A stretch of DNA of 64,000 nt from Anthoceros angustus (GCA_010909165.1 MU008161.1:2108001-2172000), one strand, 5' to 3'; positions 1 through 64,000 are shown, counted from the first letter of the stretch. Program-made: numbers and translations. Notes: generated by a model from the sequence alone, not told the origin.

Positions 1-2990
1 CGGACGGAGCATTTCATCCGCTACATGGACTTTTCGACCAACGAAGAGGGAGTGTTCCATCGAGGCATGTGACCTCATCATCGTGGCATGCCACACCATG
101 GGGCCGCAAAGGGCACGCGTTGATTGCTTTGGAAGATCGATGCTTTCATGTTTGCGCCGCAGCCTTCTTGGACCCTCCGCGGGTTGAGGTAAGGCGTGCG
201 GCCGCTGTCGCAGTTTTGCCAAGCGGAAGCAACCAAGGCTATTGAGGGGAAGGACCAAGGCGTTGCGCCTCGAGTCAGCCGCCAGAAGGAATGAGCCCGC
301 GTGGCAATGGTTTGTTGTGATGCTCGAGGCCAAGGCCCATAGTAATACGCAGACGTGCGCGCGAGTTGGTGGTGCTTGCCGCGGTAACGCTGCACCGCGC
401 ATGTCGCTCGCATGGTGACCAAAGGAGACCTGACACGTCCGCGTGCGGCAGACCAATCCGCGACACGCAGAGAGAGGCGCCGCAGCATGGTGGTGTTTGG
501 CAATACCCGATCATCGTGAACCACCGGCTGGCGGCGCAGCCTTCCATCGAAGGCTGCACCCATGGGCAGGATGGGGGGAAAGGGAGCGTAGGCCACTATC
601 TTGCACACACAGCATGTGAAGCCCCCTTTGCACACAATTTGAAGTGCGCCCGCGAAGTGCGCGGCATGATTTTGAACAGGGATTTGTGCGGAAGAGGTGC
701 AACTGGCAATCAAACTGGGTGGTAGCCGCAGTTGCTGCAATTTCTTGTTCAACCCGAACGACGGCGACTTGGAATAACACCAGGGCTGTGCGTGCGCAAT
801 AGACCTCCGCGGAGGCCTGTGCAGGCAGACGGGAACCACGCGAACGCCTTCCACGCTAGCGGTGTGCGCGGTGCAAGCCACCTTGCCCATCCCAAGCGAA
901 GCGACCGTGGAGGAGGCCGATGGCGCGTGGCGCACCAATGGCGGGGGGATGACGGTGGTGGGGCACGACGGCTGCACCGGATGACTGGACCATCTGGGAG
1001 GAAGGGCTGCGGACGGCGGATGCACGCACGAGGGGCCGGAGGGGGGGAAGAGGCCGCAAGCGGGGATGAGCACGAGGAAGGGGAGGACGGGCCGCGTGGT
1101 AGCGAGCCTTCGAACACCGCCACGCCGGAAGGGTGTACGGCCGGGCGGTGCGGCACTTGCAATCGTGGCGGCCATCAAGGAGCCGCCGCGAGCGGTGGCC
1201 ATGGTCGTGGTGGAGAGTGGTCCGGGAAATGGGTCCTCTTGGTTGTGGAGGGGAGCTGGGATGGCCGCCTTGCACAAGGACTTCGTTTGGGCGGTGGAGA
1301 GGGGCCGTTGTAGCCCCATGAGGGAGGGCTGGTGGTGCTGGCAACCGCGGTGGATGTCATGGACGGTTGGGGCGAGGATCTTTGGGCAAGAGCTCGCATG
1401 GCATGTTCTTGTTGTGGATGCCATTCGGGAGGACACACGCTGCGCGTGCCTAACAATTGAGATAGGGGCGCTGCGGTGACAATCTGTGCGAAGGAAATGG
1501 GTGCCTACTGTGGGATTTGCGATTCACAAGAAGGAAGCCTTACCCACCGCACTGCCGTCATCTCATGCACACGAAAGCATGCCGGAAGGCACCTTGTGGG
1601 TTGCGATTGCAAAGTGATGGGCCAAGTCCTGCCGGCCAAGTGGGCATGGAAGGTAGTCGAGAGGACTGTGGGGCCACAGTGGGATCGTCGGCACACTGTG
1701 TTGTGGATCGGGCCCGAGAGGGCATTGCACCTCGCAGTGAACATTGTGTGCCGGCCGGTGGGCACATTATGCATCGTGCACAGGGATGTGGATCGCCACA
1801 ACTTCTTTGTGGGCCGCCACACACTCCCATTTGTGTACAACCGGACGGAGCATTTCATCTGCTACATGGACTTTTCGACCAACGAAGAGGGACTGTTCCA
1901 AGTACTGGAGGCATGTGACCTCATCATCAGGGCATGCCACACCATGGGGGGCCGCAAAGGGCACGCGTTGATTGCTGGAAGATCGCATGCTTTCATGTTT
2001 GCGCCTGACTTCTTGGACCCTCTGCGGGTTGAGGTAAGGCGGTGGTCGTTCATGGTTTTGCCAAGCGGAAGCAACGAGAAGGCTATTGAGGGGAAGGACC
2101 AAGGCGTTGCACACCGATGTCTTCTTTGCCCGAGCATGAGAAACGTGGCAATGGTTTGTTGTGATGCTCTCGGAGGCCCATAGTGGCCCGTATAATGTCT
2201 GTGAGGCGTGTGTTGTGCGCGAGTTGGTGTGGAAGCTTGCGGCATGCGTGCAACGCTCTTGCCGCGCAGCTGCATATAATGACCAAAGGAGACCTGCGTC
2301 GCGTGCGCTTGCACGAATCCGCGACACGCAGAGGCGCCGCAGCATGGTGGTGTTTGGCAATACCGCGATCGTGTGAACCACCGCGCGGCGCGTGCGACCT
2401 TCCATCAAGGTCGCACCCATAAGCGAGATGGGGAAAGGGGCGTAGGCCTATCTTGCACACGGCGCTGCCCCTTTGCACACAATTTGGCGCCAGCGTCGCG
2501 GCATGATTTTAAAACGGATTTGTGCGGAAGAGGTGCAACCGCAATCAAAGCGGGTGGTAGCAGCGATTCTGCAATTTCTTGTTCAACCCGACGACGGCGA
2601 CTTGGAATAACACGGGCTGCGTGCGCAATAGACCTCCGGAGGCTGTGCGGCGGGGCGGAACCACGCGAACGCCTTCCACGCTAGCGGTGTGCGGTGTGCA
2701 AGCCACCTTGCCCATCCCAAGCGAAGCGACCACATGGAGGAGGCGCGTGCGGTGGCGCACCAATGGCGGGGGGATGACGGTGGCTGGGGCACGACGGCTG
2801 CACCGGATGACTGGACCATCTGGGAGGAAGGGCTGCGGAGACGGCGGATGCGATGGGGGAGGAAGAGGTCGCAAGCGGGGATGAGCATGAGGAAGGGGAG
2901 GGGCCGCGTGGTAGCGGGCCTTCCGAACTCAGCTCAGGAAGGGTGTCTGGTGGCGGTGCGGCACTTGCAATCAGGCGGCCAGAAGGAGCT
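1..2990 (+). repeat. Degenerate ~1.8 kb direct tandem duplication, probably the 5' part of the adjacent transposon
   Basis: 1-~1190 aligns by eye with 1843-~2990 (both start CGGACGGAGCATTTCATC.GCTACATGGACTTTTCGACCAACGAAGAGGG), with many 1-3 bp indels. The second copy runs directly into the transposase N-terminus. Confidence 0.85.
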
Positions 2991-5900
2991 GCCAGCTTGG
3001 GCTGCAGCTTGAGGACGGTGACGAGGCTCGCAACGCACCCGAATGGCGCGCGTGTATGGGAGGCTATCCGTGGTGGAGGTCTCGCACGCCATTGCAACTC
3101 ATACGCCCATCACACGCACGCAGGCGTCAATGCACGATCCGCGTGCGGGCTGCAAGTCGATGGAATCGACATCCCGGAGGCGGTGTGGGCTACTGATGAT
3201 CTGCCGGAAGACATGGCCGTGACGGTCGCATCCGCGCGTCGACAACAACACGACGCCCATGTTCATGTGGCACATGGATTGTGAGTGGCTCAGTAGCTTG
3301 CTGCGGTGTGCCGTAGCGTTAGATTGGAATGGGAGCGATTGTCAGCGGGTCACCAAATGGATGTGGTTGGATTGTGTGCAGGGACAAGCCGTACTCAATT
3401 CTACTTGAGTCCATGGTGCAATAGATGGGGCCACCCACTACGTCCCGTGGTTGGGCCGGAAGACAACAAGCGGGGACAACCATTTTCAACGCCTATGTGG
3501 ATGCAAAGGAGGAGGTTTGGCCATCCCGGATTCGGCCTGACTATGCAGAGCACAACCCGATAGAGGCGGACATGAACCGGGGCGAGGCCAAGGGCACACG
3601 GCAAGAACTTCATCCTCCGGCCTGCACAACCAGTCACTGTGGGTTGCTTGCGATGCCTTTGCCGAGGAGGTGTGGTAGTAATCGCCTCTCGCAGAGGATT
3701 GAGCATTTTTGGCCACCGGGGAGAAGTGGGCGCCTGCATAAGGGGTACATGCTGGATTTGGTGAGGAGTAATCAATTGACATCACCAACCGGCACATCCA
3801 CTCCCTCGCATGTCACCTTCATGCCCACCATGAGGGCGAGCCGAACGTTGGAGGTGTGTGGAACAGCATGTGGTGCGCAGATAAGGGCTGCTGACAGGAC
3901 ATCCCGGCCATGTGCAATAGCGTTCTGTGAAGAGGCTCTCTGGTGCACCGCATATGGGACATGGATGACGATGGCGAGGAGTATGATGCCCGTGGTCCTC
4001 AATATGCACGTAACGTGGCCCCGAGATGCCACCGCTAGGTGTGATTGAGTCTGTCCGGTGAGTCTTCTACCGCAGACACTTGTCTTTGTGCGTTAGATTG
4101 GAATGGGAGCGATTCTGCGGTGGTCACCAAATGGATGTGGTTGGATTGTGTGCGACTATGACAAGTACCAATTCTACTTCAGAGTCCATGGTGCAATTGA
4201 TGGGGCCACCCACTACGTCCCGTGGTTGGTGCTGGAAGATAACAAGCGGGGGACAACCATTTTCAACGCCTCTGTGGATGCAGTGAGGAGGTTTGGCCAT
4301 CCCCAGCGTATTCGGTCGGACTATGCAGCAGAGCACAACCTGATAGAGGCGGACATGAACCGTGCGAGGCCAAGGGCACACGGCAGCAACTTCATCCGAC
4401 CCCTCCACAACCGGTCGGTTGTGGTTGCTTGCGATGCCTTTGTCGGGAGGTAGTGCGGGGTAATGCTGCGGCCTGAGGATTGAGCATTTTTGGCGGTCAT
4501 TGGGAGAAGTGGGCGTTCTGCATAAGGGGTACATGCTGGATTTGGTGAGGAGTACCGAATTGGACATCACCAACCGCACATCCACTCCACATGTCACCTT
4601 CATGCCCACCATGAGGCGGAGGCTGGGTTGGAGGCGGTGTGGAGCAGCCTGGTGCGCAGAATAAGGGCTGGGCGGGGACATCCCGGCCATGTGCAATAGC
4701 GTTCGGGGAAGAGGCTCGGCTCAAGGGCGGTGCGACCACCCGCATATGGGAACGGCGGATGGCGATGGCGAGGAGTCGATACTGTGGTCCTCAATATGCC
4801 TGACGTGGCCCCGAGATGCCACCGCTAGGTGTGATTGGTATTGTCGGTGAGTCTTGGTGACACACTTGTCTTTGTGCGTTAGATTGGAATGGAGGCGATT
4901 AACTGCGTGGTCACCAAATGGATGTGGTTGGATTGTGTGCGACTATGACAAGTCGTACTCAATTCTACTTGAGTCCATGGTGCAATAGATGGGGCCACCC
5001 ACTACGTCCGTGGTTGGTCTTGGAAGACAACAAGCGGGGACAACCATTTTCAACGCCTATGTGGATGCGGTGAGGAGGTTTGGCCATCCCGGATTCGGTC
5101 GGACTATGCGGGAGCACAACGATAGGCGGACATGAACGTGCGAGGCCAAGGGCACTGGCGGCAACTTCCATGACCTCCGTGCACAACCAGTCGGGCGTGG
5201 TTGCTTGCGATGCCTTTGTCGAGGAGGTGCGTGCGGGGTAATGCTGCTGTCTGCAGAGGATTGAGCATTTTTGGCGGTCCTTTGGGGAGAAGTGGGCGTT
5301 CACACTGAGGGTACATCTTTGGTTGGTGAGAATTGGACATCACCAACCCACAGCACATCCACTCGCATGTCACCTTCATGCCCACCATGAGGCGGGCTGG
5401 AGCGTTGGAGGTGTGTGGAACAGCATGTGGTGCGCAGAATAAGGGCTGCGACAGGACATCCCGGCCATGTGCCCGCAATAGCGTTCAGAAGAGGCTCGGC
5501 TCAAGGCGGGTGCGACCACCCGCATATGGGACATGGATGACGATGGCGAGGAGTATGATGCCTGTGGTCCTCAATATACCTGACGTGGCCCCGAGATGCC
5601 ACCGCTAGGTGTGATTGATTGTTGTCGGGGTGAGTCTTGTGCGGCACACTTGTCTTTGTGTGTGCAGTTGCACTGCCTTCCCTCATGTGAGGTTCCATCC
5701 CTTTAGCATTACGGTGGTGATCTTGCGTGTGTGCCTTCTTGTCGCCGTCGGCTGCATGTCGCGAGGACAATGCCTATGCGAAGGGCTTGGGCGGCATGGA
5801 CTTCCTCCCGATATGTACCTTTGCACAGCGGCAGCGACATTGTGCGAGTGCGAGGCGGGGAGGCCTTTGCCCGTACCTCGGCGGTGGGCAAGCGGAAAGC

Positions 5901-6050
5901 CACGCCGTGGGCGTGGCGAGATCACTACTGCTGCGTTACGTAGTCCAAGAGGGCCCTTTGAACTCTTGTGCCTCGCACGCTTTTTGGGTGCAAGGATTGT
6001 ATCGTATTTTCATGGAAGCCTTGGTGTTTGTTGGTCCTCTGGTATAAGCT
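2990..6050 (+). mobile_element. IS3EU-like (integrase-core/DDE) DNA transposase, intron-containing and frameshifted; catalytic block present three times
   Basis: Translations give LGCSLRTVTR (HTH-like), then PNGCGWIVCDYDK..FRVHGAIDGATHYV, FGHPQRIRSDYAAEH, PSVHNQ|RIEHFW and LDITNPQHIH..HVTFMPTMR..WNS. These match the recalled HGxIDG / RSDxGxEN / SVHNQRIERLW / LDPxN..LHxVFLP pattern. HNQ and RIE are separated by a GT..AG intron-like segment. Confidence 0.75.
3315..5655 (+). repeat. Three tandem ~780 bp copies of the transposase catalytic exon block
   Basis: CGTTAG|ATTGGAATGG exon starts at 3323, 4097 and 4883 (periods 774 and 786). Each copy ends GCCCCGAGATGCCACCGCTAGGTGTGATTG. Confidence 0.92.
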
Positions 6051-6347
6051 TGTATCGGAAAGTTGGTGCTATGTGAAGCGCACAGCGTAGGCGGCACAGC
6101 GAAGCGTTGCGGTGTGGATGCGGCCGGTGCCATGATGCATCTTCCAGGAGCAAATGCACTAAGGCAGCGGCATACGCGACGGCCTAAGCGCCATTGCATA
6201 GCGTGGCTGCGCTAACGCAACCGCCGCAACCCTTACACCTTGTATGCCGCGTCGCGGACATGGTATGTTGCGTGCGCAATGGCGCGGCGGCGCAAAATGG
6301 CCGCAACGCAACCCTAACCCTAAAAGAAGAAAAGTTTACGTGTGGTC

Positions 6348-6391
6348 GAATCATTACGTGTGGTCGAATCATTACGTGTGTCATGTGGTAG
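6348..6391. repeat. 18 bp tandem TACGTGTGGTCGAATCAT x2.4, next to a telomere-like AACCCTAACCCTAAAA (about 6311-6326)
   Basis: Seen directly. It lies between the transposon and the MOSC gene; function unknown. Confidence 0.7.
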
Positions 6392-7294
6392 CTTGACCAC
6401 ATCGGTACAACCGCAGCCACAACCGATGTGGTCATCCATGACATGCGAAATAGTTCCCGTGTATGCGGCGGACTATTCTTCATCCATAACCCTAAAAATA
6501 TCTGGATGCTGCGTGACCAGTTCGGTATTCCATAATAGAAAAATATACACATATCCTTTTTATATGATGAAGATAAAAAATGTATTGCACATCTTTTTTC
6601 TACTCGGTAACATCTTATGTTTATGTGTGGGCTTTCAAGTGTTCCTTTTCATGTCTCATGACGTCTGTCTTACCTCTGAGATGGAGCACTTGGTATGCTT
6701 GCAGGGTGGGTTTCTTGGGCGATGGGGTATGTTGATGAGGCAGAGGACTTCGTCCATGGCCTTAAGCCTGACCTGGTGTTGTGAACGTCTCGGTTAGGGG
6801 CCATGAAGGAACCCAGGGGCCACACATGGATGGAGTCTGCAACGAGGTGCATACCTTTGCGGTGGAGGACGCGGGTCATAGTGAAAGAAGGGAGATTATT
6901 TGGAGCTGGAAAAACCTGTGGGGTCTGTAAGACAACGGACACATAGCTGACCAAGCTTTTTAGCCCTGGAGCATCCATGGTGTAACCAGCCAAAAATAGC
7001 ACGAACACTTGTCTCTTCAGGATTGTTTCCTGCTGACAGAAGTGTGACACAACAAAGAAGGGCAGGTGCATTGGTTCCATCCGTACGGGAGGCCTGACAC
7101 AAAGAGGGGCAGGCTGCTGATGGAAGCAGCCGGGGGATCCCGTGGTCGAAAAGCCTTGTGCAGAATTCCATGGCCGGCAGCCATTCTTGGGGCTCCTGCA
7201 TTAGTGGGCTCCCTCTTCCTTCACACAAGCAGCTTGGGTACTCTTTGCACTGCTGTTCAGCTACCCTTCCCGTGTTTCACAGACGGGAGCAGCA

Positions 7295-9015
7295 ATGACG
7301 GATCCTTATACAGTGGTCGAGCTTGTGCTGTATCCTGTGAAGTCATGTCGTGGTATTTCGGTCCCAAAAGCTTGCGTCTCCTCTCGGGGTAGGCAGTGGC
7401 TGAATTAGTCATGATTCCTGGTTGCTGATGTTCTTTGCCATAACCTCTGAATGCTCCCAAACAATGCAGGCTTCCTGTACGACAGGGACTGGATGGTGGT
7501 GACTGCAGACAAGGGACGCTTGATAACACAACTCAGAGTTCCTAAGATGGCGCTTGTGCAAACTTCTCTTCCTCTTGGTCTGTTCGGAGGACAACCGGTG
7601 CCCAGTGCTGCTGTTTTATGTAAGCTCTCTGCCAAGCTCCTGTGGGCAAAGCTGGTTCTCCCAAAAACCTCACTGCTTCCATGGTCTGGCAGGCATGGAT
7701 GCACCTGGAATGCCGACGCTCAAGGTTCCCATTACGAGACCAGTCCCAAGCTCTGCTCTGATGATAGGGCAGAGAGGAGCCATTGTGGAAGTAGTGGTAT
7801 GGGCTTGGTCTGGCCTCGGCATAGATGAAGGTCCGGAGGCAAGCAGGTGGTGGACTGAGTACTTGGGCATGCCTGCTCGTCTGGTCCGAGTTCATGAAGG
7901 TGAGGTTAAGTCCTATCCTCCTTATCCAGGTTGTTCTAGCTTAACTCCTCGAACGAGAACGGGGACCTGGACGTGCCATTTTATACAGATCTGATGGACC
8001 GCCAAGTGTCAAATGCTCCTGATGGATTTGTGACCGGCTTCAGCAACACAGGACAGTTCCTGCTCCAATCTGAGGTAGTGCTTTCAACCACATCCGATGG
8101 TCATGTCTTGTCTTGCCAATTTGATTACTTCATAGAATCAGTATTGTGCAGGCCTCACTGGAAGATCTGAACCAGCGTTTGGAGCATCCGCTCCACATGA
8201 ACCGCTTCAGACCAAAGTCTGCCCACTTTTGCTTCTTTGAAGATGAAGCAACTATACGTATATGCATTTCCCGCATGCTGTCCAGAAATCCTTCTAGCTT
8301 TCCTAACTAACAGTCTTGGGTTCTTGCGGCAGTTTGGTGATCCGAGGACCCAGGGCATATGAAGAGGACGAGTGGCGTACCTTCGCAACCGTGCGTGGTG
8401 GTCAGAAGCTCCGGTTCTCTTTTGTCAAGCGCTGTTCTCGGTGCAGGGTACGTATTTTCACGTCTTCCAAATGCGAGCTTCACTGCAGGCTCTGTAAAGA
8501 CAGGAACCCACCAAGCTATTCCTTGTCCCACCTTGCAGGTTCCAAACATCAACCAGGAGACTGCCGAAGGTCCTGCTTTCGAGCCTGGGCAGGTCTGAAC
8601 TTGCCTGCAAGTCTGACATGCTCAGGATACTACAACTTTAATCTTTGCACTTTCTTCAAAAAAAAGAATGCTATCACAGCATGCTTCCATCTGACATCAA
8701 CCTTACCTCGGTTGCGCAGACGCTGACCACTTACCGATCTGGAAAGTTGCTGGGCATGGATGCCAGGGACGCAAGGCAGGTGCGTATCCTTTTCGCTCAC
8801 AGATCCACTGTCCTTGCCTCCTCTCCTACTCCTCGCAGCAACATGGAACCTTACTTCCTTACTCAGCAACTCGTCTCCTTTCCTGCCAGATTTTCTTCGC
8901 GACCTACTTCGTTTGCGACCGCACCACGAGTCTGAAGAAGAGCCCGCTGAATGAACTCCCTTCCGTGGCAGTCGGAGATGCTCTTGAAATCCTCACCTGG
9001 GCACCCTCCTCCTGA
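7295..9015 (+). CDS. MOSC-domain protein (mARC / Moco sulfurase C-terminal-like), multi-exon
   Basis: Spliced translation: MTDPYTVVELVLYPVKSCRGISVP, GFLYDRDWMVV..GRLITQ..PKMALV, MNRFRP, EEDEW, VKRCSRC..PNINQET, TLTTYRS, IFFATYFV..VAVGDALEIL*. Stop TGA at 9013-9015. An upstream exon near 7120-7240 is possible. Confidence 0.88.
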
Positions 9016-9601
9016 TCCATTTTGGCATCGGCATTCGGTTTGTGGCCAGCAGAGCTCCCTTTTTTGAAGGGAATGCCAGCAGAAGCCATGTTTGAGGATG
9101 CATTCAAGGACCCATGTTTGAGGTCACTCTCGTGAATGCTGCTTGAGTGACAGAGATGACTCATACCATGTGGTATGAGTCTTCTCTGTCACCAAGGATG
9201 CACATGGTATCAATCTTCTGTCTCCAAGGATGGAAAATAAAGAGCTTTATCAAAGGAGAAGAGATGTGGGTAGCCCATCTACCATCAAAGGACAAGACAA
9301 GAGACCCCGATGATCAATAACGGGCTCACCAACCTGCCTAGAGTAACAGAGATGACTCACACCATATCGCTAGATGACTGAAAAGGGAGGCATGCCCCAT
9401 GCTCCTGCCCCCATGCCCCGTTTGAGTGTTTTTTGTCCAACAGCGTTTCATAGTTCAACCAGGTAAGCGCTGGAACTCTTGAGCTAAGCAACGAGGCTCA
9501 TTAACTCGTTGTCAGGTTAAGTTCGAGATTCTGATTGAGCACGCGTGGGACTTGGTTGCAATGGTCTTGCGGCCATGTTCCGGTAGCGGTGCGAGCTCGA
9601 C

Positions 9602-10659
9602 ATGGAGCCAGTGGTCGCGCCGTCCGAGAGCTCTGCAGATGCTGCCTGTATTTCGGAAGCAACGCGGGATCGAGGATCCGGTTTACCGGTGCTCAAGAAC
9701 ATACAACCTCCAACCATCAGCCCCGACACGGTGAGTTGAATTGCTTACAAGATTAGGGTTTGCAGGAACTGATTTGCTGATCATGTCCTGATACCACAAT
9801 GTGGTGTGTGCGTGTGTGTGTGTGTGTTGCAACAGCTCAAGGCTGTGATGGCCAGGGAGCCAGGATATGACAGACTGCAGCTCAAAATACTGGACTGCAG
9901 GCACAGCTTTGAGTTCGAAGGCGGGCACATCCTAGTCAGCCTCTTCACCATGACTGTCTGTTCTGGAATTAGGACTGTGAGTAGGGCCGCCGGAGATGCC
10001 TGAATGTTCGGCCCGTGGAGGCCCTGTGTGGCTGACAGAGCGCATCTCTCTGTCAGGGGGCACTCAACCTGAACCAGCCAACGTCTCTGGACGAATTCTA
10101 TACGGACCATGAAAGTGAAGGGAAGAACATGGTGCTTCTGTTTCACTGCGAGTTTTCTTCCTCAAGAGCACCGCAGATGTAAGTCTTTCTCAGGGAAATT
10201 TCTCCATGCTCTTCTGTGATGTTCTTTTTTTTTCACAAAGAGCTAGCCAGGGCAGGTACGCACACATGCGAAACATGGACAGGCACCGGCACATGGAAGT
10301 GTACCCCGAGCTGGCCTTTCCCCACATGTTCCTGCTGCATGGAGGATACAACTCCTTCTATTATTTGCACCCGGTAAGCATCTTGTCTTCATGTAGTGCT
10401 TTACCGGAATGCTCATAATTAAGAGGCCTTCATTTCACTGCATGGTTTTCTGCAGGAGCTGTGTGAGCCCAGGCAATATGTGCGGATGCTGGAACCGGAG
10501 TACAGTGAACAGCTGAGGATCGCCAAGGAGAGTCTGAGAAGAAGCTGGAACAAAGTCAGATCTCGTGAAGGAGCTCTGGCAAGGAAAAGTATATGTGACA
10601 CAGGCTGTGACAGGATGAGCAGTGCCAAGCCCAAAGCTGTCAGGTCACTTGACGTCTGA
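9602..10659 (+). CDS. CDC25: Cdc25-type (M-phase inducer) dual-specificity phosphatase, rhodanese fold; exons 9602-9730, 9836-9934, 10057-10178, 10256-10373, 10456-10659 (223 aa)
   Basis: All four introns are GT-AG and the frame is intact. Motifs: ISPDTL, ILDCRHSFEFEGGHILGALNL, LLFHCEFSSSRAP (CX5R, 10144-10167), MRNMDR..YPELAFPHMFLLHGGYNSF, LCEPRQYVRM. Additional 5' exons cannot be excluded. Confidence 0.9.
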
Positions 10660-11050
10660 AGGCTGTCCTACTCGGTATTTTTACACAATCCTATTTTCAG
10701 TCACGAAAAGGGCGGAGAACCAGTTTGTGCAGCTTCCTCAAGCAACATCAAGCTATCTGGTCACTGCCAATTTAGCACCAAGCATGCCCGTCAGGAAGTT
10801 AAAATTCGAACACCCCTCCTGTTTGCGGGATTGAGGCAGCAAACACTATATACTTCGCCAATACATGATGTGGGCTGGAGAAGCCCACTGCAAGGGTTCG
10901 CAGGTGGCTTTTAGATGTGAGCCCATGATGAACCTCCTTGCCCAAAGCCACAAAAGACTGACTTCTCAAATTGCAACTCATAGAACACTTATGGCTATGA
11001 ACATTGATCCCAGCAATGTAAGACCGGGAGCATCCCCTAAGAGTATCGTG

Positions 11051-12901
11051 TTATGCAGAACACCCAACTTTCCTGCACACTTCTCCCTCACACACAAACC
11101 CTTCTTTCCCACCATGTCCAGCACCTTCTTCCTCCCCGGCACCATCTGCACCGGGCACTGCTGCGGGCTTGCTAATCCCTGCACCACAATGGACGTGAAC
11201 ATCGTAGCGGCATTCGTCACAGCGGTAAGCCCAGCGCTGTCCTCCCTGCTCACAAATGTCACACCCGAAAGACCCACCACCGTATGGAACCCTCATAAGC
11301 ACCAGGGGATGCTCGTGGCCGTCGACCGTAACCTCCTTCGCGTGCTTCTGCACCTCCAGATCCTCCTCCTGCTGCAACTCCTCCTCCCGCTCCTTGGTGA
11401 AGGGATAAGCTTTGGCTCCGGAAGCTTCCACCAACGTGGTGCAGTCGAGCGTGACGACAGTCTTCCCATCCGGAGCAAGAATCACCAACGTCGGCACGCC
11501 TTCCACATCAAACCTCGATTCCAGATCCTCCGCATTCTTCCTATCAGCATACGGCAGCGCCAGCCACGGCATCTCCGCGTAGTACCCCCGGAAGCTCTCC
11601 TCGTCCCCGTCACTGGACACGAACACCACCTCAAACGGCTTCCCCTGCTCCTTCAGCTCCTTGTAGACCTTCACCAACTTGGGAGTGAAATCCTGGCATG
11701 GCGGGCACCAGTGCGCCGAGAAGTACAGGCCAACCGTCTTCCCGATCAAGGAGGCAACCTTGGTCTCCTCCCCGGCATGGTTCACCACGAAGTCCCGCTC
11801 CTTCGTCACCAGCGCCTTCTCCAAGCTCCTCCCTGCCAGCTTGATCTGCTCCAGCTCCGCGATCCTCTCCGGTGTGAACGGGAATCCCTCGGCTCCATAC
11901 CTCATCACCAGGCCCACGGCGTTACTGCGCGCCGTCTTGCCGTGCTCATCCAGCAGCACCAGGTTAGGGATACCGCAGACGTCGAAGAAGTTGTTCAGAC
12001 GGGACTTGGTGCGCTGATCCGAGAAAGGAACCGCCAGCCATGGCATTGTGTCGAGGTATTCCTTGAAGGCCTCTTCATGCTCATCTCCCGACACAAATAC
12101 CACCTCCAGATCCCGCTTCTCCTCCTTCAGCTTCTTGTAAACCTCCGCCAGTGCCGGCGTGAACCTCCGGCACGGCGGACACCAGTGCGCGGAGAAGTAG
12201 ATCGCCACCGGCTTCCCGTCCAGATCCGAAATCTTCACCTTGCTTCCATCAGCTCGGACAAGAAAATCCCTCCCTTCTTCCGGCAAGAACAAGGACTGAA
12301 GCGTCTGATTCGCCTTCATCTTCGCCATCTCCTCCTCCAGCTCCTGCACCCGCTCGTCCGAGAAGGGGAAGGCATCGGCTCCCCATTTCTCCACGATCGG
12401 CCACGCCGGCTGGCTGCTGAACCTGCCGTCGGCTCCCACGAACGAGAGGCTGAAGATCCCCAGCCGGAACAGCTCCTCAACCTTGCCGCGGACGGCGCCG
12501 CTTCCGAGCGGCACTGCCAGCCATCCGGCGGGCATCTTCTGCAGCACATCCTTGAAGGACTCCTCGTCCGGTCTCCGATCTACCTGACTGCCTTCTCCGT
12601 ACTCCTCCAGGGACTGGATCACGCTCTCGTTGCGATCCACAGTGGAGTACAGGATCGCCAGCGGTTTGCCCTGCTCGGCCAGCGATGCGTACAGATCCAC
12701 GAGCAAAGACACTGCCTGGATCAGGCGAGAAGGCAGCCAGTGCGGCCCGACCACAAATCCAACCACCTTCCCTTTGATTTCATCGTACTTGAACTCCTTT
12801 CCAGCTCCATCCACCAGCACATCCCCGTCCCCAGGAAATAGCAAGCTCTGCAAATCCACCACAGTTACCTTTGCATCATCCTTCCCCTGCTCCAGCTCCA
12901 T
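11051..12901 (-). CDS. NRX1: Nucleoredoxin (three thioredoxin-like modules plus C-terminal Cys/His C1-like domain), intronless
   Basis: FSAHWCPPC occurs twice, followed by HEHPL..CDICE..YRCDECRYDVHVHC and terminal EGFVCEGEVCRK. ATG of MELEQ is at 12901 inside the 669 aa ORF. Confidence 0.92.
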   Translation of the reverse strand: MELEQGKDDAKVTVVDLQSLLFPGDGDVLVDGAGKEFKYDEIKGKVVGFVVGPHWLPSRLIQAVSLLVDLYASLAEQGKPLAILYSTVDRNESVIQSLEEYGEGSQVDRRPDEESFKDVLQKMPAGWLAVPLGSGAVRGKVEELFRLGIFSLSFVGADGRFSSQPAWPIVEKWGADAFPFSDERVQELEEEMAKMKANQTLQSLFLPEEGRDFLVRADGSKVKISDLDGKPVAIYFSAHWCPPCRRFTPALAEVYKKLKEEKRDLEVVFVSGDEHEEAFKEYLDTMPWLAVPFSDQRTKSRLNNFFDVCGIPNLVLLDEHGKTARSNAVGLVMRYGAEGFPFTPERIAELEQIKLAGRSLEKALVTKERDFVVNHAGEETKVASLIGKTVGLYFSAHWCPPCQDFTPKLVKVYKELKEQGKPFEVVFVSSDGDEESFRGYYAEMPWLALPYADRKNAEDLESRFDVEGVPTLVILAPDGKTVVTLDCTTLVEASGAKAYPFTKEREEELQQEEDLEVQKHAKEVTVDGHEHPLVLMRVPYGGGSFGCDICEQGGQRWAYRCDECRYDVHVHCGAGISKPAAVPGADGAGEEEGAGHGGKEGFVCEGEVCRKVGCSA

Positions 12902-13145
12902 CTCCACCAAGCCCCAGCAATTCACACAAATGCAACCCAAATTCGGATCTGGAAGCCAATATAGCGCACTGCAATCAGTCAAGGAGTCAAGGAAGTCACC
13001 GAGGCAATGGAAGAAGAAGTCTATTAAGGATAAGAAACAATAGAATTTACTGGAGGGCAAAACTTAATCACGTTTCCCCATTGTGAAACTGATCCGCCTA
13101 CGTCTACGGGGTGCTTAACTTTGTGGTTCTAATTGTCATCCTCAT

Positions 13146-13870
13146 ACAACAACAACAAGTTTATTTATGTTCACTAAGGGTGGAAGCACCACCTTGGGAT
13201 CTAGATAATATAACATAAAAAGATAAAAATAAGAGGATGCATACCTTATCTTAATGAGATAGTAACTCTTTGAGATAATAGAACCATAAAGAGGTAAAAC
13301 TTATAAGAGATGAAAAGAGGCAAAAGCTTAAAGAGTCGAACAAGGCCTGTCGATGATCAAGAAGCTTGGAAAGACAAAGGATAAAGGCCAGGGAACTTAA
13401 GGATATGAAAAGAGAAAAATCTACATTATAAAAAATTCAGCACCCAAAAAAAGATGAGTGTATCGAGCCTGAATGTCAGCATAAAATAGCATAATAGGAA
13501 ATGCATTTTACATTTAGAATCCAGAGAGCACGACTTGCATATTCATTCTACCTAGGGAGGTATGAGGTTAAGTCAACGATCAGTTTCAATCGAAGGTGAT
13601 AGGAGTGAACATAGAATTGACCAATGACTATACGGAGTTTGAAAGAAAGAGGAACTAAGGTAGTATGGGAGTGCTAGGAAACCAAGAGGAGGATTGACAC
13701 AAAACTCCTCCTTGTAAACTTTTAAGGCCAAACGGTCAAGGGAAAAAGAAGAGTAAAAATAATCTTGGGCACTTGAAAGCCGGATTTCAAGGGATAAGGA
13801 AGGAGAGGATAGTAGTAGAAGTAGTAGTATATTAAAATCTACTAAGGATGGAATTTCCATCATGGGGCTG
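13146..13870 (-). mobile_element. 5'-truncated non-LTR retrotransposon (RTEX/L2-group-like) 3' end with (TTG)n tail
   Basis: Tail CAACAACAACAAG-TTTATTTATG on the + strand. Degenerate SIETDR and KMHFL..YADIQARY segments are homologous to the 38 kb copy. Confidence 0.7.
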
Positions 13871-14009
13871 AAAAAACAAATATACAGAAAAGTATTGAAG
13901 TTTAACTGCTATTCTGAATTTCCTAAGTACTAGTAGTGTGAAGTAGTAAATCAAATATCTAGGAGGTTGAAAGACTGGATATATTCTGTCCTATAATTCC
14001 ACATTTGTT

Positions 14010-14420
14010 TCAAGCAAACACCTGTAAGAACAGGGTCAGGAAAAGAGAGGAAACTTTGGAGCAAAGATCAAGCTGCCATGAATAAGTTGACAAAAGCATT
14101 CCTGATATCCTCATAGATGGGGCATACGAAAGCAAAGTGTTCCTTTGTCTCAACTTCCTTGTTCCATAATTTGCATATTCTGGTCTCCTTATGTGGCTTG
14201 GGATGCAGCCACCTATCAGTCTCAATCTTGAGAAGGTGAGACCCCACACGAAAATGACCTATAATCATCCTAAGGTTGAAAGACACATGGTTGCGAAAAT
14301 AGAGTGGAAGCAAGGGTCTCCTAGATTTGGAGAGAATGAGGAAAATTTGTTTGTAAGTCTGGAGTTTAGTGGGTAAGGATAGCATTGGGTAAGTTATCCA
14401 TCCATTCATTTTTGCTATCC
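14010..14420 (-). mobile_element. Second non-LTR retrotransposon fragment, same family
   Basis: FRVGSHLLKIETDRWLHPKPHKETRICKLW..ETKEHFAFVCPIYEDIR, the C-terminal Zn-finger-like region of a LINE ORF2. Confidence 0.75.
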
Positions 14421-14441
14421 ATTCAAAACTCCAGGTTGATC

Positions 14442-14638
14442 GGCACCCCATCCTAATACTGATCCACACCCAGGGTGCGAATAACGCCATCCTAGTATTG
14501 ATCCACACCCAGGGTGCCAATAACGCCATCCTAGTACTGATCGACACCCAAGGTACTAACAATTTAGCACCCCATCCTAGTACTGATCCACACCCTGGTT
14601 AGCACCCCATCCTAATACTTATTCTCACCTAGGGTGCT
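14442..14638. repeat. Minisatellite, ~39 bp unit (CCATCCTAGTACTGATCCACACCCAGGGTGC..) x5
   Basis: Direct inspection. Confidence 0.85.
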
Positions 14639-15548
14639 TAACCGTGGAACTCTTATCGAGGTGGTATCCAACTCACCTATCTGAATTGCTTGTCTAAATA
14701 GAAAATTGAAGAGTATTTGTATGGTGTTTTGGCATGCAACCCATTGAACTTAGAGATTTCACTAATCACGATCTAAGCAAGCAGAGTGTGTTAACCTTGA
14801 TTAAGGGTTGTGACTTAGCCACTCACCACATTGGATTGCATGCCTGGACATACTCGATCCGGACGAAGCTACCAATCAGGTAGTCCATTAGAGCAAATTC
14901 AAAGTCTCGACCAAGAGAGAGAAGTACGAACACCTTGATTTTGGTACCAACGAAGGATGCAGAGGAACCCAGCGACTCAATCAACAATCTTTGAAGGATC
15001 TGAGAGTAACAACACACAAGACACGTCATTACCGTCGGGATAACTCAACGGAAGCGACAACGGAGAGGACTTGTCTCTAGGGATGCGGAGGTCAGAGTGG
15101 AGAAGCTAGAGACAACTCCTCTCCGCTGTCGCTTCTGCTGAGTTATCCCGACGGCACTAACGTGTTTTGTGTGTTGCCACTCTCAGATCCTTTAAAGATT
15201 GTTGAGTGAGTCGTTGGGCTCCTCTGCATCCTTCGGTGGTACCAAAATCGAGGTGTTCGCATTTCCTGGTCGAGATCAATTCCCGATGGATCGGCTGGTC
15301 GTCCGATCAAGTATGTCCAGGCATGCACTCCAACGTGGTGAGTGGCTAAGTCACAACCCTTAATCAAGGTTAACACACTCTGTTTTCTTAGATCGTGATT
15401 AGTGAAACTTCTAAGTATCAATGGGTTGCGTGCCTATACACCATACAAATACTCTTCAATCTCCTATTTAGACAAGGAATTGAGATGAGTGAGTTGGATA
15501 CCACCTCGATAAGAACTCTGCGATAAAGCACCCTGGGTGCGGATGGGG
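14605..15548. repeat. Long inverted repeat / foldback, arms ~470 bp, spacer ~25 bp
   Basis: Left arm ..GTGTTAACCTTGATTAAGGGTTGTGACTTAGCCACTCACC.. and ..GGAGAGGACTTGTCTCTAG are mirrored by CTAGAGACAACTCCTCTCC.. and ..GGTGAGTGGCTAAGTCACAACCCTTAATCAAGGTTAACAC. Spacer at about 15081-15105. Confidence 0.92.
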
Positions 15549-15551
15549 CAT

Positions 15552-15682
15552 TGCTCACCCAATCAAGAGTAGGCACACCCAACATACCACGAAACCGAAA
15601 CCGCTTGGTTTGGGGCATCACTCACCCAATCAAGGGTAGGCACACCCAACATACCACGAAACCGGAAACCGCTTGGTTTGGA
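15552..15682. repeat. ~65 bp tandem duplication
   Basis: CTCACCCAATCAAG.GTAGGCACACCCAACATACCACGAAACCG..AACCGCTTGGTTTGG occurs twice. Confidence 0.85.
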
Positions 15683-15967
15683 AAAAGTGTTCATGCACGA
15701 TTGGACATTAGCCAAGGTGATGTATGGTAGATGTCCCGTCCTAATGGACATTCATCTTGTGATGAAGTGTCCGTAAGGCCATAGTCTTGGCCTTTGGAGA
15801 TAAATAGGAATGCCTCAGGACCATTACTGAAAATACAACTGCCCGAGGCACCATTTACTAAAAATATAATTGCTAATAGGATAACCACTAGATCCATAGT
15901 TTGTTACAACAAAGGTTTCTTTGACATTACTTCTTCTGAAAGGGACACAGTGCTGATAATGTTGACC

Positions 15968-16136
15968 TTACTTAGCCAAGCCCAAACGTCTATAGAATAA
16001 AATGAAGTGATTACTATTTATACCCTAAGAGTTTAACAACCAACATACACAAATCTCTCTACTTAGCCAAGCCCAAACGTCTATAGAATAAAATGAAGTG
16101 ATTACTCTTTATACCCTAAGAGTTTAACAACCAACT
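15968..16136. repeat. ~91 bp direct duplication
   Basis: TACTTAGCCAAGCCCAAACGTCTATAGAATAAAATGAAGTGATTACT..TACCCTAAGAGTTTAACAACCAAC occurs twice. Confidence 0.85.
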
Positions 16137-16379
16137 AGGACACGATAGCCCTTATAAGTTATGAATATTATAAATATTATCCTAGATATTATCATATATT
16201 TAGATATTAGAAAAGGGATCTGATCTCCTAACCCATGTATAAGAAACAAACGCTGTGAATAAACTAGAAAAAATGAGATAAGCTATTCTTCGCAATTATG
16301 ATCTCATATTCTGTAATGATTTGACTATTGACAGTCAAAAGCACGTCGCCGACATCGAATGAGAGGATAGTCTATCTTA

Positions 16380-16451
16380 TGCCTCCACTGAGGATCGAAC
16401 TCAGGACCTTCAGTTTACAAGACTGACGCTCTACCACTGAGCTATAAAGGC
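16380..16451 (-). tRNA. tRNA-Thr (anticodon TGT)
   Basis: Reverse complement GCCTTTATAGCTCAGTGGTAGAGCGTCAGTCTTGTAAACTGAAGGTCCTGAGTTCGATCCTCAGTGGAGGCA: acceptor stem, D arm, anticodon loop CTTGTAA and GTTCGA T-loop. Confidence 0.95.
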
Positions 16452-16552
16452 CTCCCTAGCCACCTGATGGCTGAGAACTCGCCATGTACCAATGAAAACA
16501 CGTACCCGTACTGAACGAGTACGTCAGATTTCTGTAGCTGCCTGGCCCTAAA

Positions 16553-19390
16553 CTACATAATCAATCTCAGTCTCCTACCTTCAATCTCTGGGTGCTTTCT
16601 GTCCCGAACCACAAAGGTGTGCACCATCCCGTCCCCATCAGTCCACGAGCTCTGGCCTGGCTCCTTCCATGCCCCGGTTTTTTTCCTCCTCACCTGTATC
16701 TCTTGTGCCCTCTCCCACATCAGGGCACTGGAATATATGTTGGCCATCAGCACATATGCCGAAGCATCCTTTTCGTCTAGCTTCACAGCTTCGTCAAAAG
16801 CATGGCGTCCTACCTCGACGTCCCTCCACTTTTGAGAGGCACCCAACAGAGTGAGCCAAACTGAAATATGAGGCTGTACAGGGATCGTCCTCACCACTGC
16901 AAGTGCCTTGTGAAGTTGGCCAGCACGACTCAGGAGATCCACCATGCATGCATAGTGCTCCATGGTTGGAGTGATGCCATAGTGTGTGCTCATAGCCTCA
17001 AAGTGATCTTGCCCCTTGTTTACTAGACCTGCATGACTGCACACTGTTAGTACATTAAGAAGGGTGACGCTGTCCGGTTGTATGCCATCCTCTTGCATCA
17101 TGTGAACCAAGTATAGGACCATGTCACTGTCTCCTTGACGGGCGTATCCTGAAATCAGCGCATTCCAGCTGACAAGATCTCTCTCAGGCAGTGAGTAAAA
17201 CACTTGCTGTGCATCAACCATGCTCCCAGATTTTGCATACATGTTTATCAAGCTGTTGCCTACATTCTCCTCAGCTAGAAGCCCTTGCTCTTTAATCTGT
17301 CCGTGAAGTTGCCTTCCCATATGCAGAGCTGCCACACTTGCACATGCCTGCAGGAGGGAAACAAATGTCGCAGAATGAGCAGCGATGCCTTCTTCTTCCA
17401 TAGCTCTGTAGAGATCAAAGGCTTCCTGACTCATGCCCTGCTGGGAATATTGAGCTATCAGAGCAGTCCATGTTACCACATTCTTTTCAGGAAGGCTGTC
17501 AAACACAGTCTGAGCATCCTGTAAACTGCCACACTTTGCATACATGTTGACCAAACTGCAGCCTACAACCACGTCAACCTGAATCCCTTGTTCTCCAATC
17601 TGTGCATGAAGCCGCTTCCCCATCTCCAAAGCTGGAGTACCGACAGCTGCACATGCTTGCAGGAGACATACAAATGTTACAGAATCAGGTGCAGCGATAC
17701 CTTCTTCTTGCATAGAAATGTACAGATGAAGGGCTTCCTCACCCATACCCTGCTGGGCATACCCTGCTATCAAGGCAGTCCATGTCACAACATTTCTTTT
17801 TCTAAGTCCATCAAACACGCTCCGAGCATCCTTTAAGCTCCTGCACTTTGCGTACATGTTTATAAGATTGTTGCCTACAGTCACCTCAGCTTGAAGTCCA
17901 CGTTCCTCAATCTCTCGGTGAAGCTCCTTTCCCTTCTCCAATGCTGACGTACCGACACTTGCACATGCCTGCAAGAGACACACAAATGTCACGGAATCGG
18001 GTGCAGCAATGCCTTCTAGCTGCATGATACTGTAAAGTTGAAGTGCTTTGTCACCCATACCCTGCTGGCAATATCCTGCTATCAAAGCGGTCCATGTCAC
18101 CACGGGCTTTTGGGGAAGCTCATCAAAAACACTCTGAGCATCCTTTAGACTGCCACACTTTGCATACATGTTCACGAGGCTACACCCAACAACCACATCA
18201 GCCTGAAGTCCTTGTTCCCTAATCTGTACGTGAAGTTGCTTCCCTTTCTTCAAACCTTCGGTACCTACACTTGCGCAAGCCTGCAGAAGGCACACAAATG
18301 TCACAGAATTGGCTGCAGCAATGCCTTCTTCTTGCATAGCACCGTATAAACGAAAGGCCTCTTGGTCCATGCCCTGCTGTGAGTATCCTGCAATCAGAGC
18401 GGTCCAAGTCACCACATCTTTCCGACATAGTCCGTCAAACACTCTCTGAGCATCTTTCAAGCTGCCGCACTTCGCATACATATCCACCAGGCCATTGCAA
18501 ACATAAGACCCAACCTCAACCCCACTAGCCAACAAATCAGCATGCACCTGCTGCCCACTCTTCAAGTCTGCCGCCCTTGCACAAGCCTGGAGAGCTGCCA
18601 CAAAAACATGCCCATCTGGCTTGTCACTCGACCCTTGCATCTGATGGTACAGATGTATAGCCAGCTTAGCTTCTCCATGTTTCACACATGCAGAAATTAT
18701 AGCAGACCACGTGAACCGATCTGGGTTGGTAACCGCCGAGAAGACAACCATGGCTTCTTCTAACCTGCCATGAGAAACATACATTCTCAGGAGATGATTG
18801 CACAAGAACGTGTCCGACTCATACCCAAACTCCACCATCAGAGCATGAAGACGCCGACCCAGACTCAGATCCTTCTTACCCACACATTTCCTCAGCAGAC
18901 TATACAACACTGGTTTCACACCATCACAGCCTGTCTGTACCAGAACTCCCAGAGCCTCAACGGCCTCATCCAGCTGCCCCTGCTCACATAATTTGCTTAC
19001 GGTGTCAGCCCTAACCCTCGTTTCCAGTCCTGCTGAACTAGGGGCAAGCCGACCCATCTGCATGACCGGGGCAGCCTGCTGAGCCCGGTTGAAATGCTTC
19101 TCAAGCGAATACAAGCCTTTGTCATGCTGCCTGCTATCCCAACCAGGTGATTGGTCCAGAAAATACTGTCGCCCTAAGAGCTCGCCATCGTTAGCCAGAC
19201 ATTTCGCTGTCCGACCAAAGGTCATGGAGCTCATGTTGCATCTCGCGGCTCTCTCGTTTGCAAACGTTTCGGAAATTACTTCCGGGTGGGCGGAAGCTGT
19301 TCCTACAACACCACCAATCCGTTGAGTCCGCCAAACCTGTTCCCCCAACAGGTCCTGTCGCCCTGTTAGCCCAAGGCGCCAAACCGCCAT
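16553..19390 (-). CDS. PLS-class pentatricopeptide repeat protein with E/E+ domain and no DYW; intronless
   Basis: Repeating P-L-S triplets (VVTWTALIAGY..DSVTFVCLLQACA..VGCSLVNMYAKCGSL), E domain (TMEHYACMVDLLSRAG) and PG box KEPGQSSW; stops soon after HPE. First ATG at 19390 (the ORF track starts at a GTG). Confidence 0.95.
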   Translation of the reverse strand: MAVWRLGLTGRQDLLGEQVWRTQRIGGVVGTASAHPEVISETFANERAARCNMSSMTFGRTAKCLANDGELLGRQYFLDQSPGWDSRQHDKGLYSLEKHFNRAQQAAPVMQMGRLAPSSAGLETRVRADTVSKLCEQGQLDEAVEALGVLVQTGCDGVKPVLYSLLRKCVGKKDLSLGRRLHALMVEFGYESDTFLCNHLLRMYVSHGRLEEAMVVFSAVTNPDRFTWSAIISACVKHGEAKLAIHLYHQMQGSSDKPDGHVFVAALQACARAADLKSGQQVHADLLASGVEVGSYVCNGLVDMYAKCGSLKDAQRVFDGLCRKDVVTWTALIAGYSQQGMDQEAFRLYGAMQEEGIAAANSVTFVCLLQACASVGTEGLKKGKQLHVQIREQGLQADVVVGCSLVNMYAKCGSLKDAQSVFDELPQKPVVTWTALIAGYCQQGMGDKALQLYSIMQLEGIAAPDSVTFVCLLQACASVGTSALEKGKELHREIEERGLQAEVTVGNNLINMYAKCRSLKDARSVFDGLRKRNVVTWTALIAGYAQQGMGEEALHLYISMQEEGIAAPDSVTFVCLLQACAAVGTPALEMGKRLHAQIGEQGIQVDVVVGCSLVNMYAKCGSLQDAQTVFDSLPEKNVVTWTALIAQYSQQGMSQEAFDLYRAMEEEGIAAHSATFVSLLQACASVAALHMGRQLHGQIKEQGLLAEENVGNSLINMYAKSGSMVDAQQVFYSLPERDLVSWNALISGYARQGDSDMVLYLVHMMQEDGIQPDSVTLLNVLTVCSHAGLVNKGQDHFEAMSTHYGITPTMEHYACMVDLLSRAGQLHKALAVVRTIPVQPHISVWLTLLGASQKWRDVEVGRHAFDEAVKLDEKDASAYVLMANIYSSALMWERAQEIQVRRKKTGAWKEPGQSSWTDGDGMVHTFVVRDRKHPEIEGRRLRLIM

Positions 19391-19762
19391 GAGCCGGGTA
19401 GGCACACGCTGAACCAGCAGTGCATGCGATCAAGCAAGCATCGGGCCTATGCATCTGGCTGAAGGATGCACCTCGTGCAAAAGCTCATGAAATGTCGATG
19501 TTCGACCCATTCTTCCTAGACTCATGTGAACCCTCTGCCCAAGGCCCAAGGAGGGTAGAAGAATAGGTGCAAAATTACGGACATTCCGATTTTGAGAAAG
19601 GGTGTTTCGTTTAAAGAAAGGAATAAGAATAAGAACGAGGAGCCCGGCTCCTAAGCACGAATTCATGGGGCGATAGGTCTGTAATGGGCTTCCCGATTCC
19701 AAAGCCCAGGCTGGAGACCACATGAACGTCCTTCATGACCATGTTTTCCTCCTTCATGCAGA

Positions 19763-22385
19763 CTACTCTATGTAGGGAGTTAGGCGAGCGAGGCGGATGT
19801 CACGTAACAGCAGCCTTGTGAAGAACGCCGTCTCCTCTGGATTAGCCACCCACCTGTGAACAGGAAAGTTGTGAGCTCGAGATCTCGAATAGAAGCATTA
19901 ATCTACACGTCCCTGCACGTAAAGACGACTTACAGGATGGAGCATTTCGACCGTGTAGCAGAATCGTTGCCACTGAGCGTGAATCGGTCGCCGACGTGCA
20001 ATGTTTCATAAGGCTTTTTTCCGAGATATTGCATGAGAGCACCAAGGCCCAGGGACTTGTTGCCTGCAGAACCACAATCAACGACTGAGAAGAAGCAGAA
20101 AATTTGAGGAGGAATCTTACCTGAGACGACTATGGCAGTGTAATGCATGCCCGTAAGCAGAGCAGCTGGTGAGAATAGTAAACCTACCGACGTCGACGAA
20201 CACATCTGCATCAAAAATTCCAACGACAGACAAAAGGGTTACTTCAGGACATGGATGAGGCCGAGAATTGCACTGTTTGTGGTTTCACCGGCTCACCATT
20301 GCCCCCGTTGAACGCACAAAAGGTCAACTTGGAATCCACGAGCTGGACTTGCACAGTCAAGGCTAACTCCTCAAGCACCTGTTGCAAGTAGCACAGGTAA
20401 CCAGCAGCCGAGAGAGTCAGATACAGGAAAGCACTGCTGCAGCAATTCTATGTCGGAGAGAGATACAATGTGGCATTCCCAAACTTCGATTTCAGTCCAC
20501 CTCGTAGATTGTAGGTTCCTTTGGGACCGCTCCTACTGCCTTTGGTTTCCGAACTATTTCCACGGGTAACCTCAAACGGGCTGCAGCTGATCTCAGTGCA
20601 CCCTCCGCATCATCCAGCAATGCCTGCACATCCTCCTCCACCCACGCCAGCATGTCTTTGGACTTCCACAGTTCATCAGGTACAAATTCAAGCCGGTAGT
20701 CGCTGTTAACTCGAAGAAGATAGTTACATTCTCCACCCATGACGTGAAAAAGGCTTGTTATGCTTGGAGACAAGTCAAGATCTTTGAATGCAGCCAGCAA
20801 TCCAGCCAGACGGTCTTCAAACCGTGCCGCATCTCCTGGATACCCTGCCAGCAACTTCAGATTCAAATTAGAAACCTACTGAAGGAGGAAAGTGATCGTT
20901 CTAAGGCCCTATCGACCAATCAGAGCATCATTTTCAAACTATCCTACGCAGAAGAGAGACTACAGCCATCAGTGTAACTATGACAAGAGATCCGTCATGA
21001 GGAAGGGCCCCTGAAGACCAGAGGCCTCTTCTCCGGATACACATGATGTCATCATTTGGCTCCTAGTCTATGCACCTACAGCTTCCTCGTAAAGCACACA
21101 CCAATTCAGAAACGGAAGAAAAAATCACCGGCAGCAGTTACAATTGCCACGTGAGCCCCATGCTGCATAAGCTTGATGATGTGGCCGATCATTTTATTGT
21201 CCCTTCGAATATGGTGACCATCTGCATACACAGTACCATCTGCATCAAAAGTAATCAAAGACAACTTCTCTGCAATGGCATGGACCTGCATCCAAATGAT
21301 TACAGGTTAAAAACAATCTGCATCGACTCAAAGACCACCTACCCACACTAAACAGCCAAACATCTCACTCACCTGTGCTATATTGAGCACATGCCGGATC
21401 TCTGCAAAATTAGGCGGCACATACTTCCGCCGTGACAGCGAGGCAAATTCATCGTACTCCTGCAATGCTTGCACCAAGGGCAGGGTTGTATAGAACCGGC
21501 CCACAGACGGCACAAGTCTACCGAGAGTGCTTCGTTTCGGGTCCTCAAGGTGCTCCCGTATCCACCTTTCCATCTTTTCCATCACCTTCAGCATGATTCC
21601 AAGCCACGCGCTACCATTAGGATCCAGAAAAGCCTTACCAACCACGCATTCGAACTTCAGCATTTCGTACAACACCAGTATACCTGAAACGGAGAATGAG
21701 TGGAGTGCATTGAGATCAGGAACTCGATAAGCCCATCCTGCTCCTTCAGCCTCCCCTTCCGCCGCAACACATGTGCGTCAGCCACGCTGCTGGCTCTCGA
21801 GAGGTGTGCGTCTTCCAAAGCCTCCTTACTCAGCAGCATGTTCCACCGCACGCGCGAGTACTGGTCGCTCCTGCTCCCGCTGGTGCTCGCCTTACCAATG
21901 CCGTCGACATCAGTCTCCCGCTCGCTCTCCTCGTCAGAGCCCGGGGCTGCAGCGCCGGGGCCATCCCTCTGCGCTGCATCCCCAAGCCTGTTGTCCAGAA
22001 CCGCGTCTTCTTTCACACCTCCCCCGCCCTTGCTCCTGCTTCTGCCCCGTTTGGCAGCAGCTTTTCCGGCCTCCAGCTCGCCGTCCGGCCTCTGCGCCGC
22101 GACCTCCTGCTGCGCTGACAGATTGCATCGCCAGCTGCGGCCCAGCCACCCGGGCCTGGCACCCGCCTCGCTCACGAGCTCAGCTCTGCTGATCGCCGGG
22201 CCGCAGGAGGCTGTGGGCAGGGCTGCGGCGGGGATAGCCAGAGGCGCTACGTGACAACAGGCCCCCATTCTCCAATACATTGTCCAAGCCCAACGTCGCT
22301 GATCGGCGGCCTGATATGTAGCCTGGCCACCCAGCGCCAGGCTTCCCGCCGGCCATTGCGGTCTTGAATTGTATGTTTTCGTCAT
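19763..22385 (-). CDS. ISN1: IMP-specific 5'-nucleotidase (ISN1 family, HAD), multi-exon; start uncertain
   Basis: RRKGRLKEQDGLIEF, VPPNFAEIRHVLNIAQ, LITFDADGTVYADG, VAIVTAAGYPGD, HVMGGECNYLLR, FNGGN, LHVGDRF..GND and WVANPEET. Stop TAG at 19763-19765. Confidence 0.88.
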
Positions 22386-22419
22386 AAAACCTGTCTAGAA
22401 CCATAAACCCTAAACAGGT

Positions 22420-22580
22420 CCAGAAGAAGAAGAACGGAATTCTATGGACGGAATTTCCGTGATAGGACTTGGTACTGCACAACTTGGTGCCTAAACCTAC
22501 TTGCACCAAGGGCATCCACTGATTCCACTCCCGTTTAGGCACCCCATCTAAAAGGATGCTTAGTACCAGAACCTCTTTCA
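22420..22580 (-). mobile_element. (TTC)n-tailed short non-LTR/SINE-like repeat, copy 1
   Basis: Homologous to the copies at 24.4, 37.8 and 42 kb (CCAAGGGCATCCA, TTTAGGCACCCCATCTAA, GACGGAA.TTCCGT); AGAAGAAGAAG tail on the + strand. Confidence 0.65.
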
Positions 22581-22959
22581 CACCGCACGAAGTTAACCCG
22601 ATGTTTAGTTTGTCCATCAGCGGAAGAGGGGGGGAGGCGGAGAGAGCGGGGATTTGCTGCGATGGGAAACCCGCTTCTCAGGAAGCTTGCGAGTGTGGCG
22701 GAGTGGGTAATCTTGCCTGGGGCGATGGTGGCGGCCTGCATCGCTGCCAGCGGGGATCTGCCGGAGCAGGATCGAACCGCAAAGAAGTCGCAGAAACGCT
22801 AGTGAGGCTTTCGATGGAGTGGGCTAGGGTTTGGTCCGGATTTCTGCCTTTCTTTGTGGCAGGGACTTTGTGTCGTGCATGAGATGGAGAGCCTGCACAG
22901 GTCATCTCAAAAAACCGTATTGGCCCCAGATTCGCCCGACTGAGCATCGGATGAATTGT

Positions 22960-23190
22960 TGCACAGGTTCAGCACGGGATCGGATCCTATGGAAGATTGC
23001 GCAGTTGAGGACGGAATGAGCTCCCATGGATTGTTGCACATCTTGAGGATGGAATTGGATCCTATGGCTTTTTGCACAGTTTAAGGACGGAGTTGGATCC
23101 TATGGCTTTTTGCACAGTTTAACGACGGAATTGGATCCTATGGCTTTTTGCACAGTTTAAGGACGGAATTGGACCCTATGGATTCTTGAA
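22960..23190. repeat. Degenerate ~41 bp minisatellite (GGATCCTATGGCTTTTTGCACAGTTTAAGGACGGAATT)
   Basis: Direct inspection; about 5 copies that grade into the 227 bp array. Confidence 0.8.
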
Positions 23191-23842
23191 TGGGTTGAGC
23201 ACGGCTCTGCTGCTGGAGAACATCTTTTCAAAGGAATCTCGTTATCTTTTTCCCGCAACGTGACATAGGACTGTGGTTTGCAGATTGATACATCGTCGGA
23301 CTTGAAAGACCCTTTCCTTCAATTCCACGTTATTTTCGAAGGTCTGACGTTTTTTCCTTCGCTTCCAGTTGTGCGGTGGTAACGATCGGACGGAATTGGA
23401 CCCTATGGATTCTTGAATGGGTTGAGCACGGCTCTGCTGCTGGAGAACAGCTTTTCAAAGGAATCTCGTTATCTTTTTCCCGCAACGTGACATAGGACTG
23501 TGGTTTGCAGATTGATACATCGTCGGACTTGAAAGACCCTTTCCTTCAATTCCACGTTATTTTCGAAGGTCTGACGTTTTTTCCTTCGCTTCCAGTTGTG
23601 CGGTGGTAACGATCGGACGGAATTGGACCCTATGGATTCTTGAATGGGTTGAGCACGGCTCTGCTGCTGGAGAACAGCTTTTCAAAGGAATCTCGTTATC
23701 TTTTTCCCGCAACGTGACATAGGACTGTGGTTTGCAGATTGATACATCGTCGGACTTGAAAGACCCTTTCCTTCAATTCCACGTTATTTTCGAAGGTCTG
23801 ACGTTTTTTTCCTTCGCTTCCAGTTGTGCGGTAGTAACGATC
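23161..23842. repeat. ~227 bp tandem repeat x3, near-identical
   Basis: Units begin GGACGGAATTGGACCCTATGGATTC at about 23161, 23388 and 23615. Confidence 0.93.
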
Positions 23843-24344
23843 GCCTTTTTTTCGCACAGCGAACTCTGCAAATGCCATTCGTTAAAGCCCGGTAGGAACT
23901 AAAGCCAGCGAGACAGTAGCTACTAAAGCGTAAACAGTTGCTTCTTTCAATCCCGTTAATATACCCAAGTTATGGCGGCTCCCCATAAAACTAAAATAAG
24001 TGTGTTTGAAAAAAGAATTTTCCAAGGATCGATTTCCCAAATTCTGTCATATAGTTCCCTTGAAGCATTTTGTGCGCATTGGCAACTCCTTGAATTGTAA
24101 CTCGTCAATATGAACATTACTCCTATTACATCATTTCCATTAACTCTAATAATAAAATATATGATAAAATATTTTTATCTCAAAGTTCGTAGAACTATGA
24201 ATTTTTACCCGTATTTTTGTTCGACGCCCGAGGGCGAACTAGGTGGAAAAAAATCCATAGTTTAGTTCGGCCTCCGACTGCAATGCAAATGATATAAAGC
24301 TGTCGTTGTTTTGTTGTTGTGTTGTTGGTAGGGCGTCATCCATG

Positions 24345-24695
24345 TCCAAATGGCTCAGGCCAGATGGATACACATTTATAAGACCGTCGTGATTAAGCGT
24401 CCTGTACTTAGATCGGTACTTAGATGAGGAGCCTAAAGGGAGTGTATGCCCTTGATGCAAGTAGCTTAGGCAAGATGGATACACATTTATAAGAACGTCG
24501 TGATTAAGCGTCCTGTGCTTAGATCGATACTTAGATGGGGAGCCTAAAGGGAGTGTATGCCCTTGGTGCAAGTAGCTTAGGCACACCATGGTACAAGTTC
24601 TTAAGTACCAAGTGCCAAGTTCTTAAGTACCAAGTGCCATGACGGAAATCCGTCCTTAGTGGACTTAAATATATATTTTTTAAATTCTTCTTCAT
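24345..24695 (+). mobile_element. (TTC)n-tailed SINE-like repeat, copy 2, with internal ~111 bp duplication
   Basis: Ends GACGGAAATCCGTCCTTAGTGGACTTAAAT..TTCTTCTTC. Confidence 0.7.
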
Positions 24696-25314
24696 CATGT
24701 CAACTCTAACCAAAAATCCAAAAGCCAAAAACAAATCCAAAACCCTAATACATATGGAAAGAGGAGATAGGTGAACCCATTACTAAAGGAGATAAAACAT
24801 ACATATGTAGTACGTATACACCTGTGGCTGGGGTTTGGAAGTCGCTCAGCCTTGGTTTGTTGCCGCCAGAAGTCCTAAGGTACAGCTTGCAACGTTCCTT
24901 CCAGAGCTGCGAGCAGCAAGAAACAGTCCGGAAGGCTCACATCACGTGCCGTGCATGCTCTTGGAACCGGTTTTGCAAGGTGCACAGCCGGCTTCTTACG
25001 TGATGAAGGTATAGGATGTTGCACGGAATGTGGACGAGTCAATAGATCACCGAACGTGGATGCGCAAGTAATAACCCCCCGTGCCTCCGCTGCCGTTTGT
25101 CGTATACCTGGCAAATGATTTTAGAGTGTCATTGGCTGTGTGGTGACATTCTTTCGTTGCTTGTGGAGAGTTTGATCTTGAAAAGGATCCAATGTGCTTG
25201 TCAAGTACAGATTTAGGGAAGTGCGCCTGTGGTATTCAGATCTCGAGTTCCTTGTCGACACGGAGCTGTCTTAGCAGTCATGGCTCGTTTCTGGTAGACG
25301 TTTTCTATCTTGAC

Positions 25315-25745
25315 AAGGGAACCAGTTCATGACATCCAGCGAATCGGAGAAGTCTCGTCTGGTTTTCAAGAGCAACTTCTTGTGATGGCTTTGTCATAGT
25401 TACACTGATGGTTCCAGAATTTCCATTGCAAAAGTCACGCATCTTGTCTTTAGAGTCTTGCCCTAGGGAACCAACTGATGACATCCAGTGAATCGGAGAA
25501 GGCTCATCTGGTTTTCAGGGGCACTTCCTTATGATGGATCTATGTCATAGTTACACTGATGGTTCCAGCATTTTCATCGCAGAAGTCAAGCATCTAGTCA
25601 CTCGGAATTGAGAGGGGACCAACTGATGACAGCTAATGAATCGGAGAAGGCTCGTCTGGTTTTCAGCAGCACTTCCTTATGATGGATCTACGTCATAGTT
25701 ACACTGATGGTCCCAGCCTTTCCATTTCAGCAGCCAAGCAACTCG
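25315..25745. repeat. ~149 bp degenerate tandem repeat x3
   Basis: GAATCGGAGAAG.CTC.TCTGGTTTTCA..GTCATAGTTACACTGATGGT occurs three times. Confidence 0.85.
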
Positions 25746-25751
25746 TTTCGT

Positions 25752-25908
25752 GGAGTCTTGCGTTAGGGCAGGCCATGGGATTCCTGCATTGGGGCAGACT
25801 GTGGGAGTCCTGCATTAGGGCAGACCATGGGAGTCCTGCATTAGGGCAGACCATGGGAGTCCAGCATTAGGGCAGACCATGGGAGTCCAGCATTAGGGCA
25901 GACCATCG
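25752..25908. repeat. 26 bp minisatellite GGGCAGACCATGGGAGTCCTGCATTA x~6
   Basis: Contiguous units with no spacers. Confidence 0.9.
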
Positions 25909-26435
25909 GACTCGTCGTGCTTTAGAGCAGAACAAGTGGTTGCTTTGTTTGGTTTTGCTGCTAACTCACTGTTCAGTTGTGAGCAAATAGTAAGCATACC
26001 GAATGCATGCGTGTGGCATCAGCGCGCTACATTTTCTGGATCTTCTGTTATTCCAGGATGCAGCTCCTGGTCACGCAGATGAATATGCTGCGGTCATCAA
26101 TCTGGTACAGAAAAAAAATTTCCTTAGTGGAAAATGGTTGTTATTCTGAACAGTGCGGACCCGGTACCAGAATGCAACAAGCCAACTGCATCTGTGACGA
26201 ATGGTTCGAAGCTTCTGGGCGAGTGGTTCAAGGCGCAAGCTTAAATAACTGGCCACATATCTCGCCTGTGTTTCAGCCACAAACTGGGCACCACTTGGCC
26301 TCACCTTGTTCTTCTGTTCTTCCCCTTCCCTTCCCTGTGTTGTGCTTGTGTTCGCGCTTACCTTTGATTTGCGGTGTGCTGTGTGTTGTGATCTAAAGTG
26401 TTCTGTGCTGCTGCGGAGCGGAAGCTGTCGTGGCT

Positions 26436-27845
26436 ATGGCGTCCCAGGTGCACATGGCCGCTCGCTCGGCGGGGGCCTTGGTGAGTGCTCCCCGGGATGG
26501 CGTGTACCGGGCCTTCTCCGGCTTGAAGTCGGTGGTGGGTCTGAGTCGGCGGGCCTTCCAGCCGGCGGTGTTGCTGCGAGCTCAGGAAGCCGGGGAGTCC
26601 CGGGTCCGCATGCAGGCGGTGGCCGCCGAGACGTCTCGCTTCGCCGGTGTGCCCCAGGCCCCCCCGGATCCCATCCTGGGAGTGTCGGAGGCGTTCAAGG
26701 CGGACACCCACCCGGCCAAGCTCAACCTGGGCGTGGGAGCCTACCGGACGGAGGAGCTGCAGCCGTACGTGCTCAAGGTGGTGCGGGATGCGGAGAAGAA
26801 GATGGTGGAGAGCGGGCTGTTCAAGGAGTATCTCCCCATCGAGGGTCTGGCTGCCTTCAACAAGGCGACGGCTGAGCTGCTGCTGGGAGCTGACAATGTC
26901 GCCATCAAGGAGAACCGGGTGGCCACAGTGCAGGGGCTGTCCGGAACCGGATCCCTCCGCCTCGGCGCCGCCTTCATCCAGCGGTACCTGGGGGGAGCCA
27001 AGGTGCTCATCTCGTCTCCCACCTGGGGGAACCATAAGAACATCTTCACCGACGCCGGGGTGCCGTGGTCCGAGTACCGCTACTACGACCCGAAGACGGT
27101 CGGCCTGGACTTCCGGGGGATGATCGACGACATCGCTGCGGCTCCTGCTGGATCCGTCATTCTGCTGCATGGCTGTGCCCACAACCCTACCGGGATCGAC
27201 CCGACCCCGGAGCAGTGGGTGAAGATCGCGGATCTGATCGAAGAGAAGGGGCATCTTCCCTTCTTCGATGTGGCGTACCAGGGGTTTGCCAGCGGGAGCT
27301 TGGACGAGGACGCGGGTTCTGTGAGGTTGTTTGTGGACAGGGGGATTGAGCTGCTGGTGGCGCAGTCTTACAGCAAAAATTTGGGGCTGTATGCGGAAAG
27401 GATCGGGGCCATCAACGCCGTGGTGTCGTCTCCTGATGTGGCCGTGAAGGTGAAGAGCCAGCTGAAGCGGCTGGCCCGACCTATGTACTCGAACCCTCCG
27501 GTGCATGGGGCTCAGATTGTGGCAAGCATTGTCGGGGACCCTGCTCTGTTCGATGAGTGGAGAGGTGAGATGGAGGTGATGGCCGGGAGGATCAAGACTG
27601 TGCGCCAGAAGCTGTTTGACTACCTGTCTGAGAAGGACAAGAGCGGGAAGGACTGGTCGTTTGTGCTGAAGCAGATCGGCATGTTCTCCTTCACCGGCCT
27701 GAACACGGCCCAGAGCGACAACATGACTGACAAGTGGCACATCTACATGACCAAGGACGGCCGAATTTCCCTGGCAGGTCTGAACTTGGCCAAGTGCGAG
27801 TATTTGGCCGACGCCATCATCGACTCCTACCACAACGTGAAGTGA
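26436..27845 (+). CDS. ASP5: Aspartate aminotransferase, plastid type (class I PLP), intronless CDS
   Basis: Transit-peptide-like N-terminus, APPDPILGV, LNLGVGAYRTEE, LHGCAHNPTGIDP, FFDVAYQGFASG, PLP-lysine motif SYSKNLGLYAERIG and DGRISLAGL. Confidence 0.95.
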   Translation: MASQVHMAARSAGALVSAPRDGVYRAFSGLKSVVGLSRRAFQPAVLLRAQEAGESRVRMQAVAAETSRFAGVPQAPPDPILGVSEAFKADTHPAKLNLGVGAYRTEELQPYVLKVVRDAEKKMVESGLFKEYLPIEGLAAFNKATAELLLGADNVAIKENRVATVQGLSGTGSLRLGAAFIQRYLGGAKVLISSPTWGNHKNIFTDAGVPWSEYRYYDPKTVGLDFRGMIDDIAAAPAGSVILLHGCAHNPTGIDPTPEQWVKIADLIEEKGHLPFFDVAYQGFASGSLDEDAGSVRLFVDRGIELLVAQSYSKNLGLYAERIGAINAVVSSPDVAVKVKSQLKRLARPMYSNPPVHGAQIVASIVGDPALFDEWRGEMEVMAGRIKTVRQKLFDYLSEKDKSGKDWSFVLKQIGMFSFTGLNTAQSDNMTDKWHIYMTKDGRISLAGLNLAKCEYLADAIIDSYHNVK

Positions 27846-28591
27846 GCAAGCAAGCCTTGGGCTTCCTCCAGTAGTCGGGGCCGGAGGAGAGCGTGCGTTG
27901 TGCACCAGGTTCCCAGCTCTGTGCGGAATATCTCCCTTGGTAGTCTTAATTTTTTGTTAGCGAAATAGCTCTCTCCAAGGTCTGCTTCACGAGATATGAT
28001 GTTTGCTAGTGCACCTTTTGCTTTTGCGTCTGCCTTTCAGGGTCACAGAAACCTCACTCAGTGACTGGATGAGGCAGATGCTTGGGAAGTGTTGTCTCCC
28101 GCCTGCATCGTGCACCGCAAACGTGAGTTGTCATTGTGGAGTAGTGCATTCCTGGGCATGTTGCGAATTGATCTGTCCACTTGGTCGGAACATTCTTGGA
28201 TGATGAATACCCATATAGAAATAAAAGGTTTCCCTCCCTGAAACTCTTGCATCCGGTGCTTATCGTTCCAGGCCCTGCTTTGTTCTGAAGCTCTCGTCTC
28301 CTTCACGACTTCACGTCACTGCTTAATCACTCCCATCGGCCTCCGTGATACGAAATGAACGGTCTTTGATGAAAGGCAGGTGAACAAAAATCGCAAGTGT
28401 CGTATGAAAGATCAGATTTAGACATCAGCCTTTATGCGAAGTACATCCATGGAAAGATTCCATCTCCGGAAGATGCCACGTAGAAATGCGCACTTGGCAA
28501 GCTTCCAGCGTTGAGGAAATCGCTGAAACCTAGCGATTTTCTTGGCAAGGCTTTTCCTTTCCTGTTGGGTTGTGAATATGAGGGGAATCCG

Positions 28592-31500
28592 ATGGCTGGG
28601 CGCTGGGCTCTGACGGCCTTGCCTTGCTCCGGGAAGTCTGTGTGTGCATCGATGGGTTTCTTGCAGAGTAGAATGTTGGTGGTGGGCGGAGTGCTGGGTG
28701 TGTTGGTGATGCTCGCCGCTTGGGCTCCTGCGGCAGGCGGGTCATCCAATTACCTGATAGGTGTGGGAAGCTTCGACATAACGGGCCCTGCTGCCGATGT
28801 CAACATGATGGGCTACGCGAATCCTACGCAAAATGCAGCTGGGATTCACTTCAGGCTGCGGTCGCGGGCCTTCATTGTGGCCGAGCCTGGCACCAATTCC
28901 TCGGATGGAAAGCGGGTCGTGTTTGTGAACGTGGATGCTTGCATGGGTGCTCAGGTTGTGGCACTGCATGTCTTCGAACGGCTCAAGGCGAGGTGATTGC
29001 TCCCCTGCCTTGTATCGCATTGGAGGCTACGGTAGTCCGCTGGGTGGGTGTTGATGGACTGGATGTGGACTGATGGGCAGGTATGGCGATTTGTACTCGG
29101 AGAAAAATGTGGCCATCAGTGGGATCCACACTCATTCAGGGCCCGGCGGGTATCTTCAGTATGTGCTCTACATCGTGACGTCTCTGGGCTTTGTCCGCCA
29201 GTCATTTGATGCCCTTGTGGATGGCATAGAGCACAGCATTGTGCAAGCCCATGAAAATCTGAGGCCAGGATCCTTGTTTGTCAACAAGGGTGAGTCCACT
29301 GCTTGTTCGTGCACATGATGGCTATGTATCAGGAGGAGGTGCGGATGAGCAGCGAGCTAATGCCTTTCTTTGGTTGGCAGCGTTGGCTTTGATTGTTCGA
29401 CTTGTTAAATTGCTTTTTTTGTGAGAGTTGAGCTCGCCATCTGTTCCTTGTCCTATGTGGAATCTTAGTGGTGTTCTTGTATGAGCTCTTCTCTGCACAC
29501 AAAGAAGCTTCTTGTCTGTAAGAAGGTCCCATCCCTTACTGAAGGAAGGATGTGGGTTTTAAATAGATTGGTCATGAGCAAAGGGTGACGTAAGTGGTTT
29601 TCTGATTGCCAACCCCTGGATTGTATTGCAGGGGAGCTGCTTGAGGCAAACATCAACCGTAGCCCGAGTGCGTACTTAAACAACCCAGCTGAGGAACGAG
29701 CAAAGTATGATCATGATGTTGACAAGGAGATGACCCTGGTGAAGTTTGTCGATGAGGAATGGGGTGAAGTTGGGGCCTTGAGCTGGTTTCCAGTTCATTG
29801 TACTTCGATGAATAGGACGAATGTACTCATTAGTGGTGACAACAAAGGGGCTGCCTCACGATTCATGGAAGACTGGTTCAAGCAGAAGACGGCCAGTCAT
29901 CCATTTACAGAAGAAGCCACAATTGACAAGAGTTTCCAGAACAGTTTTCTGTTTGATGTTGCAAGGAGGATTCCCCGGCGAGTTTCAAAGGCTACACCAA
30001 GACGGTTTCACTCGCTTGGTATATCACAGACTAATTCAGAGCAAAACATGACAGGTGGTCAACAAGAGGGAGGGAAGCTTGAACTAACAATATGTCCATG
30101 ACTTTGCAGATAACAGGGCATTGGAGATAGCACTAAACATGCCAAGCCCCGGTGGTAAACCCAGCACGAAGCTGTCCAACTTGCTACATCGAGTGAGGAG
30201 CACCTACAAGGATTCCTTGAGGCCACCTTTTGTGGCAGCATTTGCTCAGAGTAATGTTGGGGATACAAGTCCCAATGTGTTGGGTGCTTTCTGTGATGAC
30301 ACCGGTCTACCTTGTGATTTCAATACAAGCACCTGCGGTGGGCAGAATGAGCTGTGCAACGGACGTGGTCCAGGGTATATTTTGCAAAGCCTTATCTTGG
30401 TTTGACCGGAAGTGATGTTTTTTGTGTCCATATTGCTGCCTGTGGTTAGGTTTGTCAGCCATCAAAATGCTCGTCATGGATTGTGGTGGTTGGCCTTACT
30501 TGCCTTGCCAGCTATCCAGGGGATCATTTTCGAAGCACCAAAATTATCGGTGAGCGGCAAGCTAAACGAGGAGTGGAGCTGTTTGAGGGTGCGAAAGAGC
30601 AGCTACTTGGAGGTGTTGACTATAGACAGACTTACTTGGACATGACTGGAGTTCAAGTGACACTGCCTTCAGGAGAGACAGTAACAACGTGCCCTGCTGC
30701 TGTGGGGTTTAGTTTTGCTGCGGGCACAACAGATGGTCCTGGAGCATTTGATTTCAAACAGGGTGATGCACAGGTAACTTGATCTCCCTTATCATAAGTC
30801 TGTCATCAACCACAAAGTCCTGGATGTTGAGTATTGCTGGTCTCCTGTCGCGGACTTGCAGTTGATTTCTGGGCAATGGCTACATGCAGGGAAATCCTTT
30901 TTGGAAGCTTGTGGGTGGAGCACTGAAAACCCCAACAAGTGAGCAAGTGGAGTGCCAGAAGCCCAAACCAATCCTGATCGATACAGGAGAAATGACAACC
31001 CCGTACGATTGGGCGGTATGGCCCCGTTCAACCATTCCACTGTACTTTGAAGCTCGATTTTGCTCAAATGAACTGCAGTTTAGCAAAAGTGGCTCGTCGG
31101 CTGTGGACATGGTGGCAGGGAAGTCTGAATCAAGTGTTTAGTGGGCTGACAGTCTCTGATTATCGTGTTGTGTGCCAGCCATCGGTTCTTCCCATCCAGA
31201 TACTCAGAGTTGGACAATTGATTATTTTATCCGTGCCAGGAGGTGAGTTACATCACACTCTCCCCCAATCCATGAAACTCACTTTGTTCAGCTGTATAGA
31301 CGGTGTGGATGGTCTGCAGAGTTCACAACCATGGCTGGGCGCCGTTTGCGAGATGCTGTAAAGAATGCATTGATCCAGAGCTCAGGAGCAGACTTTAAAA
31401 ATGCACATGTTGTGATTGCGGGGCTTACCAATGGCTATTCTCAGTATGTCACCACATTTGAAGAGTATCAAATTCAGCGATATGAGGTGAGGACTCTGCT

Positions 31501-32119
31501 TTTTCCTCTATGGTGCAGTAAAAGTCAATGGATAAAGAATGTGGCTGAAAGCATTATTGGCGAACAGGGAGCATCAACGTTGTTCGGTCCTCATACTTTG
31601 AGTGCCTACATACAAGAGTTCGAGAAGCTGGCCTCAGCTTTGGTGAAGGACACCAATGTTCCCAACGGGCCTACACCACCTGATTTGCTCAGTAAGCAGA
31701 TATCACTTCTTCCAGGTGTCCTGACCGATGCCACCCCCAGTGGGGTGAACTTCGGGGACTTGAAGCAGGACGTCGTCAGAGGCTCAACCTTCTTTGCAGG
31801 AGACACAGTGGAAGTAGTTTTTCACACCGGATGTCCCCGAAATGATCTGTATACAGAGGGCACATATTCTTTGGTACAGTCCTTTGATTCCACGACGGGC
31901 TTGTGGAATGATCTGTATGATGACGACGACTGGTGTGTCCAGTTCCTCTGGAATAGGCCTTCACAGCTGAGTCCTCAGAGCTTTGCCACAATCAGGTGGG
32001 AGATTCCAGACACAGCTCCTCCAGGTGTCTACCGAATCCGACATTTTGGAGCCTACAAGTACATATGGACATCGGTGAAGCATTTCAGTGGCACATCCAG
32101 CTCGTTTGTAGTCTCGTGA
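28592..32119 (+). CDS. NCER: Neutral/alkaline non-lysosomal ceramidase, multi-exon; start uncertain (28592-28673)
   Basis: YLIGVGSFDITGPAADVNMMGYAN, GIHTHSGPGGY, WFPVHCTSM, GDNKG, NVGDTSPN, AAGTTDGPGAFDF, EFTTMAGRRLR, GLTNGYSQYVTT, YRIRHFG. Confidence 0.95.
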
Positions 32120-32565
32120 ATGCTTGCCCCTAGCAGCTCATTGCAGAGTAAGACCGGAAGTCATCGTATGTTTTCCGGCTTCGCAGTTGGGCTTATTTTG
32201 TAAAACATAATTTAATTCTTTGTTCTTTGTAACATGGAAGACTTTTGGAAGGCTAGATTGCTAGCAACTGCATCTCAGCAGACATCTACTGGGATGAAAA
32301 ACTGTGATGGAATGCTACAGATGCGAATGTGTTGCAATGATGCAACTCTGATAGTGGACTTGAATCCAGGCTCTCCCACGCTCCATTCCTTCCCTCCCAC
32401 CATCGGAGGAGGAGAAGAATGTGTAGACACGAAGTGTAAAGAGAAGGAAAGAAAACGAACGCCAACGAATTGCATGACATCCGAAGTCCATAAGGATGGT
32501 GAGATGAAGAGCAGCTTTGCTCCAGTCCACGTCCACTATAGCACTACCTTGGCTACCTTGAGTCC

Positions 32566-35037
32566 ATGATGAGCGAGGCCTTGCTTGAAGTTGCAACCGT
32601 GTTGCAACCAAGCCTGCCCGTTCAAGGGAGTGTCGGGCATGGCAAAGACATTGTCGGAAGGATCTTTTCCAGGATCTCTTGTGGAAACAGTTCGTTCGGG
32701 GGGATGCACTTTGGTGGCGTAGTGGATCGTTCCCTCGGGACAAACGACTTATACAGGCCAGATAGGTTGAGTTTGCAACTAGCTGCGGTGGGTTTGCGGT
32801 TCCCTCGGAAGTCTGCAGGATGGGAAATGGGTGTGACGGATGAAACCGTGGGCCAACTGTGTCAGCTGGGGCAGCTGGATGAGGCCGTTGAGGCTTTGGA
32901 AGTTCTGGTGCAGACAGACAGACGTGATTTTAGAACTCTCGTGTACACTTTGATCAAGCTATGTGTGGCTAAGAGGGATCTGGTTGTGGGTCGGCGAGTA
33001 CACGCTCTTTCGGTGAAAATGGGGTGTGAATCGGCCACGTTCCTGTGCAACCACATCCTGCGGATGTATGCATCTCATGCCAGGTTGCAGGAAGCGATGG
33101 ATGTGTTCACCATGGTTGCTAATCCAGATGCATTTACTTGGTCTGCTATAATTTCTGCGCATGTCCAATGTGGAGAAGTCCGGCTCGCCATAGAACTATA
33201 TCATCGGATGCGTAGGACAAGTGTGAAACCCGATAGCCATGTGTTTGTAGCAGCCCTGCAGGCTTGTGCAAGAGGAAAAGACTTGAGGCACGGGCAGCAG
33301 GTGCATGCTGATGTGTTGGCCAGTGGGTTTGAGGCGGGTTTGTCTGTGTGTAATGCGTTGGTGGACATGTATGCAAAGTGTGGCTGGATGGAAGAAGCAC
33401 GGAGAGTGTTTGATGGACTCCATCAGAAGGATGTTGTGACGTGGACTGCTCTGATGTCTGGATATTCCCAGCAGTGTATGGGTCAAGAAGCCCTTCATCT
33501 CTACAGTGCGATGCAAGAGGAAGGCATCGCTGGACCCAATTCTGTGACTTTTGTGTGCCTTCTGCAGGCATGTGCAAGTGTGGGCGTCCCGGCTTTGGAG
33601 AAGGGAAGGCAACTTCATGCTCAGATTGGGGAACAAGGACTGCACACTGATGCGGTTGTAGGTTGCAGCTTGGTAAACATGTATGCAAAGTGTGGCAGTC
33701 TACAGGATGCTCAGCTAGTGTTTGAAAGGCTTCCTGAAAAAGATGTGGTGACATGGACTGCTCTGATCGCAGGATATTCCCAACAGGGCATGGGTCAGGA
33801 AGCCATTCAACTTCACAATGCAATGCAGCGAGAAGGCATTGGTGCGCTGGATTCTGTGACATTTGTGTGCCTGTTGCAGGCATGTGCGTGTGTGGGTATC
33901 CTAGCTTTGGAGAAGGGAAAGGAACTTCATATAGAGATAGAACAACGAGGACTTCAAGCTGATGTTAGCGTAGGTAACAATTTGGTAAACATGTATGCAA
34001 AGTGTGGCAGTCTACAGGATGCCCAGACCGTGTTTGACAGCATGGGTCAAAAAAATGTGGTTACCTGGAATGCCATGATAGGAGGATACTCCCAGCAGGG
34101 CATGGCGTTGGAAGCTCTTCGTCTGCACAGTGCTATGCGGCAAGAAGGTGTCGCTGCACCTGACTCTGTGACATTCTTGTGCCTCTTGCATGCATGTGCG
34201 AGTGTGGCGGCCATACATGCAGGAAGGCAGCTTCATGCTGAGATTGTCGAACAAGGACTTCATTCTGATGTGTTTGTGGCCATTAGTGTGATGCAAATGT
34301 ATGCCAGGTCTGGTAGCATGGCTGATGCACAACAGGTTTTTGATGCATTGCTCGAAAGAGACATTGTTGCCTGGAGTGCACTGATCGCAGGATACACCTG
34401 TCAAGGAGACAGTAAAGCGGTCTTTGACTTAATCCATAGAATGAGAGAAGATGGCATACAGCCAGACGGCATCACGTTCACTAGTATTCTGACAGCATGC
34501 AGTCACGCTGGTCTAGTACACCAGGGCCAAGAGTACTTCGAGTCTATGTACAGAGACTATGGCATCCGCCCCACCGTGGAACACTACTCATGCATGGTGG
34601 ATCTCCTGGGTCGAGCAGGCCAACTTGAGGATGCTCTAGCGCTGGTGATCACTATGCCAGTGCAGGCTGATATTGCCATTTGGTGCACTATGTTGGGTGC
34701 CTGTCAAAAGTGGTGCAACGTAGAGGTGGGTAGCCATGCCTTTCGTGAAGCAGTGAGGTTAGACGAAAAGGATGCAACAGCATATGTGATTATGTCCAAC
34801 ATATATTCCGATGCCGGAATGTGGGAGGAGGCACAGGAGTTGCAGACTAGGAGAACAGGAATTGGGGCATGGAAGGAGGCAGGGCAGAGCTGGTGGACAG
34901 ACAGAGACGGGCTTGTTCACATTTTTGTGGTTGACGATAGGACACATCCAGAAACTGAAGCTTTGTATCGAAGGATCCATGACCTTCTGTCCAAAATAAA
35001 GGACGGAGGGTATATGTTCCAACACGTGGAATGCTAA
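32566..35037 (+). CDS. PLS-class PPR protein with E/E+ domain and no DYW; intronless paralog of the 16.5-19.4 kb PPR
   Basis: P-L-S repeats, TVEHYSCMVDLLGRAG, KEAGQSWWTD..HPE; ends GGYMFQHVEC*. Confidence 0.95.
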   Translation: MMSEALLEVATVLQPSLPVQGSVGHGKDIVGRIFSRISCGNSSFGGMHFGGVVDRSLGTNDLYRPDRLSLQLAAVGLRFPRKSAGWEMGVTDETVGQLCQLGQLDEAVEALEVLVQTDRRDFRTLVYTLIKLCVAKRDLVVGRRVHALSVKMGCESATFLCNHILRMYASHARLQEAMDVFTMVANPDAFTWSAIISAHVQCGEVRLAIELYHRMRRTSVKPDSHVFVAALQACARGKDLRHGQQVHADVLASGFEAGLSVCNALVDMYAKCGWMEEARRVFDGLHQKDVVTWTALMSGYSQQCMGQEALHLYSAMQEEGIAGPNSVTFVCLLQACASVGVPALEKGRQLHAQIGEQGLHTDAVVGCSLVNMYAKCGSLQDAQLVFERLPEKDVVTWTALIAGYSQQGMGQEAIQLHNAMQREGIGALDSVTFVCLLQACACVGILALEKGKELHIEIEQRGLQADVSVGNNLVNMYAKCGSLQDAQTVFDSMGQKNVVTWNAMIGGYSQQGMALEALRLHSAMRQEGVAAPDSVTFLCLLHACASVAAIHAGRQLHAEIVEQGLHSDVFVAISVMQMYARSGSMADAQQVFDALLERDIVAWSALIAGYTCQGDSKAVFDLIHRMREDGIQPDGITFTSILTACSHAGLVHQGQEYFESMYRDYGIRPTVEHYSCMVDLLGRAGQLEDALALVITMPVQADIAIWCTMLGACQKWCNVEVGSHAFREAVRLDEKDATAYVIMSNIYSDAGMWEEAQELQTRRTGIGAWKEAGQSWWTDRDGLVHIFVVDDRTHPETEALYRRIHDLLSKIKDGGYMFQHVEC

Positions 35038-35283
35038 CGTCCGACACACAGGATGCAAATCTAATGAAAGCTATCAGATCAATCGTCGTACATCGATGAA
35101 GCTAATTCATGGCCATCTGATGTCAGCTGTTTGTCGTGGACGCACTCATGTGGACCGACAATAGCTGCCTGCCACTTCACGCCTGGGTGTGACGTCGAGC
35201 CCTACGACATGAGCACGAGCACCTCGTCCAAATTGCCCCCCACACTACATTGCACGCAGAACAGTCGAGGAGTTGTGGAAAAG

Positions 35284-36088
35284 ATGGCACCCATACCCGG
35301 ATTGCACATGCACCATTTAGCTCGGGAGACGGAGGATGTGCAGCGGCTTGTGAAATTCTACACAGAGGTTGTGTGCAACCATCGGGTTAGGTGGGCACAT
35401 GCACATGCAGATGAGGTCCCATGGTGGAACTGAATGTCGTGGACGATGCAGGTCTTGGGCTTTCAGAAAATCGAGACTCCAGACTTCGGATCACTCAAGG
35501 TGGAGTGGTTGGAGCTGCCCCCATCCTACTCGCTGCACATAATTGAGCGAAACCCCAAGACTAGCTTGCCAGAGAGCCCGTACTCTGCTGTCAAGGAAGC
35601 AAGGCAAGATGGAATCATCTCCAATCAGCACATTCAGTCATGTTCTCTCTCATGAAGTTGCTCACAGTGATTTGCATTGGGTGGTGGCAGGAAGGAGGAG
35701 AGTGCCCTGCCCTACGGCCACCACTTGTGTTTCAGCATTTCAGACTATCCTAAAGCTATCGCAATCCTCAAGGTAGGTGTGCAAGGCTGTCTGCCACCAG
35801 CCCACGCACCTACTTGTTTACTGGCTGACATCGTCCCCTGATCCCTGACAGGAGAACCAGATCCCCTACTTCGAGAAGGTTCTACTCGGAGGCAAGGTCA
35901 AGCAAGTCTTCTTCTTCGACCCCGACGGTAGGTTTTGTAAGATCAGAATCTTTTGTATTCCAATGTAGATCAGAATTCAAAATGAGTGGCATTTGCACAA
36001 TGGGCATTCATCTCTGTTCCTTGAAACAGGTAACGGCTTGGAACTCGCAGACTGGCCTCCAGAGGTACACTCGCTGCAATGTTGTTGA
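35284..36088 (+). CDS. Glyoxalase/bleomycin-resistance (VOC) family protein, multi-exon
   Basis: MAPIPGLHMHHLARETEDVQRLVKFYTE|VLGFQKIETPDF..LHIIER, HHLCFS, KQVFFFDPD|GNGLE. Confidence 0.85.
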
Positions 36089-36750
36089 GCTTCTGACCAC
36101 ATATATCCCAGCTCGGTGATGCACTACTGTTTTCTCCATGGAAAGAAACCTTGCTATAGCAACCCTGTTGAAACACTTAACTTTAATCAGCTTTGATGAT
36201 AGCACAGGTTTAACAACCTCGTAGATATTATACATTCCATTTTTTTTCAGTGAATTTGTATGCTACATTTCATTAGAAGAACACGTACTTGCATTGGGAA
36301 TTTATTAACTGCATTTTAGTTAGTTGTCTGGTCATTGTCCAGTGTTCTAATTGAGAATTGAACTCCCGCTTTCGACCCATTCCACTATCCGAGCTGCGTA
36401 GCATTTAAACGGGTACTTTGAGTTTGAGTCAGATGAGGTGTTTATGCATCATTCCAAATGGGAAGGGATAAGGAACAAAATTTGTTGCAGACGTGTACAT
36501 TCCACTGCGTCGATCAATTTGTATCAACTGTGAGAACCAATCTTGCGAAGGAGTCATCGGACTACACAAGGAAAGGTTTGTAACAAAAACTGTTGCAGAC
36601 AAGTGCATAACACTGCATCCACCAATCTGTCTCGACGATGTTTCATATTTACAGTGCACAATCTCTTCTACACTAAACTACACAGAGACCTCCTCCCTCA
36701 CACGAGGTCACGTAACAACACCATCCCCAAACCCCGAGCATCCCAGCTCA

Positions 36751-37377
36751 CTACTGCGCAGCAGTGGCATCACTTCCCTGCTCCCCGCCCCGGTTCTTGA
36801 GCCAGATATCGAAAGTAAGAGCCGTAGCAAATGCGACCCAGGCCAGGTACGGCTTGAGCAGATTAGCAGCAACGTGGTTAGCAGGCTTGAAGGCAGCAAT
36901 TGTAGCTCCCAACACCACAACCAGAGCCACAATATCCGCCAAAGCCAAAGTGATATTACGAGCCCCGAAGAAGAGAGCCGGCCAGAGCAGATTAAGCACG
37001 AGCTGCAGCGCGTAGAGAGACAGTGGCTGGCTCTGCCGCTTCCACCCGCCTTCCACCCAAACCAGCCAGGACGCCAGCCCCATGAGCGGGTACAGAACGC
37101 TCCAGGCCGCCCCGAACAGCCATCCCGGGGGGTTCCACCACGGCTTCTTCAGATCCGTGTACCACTGCGAGGCGGGGCTGTTGATGACCGCGTCCACTAT
37201 CCCGGCCACCAGGGGGATGGCAACCGCGACGGCCAGGGTTCGGATGCCTCCTTTCCTGGCAGCCGCGGCTCCCGCCGCCGAGGCCCGGGCCTCCTTCACA
37301 TCGCCGCGCTGCTTCACTTCCTCTTCTCCGCCTGCAACATCCTGCCGCACCCGCTGCACCAGGCCCTCTGCGTTCAT
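36751..37377 (-). CDS. TSPO: TspO/MBR tryptophan-rich sensory protein, intronless
   Basis: WYTDLKKPWWNPPGWLFGAAWSVLYPLMGLASWLVW, LYALQLVLNLLWPALFF, LLKPYLAWVAFAT. ATG of MNAEGL at 37377. Confidence 0.93.
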   Translation of the reverse strand: MNAEGLVQRVRQDVAGGEEEVKQRGDVKEARASAAGAAAARKGGIRTLAVAVAIPLVAGIVDAVINSPASQWYTDLKKPWWNPPGWLFGAAWSVLYPLMGLASWLVWVEGGWKRQSQPLSLYALQLVLNLLWPALFFGARNITLALADIVALVVVLGATIAAFKPANHVAANLLKPYLAWVAFATALTFDIWLKNRGGEQGSDATAAQ

Positions 37378-37749
37378 CTTCCTCAGCTGCTCAAAATGCG
37401 AGCTCCGTCGGATGTGGATCAGAGGACGCCGATTCCGGTGCGGGTCGAGACAAATGGATGATCTGCAGCTGCGCCTGGAGATCGAAAATGCAGGAATCGG
37501 ATGCGAGACAACGCTGGAACCCTTGGTCAAGATCAAGACTGCCATGACTCTGTGATCGTGTCGAGCACTTATACAGCTGCTGCGTCAAAGAATTAGCCAT
37601 GGCGACAATCGCGATCCCAGGTGTCGCGTCCAAGTGGCGTGCTCCTCGTCGCGCCCGCGTGGCAGCTGCGCGGACATGAGCTGTTGGAGGGATATAGGCC
37701 AAACATGGCCACCAGCCATTGGCGAACATCCTTCGTGTTTCTTTCACTA

Positions 37750-38028
37750 TTTAGAAGAAGAAGAAGGAAGAATTTTATTTCAGTCTACTAAGGACGGATT
37801 TCCGTCATGAGATTTGGTACTTAACAACTTGTACCATCGTATGCCTAAATTATTTGCACCAAGGGCATCCATTTTCTTTAGGCATCCCATCTAAAGCTAC
37901 TTGCACGAAGGGCATCCATTTCCTTTAGGCACCCCATCTAAAGTTACTTACACCAGGGGCATCCATTCCCTTTAGGCACCCATCTAAGTACCGATCCAAG
38001 CGTAGGATGCTTAATAATGAAGTTCTTA
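37750..38028 (-). mobile_element. (TTC)n-tailed SINE-like repeat, copy 3 (3' part; continues at about 39134-39166 beyond the LINE)
   Basis: AGAAGAAGAAG tail, CTAAGGACGGATTTCCGTC, and repeated CCAAGGGCATCCATT..TTTAGGCA.CCCATCTAA units. Confidence 0.7.
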
Positions 38029-39133
38029 CACAACAACAACAACTTTATTTATGTCCACTGGGGTGGAAAAACCACCATGGGACAGAACTTATATAGCCGT
38101 AACTTGGATGAAGGAGGGTGTACACATACGTACGTCTAAACTAGAGAAACGAAAACAGGGAAAATAAAAGGCAGAGGTTTAACAAGAAAGTTACAGGGGT
38201 CGAGCAAGGACAGCCTGTGATCAAGCATGTCAGAAAGACATAGAGCAAAGAGCTTGGGAATATGAAAGGAAAAAAAGCGCCGAAGGGAAAACCCTGCACA
38301 CTCAAAAAGGAGAGAGTATTTGACCCGGATGTCGTTAAAGGTAGGGCAATAAACGAGAAAGTGCATTTCTCCTTCCGTAGTAGAAGAACAAAGCCTGCAA
38401 ATGCGATCTTCCCGAGGAGGGGCTGGCTCTAGCCAGCGGTCAGTCTCAATCCGGAGCTGATGGGAGTTGACACGAAATTGACCGGTTAAAGAGCGAAGCT
38501 TCAAAGACATAGGGGAACTAAGGTAACGTGGCAGTTTCAGGAAGCTAGAGAGGGAAATCACGCGAAATTGCTCCTTATAGTAAAGAAGCTTGGTGGAAAG
38601 AGGAGTTGCAGAGGGAATAGGGTACCCAGTAAGGCGGAGGTATCGAAATTTGATAGCCTTACGGATAAGGTGGTTAGAAGGGGGGTGTGGAGGGGGGGGA
38701 TAGGGTAATTGAAGGGTGGCCAAACAGGGAGAGTAGAAGGACTAAAGTGGTACCGCTTCAGCCACATGGAGGCTTTGGCATACCAACAAGAAATAGAGCC
38801 ATCAGCCCAGAGAGATCTAGATGACCGAAAAGCAAGGAGAAGGTAAGGAGGGAGGTGAGGATTTTGTTGGTCAAGAAGCTGGAGGTGGTAAAAGAAAGAG
38901 GATAAACGGAAGAGACCATCAAGTTCTAAGGGAAAGGTAGCAAATTTAGAGAGAAGGACAAGAAGAGGGTTAGAGCGCTTACAGGCGATGTGAGCCCGAA
39001 GGAAAGAAGCCTGTACTTTTTCCACTTTAGGCCAGGAAGAAGGCAGGAGATCAGGCCCAGAGCTCAGCGCCATACATAGTAGACGGGATGACCAGACAAT
39101 TGAATAGGCGTTTCCCGAGGTTGATATCTTGAA
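38029..39133 (-). mobile_element. 5'-truncated RTEX/L2-group-like LINE with (TTG)n tail, one frameshift
   Basis: ORFs 38558-39073 and 38136-38723: FRVNSHQLRIETDRW..RICRLC..EMHFLVYCPTFNDIR. Candidate TSD TCTTA at 38024-38028 and 39134-39138. Confidence 0.82.
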
Positions 39134-40064
39134 TCTTATAAATGTGTGTCCATTTGGCCTAAGCCTTTAGGTAATCCGAAAAGCATTTTCTTCATTTATA
39201 TCATAAAATAGGAATTAACCATATTTCGTGCCCAGGGATCATCATCTAGCTCGAAAGATGCGGTAAAAGGTCAAATAGGATAAAGTAGCTCCGAACCCAG
39301 CCCCGCCACAAACGGATCTTAAGTGCTTCTAAGTGGACTTCTATCTTTCTCCATTCATGAGTCCACGGTGCTAAATATGTTTCAATATGTTTTATTATTT
39401 TAAACTATATTATATTATATGCTTAAAATAAAATTTATAAAACTTGATAAGTTCATGTTGAACGAGAGTAGTGTGAAGCTAGAAATAAACAAGTTCAAAG
39501 GGAAATAAGATCCAGTTTTTGTTTCAGCATAGATTATATCGATGTTTGAATTCCCAATCACGACATGATGCGAGGCCTTGGGTTGGACTTTATTTCATGT
39601 ATTGCCCAGCTTTTAATAGACCTAATTGTAAGTGGTAGGCTACCTCATCTTCTGCATCTTGATTGGTCCTAGAATCTTAGGCAAGCTTGACAAGCTTTCC
39701 TACTATTTGAGTTTTTGGTGGAAAAGGGTTGGGATTTTAACCAAAACCCCTTTTGACAGGAGAAACCCCTTTCTACCCAGACATGAACAATCTTCATTTC
39801 TAGATTCATTAATTCAAATCAGTTAAGTCAATCAAGGTTCCTCTAGTCTAAGGCTAGATACTAGTGACTAAACATGAACCTAAAGTCCATCATAGCAACT
39901 CCATATGCAGTATGAATAAAAAGAGAATTTTTTATATCAATTACTTTTGTTGACTATAGTTTTTCTTTTTATTTTATTTTGAATTCCCTGTAAAATATAG
40001 ACATAGTAAAATAAATATTTATTTTACTTGATTACTGCGGTATATCCTCGTCCATTTGAAGGGA

Positions 40065-40870
40065 CGTTGTGCTCATGGGTCGCAATCCAAACAATCACAT
40101 TGTCATTTTACTTTCTTCTTCACATACTCTATTCTTCTTCGTTTTGGAGCTAATGGGTCATGATCGGTTGCGATCCGAACAATCACATTTTTATTTTACT
40201 TTCTTTTCACATACTCTAAGATTATGCTTCGTTTTGGAGCTAATGGGTCATGATCGGTTGCGATCCGAACAATCACATTTTTATTTTACTTTCTTTTCAC
40301 ATACTCTAAGATTATGCTTCGTTTTGGAGCTAATGGGTCATGATCCCAAACATCTCGCTTCGCTTTCAAACAGCTTTCTATCAGACATTGTACTGATCAG
40401 TCGCGATATTAACAATCATGTTTTGGCTTTACACTCTTCTTCACATGCTCTATCCTTCTCCGTTTTGGAGCTAGTGGGTCATGATCCCAAACATCCCATC
40501 TCCATTTCACATTGTTCTCTATCCTCGTCTTGTTTTCTATCCTTGACCTGTTTTCTATCCTCGTGCATTTGAAGGAACGTTGTAAGTACTACTAGGTCAT
40601 GAACCCAAGAGTCAAGTTTTCGTTTTAAACTCTTCTTGAAATACTCTATCCTTCTTCGTTTTGGAGCTAGTGGGTCCTAATCCAATGCATCCCGCTTCCC
40701 TTTCAAACTATTCTCTATCCTTGTCCTTTTGAAGGGATGTGGTGCTAACGAGTCGTGATGCAAAAATCACCGTTTTCGTTTTAAACTCTTCTTGAAATAC
40801 TCTATCCTTCTTTGTTTTGGAGCTAGTGGGTCATGATCCTATACACCCACTTCCGTTTCAAACACATCTA
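40065..40870. repeat. Degenerate satellite: exact 90 bp period (40141/40231/40321) plus diverged units carrying GTTTTGGAGCTA.TGGGTC
   Basis: The core motif occurs 6 times. Confidence 0.85.
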
Positions 40871-41944
40871 TAATGAACCACATAAACGAATAAAACATCA
40901 TTGATTCATGTTGCAAAAACAAAAAAGATAAAGCATGAGACCCATAGGTGCCCATCTAGACTTGCATGCAAGAATGAAAGCGCAAGAATTGAAGAAGGAT
41001 GATCCTTAGCATAAAGATTGCCAGCTAGGGAATCGGCAAATGAATATTGAACTAAAATAAATCAAGTCACAAGTCTGAAAGTTTCACACCATGGGAACTA
41101 GAAAACATAGGTAGCTTGGTAACTAGAAAACGAAAGTAAGCTAGTAAATTGACAAAGATAGTAAAAGTTTTAAAATTCACCTAATCGAAAAATAGGTCTA
41201 GACATGCTAGGTAAGAAGTAGCTGGGCCGGATTGGCAGGAATGCGTTTCAGCAGCTCGTCCCCGTAGAAGCGGCTCATCCCCGTAGAAGGTATGGCACTT
41301 AAGTAAGGTTCTTTTAAGACCTAGTGCAGAAGGTGGGGACTTAAATCGTTTTTAGCCTAGCAATAGCAAGGTCCACTCTTAGACTTAAGTAAAAAGGAAC
41401 ATAAAAAAGAATAGAAATGATTAGCATATATAGCCAGCTCTAGAAGAGTAACGCCCCTCACTATGTAGCCGGTAAAGGGGCGACAAGTGCTGGCTTCCCA
41501 GCAGCCTAGGACCTCGCCAATTCACTCCACTAGACACTTGCACAACTTTAAGCGCTCTCAACATCACGACGCATCACTAGGCTCCAAGTAGCCCGCCATC
41601 CAACTCTTAGCGCTCTCAACCTCACGACGCCAAGTAGCGCGCCATCCACTGACGACTCGGAGGCCACCTTCTCGAGGTGAGACTCAACGACAAGCTCACT
41701 AGCTAAAGCTCTCCACAACTCTCTCAATACAAAGCTTGCAAGGTACGATGAACTGAATGATGATGAAGATAATGATGATCCTTCAAAGCTTTTGCTCTCG
41801 CCCTTATATATCCCGCAAGCTCACCTTGCCTATGCAGATGTTCACTCAAGGGATTTTCATAAACCACTCATCACTAAGAGTCCTCTCTAGACAGTTCTTT
41901 ATTAGTGGCTTGAGCAATTCCTTCTAAAATAAATGTGTGTTCTA

Positions 41945-42290
41945 ATGGCTTAGGCTAAATGGACATTCATAAGAACGTCGTGATTAAGCATCCTACGGTT
42001 AGATGGGTACTTAGATGGGGTGCCTGAAGGGAGTGGATGCCCTTGGTGTAAGTAGTTGAGGCACACCATGGTACATGTTGTTAAGTACCAAGTCCCATGA
42101 TAGAAATCCGTACCAAGTACTTAGATGGGGTGCCTGAAGGGAGTGGATGCCCTTGGTGTAAGTAGCTGAGGCACACCATGGTACAAGTTGTTAAGTACCA
42201 AGTCCATGATAGAAATCCTTACAAGTCCCATGACGGAAATCCGTCCTTAGTGAACTTAAATAAAATTCTTCTTCTTCTTCTTCCTATTAT
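41945..42290 (+). mobile_element. (TTC)n-tailed SINE-like repeat, copy 4, with internal duplications
   Basis: Ends GACGGAAATCCGTCCTTAGTGAACTTAAATAAAATTCTTCTTCTTCTTCTTC. Confidence 0.72.
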
Positions 42291-43313
42291 GTAGCAAATC
42301 CTCTCTTATAGGAGATTTCATCAAGCATGCATGCAACACATGCATCTTCTTAACACGTAGCTACTAATTAATTTTTTATCTCTTTTAACTTTTCATTTTT
42401 CTACCTTATTTTTCGGATGCCGTTACTAGAAGGGTAGAATCACCGAAGGCCAAGAACGGCCAGAAGGCCGAGGACAGCCAATATCACTTTTTCACTTCAT
42501 GAATGTGTATGTAACAATGTGACACAAATAATAATACGGGTTAAGGAATTACCTACTTGCATGCACGTCTCCATTATTTGCATGCAAGTTTGTTAATTTC
42601 TGTGCATCAAAGCTGTGGGCCGTGGCCACACACTTCTTGGCCAACCTTTGCCTTTGCCGTCCCCGGAATGCGCTACCTCCGTCAGCTAGGGAATCTGCGG
42701 GTTTGTGGAGACACAGGATTTCGGCAGTGTCTCGGTCTGAGGTACTTAAGCGTGTCTTCGGTAAGTGCGTCTGTGATTCCGATTCGTTGTTGCCGATCCC
42801 TCGATCCCTTCATGGATTGTTTGTGGATGTGGAGTCATGTGGTTTGAAGCGTTTGAATTTGCAAACCGGACGACTGGAGCAGTCGGGATGTAGTCGAAAG
42901 CTGTTATTTCGTTGGTTTCTTAGGTCTGTGAAAGAAGGAATGGTGGATGAAGCTGACGGTCAGGAGGAGAGTGGAGTTAGGATAGCAGAAGCTGCTGATT
43001 GAGCTGAGGATGTGTGCGTTTTGGTGCTGTTTCATGGGGGAGGTGCGACCGGATTCTGATTGTTCGAGTTCCCTTGCCATAGAAGGAATCTTCGCTTCGG
43101 GAGTCCAGTTTTTTATCGAGGGCCAAAACGATCAGCTGAAGGAGGGAATCGGGAGGCCGAGTGCATTCAGAGAGAACGCAGGTGTGGTGGCGGGGTCAGG
43201 AGAGTGTAAACGAGCAGCAGGAGAGGGGGGTTGTGAGGTTTTCAGCGCACTGGAACAAGTGTTTTGGGACTATCTCGGCAGTCAAAACGGGGAACTCACA
43301 GCATCGCATTCTA

Positions 43314-44813
43314 ATGCGTCCTGGCTCTGGTCAGAGTAGTGATGATTATGACGATGACTTGCGAATCTGTGTCCTGAAATGGTCTAGCAGGGACGAGGAG
43401 GAGGAGGCTGTGGAGCCGGCAAGACCGCCTCCACAGCCTGAATCTCTGCTTGGCCATGACCTTGCGCATGAGACGAGGTTTCATACGGCTGCCGACTCCA
43501 AGGTCGCAAGATTTGGACGAGTGCAGCCGAATGATAGGGTTAACGTGTTTTCCATGTTGTCTGCGAGGCAGTCCAACATCTCGGGGAGGGGAAGGTTCTC
43601 TCGCTCTGAGTGCGGTCATGTAGGGTCGCAGTTTCTGCCGGCCGATGTGCCTGAGGTGGTAGAACAGATCGGTAGTCGGGCGTATATTGGACAGTTCTCT
43701 CCAGATGGGACTCTGTTCGTTGCTGGTTTCCAGGACAGACGAATAAGGATATATGATGTGGAAAACGGGTGGTGTCTCAAGAAGAACGTTGTGGCAAGGA
43801 ATTTGCGGTGGACGGTAACTGATACTGATTTGTCTCCTGACCAGCGCTTTTTAGTTTATGCCTCCATAACGCCCATGGTGCACCTTGTCAACGTGGGCAG
43901 CGAAGGTGGTGGGATCACTTCTCTTGCTAACGTTACTGATATACATGAGGGCTTGAATTTTGCCTCAGATTCTGATTCCGAGGGTGTGTTTGGAATATGG
44001 TCTGTACAGTTTTCAGGAGATGGGCGAGAGCTTGTTGCTGGTAGCAGTGATGCATCTATATATGTATATGACCTGGAGACCAGTAGAGTAGTTTCCCACA
44101 TACCTGCTCACAGGGATGATGTGAACACAGTGGTGTTCGCAGATGATAGTCCCAGCATCCTCTTTTCTGGAAGCGACGACAAACAATGCAAAGTTTGGGA
44201 CAGACGAACCTTTGGATCCGTAACTCGCTTTTGTGGGACATTGGATGGTCATTTGGAGGGGATCACTTTTATTCACAGTCGAGGGGATGGAAGGTACTTT
44301 ATTTCTAATGGTAAGGATCAGACGACAAAGCTCTGGGATATTAGGAAGCTATCATCTGGGGCATCACAAACAGCAAAGAAGCAAAAACTTCCAACTTTTA
44401 GGTGGGATTATCGATGGATGGAATACCCAGGGAAAGACGTGAAGCACCCAATGGATCAGTCCATTATGACTTACAGAGGACATCAGGTTCTAAGGACTCT
44501 TGTCCGTTGTTATTTCTCACCTGCATTCACCACGGGGCAGAAGTATGTGTATACTGGGTCGCATGATGGGTGTGTGTATGTCTATGACTTGGTCACAGGA
44601 GAAATTGTTTCAAAACTGGAGTATCATAAAGCAACGGTAAGGGATTGCAGCTGGCATCCATTTGAGCCCACGCTGGTAAGTTCCTCATGGGATGGAAAAG
44701 TTGTCAGGTGGCAACATCATCATGGAGAAAGCACCCTTGAAGGTGGATCGTGTCATTCTTTGGAATCAAACTCAAGGAATACAACACATGAAACTTTTTA
44801 TGACAGTGATTGA
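43314..44813 (+). CDS. LEC14B / DCAF11 (WDR23)-like WD40 protein, intronless CDS; start uncertain
   Basis: LSARQSNISGRGRFS, RAYIGQFSPDG, LRWTVTDTDLSPDQ, HRDDVNTV, GHLEGITFIHSRGDGRYFISNGKDQ, TYRGHQVLRTLVRC, VRDCSWHP. Confidence 0.9.
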   Translation: MRPGSGQSSDDYDDDLRICVLKWSSRDEEEEAVEPARPPPQPESLLGHDLAHETRFHTAADSKVARFGRVQPNDRVNVFSMLSARQSNISGRGRFSRSECGHVGSQFLPADVPEVVEQIGSRAYIGQFSPDGTLFVAGFQDRRIRIYDVENGWCLKKNVVARNLRWTVTDTDLSPDQRFLVYASITPMVHLVNVGSEGGGITSLANVTDIHEGLNFASDSDSEGVFGIWSVQFSGDGRELVAGSSDASIYVYDLETSRVVSHIPAHRDDVNTVVFADDSPSILFSGSDDKQCKVWDRRTFGSVTRFCGTLDGHLEGITFIHSRGDGRYFISNGKDQTTKLWDIRKLSSGASQTAKKQKLPTFRWDYRWMEYPGKDVKHPMDQSIMTYRGHQVLRTLVRCYFSPAFTTGQKYVYTGSHDGCVYVYDLVTGEIVSKLEYHKATVRDCSWHPFEPTLVSSSWDGKVVRWQHHHGESTLEGGSCHSLESNSRNTTHETFYDSD

Positions 44814-45169
44814 GTCTTCAAACAATGTCTCGCTGCGCCCTCAGCAGTCGATCCTGAACCAGGTGACATGTTGGCGTTTGCCTCCCTGATCTGTGTTTGG
44901 ATGACTCTAAAAATCCGCTGCAGCGCCACAGACTAGTGGGCAGGACTGTGACGGGACTCCTGGGCGCTGAGCATGTGGATACGTGTAAATAAAATGTTTC
45001 ATGGCTGAAAGGCTGTAGCGCAAAGTTGTTGAGCATCATTTAGGTTGCGGTGTTGCGAGTTGCGCAGTTGGTAGATTTTGGGATATTGTATCCACCGTAC
45101 ATAGTTGAAGACATGAAGGACAAGGCAAATTATGCGGTCTACAGAATACTAGGGGATATGGAGAAGCAT

Positions 45170-45277
45170 GACCCACCCCAACCTGGTGGGTCTATACGCT
45201 CACCTTGTTGACAAGGTGAACGTATTGCACTTGTCAATCAGCCTTGCCTGATTGACAAGTGCAATGGATACCCATTG
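45170..45277. other. Cluster of four adjacent perfect hairpins (8, 8, 18 and 6 bp stems)
   Basis: GACCCACC/GGTGGGTC; TCACCTTG/CAAGGTGA; ATTGCACTTGTCAATCAG/CTGATTGACAAGTGCAAT; CAATGG/CCATTG. Confidence 0.85.
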
Positions 45278-45569
45278 ACAACAGAAGCCAACAAGATACG
45301 GAAAGGGCAGCCCTGCCACGTGACGCCTCGCTTGGTAGGCTCTTGTTCTTGCTCTTTTCTTGGTTTAGACCGAATTACCTGGCTGATGGTTTTAATATGT
45401 TTGTTTTTTACAAATTATGAAAACTAAAAATAATAACGACCTTCGACGGGTTCACGACCGTCTTTGATTTGCTCATTTGCCGAGGGCTCTGAAAGGCAGC
45501 TTCCCTGTATCCTAAATCTATCGTACAACGAGCTCCCTACCCACCTATGGCGGAGCGGGCATGGTGACA

Positions 45570-45760
45570 CGGTCAAACCGAATGCCTTCATGCGGGGGCT
45601 CCATAATCTCGGCACATGCTGAACATGGGAAACCTAATGAGGCTTTGCAATCGTACCATGAGATGCGTAGCTCAGGTTTGAAGGCGGATGCTCACGTCTT
45701 TGTAGCTGCCCTTCAAGCTTCTTGTGCACTTGCTGCAGACTTGAAATCTGGAGAAATTTT
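45570..45760 (+). pseudogene. PLS-PPR fragment (one to two motifs)
   Basis: SIISAHAEHGKPNEALQSYHEMRSSGLKADAHVFVAALQASCALAADLKSGE, resembling the first motifs of the two full PPRs; no continuation. Confidence 0.7.
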
Positions 45761-47204
45761 CATTGTGACGTGTTACACAGCAGCATTCCTCCTAACGTGT
45801 TGGCAGCTGCCAGGTGGACTTGGATGCAATAAGTGCACCTCTATTCAACCGTGTTGCGTTTCTTGCTCCTTCTGAGCAGGAAGATCAACACCAAGTGTTT
45901 CCTCATCTCTGTTCAAAGAATCTAGAGATTTCTTGATTCGGCTTCCTCAACTAGTTCAGGAACAGATCTGAGTGTTTCATGATCTCAAAGATTGAACTAC
46001 AGAAAGCATGCTTGTCTCCTTGCATAATCACACTCATAGGTACATTTATACTGTTACACTATAGCTGCACAAACTGCTCACAGGACTGATTTCTAGTTCT
46101 TCCATCGCAAGTTCAGTATCGTTCCGTGAAGCAAAGCCAGCATCACACTTCATCTTCTAAAGCTTAGTCAAGAAAGGGCTCTGTCGCATAGCGGTAATGT
46201 AAACGAGCTTTGTTGATTGGATTCCAGAAAACATACCTTCCGTTCAAGGAAAGGCTTCAGAGCAACCGCCAACAACTAAACACTCAAGCACCGCAGAACT
46301 GGAGGCCTTTCTCTTCCTGCTGCTCGCCCGTTCTACAATTTAGAACAGGTGAGTTTGTTAAAGGATAATTGTTATAGAACAGTCCGGCCCTGCTAAAAAA
46401 GGGCATCCTGGTTTCCCTACAGTGCGCACTGCTGGATGAGATATCTCCATATGTATCTGCCATCTCTTCGTCGCTCGCCGAAGCGAAAAGGGACACCCAG
46501 AACCTTAATATGCTCCAGCGCAAAAGACTTGCGCTGCTAAGGCAAAAGAGCTTTGATTCGAGAATCGAGGGCAAGGCATTGCTGCAGGTTGCTGCCTCCT
46601 TTCCACAGGCCTGGTGGCCTGGCAGAGCTAAACAAAGTCTAAGAGCCGCAGATCTGCAACGCCTCCTTGTTCAGGCGGGTGACAGTGTGACGAGGAGTTT
46701 GTTTGTCTTACGCCTGGTCAAAGACAGGAGAGGAGCCACGCGGCGAGTCTGCAGGGACGCCAAGTGGAGGGAGAGACACACGGCCAGGCACGTGGCCCTC
46801 GAGTTCCAACCGCCCGGCAGGCTCTGCGGACGGGAGGTCAAAACTTGCCTCGGCAATTGCATTTCAGAGCAGGAGGTATCTACGATGCCGAAATCAGAGT
46901 TGATGACAGATCATAAGTTTGAAAAGATCTGTCTTCAACACCTCTCGGAAGCAGCGAGTCTAATAGTTTTTGAAGGGGCAACAGAGAGGGCCATTTGAGG
47001 CCACAAGGAACATGCTCGCTTCTACAATGCTGCTACGTCCTTCACCATAACCGGCCAACCAACTCGAATGCAAAAATTGTTGGAAGCCGGAACAAATCTT
47101 CATGACAGAGCTTCAAGGCGCATGCAGATGGAGCCGCCCCAGAACAGCCTTCCTGTGATGTTCGTCCGCTGTGCTAGAAGCATACCAAGCCTGCTCTACA
47201 CTCA

Positions 47205-50143
47205 CCTAGAGCAACGTCTGCGCCTGGAGACACTTTGGGGCAGGCGGAGATCGTCGCTCCCATAAAGGGCTGACTCTTGTTGTCTCTCTTCCAAGATACC
47301 AGATAGTTTCTCAACGAAAGACGTACTTGGGGAGAGTCTTCTTGGCTTTGAGTCTAGAGACACACAGATACTCTGGAGTCCCATATATTTCCGTAAAGAC
47401 TGACAGCTTACAAGCTGAGCCTTCAATGGAGACCTCTGTGTGCAACCAATGCAATCTCTGTGCCACAAACAGAAACCTCTATGAACATTAGAAGAGCTCA
47501 CAGGCACTGCATCCATATCACTTACTATGCCCGATTTCGTGAGGCCTAACAACGTTGCAGGGCAAGGACAAGGGAAAAAATCTGCTGCAACCCAGACATC
47601 ATATTAGGGCTCACCTCAACGCAGTTTCTCATATCTCTGGAAGCATACCCTGTCCCCTTCTGGACAGTTGTACAACAGGGACGAAATCAGAAAGTAGTCC
47701 TCAGCACAGGTTGATGATAACGTAGTTTCACACGCAAAACATGAGAGGCAAGAACACAGCTGAACACATCCATCTAGCGCTCTTGTAGCACGCTGTAAGA
47801 CTGTCTCTCACAGGTTCATAGAGCAATCGACACCAGCGTGCTACAACCACTTAGCAGAGGCCTAGAGGAAAGAGGCCGTCAGTCTCCCCATGAGCAAACG
47901 CTGCAACATGCTATTACTTGGATGCTTCTGGCAACCCAGGATCTTGCAGTTGCAGACGGTGCTTGAGAGATGCCTCCCATAGAGCCCTCAAGTGGAGGGC
48001 AGCAAAGGAAACAGCAGAAACAGGGTCAAGCAAGGGAGAGATGTAGACAGTAGAGAAACGAGGTCCAGCCAGAGATAACAGAACCGCCAGATTCAAGTGC
48101 AATCAGGACAGAAAAGAGTCCCGGTATTATCAAGGCAGTGGTGGCCAATGTGGAGAATGGCACCTGCACAATGTTTCTCCATGCAGGCTTCCAATTCAGA
48201 GAGCAGCATGCAAGGAACACGGCTGAGGCAGCCACTTCAGATGGCCGGTACTTGAGACACTCATAGTCTAGGAGAGACAAGCAAAGAAAGAATTCTGCCA
48301 ACTTCGCCAGCTTCTTGTTGCCGTTCAGCACCTTCACATAGCGCCTGTGGAAGGTCTCAGAGAGAGAGACGAGGTCAGCACGAAAGATTATGGACAAGCT
48401 TGGAAACTTCGTACCGCAAAACATGGCATTGTGACAAAGGGGACCTCACCAGAAGAACGTTGCAGCGGTTGGTGTTGAGCACTGGTACTGAAGGCTCTTG
48501 AGCACATAAGCCTCCATCTTAATAGCATGCTCCTCGGTGAAGCTATCGGCAGCCATGTCGACCAGGTACTTAATCATGCTGCCACACCAAGAGCACCGCG
48601 TCAAGAAAGCATGCGGTACAACGGGGCGTAACACGAGGGCTTCATAGGTTGGGACAGGGCACATACCACGGCCCTGAAGCTGTCTCTTCCACTTTGACGG
48701 CAATCATCAGACATGCCGAGCCGAGGAGCTGAAGCATCTTGCACTGCATGGGAGTGTTCTTGAGGCAACGATCCATGAACATCACCGCGCGGAGAGTTGT
48801 ATCCAATTCCAAACTGCAGTCCAGCGCAACCTGGAGGCCAAGCAGCACAAACATGAGCGCCAGGCAGGCGACAAACGAACTGCACGGAATCCAAGTAGCA
48901 GAAGACTCAGCTACCTCATACAGCCAGTTGATCATGCGCTGGCGATGCTCCTCCGAAATGTCCGATCCCGGTGCGCCAATGGCGCCATACAGCAGCGGCC
49001 GCTCCTTCTCCCTCTCCCGCAGATTCTCAAAAATTTCATCCTCATAGAGATCAGAGTCCTGCGAGGCAGGCACGCGAGCCGGCAACATGAAGCGCAAGGG
49101 CAGCGAAATGAAACAGCACGCAAGACCTCTCCCTCCAGAGCGCCGGGTTCCCGCTCCCGCTCACACTCCGCCAATTCAAGTCGCGCACAGTCACGAACAA
49201 GAAGCAGCAGCAGCAGCAAATGCGGAAGACGCGCAGCGTGGCCAGCAGCAGCGAGGCTCACCTGCGCAGCAGAATTGTTGTCCGGAAGGCCGGAATTCGG
49301 CATCTGGCGCGCCGGCTGCGACACTGCGCATTGCGTGTCGCGCGCCACAATTGCGAGCGGCGGGCCGTCGGAATTGCGTCGCGGCTGCGCGACGCCTTCT
49401 TGATTGCCGCCGACAGGCGGAATTGCGGCCCTGTCCCCCGAGCTGGAGCAATCCCTGTCGCGGCCGGCCGCAGCCGCCAGGTGCGTCAAGGACGGACTGG
49501 ACGCGAACACTCTGCTGCGCTCCCGGCTCCTCCCGCACAATGCAACCGGCGATTCCTCCCAATCCTCCACCACTTCCGACGACAGCAGGCTCTCCTCCCC
49601 TTGCGAGCACGTCACAGCCAGCCGCGCACACGGCAGGATGGATCTTGACCAATCCAGAAGCCCGGACTGCACGCTCTGCCACTCCCAAGCCTCTCCCTCC
49701 GCCTCTTCCGAACAAACCGAGTCCGGCTCTTCCCGGCAGAACATCTCCTCCTCCTCCGGGACTGCATCATCCTCATACTCCACCACAACTCCACCCTCTC
49801 CTTCCTCCTCCTCCTCTTCTTCCACTTCCTCCTCCTCCTCCTCATCCTCTTCCTCTTCCTCTTCCGCCTCCTCCTCTTCCTCCTCCTCCTCTCCGTCCTC
49901 GTCCTCTTCCACTCCCTCCCGCTCCTCCTCCTCCACTCCATCTCCGGCCTCCAGCCGCCTGCGCTTCCCGGCGGGGCGCCGGGGCCGGGGCGGCTGCGCG
50001 GGAGGCATCACGGGGGGGGCCTGCCCGGGGCGGCTCTCCAGCGCCATCGCCAGCGCCATGGAGAGCGAGACGGGCAAGGCGCGGCTGATGCGGCCGCGGC
50101 GCCTGCCATACACCACCACAGCCTTGCGGCGCTCCTGCTTCAT
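47205..50143 (-). CDS. Cyclin (A/B/SDS-like cyclin box) with long acidic, low-complexity N-terminus; multi-exon; 3' end uncertain
   Basis: DEIFENLRERE..HRQRMINWLYE|VA..L..DTTLRAVMFMDRCL..LQLLGSACLMIAVK|VEE, KMEAYVLKSLQYQCSTPTAATF, CLSLLDYECLKYRPSEVAASAVFLA. ATG of MKQERR at 50143; homology is solid for 48160-49070. Confidence 0.8.
49770..49945. repeat. (TCC/GAG)n low-complexity tract encoding poly-Glu in the cyclin N-terminus
   Basis: TCCTCCTCCTCT.. run on the + strand. Confidence 0.85.
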
Positions 50144-52944
50144 GGAGCTCGGTGATGGCGGCAATGGCAGGATGGCAGCAAGCGGCAACAATGGCGCGCC
50201 TGCTGCCTCGCCCGGGCAAGGAGGCGAGCGAGGGCTTGCTCCCGCTGGCTCGCTTGCTGGCTCGCTGCGTCCTCCTCGTCCCCTGTCCGCGCATTTGCCC
50301 CTCGCCCTTCAGACACGAGCCCGGGCCGGGGCCGGGTCGCCCGGCCCGTCCCGGCCCCGGCCCCGGCCCCGGCTGGCGCAACCTCCCCAACCTCACCCGC
50401 TTCCCCGGCGAAACGTTCCGCCAGAGCGGCCGCAGCAGGCGGCGCGGCTTGCGCGCTGCGTTCCGTCCTCGTGACCCGTCATTTTCTTACCCCATCCCAG
50501 ACCGGGATCCCCCTCCCCGCTCTACCTCCAAATCAATGCCTGCCCCCACCACCGTGCCGCTAATTCATTGCCATGTTTCCTGCTGGCCCTCCAACGTCAA
50601 TCAACAAACATTGCATTACCTCCCCACACTCCACATTTAGCTCCCTACATTCATTCCCTTCACTCCATCCCCTCTTAAAACCATCTCGCATTCACATTCA
50701 ATGTATGGATTCCAAATTCTACGTTACATATACGTGCATGCCTGATAGAAGCTAATCTTATTACATCCATTCGACATAACTTCTTTGTTACCCATAAAAA
50801 GATGAGGCAACTCTAACAACCAAGGACATGCAATTTTGCATATAAGCTTGCTTGCTATAGGTGGATTTGCGTCTCTCACCAAGTCCTTATCCCATCAAGT
50901 GGACACATATATCTTCGTATCTTCCGTGGCCATCATAGCTTGAGGAGTATCTTCTCCCGCCTCCACGGCCTTATTAGGACCGCTCACATTGAAGTTGGAT
51001 ATCACAGCTCTCAGAGTATCTTCTCTCGTTACCACAGCTTTACTAAGACCTCGTAAGTTTCAAGTATGTAGCATCATTTTACTTCTCCTGCGCTCTCGAT
51101 TCTCACCCGGCATGCATACGAATCCGATTCTCACAGGTCCCCATCGGATCACTCAATGCACCAGTTGGGCAAAGACATGTTACATTTGAAATGTTGGGCG
51201 CCCACAAATCAGGGTGGATCGGCCTTATGAGTGACGGCTATGGGATGTCTTTATGGACGACCCCACACCCTAACCCTATTCTACTCCAGGCAAGTTGAGG
51301 TGTCGTTGCTAATAAATGCATGTGTGTCATGAACGGCCCTGTGAAACGGTTTCTGCCAGCCTTCGTCAGATTAGGTAATGTGAACTTATGACTCTGCGCC
51401 TAGTCAAGCTGGAGCCTCGAAGGTGGGCGATACGAACACCACCACGGACAGTGCCCAGAGCTATATGAACAACATAGACAGTAGACCAGTTCTAAGAAGA
51501 GTCCTAATCCCAAAAACGGCCATGAAGGTGGTGGGCGATACGAATCTGCTTCATTCAAGGCCCAAATTTAAGACGGCCAGTTGTTGGACAGAAGTTGAAC
51601 TTCCGACACATTCAGAGAGAGCTGTTTTGTACTATCCCACACTCGATCGTGACCCTACCATGTATATTTAAGTGAGCCACATACACATAATAGAGTTCCT
51701 CTTCCAAACCATACAATGTTCTACTTGATGACTTCACCCATTCCTCAATATGTATGTTATCCACACCATCAATTTGCTTTTAGCATAATCTTTCAATGAA
51801 CTCCACCTCGCCAAATGGTGACCTTAATGCTAGACAACCACCCGACTCCAACTCCACAATCTTATCTTGATTCCTAACACTCCTAAGAATAATAATCCAT
51901 ATACCAAGAACTTGGGATTCCTTGGAACTGCATTCCTCTAGAATAATCACACATCTTCCAAGAACTTCCTTATATGTGTTACAAAATGGAGATACAAGTT
52001 TGGCAGTTGAGATTAGAATGACTACCCTCTACCTTTAGACCACATAATCTACAGACTTCACAACCTCCTGAGTAGATTTTTAAGATTTTAATCTTTATTT
52101 AAATTAATAAAAGTAATTGTCTCAATAGATCCTCTATTATTCCGTTTCCCTTTTGTCAACCTAGAGTTTGTGTAGATACACAAAACAAGTCCACTAGAGT
52201 CATAAGCATAAGTACCGCTAGGGTATGTGAAGTCACTTGGCACGTAGAGAAGAGAGCGGATGATGAGCTATGATGTCAGTCACGACATAAAATATGCATT
52301 TACTTCTTGTTACTGAAAATGTGATTACGCTGCAGCTGCAGGTGCAGCTCGCAAAGGTACCGTTTTTGTCCTACGCAGGTGCATGATTGTTTATGGCGGT
52401 TAATTTGAGTGTGGACTGGCAGCGAGGCTGCCAATTGGATGCTCCAACTCACACGACTTGCCAGACAGACTGCATTCCTGCGCCTGCTGCCGTGACCGCC
52501 TGCGCTGGGCTGCGTCGTTTTCCCGTTTCGCTCTCTTTCGCCGCTTTCGCCATCTTTCGCCCGCTTTCGCCGCACGCCCTCGTCTGCGACATCCAACGGC
52601 CGAGTCCGCCCGCATCCGACGGCATCGGACTCCGGGCGTGTGCCCTGCTCCACGTCAGCTCCGGGACGAGTTACCGCTGTCGGCCGGTTAAGCTAACTCT
52701 GGTTTAAAATATCTCCGGGCCCGGGGTTCGGCTCCGGGGGTATCCGAGGACGAGTGTGGCGTGCTATGGGCTTACTCGGGTAGTGAAGTTTCTTTCGAAG
52801 GAAGAACTACAGTGGTGTCACAGTCATAAACAGGTCGCCCACGAAAGAGCGGGAACAGTCGCGACACCGGCTGTCGGCCAGATAGACCGGGACGCGGACT
52901 CGGGTTTCAGAGCGCGCTGGAATTTGATTAAGGCACTTCGCCTT

Positions 52945-55900
52945 CTACCGCCTACTCTTTTCACGTTTCCTGTCATCAACTCTTTTCCGCTTGGGAGCAA
53001 CATCGGAGTCCCCGTCCGACTGGTAGTTGGGGGAGGGACGACGGTCCGACCAGGACGCGTCCGCGGGTCTGGATTTATGGTGAGTTCTCCTAGCTGGGGA
53101 CAAGCTGGACCGAGAGCCTTGGCCACGTTCGACGATTTTGTCAGGGGACTCGTCGGCTCCATGTTGCTTGTTGTACCTCTGCAAGAAGGGACGTTTGGGT
53201 GAGTACGAGAGATTGCAATACCCCTTTAGGATCAAAGGACTTGCTCAACATCTTGTGGCGGGGAAGTTACCTTGCTCGTCTTGGGGTTGCCATTCGACTC
53301 GGCAGCATCATGGGCCCCTGCTTCCGGATAGGGATCCCTGTGGGAAGAAGATGGTATGTATGTTGGAACTGCTGTATTATTCCCCCATGCGCAGAATGGA
53401 GAGTCTCAGCTACAACGGAATATGGTAGTCTCACCTTTCGTGGTAACGTTCCATGCCTTCCATCTCTCGTATCCTTCGCATCTCTGCCTGCCTGGCTTCA
53501 AACTGTTCCCTACTCATAATGCTGCCATCATGTCGAGCAGCAGGTGGGTTGGGTTCCACGTAGTCCCTGCAGGGGCGAAACCGAGGTGAGGTTTTGTTCG
53601 ACCATTCACGTACGTGGAGGCGATGCTGCACCAAGCTATTGCTCAGACATCCCCTTACCTTGGATACGAATTCATGAACCCATCCCCCTCATAGGGCTCG
53701 TGCCCCATGCCTCCGTGAAAAGGCATCATTTCAGGACCTCCGCCGTATCCATAATAGGAGGGAGCCTGGAATCCATTACCGTAGCCTTGATACATCATTT
53801 GTTGTTGAGACATCCCTCCCCACTGCATGTGAAAATCTGAAATCCAGAATTATGTCAGAAAGCAATCTCAGAGGACGCAGATTCAAGTTGGGACCCCTGG
53901 AACACAGAGGAGATGAAATTTCAGACCTGGGTGAGGGGGATAATTGTTGTATGGCACTGGCCCCATCATATGATTCATGGGACAAGCCCATGCTGGATGG
54001 TCATAGGCACCACACTGCAAGCAATACCTTTCCTCCTGTACACGCCAACCATTATCAGGAACAGATAAGAAACAGACCCATGAACTCCTGGACAACTTCG
54101 TGAGAACCGTCCGATGAAAGCTTCCAAATTACAATATTTACATACCTGCATGTTGTAACTAGGGCCTGGACCACCCATCTCTTCGTCATATCCATTTTCT
54201 GCACATCCATTGAGTACCTTCAGAAACTGACAACCCCGAGAGTAATCGCCAACGAAAACGTCGACTCGTTACACCTCCACGAATAAGACGAATCTCATCA
54301 CGTCAACTTACCACCCCTGTAAGGAGGAAAGCCCTGCTGCTCTCCTCCCAAAGGTAACTGACGCTTGCGCTTCACCTTACTCTTAGCCACTGCACACGAA
54401 AGGACATCATGTGAGACCACAATTCACCATGTCCCCCTACAATTCAGCAACGATGGTTCACATTCTGGAACCCGTAAGAAATAAGGGCAAGATCTTCCGT
54501 ACAGACCTTTCGCTTGACCTCGTGCGGCATCCGTCACAGATGTCACACCAGCAGCAGCTTTCTGCCGTCGCTGTTGCACCTCCTCCTCAACCCTAGCAAT
54601 TTCCTGTGGGCTGACGCCATCATCTTGGACATTAGGTTCCCTTGTGGTCACTTGGGACTCTGGTGTGCCATCAGCATTCTCCACTCCAGAGTTGCTTTCC
54701 TGCAACTGATTCTTAGATCCCCCTAACTTCTCCTTCGTGTTTGGGGACGGAAAATCCGCTTGAGGCTCCCTCAAGGATGCAGAAACCGAGGGAGACACTG
54801 CCTTGGCCCGTGGAAGAGGGGCTGACTCCATATCTGTCAAGACAGCAAAAGATGGTGAGAAATCGACTGCGAGACAACAGCAGCAAAGAAGCAATGTGCT
54901 GCCTGTAGACAAGCAATCTAACTTCTGTTCAAATGCAAACCTTGGACTTGGAGCCTGCTCCCAGCATTATTGCCACTACTCGTCGTCATTGTGGTTTGCA
55001 CTTGAGATTCAAGAAAGTGGTCAATTGCCTCACGGAGAGTCATGTTTGGCAGGAGGTCATCCGCCAGCACATTAGATGCACCACAAACACATTTCCCCTT
55101 TGTGATGATCTCCTGCCTAATGCCTGCAAACAGGATGCACAAGGGTTTCACAACAACGTTCGTACAGCCAACTCATGACATGATGAAGTTTGAAATCAGC
55201 ATAAAGGACGTACATCGATCGCAAAAGCTCTTGAAACAACATTTGCTGGTCAATACAGCCTCCTTCAACACTCCTCTGCACAATGGGCAGCGGAGTTCTG
55301 GAGGAATATTTTCCAGCATTGCTCGCTTGGAGAGCAACCCAGTTACCTCCTTTTCAAAAATGGCTCTGTTGAAAAAACAGCAAATAGTCAGCAAACGGCA
55401 AAACGTCTGACGTGGGCGATGTCATAGAACGAGTGTTTATCTGCTGTGACAACAAAGGTACATAATAGCCTACTCATTTGGCTTCAACACAGCCACCTCC
55501 CCTGTTGGCAAAGCGTAGGACCCATCAGGGTTGGCAACCAGCATTGTCTTTGGAATGCCAGTAGGTGGCTTCACTTTCTTCATGTCATATGCTGGGTCGC
55601 CATTGGTCGGGCAATGCTGAATGTAATGCCCTGCAAGAAACTCATGTCATCAGGAAAAGAGCTGTAGGTGGCAGCCAGAAAACTTGAAAATGTCCCAGAC
55701 AACATGCAAAAGAGCCATGGTTGCTAAGGTACAAACCTGTAATGCCACACCGATGGCATACATAGCCATGGGGCGGAGTTTTCTTCTCAAACATTCGACC
55801 GGCTGCATGCGCAACAGGCAGGACACGCTGTGAGAACTAATTGAATGCTGAGACATGCAGTTCACAAAGATCCATCAAATTTGAGGCCTAGTTACCATTA

Positions 55901-56948
55901 TTTCCCCTTGCACCATGGCCCCTGACTTGTGATCCCCTTCCAAAGCCCCTACCAGTGGCAAAACTTTCTTGTGTTTGCCTGCACATCAATACACCAGATC
56001 ATTGCCAGTGAGATACCAGACGCCCTGCACATTGGTGTCAGCATGTAAGCCATCCATCCCAACCTAACCCAACTTGACTCGTTCCTCCCCTGTGAGGAGG
56101 AGGACTTACTTCTGCCACTCAGACGCTGTCGAATCCACGAAAGCTTTGATCCTGTTAGCTTCATCGTCTTGAATTGCAGACTGCTGATGGACTTGAGGAG
56201 CTTGGGGCTGTGGTGCAAAGAGGTCGACACCAAAGTCATCGAGGTCATTGGACTCATCCGGCTGCAGAGCACAAATGTATGTCACGGGATCAGCTGATGT
56301 GCTGGAAGAAAACAGATTTGTTTCAACATCACCTGCACAACACAGTGCCCGAAGGCCTACCATGTGTTTGTATGAAGGTCCAGGAGCTCCAACCCTGTTC
56401 TTCACTGGAGAGACATGATCCGTACCACCTCCAGAAGGCTTTCTGCAAATACGGTAACTTGTACGTGTTAGACTTGAGAGGAGGAGGCTGGGACAAAGAT
56501 GGTACTGGCATGCTGCAAAATAAAAAATAAAAAAGTGAAGCAGAAGTGGAAGAAGAAGAAGAGCAGATGAGTGTGTACTCTTGCTTGACTTCTGCCACGA
56601 CGGGAGCCCGATGTCTGGCAGGCACCCTACGCACTAAGACAGAGGTGTTTCTGGGCACCAAGTAACCTTCATCCGTATACTCTGTAAATGAGACAGGCAG
56701 ACAAGAAAAATTATAAACCTACTGCTGCACTGAATGAGGGGCGGCAGATGCATCAAAATCCTGCAAAATCGACACAGCCCACCTTCATTCGTTTGGGCGT
56801 TGGATATGAGAATATCAATATTAGGTGCTCTAGACAACTTCGTCTGCTCAAAAATTTTTTCTTTTAAATTTGCAACAGAAATAAAATGCCCCTCAAATGA
56901 GACAGTATCATAATCCTTAGCACTTTTGAATTTGTAATAGACAGCCAT
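52945..56948 (-). CDS. RBBP6/PQT3-like DWNN-zinc knuckle-RING E3 ubiquitin ligase, multi-exon
   Basis: MAVYYKFKSAKDYD..ISVANLKEKI (DWNN), VPRNTSVLVRRVP, PPTGIPKTMLV, PPELRCPLCRGVLKEAVLTSKCCFKSFCD, DDLLPNMTLREAI, MSREQFEARQAEM. The Arg/Ser-rich terminal exon ending at 52945 is inferred. Confidence 0.88.
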
Positions 56949-58589
56949 CTGCTGCGCAGATTTATACACTTGTCCACGGCAATAGGCACAACAACAGACA
57001 GATTCCTTTAGAGCTCCTACTACCCTGTCTCTAACTGGACCTACACCATGCGCTTCACGCTCCTGAAAAATCCCAGAGAATAAGAAGCAAGGCCGATCCA
57101 ATGTCCAATAACCTTAAATCCAGATGTACACGGACACCAGCCGATCCTCGACCGATCAGCACAAGGAATCAAGAGCACACAAAGCAGCGGCGGCGAGTCC
57201 GCACCCAGGAAGCAGAATTGCCGCAAGCAAACCTCCGAGGCTAGGGCAGCGAGCCGAACCCTGGCGCAGAGCTACAGAGAGGCAGGACGGGAGAGATGAC
57301 CAGGAAGGGCAACCACGGCGTCAGTAAGATTGAGCTGCAACACAGCAGGCCGGAGCAGCAGCACCCAAACTCGAATCATTCAGCTTTCCCCGGGCCCCAG
57401 CCCGCACCAAAATGCATGCAATCCCCTGGGCTGGGATGCGGCCTCCCCTGCGAGTCCTAGCCTGTGCTCCTCCGTCTGCCGAGCCGACGCGCACGTCGGG
57501 ATTCGGATCCACCGCCCCTCGCAGAGCTGCAGCGAACCGGGACGCGAGAGCGAAAGCGCGGTAGGTGAAAGAACCCTAGAGAGTGTGGCGAACCCCGGAC
57601 GAAGAAGTAGAGGTGGCTCGCCGGCTGGAGAGAGAGGAAGCGCCCGCGAAGGAGATGGCCTCTCGCGCAAGCCGAGGTATGGACGACACACGCTCAAAAC
57701 TTCATCCCTATGTCTAGCAGCTACTCTGTAGAGGGACGGGGGCACCCACATATATACATAGCTCCATTATCCTTTTTGATAATATAAATCTTTTTCATCA
57801 CCGAGCTTTAGGGAGACCTTATTTCGAGACCTAATAAGACCTAGGCACTTTCTTCGCTCCACTCGATTTCTCAAAGTTCCAAGCTCAAAGGTCTTCCTCT
57901 GCCTCGCTCGAACCTAGCTAGACATACATAGCTGTGCTTTGAATATGCAGCTGCGGCATGAGATGACTAGCCGAACTCCTGCACACAAAGACAGTGAGTT
58001 CTGGACAAGAAGAAGAAGAAGCAGATCCGATCACACCAACATGTGCATCGATCGATGCGAGGCAAACAAATGAGAACTCGAGAAACGGCCCTGCCAAGAG
58101 GCTCTCTTATGCATCTACGCGAAATGAGATTGAGAAGCAGGAATGGGGTTCCAACTCGCCAATACGCATTTTCGTGGAGTAGAAGGGAAGTGTATCACTT
58201 GCTAGATGTTTAGCAATATGAGAGAGGAAGCATTGGTGAATTGTCTATAGAGATACGATGCTTACAAATTGCCTGCAAGTGAAAAGTGGGCAAAACAACC
58301 TGATTGACCTCACTTGCAGGCAAAACAACCTGATTGACCAAGCGATTACATTTTACACATGTGTGCATCCAGCAAAATGCCTCGGGGCCCTGCAACGCTA
58401 GCATTACCATCAGCAAATGAAAATTCTTCTGCAAGTTCCAAGTATGAGATATGCGTTCGAACCAACACCAATAGCTAACTCTCTTGTTGCTATCTCAAAT
58501 ACTTCAGCATTCAACATGGAAACTATGTCCATTACTTCGTTACTTGTCATCTGAAAAGGTGTTTTCTCCCCCGGGGTTGTTTTGATTTA

Positions 58590-59070
58590 TTTTCAAAATA
58601 CCAAATGGAAAAAAAAATTGAAAAGGTGTGTAGCCTGCGGAGCTAACTATGTACGGTATTGTTAAAACAAAACTCCGCATCTTCAAGATGATCACTCCAG
58701 TCTCATTGGTCCATCTGTACATAGTTTCGTAAGTATTCTTCATAGATTCTGTTCACCCTCTCTGTTGATCCATCCGTATCAGGGTAGTACGTTGTGCTCA
58801 AACATAATTGCACTCCTTAGCTCTTCACAAGCTGTTGCCAAAACTCTGTAGTGAATCTGGGATCTTTATTACTCACAATCTACGTAGGCAATCCATGTAA
58901 CACATATATATGCTTCTTGGACAACTTAGCAACTTGAGAAGCTCTCACTCGTTTCTTGGTAGGGATGAAGTGCGCTTGCTTGCTGAATCTATCAACCACT
59001 ATGATGATAGCTAGCTGTGTGTCCATTACTCGCCACCATGCATAATGAAATCCATTAATATACATCGGAA
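58590..59070 (-). mobile_element. Ty3/gypsy integrase fragment, degenerate
   Basis: [68 protein letters not shown], with stop codons. Confidence 0.85.
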
Positions 59071-59072
59071 GG

Positions 59073-59150
59073 CTATGTTGAGAAGTGACCGAGCCTATGT
59101 TGAGAAGTGACCAAGCCTATGTTGAAAAGTGTCCAAGCCCATGTTGAGAT
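59073..59150. repeat. 22 bp tandem GTTGAGAAGTGACCAAGCCTAT x3+
   Basis: Direct inspection. Confidence 0.8.
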
Positions 59151-61789
59151 TTCATTTTCCGGAGATACCTTGCCATGAGGAACACTTCTCCAACAACCAT
59201 GAAATATGTGAGACATCCACATCAAGTTCTTGTAAAGCAATAAATAAGCCTGATGATCATGTGCAAGGGGCGTAAGTAGCACTAGCTTGGGAAAGCAGCA
59301 AGCTGCAACTAGCAACAAGCTCCAATTAGTGCATGCAATTTATGTGTTATCTTCAACCACAAAGCGCCGAGTCCATAGTCCCCATAATTGATGATATCTT
59401 CTCTTCTCAGAGCAATACCTAGAGTTCCCACAGCACATTAGCAGCGTATCAGCACCCTCGAGTCCGAGCACACATCAGCAGCCCATCAGCTCCACATCGC
59501 CTTGCGGCTTCATCCGTCAAGCATTCACGGCCTCGAAAAAGGAATCGCAGAGGTATAACGCTGTCTGCAGTTTTGACCGATTCCGCCTTGCAATATGGCC
59601 AGCAGATACGGCAGAGCTCACCTCAAATCAGCTGGAGACGTCCTCGCACGGGGCTGCAGACATTGCAACGAGCGAAGCCTGAAGCTACTTGAATATGGCA
59701 CATGAGAACCCCCAGCTGACCGTTTGTAGCGACTAGTTCTGCCTACAGCACACGAATGTTGTAGCGTTGATAATTAGCATCGTTGCAATGAGCAGTGCCA
59801 TCAAAGACAACACCTTGAGACCATTCTCATGTGGAATTGACACAACCATCAAACCAGGTCAGAACTCTGGGGGCCAAGAGATGGGCATCTATCCATGTGC
59901 ACAGAGCATCTCACATTCGTAAGCGCCACAGTGCCGAGTATTTCTCATGACTTACTGTATCTCTCCCAGACGTTGTTGACGCAATGGCAGCAGTAGGGGA
60001 TAGAAGTGGGTATGAGCTCACCATGTTCTCACAACATGCTGCGTGGGGCTTGCTTGATTCGGAATCATGAAGCTTGGAAGTCCTAGCCTGGATCACCTAT
60101 ATCCCGCAGAGCAGAGGAGCAGGGAAATGAGACACATCCTGTGAGGAGGAGCACAAAAGGGCCGCAGAAGAATGGCCAACGTTTGGTAGCATACCCAAGT
60201 TGTCAATTGGGATGATTAATACAACGGCTCCCGGTTGCCATTGTCTCCATCCCAATCACTAATGGTAGGGTCGATGATGTCGTTGGAGAAAGAATGAGGA
60301 TTTCAGAGATGAGACCCACCTCGTCTCTGCGATCCGGCGAAACCAGATGGTCGAGTAGATTTCCAGCTTGATACGAGATTACGCGAGTTGGTGGTCTGAT
60401 GGTATGAGGATGGCTGACCCTCCTGAGAATACAAGAAGCAAGCCTGGACGTTGGGGTGGGTGGAGAGCGTTCTTTGCTTTGGTTGCAGGGGAAGAATTTT
60501 GGCATGCAAAAAGGAAGTGCTTCTGGATTTCCTTCATCAAAATTACTTTTCCCTACGAGGACTGTAGTACAGCTTTCTGTAAGAGCTTTCAGTACAACAG
60601 TGGCACCGATACAAGGAATTCTTCAGAAACGTAGTCTCCGTCGGGCATTCATGTAGTCCTTCCTCTCCTAAAAACGACGCAGAGGGTAGTTTTGTAGGCT
60701 TTGATTCAGGCTAACTATTCAAATTCTTGCTTGCGACAAGACTGCATGTGCCTCGACAAGCATTGATCACAAACACCTTGGGCTTCTTGGCCAAATACTT
60801 GCATTCAGTGATGGGCCTCAAAAATATGAACAACAACGTAATGCACCTGCATTCAGTGATGGGCCTTTAAAATATCATCAACAACATAAAGCTTCTCCTG
60901 GCCCGTTCCACTCATGAGCATGTATTGTCTTCCGTCTTCTTCCAACCCCCCATGAGCTACTAAAAGATCACAATATGCACAATTAAACGACGCTGTTCAG
61001 ATTATTGATATATACTAACCTTGAAACTCAGCCTTAGCTTTGTCCATATACTCTTTTGGCCCCAATATGATATGACTATTGATCACCCTTGTATATTTCT
61101 TTATTGGCCTGCAAAATAGACTGCTAGTTTTGCATGTTACTGAAGATGCCTTCCCAGGATTGAATGTAGTATTTATAGCCCTTTCCTTCCTCAGCAAGAA
61201 CCTTTTGGAATAGCTCCTCTGTCATGACAAATTGGTGTTCCCAATACCTACATAGCATGAGGCCTCACACTTTCACATCTAAGGTTCCCTCAACGAGTTT
61301 CATTCCTAGACAACCCTCGTAGGAACCATAGAATGTTGGAATGAATTGAGATGAATGCAAGAATGATAAAATCTTAAATAGCCTTATCTAGATTGAGCCC
61401 GATATCTATGCAGCAGCCTACTTCTGTAGTGAGTTCTACAAAGATGTCCAAAAATTCTGCACGTATTAGAATAGCATTGGGTTACAATTCTATATTGAGC
61501 CCATGCTTTGAACCATAAATATAAAATAATACCTATCATATATATCAAGCTCCTAGGCTTGTGGAACATGCATCTTGTATGCAAAAGATCTAGAAATCAA
61601 TGGCATTGTGAGGCAGTGCCCACAACCGCGCGTAACGGAAAAGCTAAGTACATGGAGAAAGTGCAAAGTGATGTTGGAGAGAAGCATGGCAGCCACAGCT
61701 TCTTTGAGCCCAGCCTCCGCAACGTTATCCTTCCCTCCTTTGCATCCCCCTTGCATCAAGGCAGAGCTTGGTGATGGAATGGTTGGCTG

Positions 61790-61910
61790 AAGTTGTGACA
61801 ATATGGGGAGCATAAAAGATTGGCTAGAGCTGTGACAATATGGGGAGCATAAGAGGAGCTGTGACAATATGGGGAGCATAAGAGGAGCTGTGACAATATG
61901 GGGAGCATAC
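61790..61910. repeat. 29 bp tandem GAGCTGTGACAATATGGGGAGCATAAGAG x3-4
   Basis: Direct inspection. Confidence 0.85.
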
Positions 61911-61924
61911 GAGTCTGTCACTAA

Positions 61925-62035
61925 GAATGTCTTTATTGTGTGTTGTGAAATGGGGCATGCTTGATTTGGCCAATGGCTTGGTAAGTATGTCCACCACTTG
62001 TTTGAGGTAGGTGCACTTCCACTTTGCTAACTATG
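61925..62035 (-). mobile_element. Ty1/copia RNase H C-terminal remnant
   Basis: KCTYLKQVVDILTKPLAK resembles the copia QxADILTKPL motif. Confidence 0.55.
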
Positions 62036-63037
62036 CAAAATCTTCCTAGAAGGAGATCGAAATTGAACTCCGAAGACTTATAAATCGAACTCCAAAGACA
62101 TAGTCGGTGAAAGTGAAAGCAGATGTGAAAAACAGAGGTGATTACAAGCTAGATACCCCCTTGTGCTAAAATTGAAGACATTAGTATTGAATGTGCTTTG
62201 GTTGTGAGGTGGATGCCCGGGCGTTTATAGAGTTGACTACGACAAAAAGACATGATATTATGTTGATATTGATATAATTAGCATGTATTTTTTCAATTAA
62301 TTCTGAAAAATTTAATGGATCTCATCGATTGCATAAACTTTACATGGCTGTAACAAAAACATTATCTAATATACATGGAGATGTGAAAAATATAGCTATA
62401 ATAAAAATGTTTTTTAATGAATGAGCAAGGTTTTTAAATTAATTACCGAATAGAAAATAACGTATGCCATAACCTACTTAGGCATTTTGGATCTAAGTGA
62501 TGAAGATAATGGCCTCTCACAATGTCTTTGCAATTATTTGAAGAATGGTTTAGTGGAAAATTAGTAGATAAAAATCTATAAAAATAATTTAATAAAATTA
62601 TTACATAAAACATGTACATAAGCTGGAAAAGAAGACTTTATAGAGATAAAAGAGATGAAAACCCATCCACCCGTAAAAAGGGAAAACCCAACAAAGGGCA
62701 CCATGCTGGGGGACTACCCACCCACATAAACAGCTCTCCTAATGTGCAATTGGTTTATAATTCATACCAAATCAATATATGTATATATATATATATCATT
62801 AATTTATATTATTTATATACAAATTAATATTTTTATAGATAATATAATATTACATATGAAAATTCTTTGTCCGAGGTATATATGTTGTAGACTTTGTTAG
62901 TGTCCACGTTAAAAATTTGAAGCTTGAGGAAGTGCATCATATGTTTCTGAATTAGTACGTATTTGAGGGGAAAATTAGACGTAAAAGCTATAAAATCAAA
63001 TCATCTAAATATTTAAGAAATGATAATCTGCACAGAA

Positions 63038-63118
63038 GTTGACATGGCCGAGTTGGTCTAAGGCGCCAGATTAAGGTTCTGGTCCGAAAGGGCATGGGTT
63101 CGAATCCCATTGTCAACA
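63038..63118 (+). tRNA. tRNA-Leu (anticodon AAG)
   Basis: GTTGACATGGCCGAGTTGGTCTAAGGCGCCAGATTAAGGTTCTGGTCCGAAAGGGCATGGGTTCGAATCCCATTGTCAACA: long variable arm, anticodon loop TTAAGGT. Confidence 0.96.
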
Positions 63119-64000
63119 GATACTTACGCATTTTCTCTCGATCTTTTCCTCACTTTTTTGCGTTTCTCAAAAAGACAAACCGCAACCGTGCTCTCGTGCA
63201 AAACTTTCCAGATTCCGGCAAAGCAATTTATAAGGCCACCTCTCCCTCTCACTCAACTGAATACTGCGCATCATGGAATGCTTTTTCTGTGCTAGTCGAA
63301 GGGCAACTCTGAAATTTGATAAGGTACCTAGTGCCTTTGCTGATTTAGGCCAAGAGTAAGCTAGCGGACTGTAGTTGTGGGTTTTTTGCATCTCGTTCCT
63401 TTTTATGAACTTCATCGCACTTCTTTCCTGCAACCCACTGCGAGTCACTTTCAGCACAAAGGGATTCGTGTGTCCATGAAGAGGCTCATGCCCCAGCGTT
63501 GTGAATTTGTTGTCAGGCTTTCCCTCAAATATAATTCTTGCCTTGCATCCTTGACAAGTCTCTGGGCTCTCTGATAAGCAAGTCTTGAGGTTCTGCTGCT
63601 GTAGCCTCGACCACGAGGGGACTTGATCACGACATACCTTAGCCACCAAACAATGTCATGAGTTTCACAAAACCTCTGCATATAATTTTACCACCCTCTC
63701 CGCATCACATGGGTCTTCCAGAGCCACATGGTGCCGGTGGGTTCACTTCACATCTTCCGGACATCTGTGCAGCAGTGAGGTTAACAGACAGGTTCAAAGA
63801 GGTGGTACGTGGTGCAGGGGCCGAAATTCGGTCCAAATCTCATATCCTGAAATGGGACACAAGTAGGAAAGAGTAAGGTGGCAGTTGATGTCGGGGCCAC
63901 ACTCATGTGGCCCCGACAAAACCTGGCATTCTATTACAGCGTGGAGCACAAAAATGCTTAATAGTAGTTCACAAACAGATCGGAGCCTCTCATCAGGGCA

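Follow-up and report, generated by a model that had tools for sequence, protein, structure and literature searches.

To our knowledge, the textbook view of the past two decades has been that land plants are without a true CDC25. A CDC25 of the alga Ostreococcus tauri was reportedly described by Khadaroo and colleagues in 2004. The premise of the preliminary description of the locus studied here, namely that angiosperms have ACR2-like proteins only and that Ostreococcus has a true CDC25, agrees with the literature. The lack of a true CDC25 in land plants was still stated in 2025 (Nature Plants; PMC12626892), and was overturned for bryophytes in 2026 by a study on Marchantia which relies on phylogeny and expression alone (Plant Cell 2026;38:koag103; PMC13237563). 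That report distinguishes two CDC25 clades in streptophytes, one of which is homologous to the CDC25 of metazoa and yeast, is present in charophytes and bryophytes, and is said to be "lost in vascular plants"; the species set includes Anthoceros agrestis. NCBI moreover already carries the names "MpCDC25_1" for a Marchantia protein and "M-phase inducer phosphatase" for one of Klebsormidium nitens. The preliminary description had presented the locus as a novelty, albeit with the proviso that well-documented orthologues in this lineage would remove it. With a canonical bryophyte and charophyte CDC25 clade reported in PMC13237563, and with database names in place, that proviso largely applies, and the gene is a well-supported further member of a reported family, not a discovery.

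The window analysed, a stretch of 64,000 nucleotides of Anthoceros angustus DNA, contains on its plus strand a five-exon gene with four short GT-AG introns of 77–122 nt, the coding sequence of which comprises 672 nt and specifies a protein of 223 amino acids (Table 1). An RNA contig of 3092 nt from run X1, a run that contains 55% of the words sampled from the locus, aligned to the window with 0 differences and spans all four introns, each joint being GT..AG on the plus strand. RNA contigs from runs X12 and X13, representing two related species, show the same three downstream joints at 85–95% identity. The gene is thus intact and transcribed: its open frame and the mismatch-free spliced contig bear out the five-exon structure that had been read from the DNA, and the RNA support for splicing that had been called for as a check exists for every joint. 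Translation is assigned to the ATG at 9602 because the transcribed 5' UTR contains a stop codon in the same frame, the TAG at 9584. The contig starts at 9499 and RNA depth at 9278–9411 is zero, which rules out a further exon upstream and shows that the gene is distinct from the one preceding it. Two other splicing options were considered and discarded. Both an exon 2 extended to the donor at 9977, which looks stronger, and an in-frame acceptor of intron 3 at 10240 are ruled out by the RNA contig, in which neither site is used; the acceptor is 10255, resulting in the junction ..RAPQ-M-YAHMRN.. and in the protein sequence ..HCEFSSSRAPQMYAHMRNMDRH..

Table 1. Features of the CDC25 locus and its neighbours (positions are those of the window)
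Feature	Position	Strand	Remarks
MOSC-domain gene	7270-9155	+	upstream
5' UTR	9499..9601	+	at least 103 nt; start of X1 contig
Upstream ATG	9561	+	other frame, extends past main ATG
Upstream ATG	9575	+	MFR-stop
Gene	9602-10659	+	five exons
ATG	9602	+	start codon
Exon 1 CDS	9602..9730	+	aa 1-43; short Ser/Thr-rich N-terminus ending ..PPTISPDT
Intron 1	9731..9835	+	105 nt, phase 0, GT..AG; (GT)n microsatellite
Exon 2	9836..9934	+	aa 44-76; ILDCRHSFEFEGGHI motif; joint 9934-10057 in RNA
DCRHSFEFEGGHI	9893-9931	+	aa 63-75
Intron 2	9935..10056	+	122 nt, phase 0; RNA joint
Exon 3	10057..10178	+	aa 77-117, last codon split; active-site loop
HCEFSSSRAP	10144-10173	+	aa 106-115
Active-site loop HCEFSSSR	10144-10167	+	aa 106-113
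Catalytic Cys107 codon	10147-10149	+	
Intron 3	10179..10255	+	77 nt, phase 2; RNA joint
Exon 4	10256..10373	+	aa 117-156: MRNMDRHRHMEVYPELAFPHMFLLHGGY; joint 10178-10256 in RNA; equivalents of CDC25A Arg446, Arg450, Tyr455
MRNMDRHRHMEVYPEL..FLLHGGY		+	aa 121-148
Intron 4	10374..10455	+	82 nt, phase 0; RNA joint
Exon 5	10456..10659	+	aa 157-223 + TGA; ELCEPRQYVRM + basic C-terminal helix/tail
CEPRQYVRM	10462-10488	+	aa 159-167
Basic C-terminal helix/tail	10534-10584	+	LRRSWNKVRSREGALAR
TGA	10657-10659	+	stop codon
X1 contig pieces	9499-9729, 9835-9934, 10057-10178, piece between joints 10256 and 10372, 10455 onwards	+	
X1 contig joints	9729/30-9835/6, 9934-10057, 10178-10256, 10372/3-10455/6	+	all GT..AG
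Plant nucleoredoxin	11051-13060	-	downstream; intron-less; Thioredoxin_8 repeats + C1 domain
PLS-class PPR protein	16553-19405	-	950 aa, E motif

All motifs quoted in the preliminary description are present, and at the places given there. The segment HCEFSSSR aligns with HCEFSSERGP of CDC25A and represents an HC(X5)R loop in the form typical of CDC25, H-C-E-F-S-S-x-R, and the remaining CDC25 blocks, DCR..E.EGGHI, DR...YP.L.[YF]P..[YF].L.GGY and CEP..Y..M, are collinear. Pfam searches with single exons, which are too short for Pfam, resulted only in a 16-bit Rhodanese match of exon 2; exon 1 gave no Pfam match, and its ISP motif aligns with the start of CDC25 catalytic-domain constructs. In the alignments, the tail encoded by exon 5 matches LKRSW..RSK in the tail of its streptophyte relatives as well as R506/S513/K514/R520 of CDC25A. 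A metazoan-type N-terminal regulatory domain (PF06617) was not found by Pfam, about 55 amino acids preceding the catalytic core. The observation of a compact catalytic domain with almost no N-terminal region is correct in this respect. It does not set the protein apart, because streptophyte members are 190–360 amino acids long; a long N-terminal regulatory domain defines metazoan CDC25s and not the whole family, the streptophyte members all being short. Apart from a basic C-terminal helix, the product consists of little more than a rhodanese-fold catalytic domain.

When exons 2, 3 and 4 were compared separately with the PDB by phmmer, each matched CDC25A/B/C only, and up to E 10 none matched ACR2 or the Arabidopsis CDC25. 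The matches are collinear on chain 1c25_A (residues 45–61, 63–104 and 112–139); exon 3 found CDC25A (1c25) as its best match, with E 3.7e-4 over 40 amino acids, and exon 4 matched CDC25B with E 2e-4. With exon 4 as the query, phmmer found 95 matches in an exhaustive comparison with 1.84 billion representatives, and comparison of the whole spliced protein with the best of these, a CDC25-type protein of Riccia sorocarpa, gave E 1.6e-64. Judged from the sequences, these collinear single-exon matches to CDC25A/B/C only and the E-value of the whole protein place the likeness to CDC25 far beyond chance. Short matches to exon 4 only (P0002, P0005, P0006 and similar) are uninformative metagenome fragments. 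The named relatives comprise the Marchantia polymorpha "protein MpCDC25_1" and proteins of Riccia, Calypogeia, Sphagnum, Mesotaenium, Klebsormidium nitens and Ginkgo biloba (Gb_10573), and after these streptophyte relatives follow hundreds of M-phase inducer phosphatases of animals, chytrids and amoebozoa. Sequence identities amount to 50–51% for Sphagnum and liverwort proteins, MpCDC25_1 included, 44% for Ginkgo, 39–42% for the algae and about 40% for animal CDC25s. Neither the hornwort protein itself nor one nearly identical to it was retrieved from a collection of 5.8 billion proteins; a lack of annotation of the gene does not follow from this, as the word-based retrieval also missed the known members P0004 and P0032.

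For a ranking of the two families, a profile (A1) composed of the exon pieces of the window and the streptophyte relatives was run against the PDB. CDC25B ranked at 1.3e-46 (162 bits), with CDC25A and CDC25C similar (150–162 bits for CDC25A/B/C), whereas LmACR2 of Leishmania (2j6p) reached 3e-8 (36 bits), yeast YGR203W (3fs5/3f4a) 5e-4, and the Arabidopsis CDC25 (1t3k) E 0.05 (16 bits). None of the rhodanese-fold enzymes other than CDC25A/B/C, MKP rhodanese domains included, exceeded 36 bits. A small rhodanese of the ACR2/Arabidopsis type, i.e., an arsenate reductase- or sulfurtransferase-like protein that merely resembles CDC25, would agree with the size of the product (223 aa), with the lack of an N-terminal domain as in Arath;CDC25, and with a Pfam output of "Rhodanese" only. 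However, the exon-level PDB searches returned CDC25A/B/C alone, the profile scores of 162, 36 and 16 bits separate CDC25B from LmACR2 and from the Arabidopsis protein, and introns are shared with animal CDC25 (see below); moreover, the protein clusters with MpCDC25_1, which PMC13237563 assigns to the canonical clade. An ACR2/Arabidopsis-type identity is extremely improbable and was rejected on the strength of the exon searches, the profile ranking and the shared animal introns. It is almost certain that the locus codes for a genuine, expressed canonical CDC25; PDB ranking, tree and introns all uphold the original assignment to this family.

The phylogenetic analysis (IQ-TREE, LG+C20) included 73 CDC25-family proteins and 157 columns. 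It placed the protein encoded in the window within the CDC25 family in a well-supported streptophyte clade of eleven sequences, starred in the tree (96/92), together with Ginkgo Gb_10573, a pair formed by Mesotaenium and the Logan transcript P0007, and a moss and liverwort group (96/75) that includes MpCDC25_1. The window protein is located outside the latter group, which is where a hornwort gene is expected, and the base of the clade is without resolution. Klebsormidium was not resolved into the streptophyte clade. Groups outside this clade comprise animals, chytrids and chlorophytes, and the tree also holds amoebozoan CDC25s. A phylogeny against both the CDC25 and ACR2 families had been suggested as a check. 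Grouping with MpCDC25_1 inside the CDC25 family answers its first half; the tree spans the CDC25 family only, and the PDB profile ranking stands in for an outgroup of the ACR2 type.

The presence of the Ginkgo gene model Gb_10573 in the canonical streptophyte clade deserves attention. It is 40–50% identical to every sampled relative and hence not an obvious contaminant, and its placement, as far as sequences can tell, sits awkwardly with the statement "lost in vascular plants". Possibly, though we consider it doubtful, canonical CDC25 was not simply lost there, and its distribution goes back to an ancient duplication, to several losses that occurred late and independently, or to both. If so, a WEE1-CDC25 switch would still be operating in certain land plants, a seed plant among them.

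Intron positions were compared by fitting the annotated proteins exactly to the genomic DNA of five relatives, from streptophytes and animals, and of one chlorophyte. The four introns occupy the same alignment columns in the window, Marchantia, Calypogeia, Sphagnum and Klebsormidium. Exon lengths are 129/99/122/118/204 nt in the window, 327/99/122/118/240 nt in Marchantia, 417/99/122/118/228 nt in Calypogeia and 126/99/122/118/240 nt in Sphagnum, so that the three internal exons (99/122/118) are identical in length in these four, which also agree in the intron phases 0,0,2,0. Klebsormidium (147/103/121/118/207 nt) has intron 2 in phase 1, beside a small length difference (103/121 versus 99/122 nt). 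The CDC25 gene of the oyster Crassostrea has its last three introns (2, 3 and 4) in the same position and phase: the first of these follows GGHI-K (phase 0), the second interrupts the R-x-P-x turn (phase 2), and the third precedes ELCEP (phase 0). The oyster gene likewise contains the 118-nt exon. The introns of the chlorophyte Myrmecia are different. Introns common to streptophytes and the oyster CDC25 indicate vertical inheritance. Such a pattern would be expected of a gene that descended vertically from an ancient eukaryotic CDC25, and it speaks against both contamination and a transfer of the cDNA type.

The surroundings of the gene are in line with a land-plant setting, as had been proposed from the neighbouring genes. 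The plant nucleoredoxin next to it has its closest named relative in the hornwort Nothoceros aenigmaticus (58% identity), with identities of at most 49% in liverworts, lycophytes and ferns and 33–44% in seed plants, and a PLS-class PPR gene lies further downstream. Synteny with the window was not found for the Marchantia, Sphagnum and Klebsormidium orthologues, which have different neighbours. That the family is absent from angiosperms, and that the window protein was not retrieved from the protein databases, might be taken to suggest that this is not a plant gene and that it is due to contamination or was recently acquired by horizontal transfer, the donor being an animal, a fungus or an alga. 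Against this speak the location of the gene on one contig between the MOSC gene and the plant nucleoredoxin and PPR genes, its short GT-AG introns placed as in liverworts, moss and Klebsormidium, the transcription of spliced orthologues in two related species (X12, X13), and its position in the streptophyte clade of the tree and not among animals or fungi. RNA of the related species, tree and introns led us to reject a foreign origin, the chance of which we regard as negligible.

The reading of the locus that combines these results, a vertically inherited, intact and transcribed orthologue of canonical CDC25 in the streptophyte MpCDC25;1 clade and a proposed CDK phosphatase with a mechanism that we infer, is likely to be correct. 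Residues that contact the substrate were taken from the cryo-EM structure of CDK2-cyclin A-CDC25A, the report of which names those of CDC25A (PMC11316097), and were mapped by hand via a profile alignment to 8roz_C and alignment A1. The catalytic loop HC107EFSSSR113 is intact, preserving the equivalent of Cys431 of CDC25A. Ser435 and Arg437, which bind the CDK G-loop, are kept as S111 and R113, and Arg446, Arg450 and Tyr455, which bind the GDSEID/alpha-G region of the CDK, as R122, R126 and Y133. In the C-terminal helix, Arg506, Ser513 and Arg520 are kept as R185, S192 and R199, and Lys514 is replaced by Arg (R193), as in CDC25B. The equivalent of Glu447, another GDSEID/alpha-G contact, is Asn in the window, and those of Arg502 and Lys504 in the C-terminal helix are Lys and Ser, respectively. 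Most of the CDK-docking residues of CDC25A are kept.

Some departures from the consensus of the other streptophytes, namely GGHIL for GGHIK, RAPQM for RAPKL and GGYNSF for GGYKAF, could point to a decaying relic that is transcribed and no longer encodes an active enzyme. We consider such decay very unlikely in view of the open frame and intact splice sites, the retention of the catalytic Cys, the Arg and the docking residues, a terminal branch (0.57) near the tree median (0.42), and the identical splicing kept by the orthologues of the related species.

Assuming an active canonical CDC25, Cys107 of the HC(X5)R loop would, as a thiolate, remove the inhibitory phosphates from Thr14/Tyr15 of the CDK, i.e., those placed by WEE1-type kinases on the mitotic CDK-cyclin complex. 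The substrate would dock with its GDSEID/alpha-G region against Arg122/Arg126/Tyr133, and the basic C-terminal helix would be positioned at the CDK-cyclin interface; the predicted outcome is promotion of the entry into mitosis (G2/M). Animal CDC25s are controlled by multisite phosphorylation and 14-3-3. Since almost no N-terminal regulatory region (about 55 residues) precedes the core, control of the hornwort enzyme would more likely be transcriptional than of this animal style. Speculatively, the upstream ATGs at 9561 and 9575 might add translational control. In accordance with transcriptional control, single-cell RNA data show G2/M-specific expression of MpCDC25;1, the orthologue in Marchantia, and ubiquitous expression of the Arabidopsis-type paralogue (PMC13237563).

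That the protein acts as a CDK Thr14/Tyr15 phosphatase in vivo is somewhat more probable than the contrary, the G2/M-specific expression of MpCDC25;1 lending it indirect support (PMC13237563). Dissmeyer and colleagues reportedly found in 2009 that dephosphorylation of Thr14/Tyr15 of the Arabidopsis CDKA;1 is not needed for normal cycling. In Chlamydomonas, the phosphatase BSL1 does the job of CDC25 on CDKB (PMC12626892); with both these cases, a role of the CDC25 type is not guaranteed for a protein of the green lineage. A canonical CDC25 by descent might have been repurposed for another substrate, be it a phosphoprotein or, as in ACR2-type rhodaneses, arsenate, with the CDK switch operated by BSL-type phosphatases. 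Besides the Chlamydomonas precedent, the lack of an N-terminal regulatory region, the change of three named CDC25A contact residues, and the fact that vascular plants, according to PMC13237563, mostly lost the gene and kept mitotic control would be compatible with repurposing. Nevertheless, it is unlikely, as streptophytes have retained the basic C-terminal helix and the majority of the CDK-docking residues during more than 450 million years of evolution, the Marchantia orthologue shows the G2/M-specific expression mentioned above (PMC13237563), and the active-site loop is of the CDC25 type (EFSS) and not of the ACR2 type.

As to its significance, the locus adds an independent, RNA-verified CDC25 from a third bryophyte lineage, and it contributes two arguments, the intron positions and the CDK-cyclin docking residues, that are apparently absent from the text of PMC13237563. 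With 223 amino acids, the compact protein is a convenient construct for biochemistry; the locus opens no new question.

Among known systems, the Arabidopsis CDC25/ACR2 (1t3k), yeast Acr2/YGR203W and Leishmania ACR2 (2j6p) are likewise small single-domain Cys enzymes of the rhodanese fold with a CX5R loop, but their sequence relation is distant (16–36 bits, as compared to 150–162 for CDC25A/B/C); in the terms of PMC13237563, the Arabidopsis/ACR2 type is the other streptophyte "CDC25" clade (MpCDC25;2 type). Chlorophyte members (Myrmecia, Trebouxia) take other positions in the tree and differ in their introns. Human CDC25A/B/C (1c25, 1qb0, 3op3, 8roz), Drosophila String and yeast Cdc25/Mih1 share with the window protein the rhodanese-fold catalytic domain with HCEFSS.R, DCR..E.EGGHI and CEP..Y..M, as well as the Arg/Arg/Tyr triad that docks the CDK and a basic helix at the C-terminus; their N-terminal regulatory region of 300–400 amino acids is missing in the window (no PF06617), and in the window protein the stretch from the DR to the YP motif exceeds that of human A/B by two residues, both of which are also present in the oyster protein. 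Within the green lineage, the "M-phase inducer phosphatase" of Klebsormidium nitens (P0101; 231 aa) is 42% identical and has four introns in the same places, and the CDC25 of Ostreococcus tauri, likened here by its description only, is, like that of Klebsormidium, a canonical CDC25. The closest counterparts are MpCDC25;1 of Marchantia (P0097) and its liverwort and Sphagnum orthologues, which fall into the same starred clade at 45–51% identity, have the same introns and phases, and exhibit the HCEFSS.RAP loop, the MRN.DR..H...YP helix and the LKRSW..RS[KR] tail as found in the window; they differ in the length of the N-terminus, as the first intron is preceded by 43 amino acids in the window, 109 in Marchantia and 139 in Calypogeia.

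The transcribed 5' leader of the CDC25 gene contains two upstream ATGs (window 9561-9601), through which translation of CDC25 may be under uORF control. The (GT)n microsatellite within intron 1 was passed over as a repeat in placing the RNA reads. On the 3' side, the CDC25-bearing RNA contig of 3092 nt extends past 11000, toward the convergent nucleoredoxin gene, and the 3' ends of the two genes may adjoin or overlap (window 10660-13060). Two sequence variants of the MOSC-domain gene, at different depths, occur in the RNA runs, suggesting that the genome has a close paralogue of this gene at another locus. The PLS-class PPR protein has an E motif at its end, without a DYW domain.

Features in and around the CDC25 gene (window coordinates)
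Feature	Position	Strand	Remark
MOSC-domain (MOSC_N) gene	7270-9155	+	multi-exon; upstream of CDC25
Upstream ATG	9561	+	frame different from CDC25; reading extends beyond main ATG
Upstream ATG	9575	+	main frame; codes for MFR-stop
(GT)n microsatellite	9798-9832		within CDC25 intron 1
Nucleoredoxin gene	11051-13060	-	intron-less; convergent with CDC25
PLS-class PPR gene	16553-19405	-	intron-less; 950 aa

Among the relatives, the complete canonical CDC25 transcript P0007 (260 aa; L001/L002, Logan ERR12684110/ERR12684111) pairs with Mesotaenium (99/89) inside the streptophyte CDC25 clade of the 73-protein tree, and could originate from a zygnematophyte or be of a second paralogue type. The NCBI annotated model P0003 of Sphagnum tenellum lacks the exon 2 block DCR..GGHI, probably due to mis-annotation; the block is kept in the other Sphagnum proteins, P0100 and P0300.

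The starred canonical streptophyte clade of the same tree also includes a Ginkgo biloba gene model of 190 aa, P0032 (Gb_10573; EukProt EP01018_Ginkgo_biloba_P014365). Because its identity to each sampled member of the clade is 40-50%, Gb_10573 is no obvious contaminant. Its placement contradicts the published claim (Plant Cell 2026, PMC13237563) that vascular plants have lost the canonical CDC25 clade.
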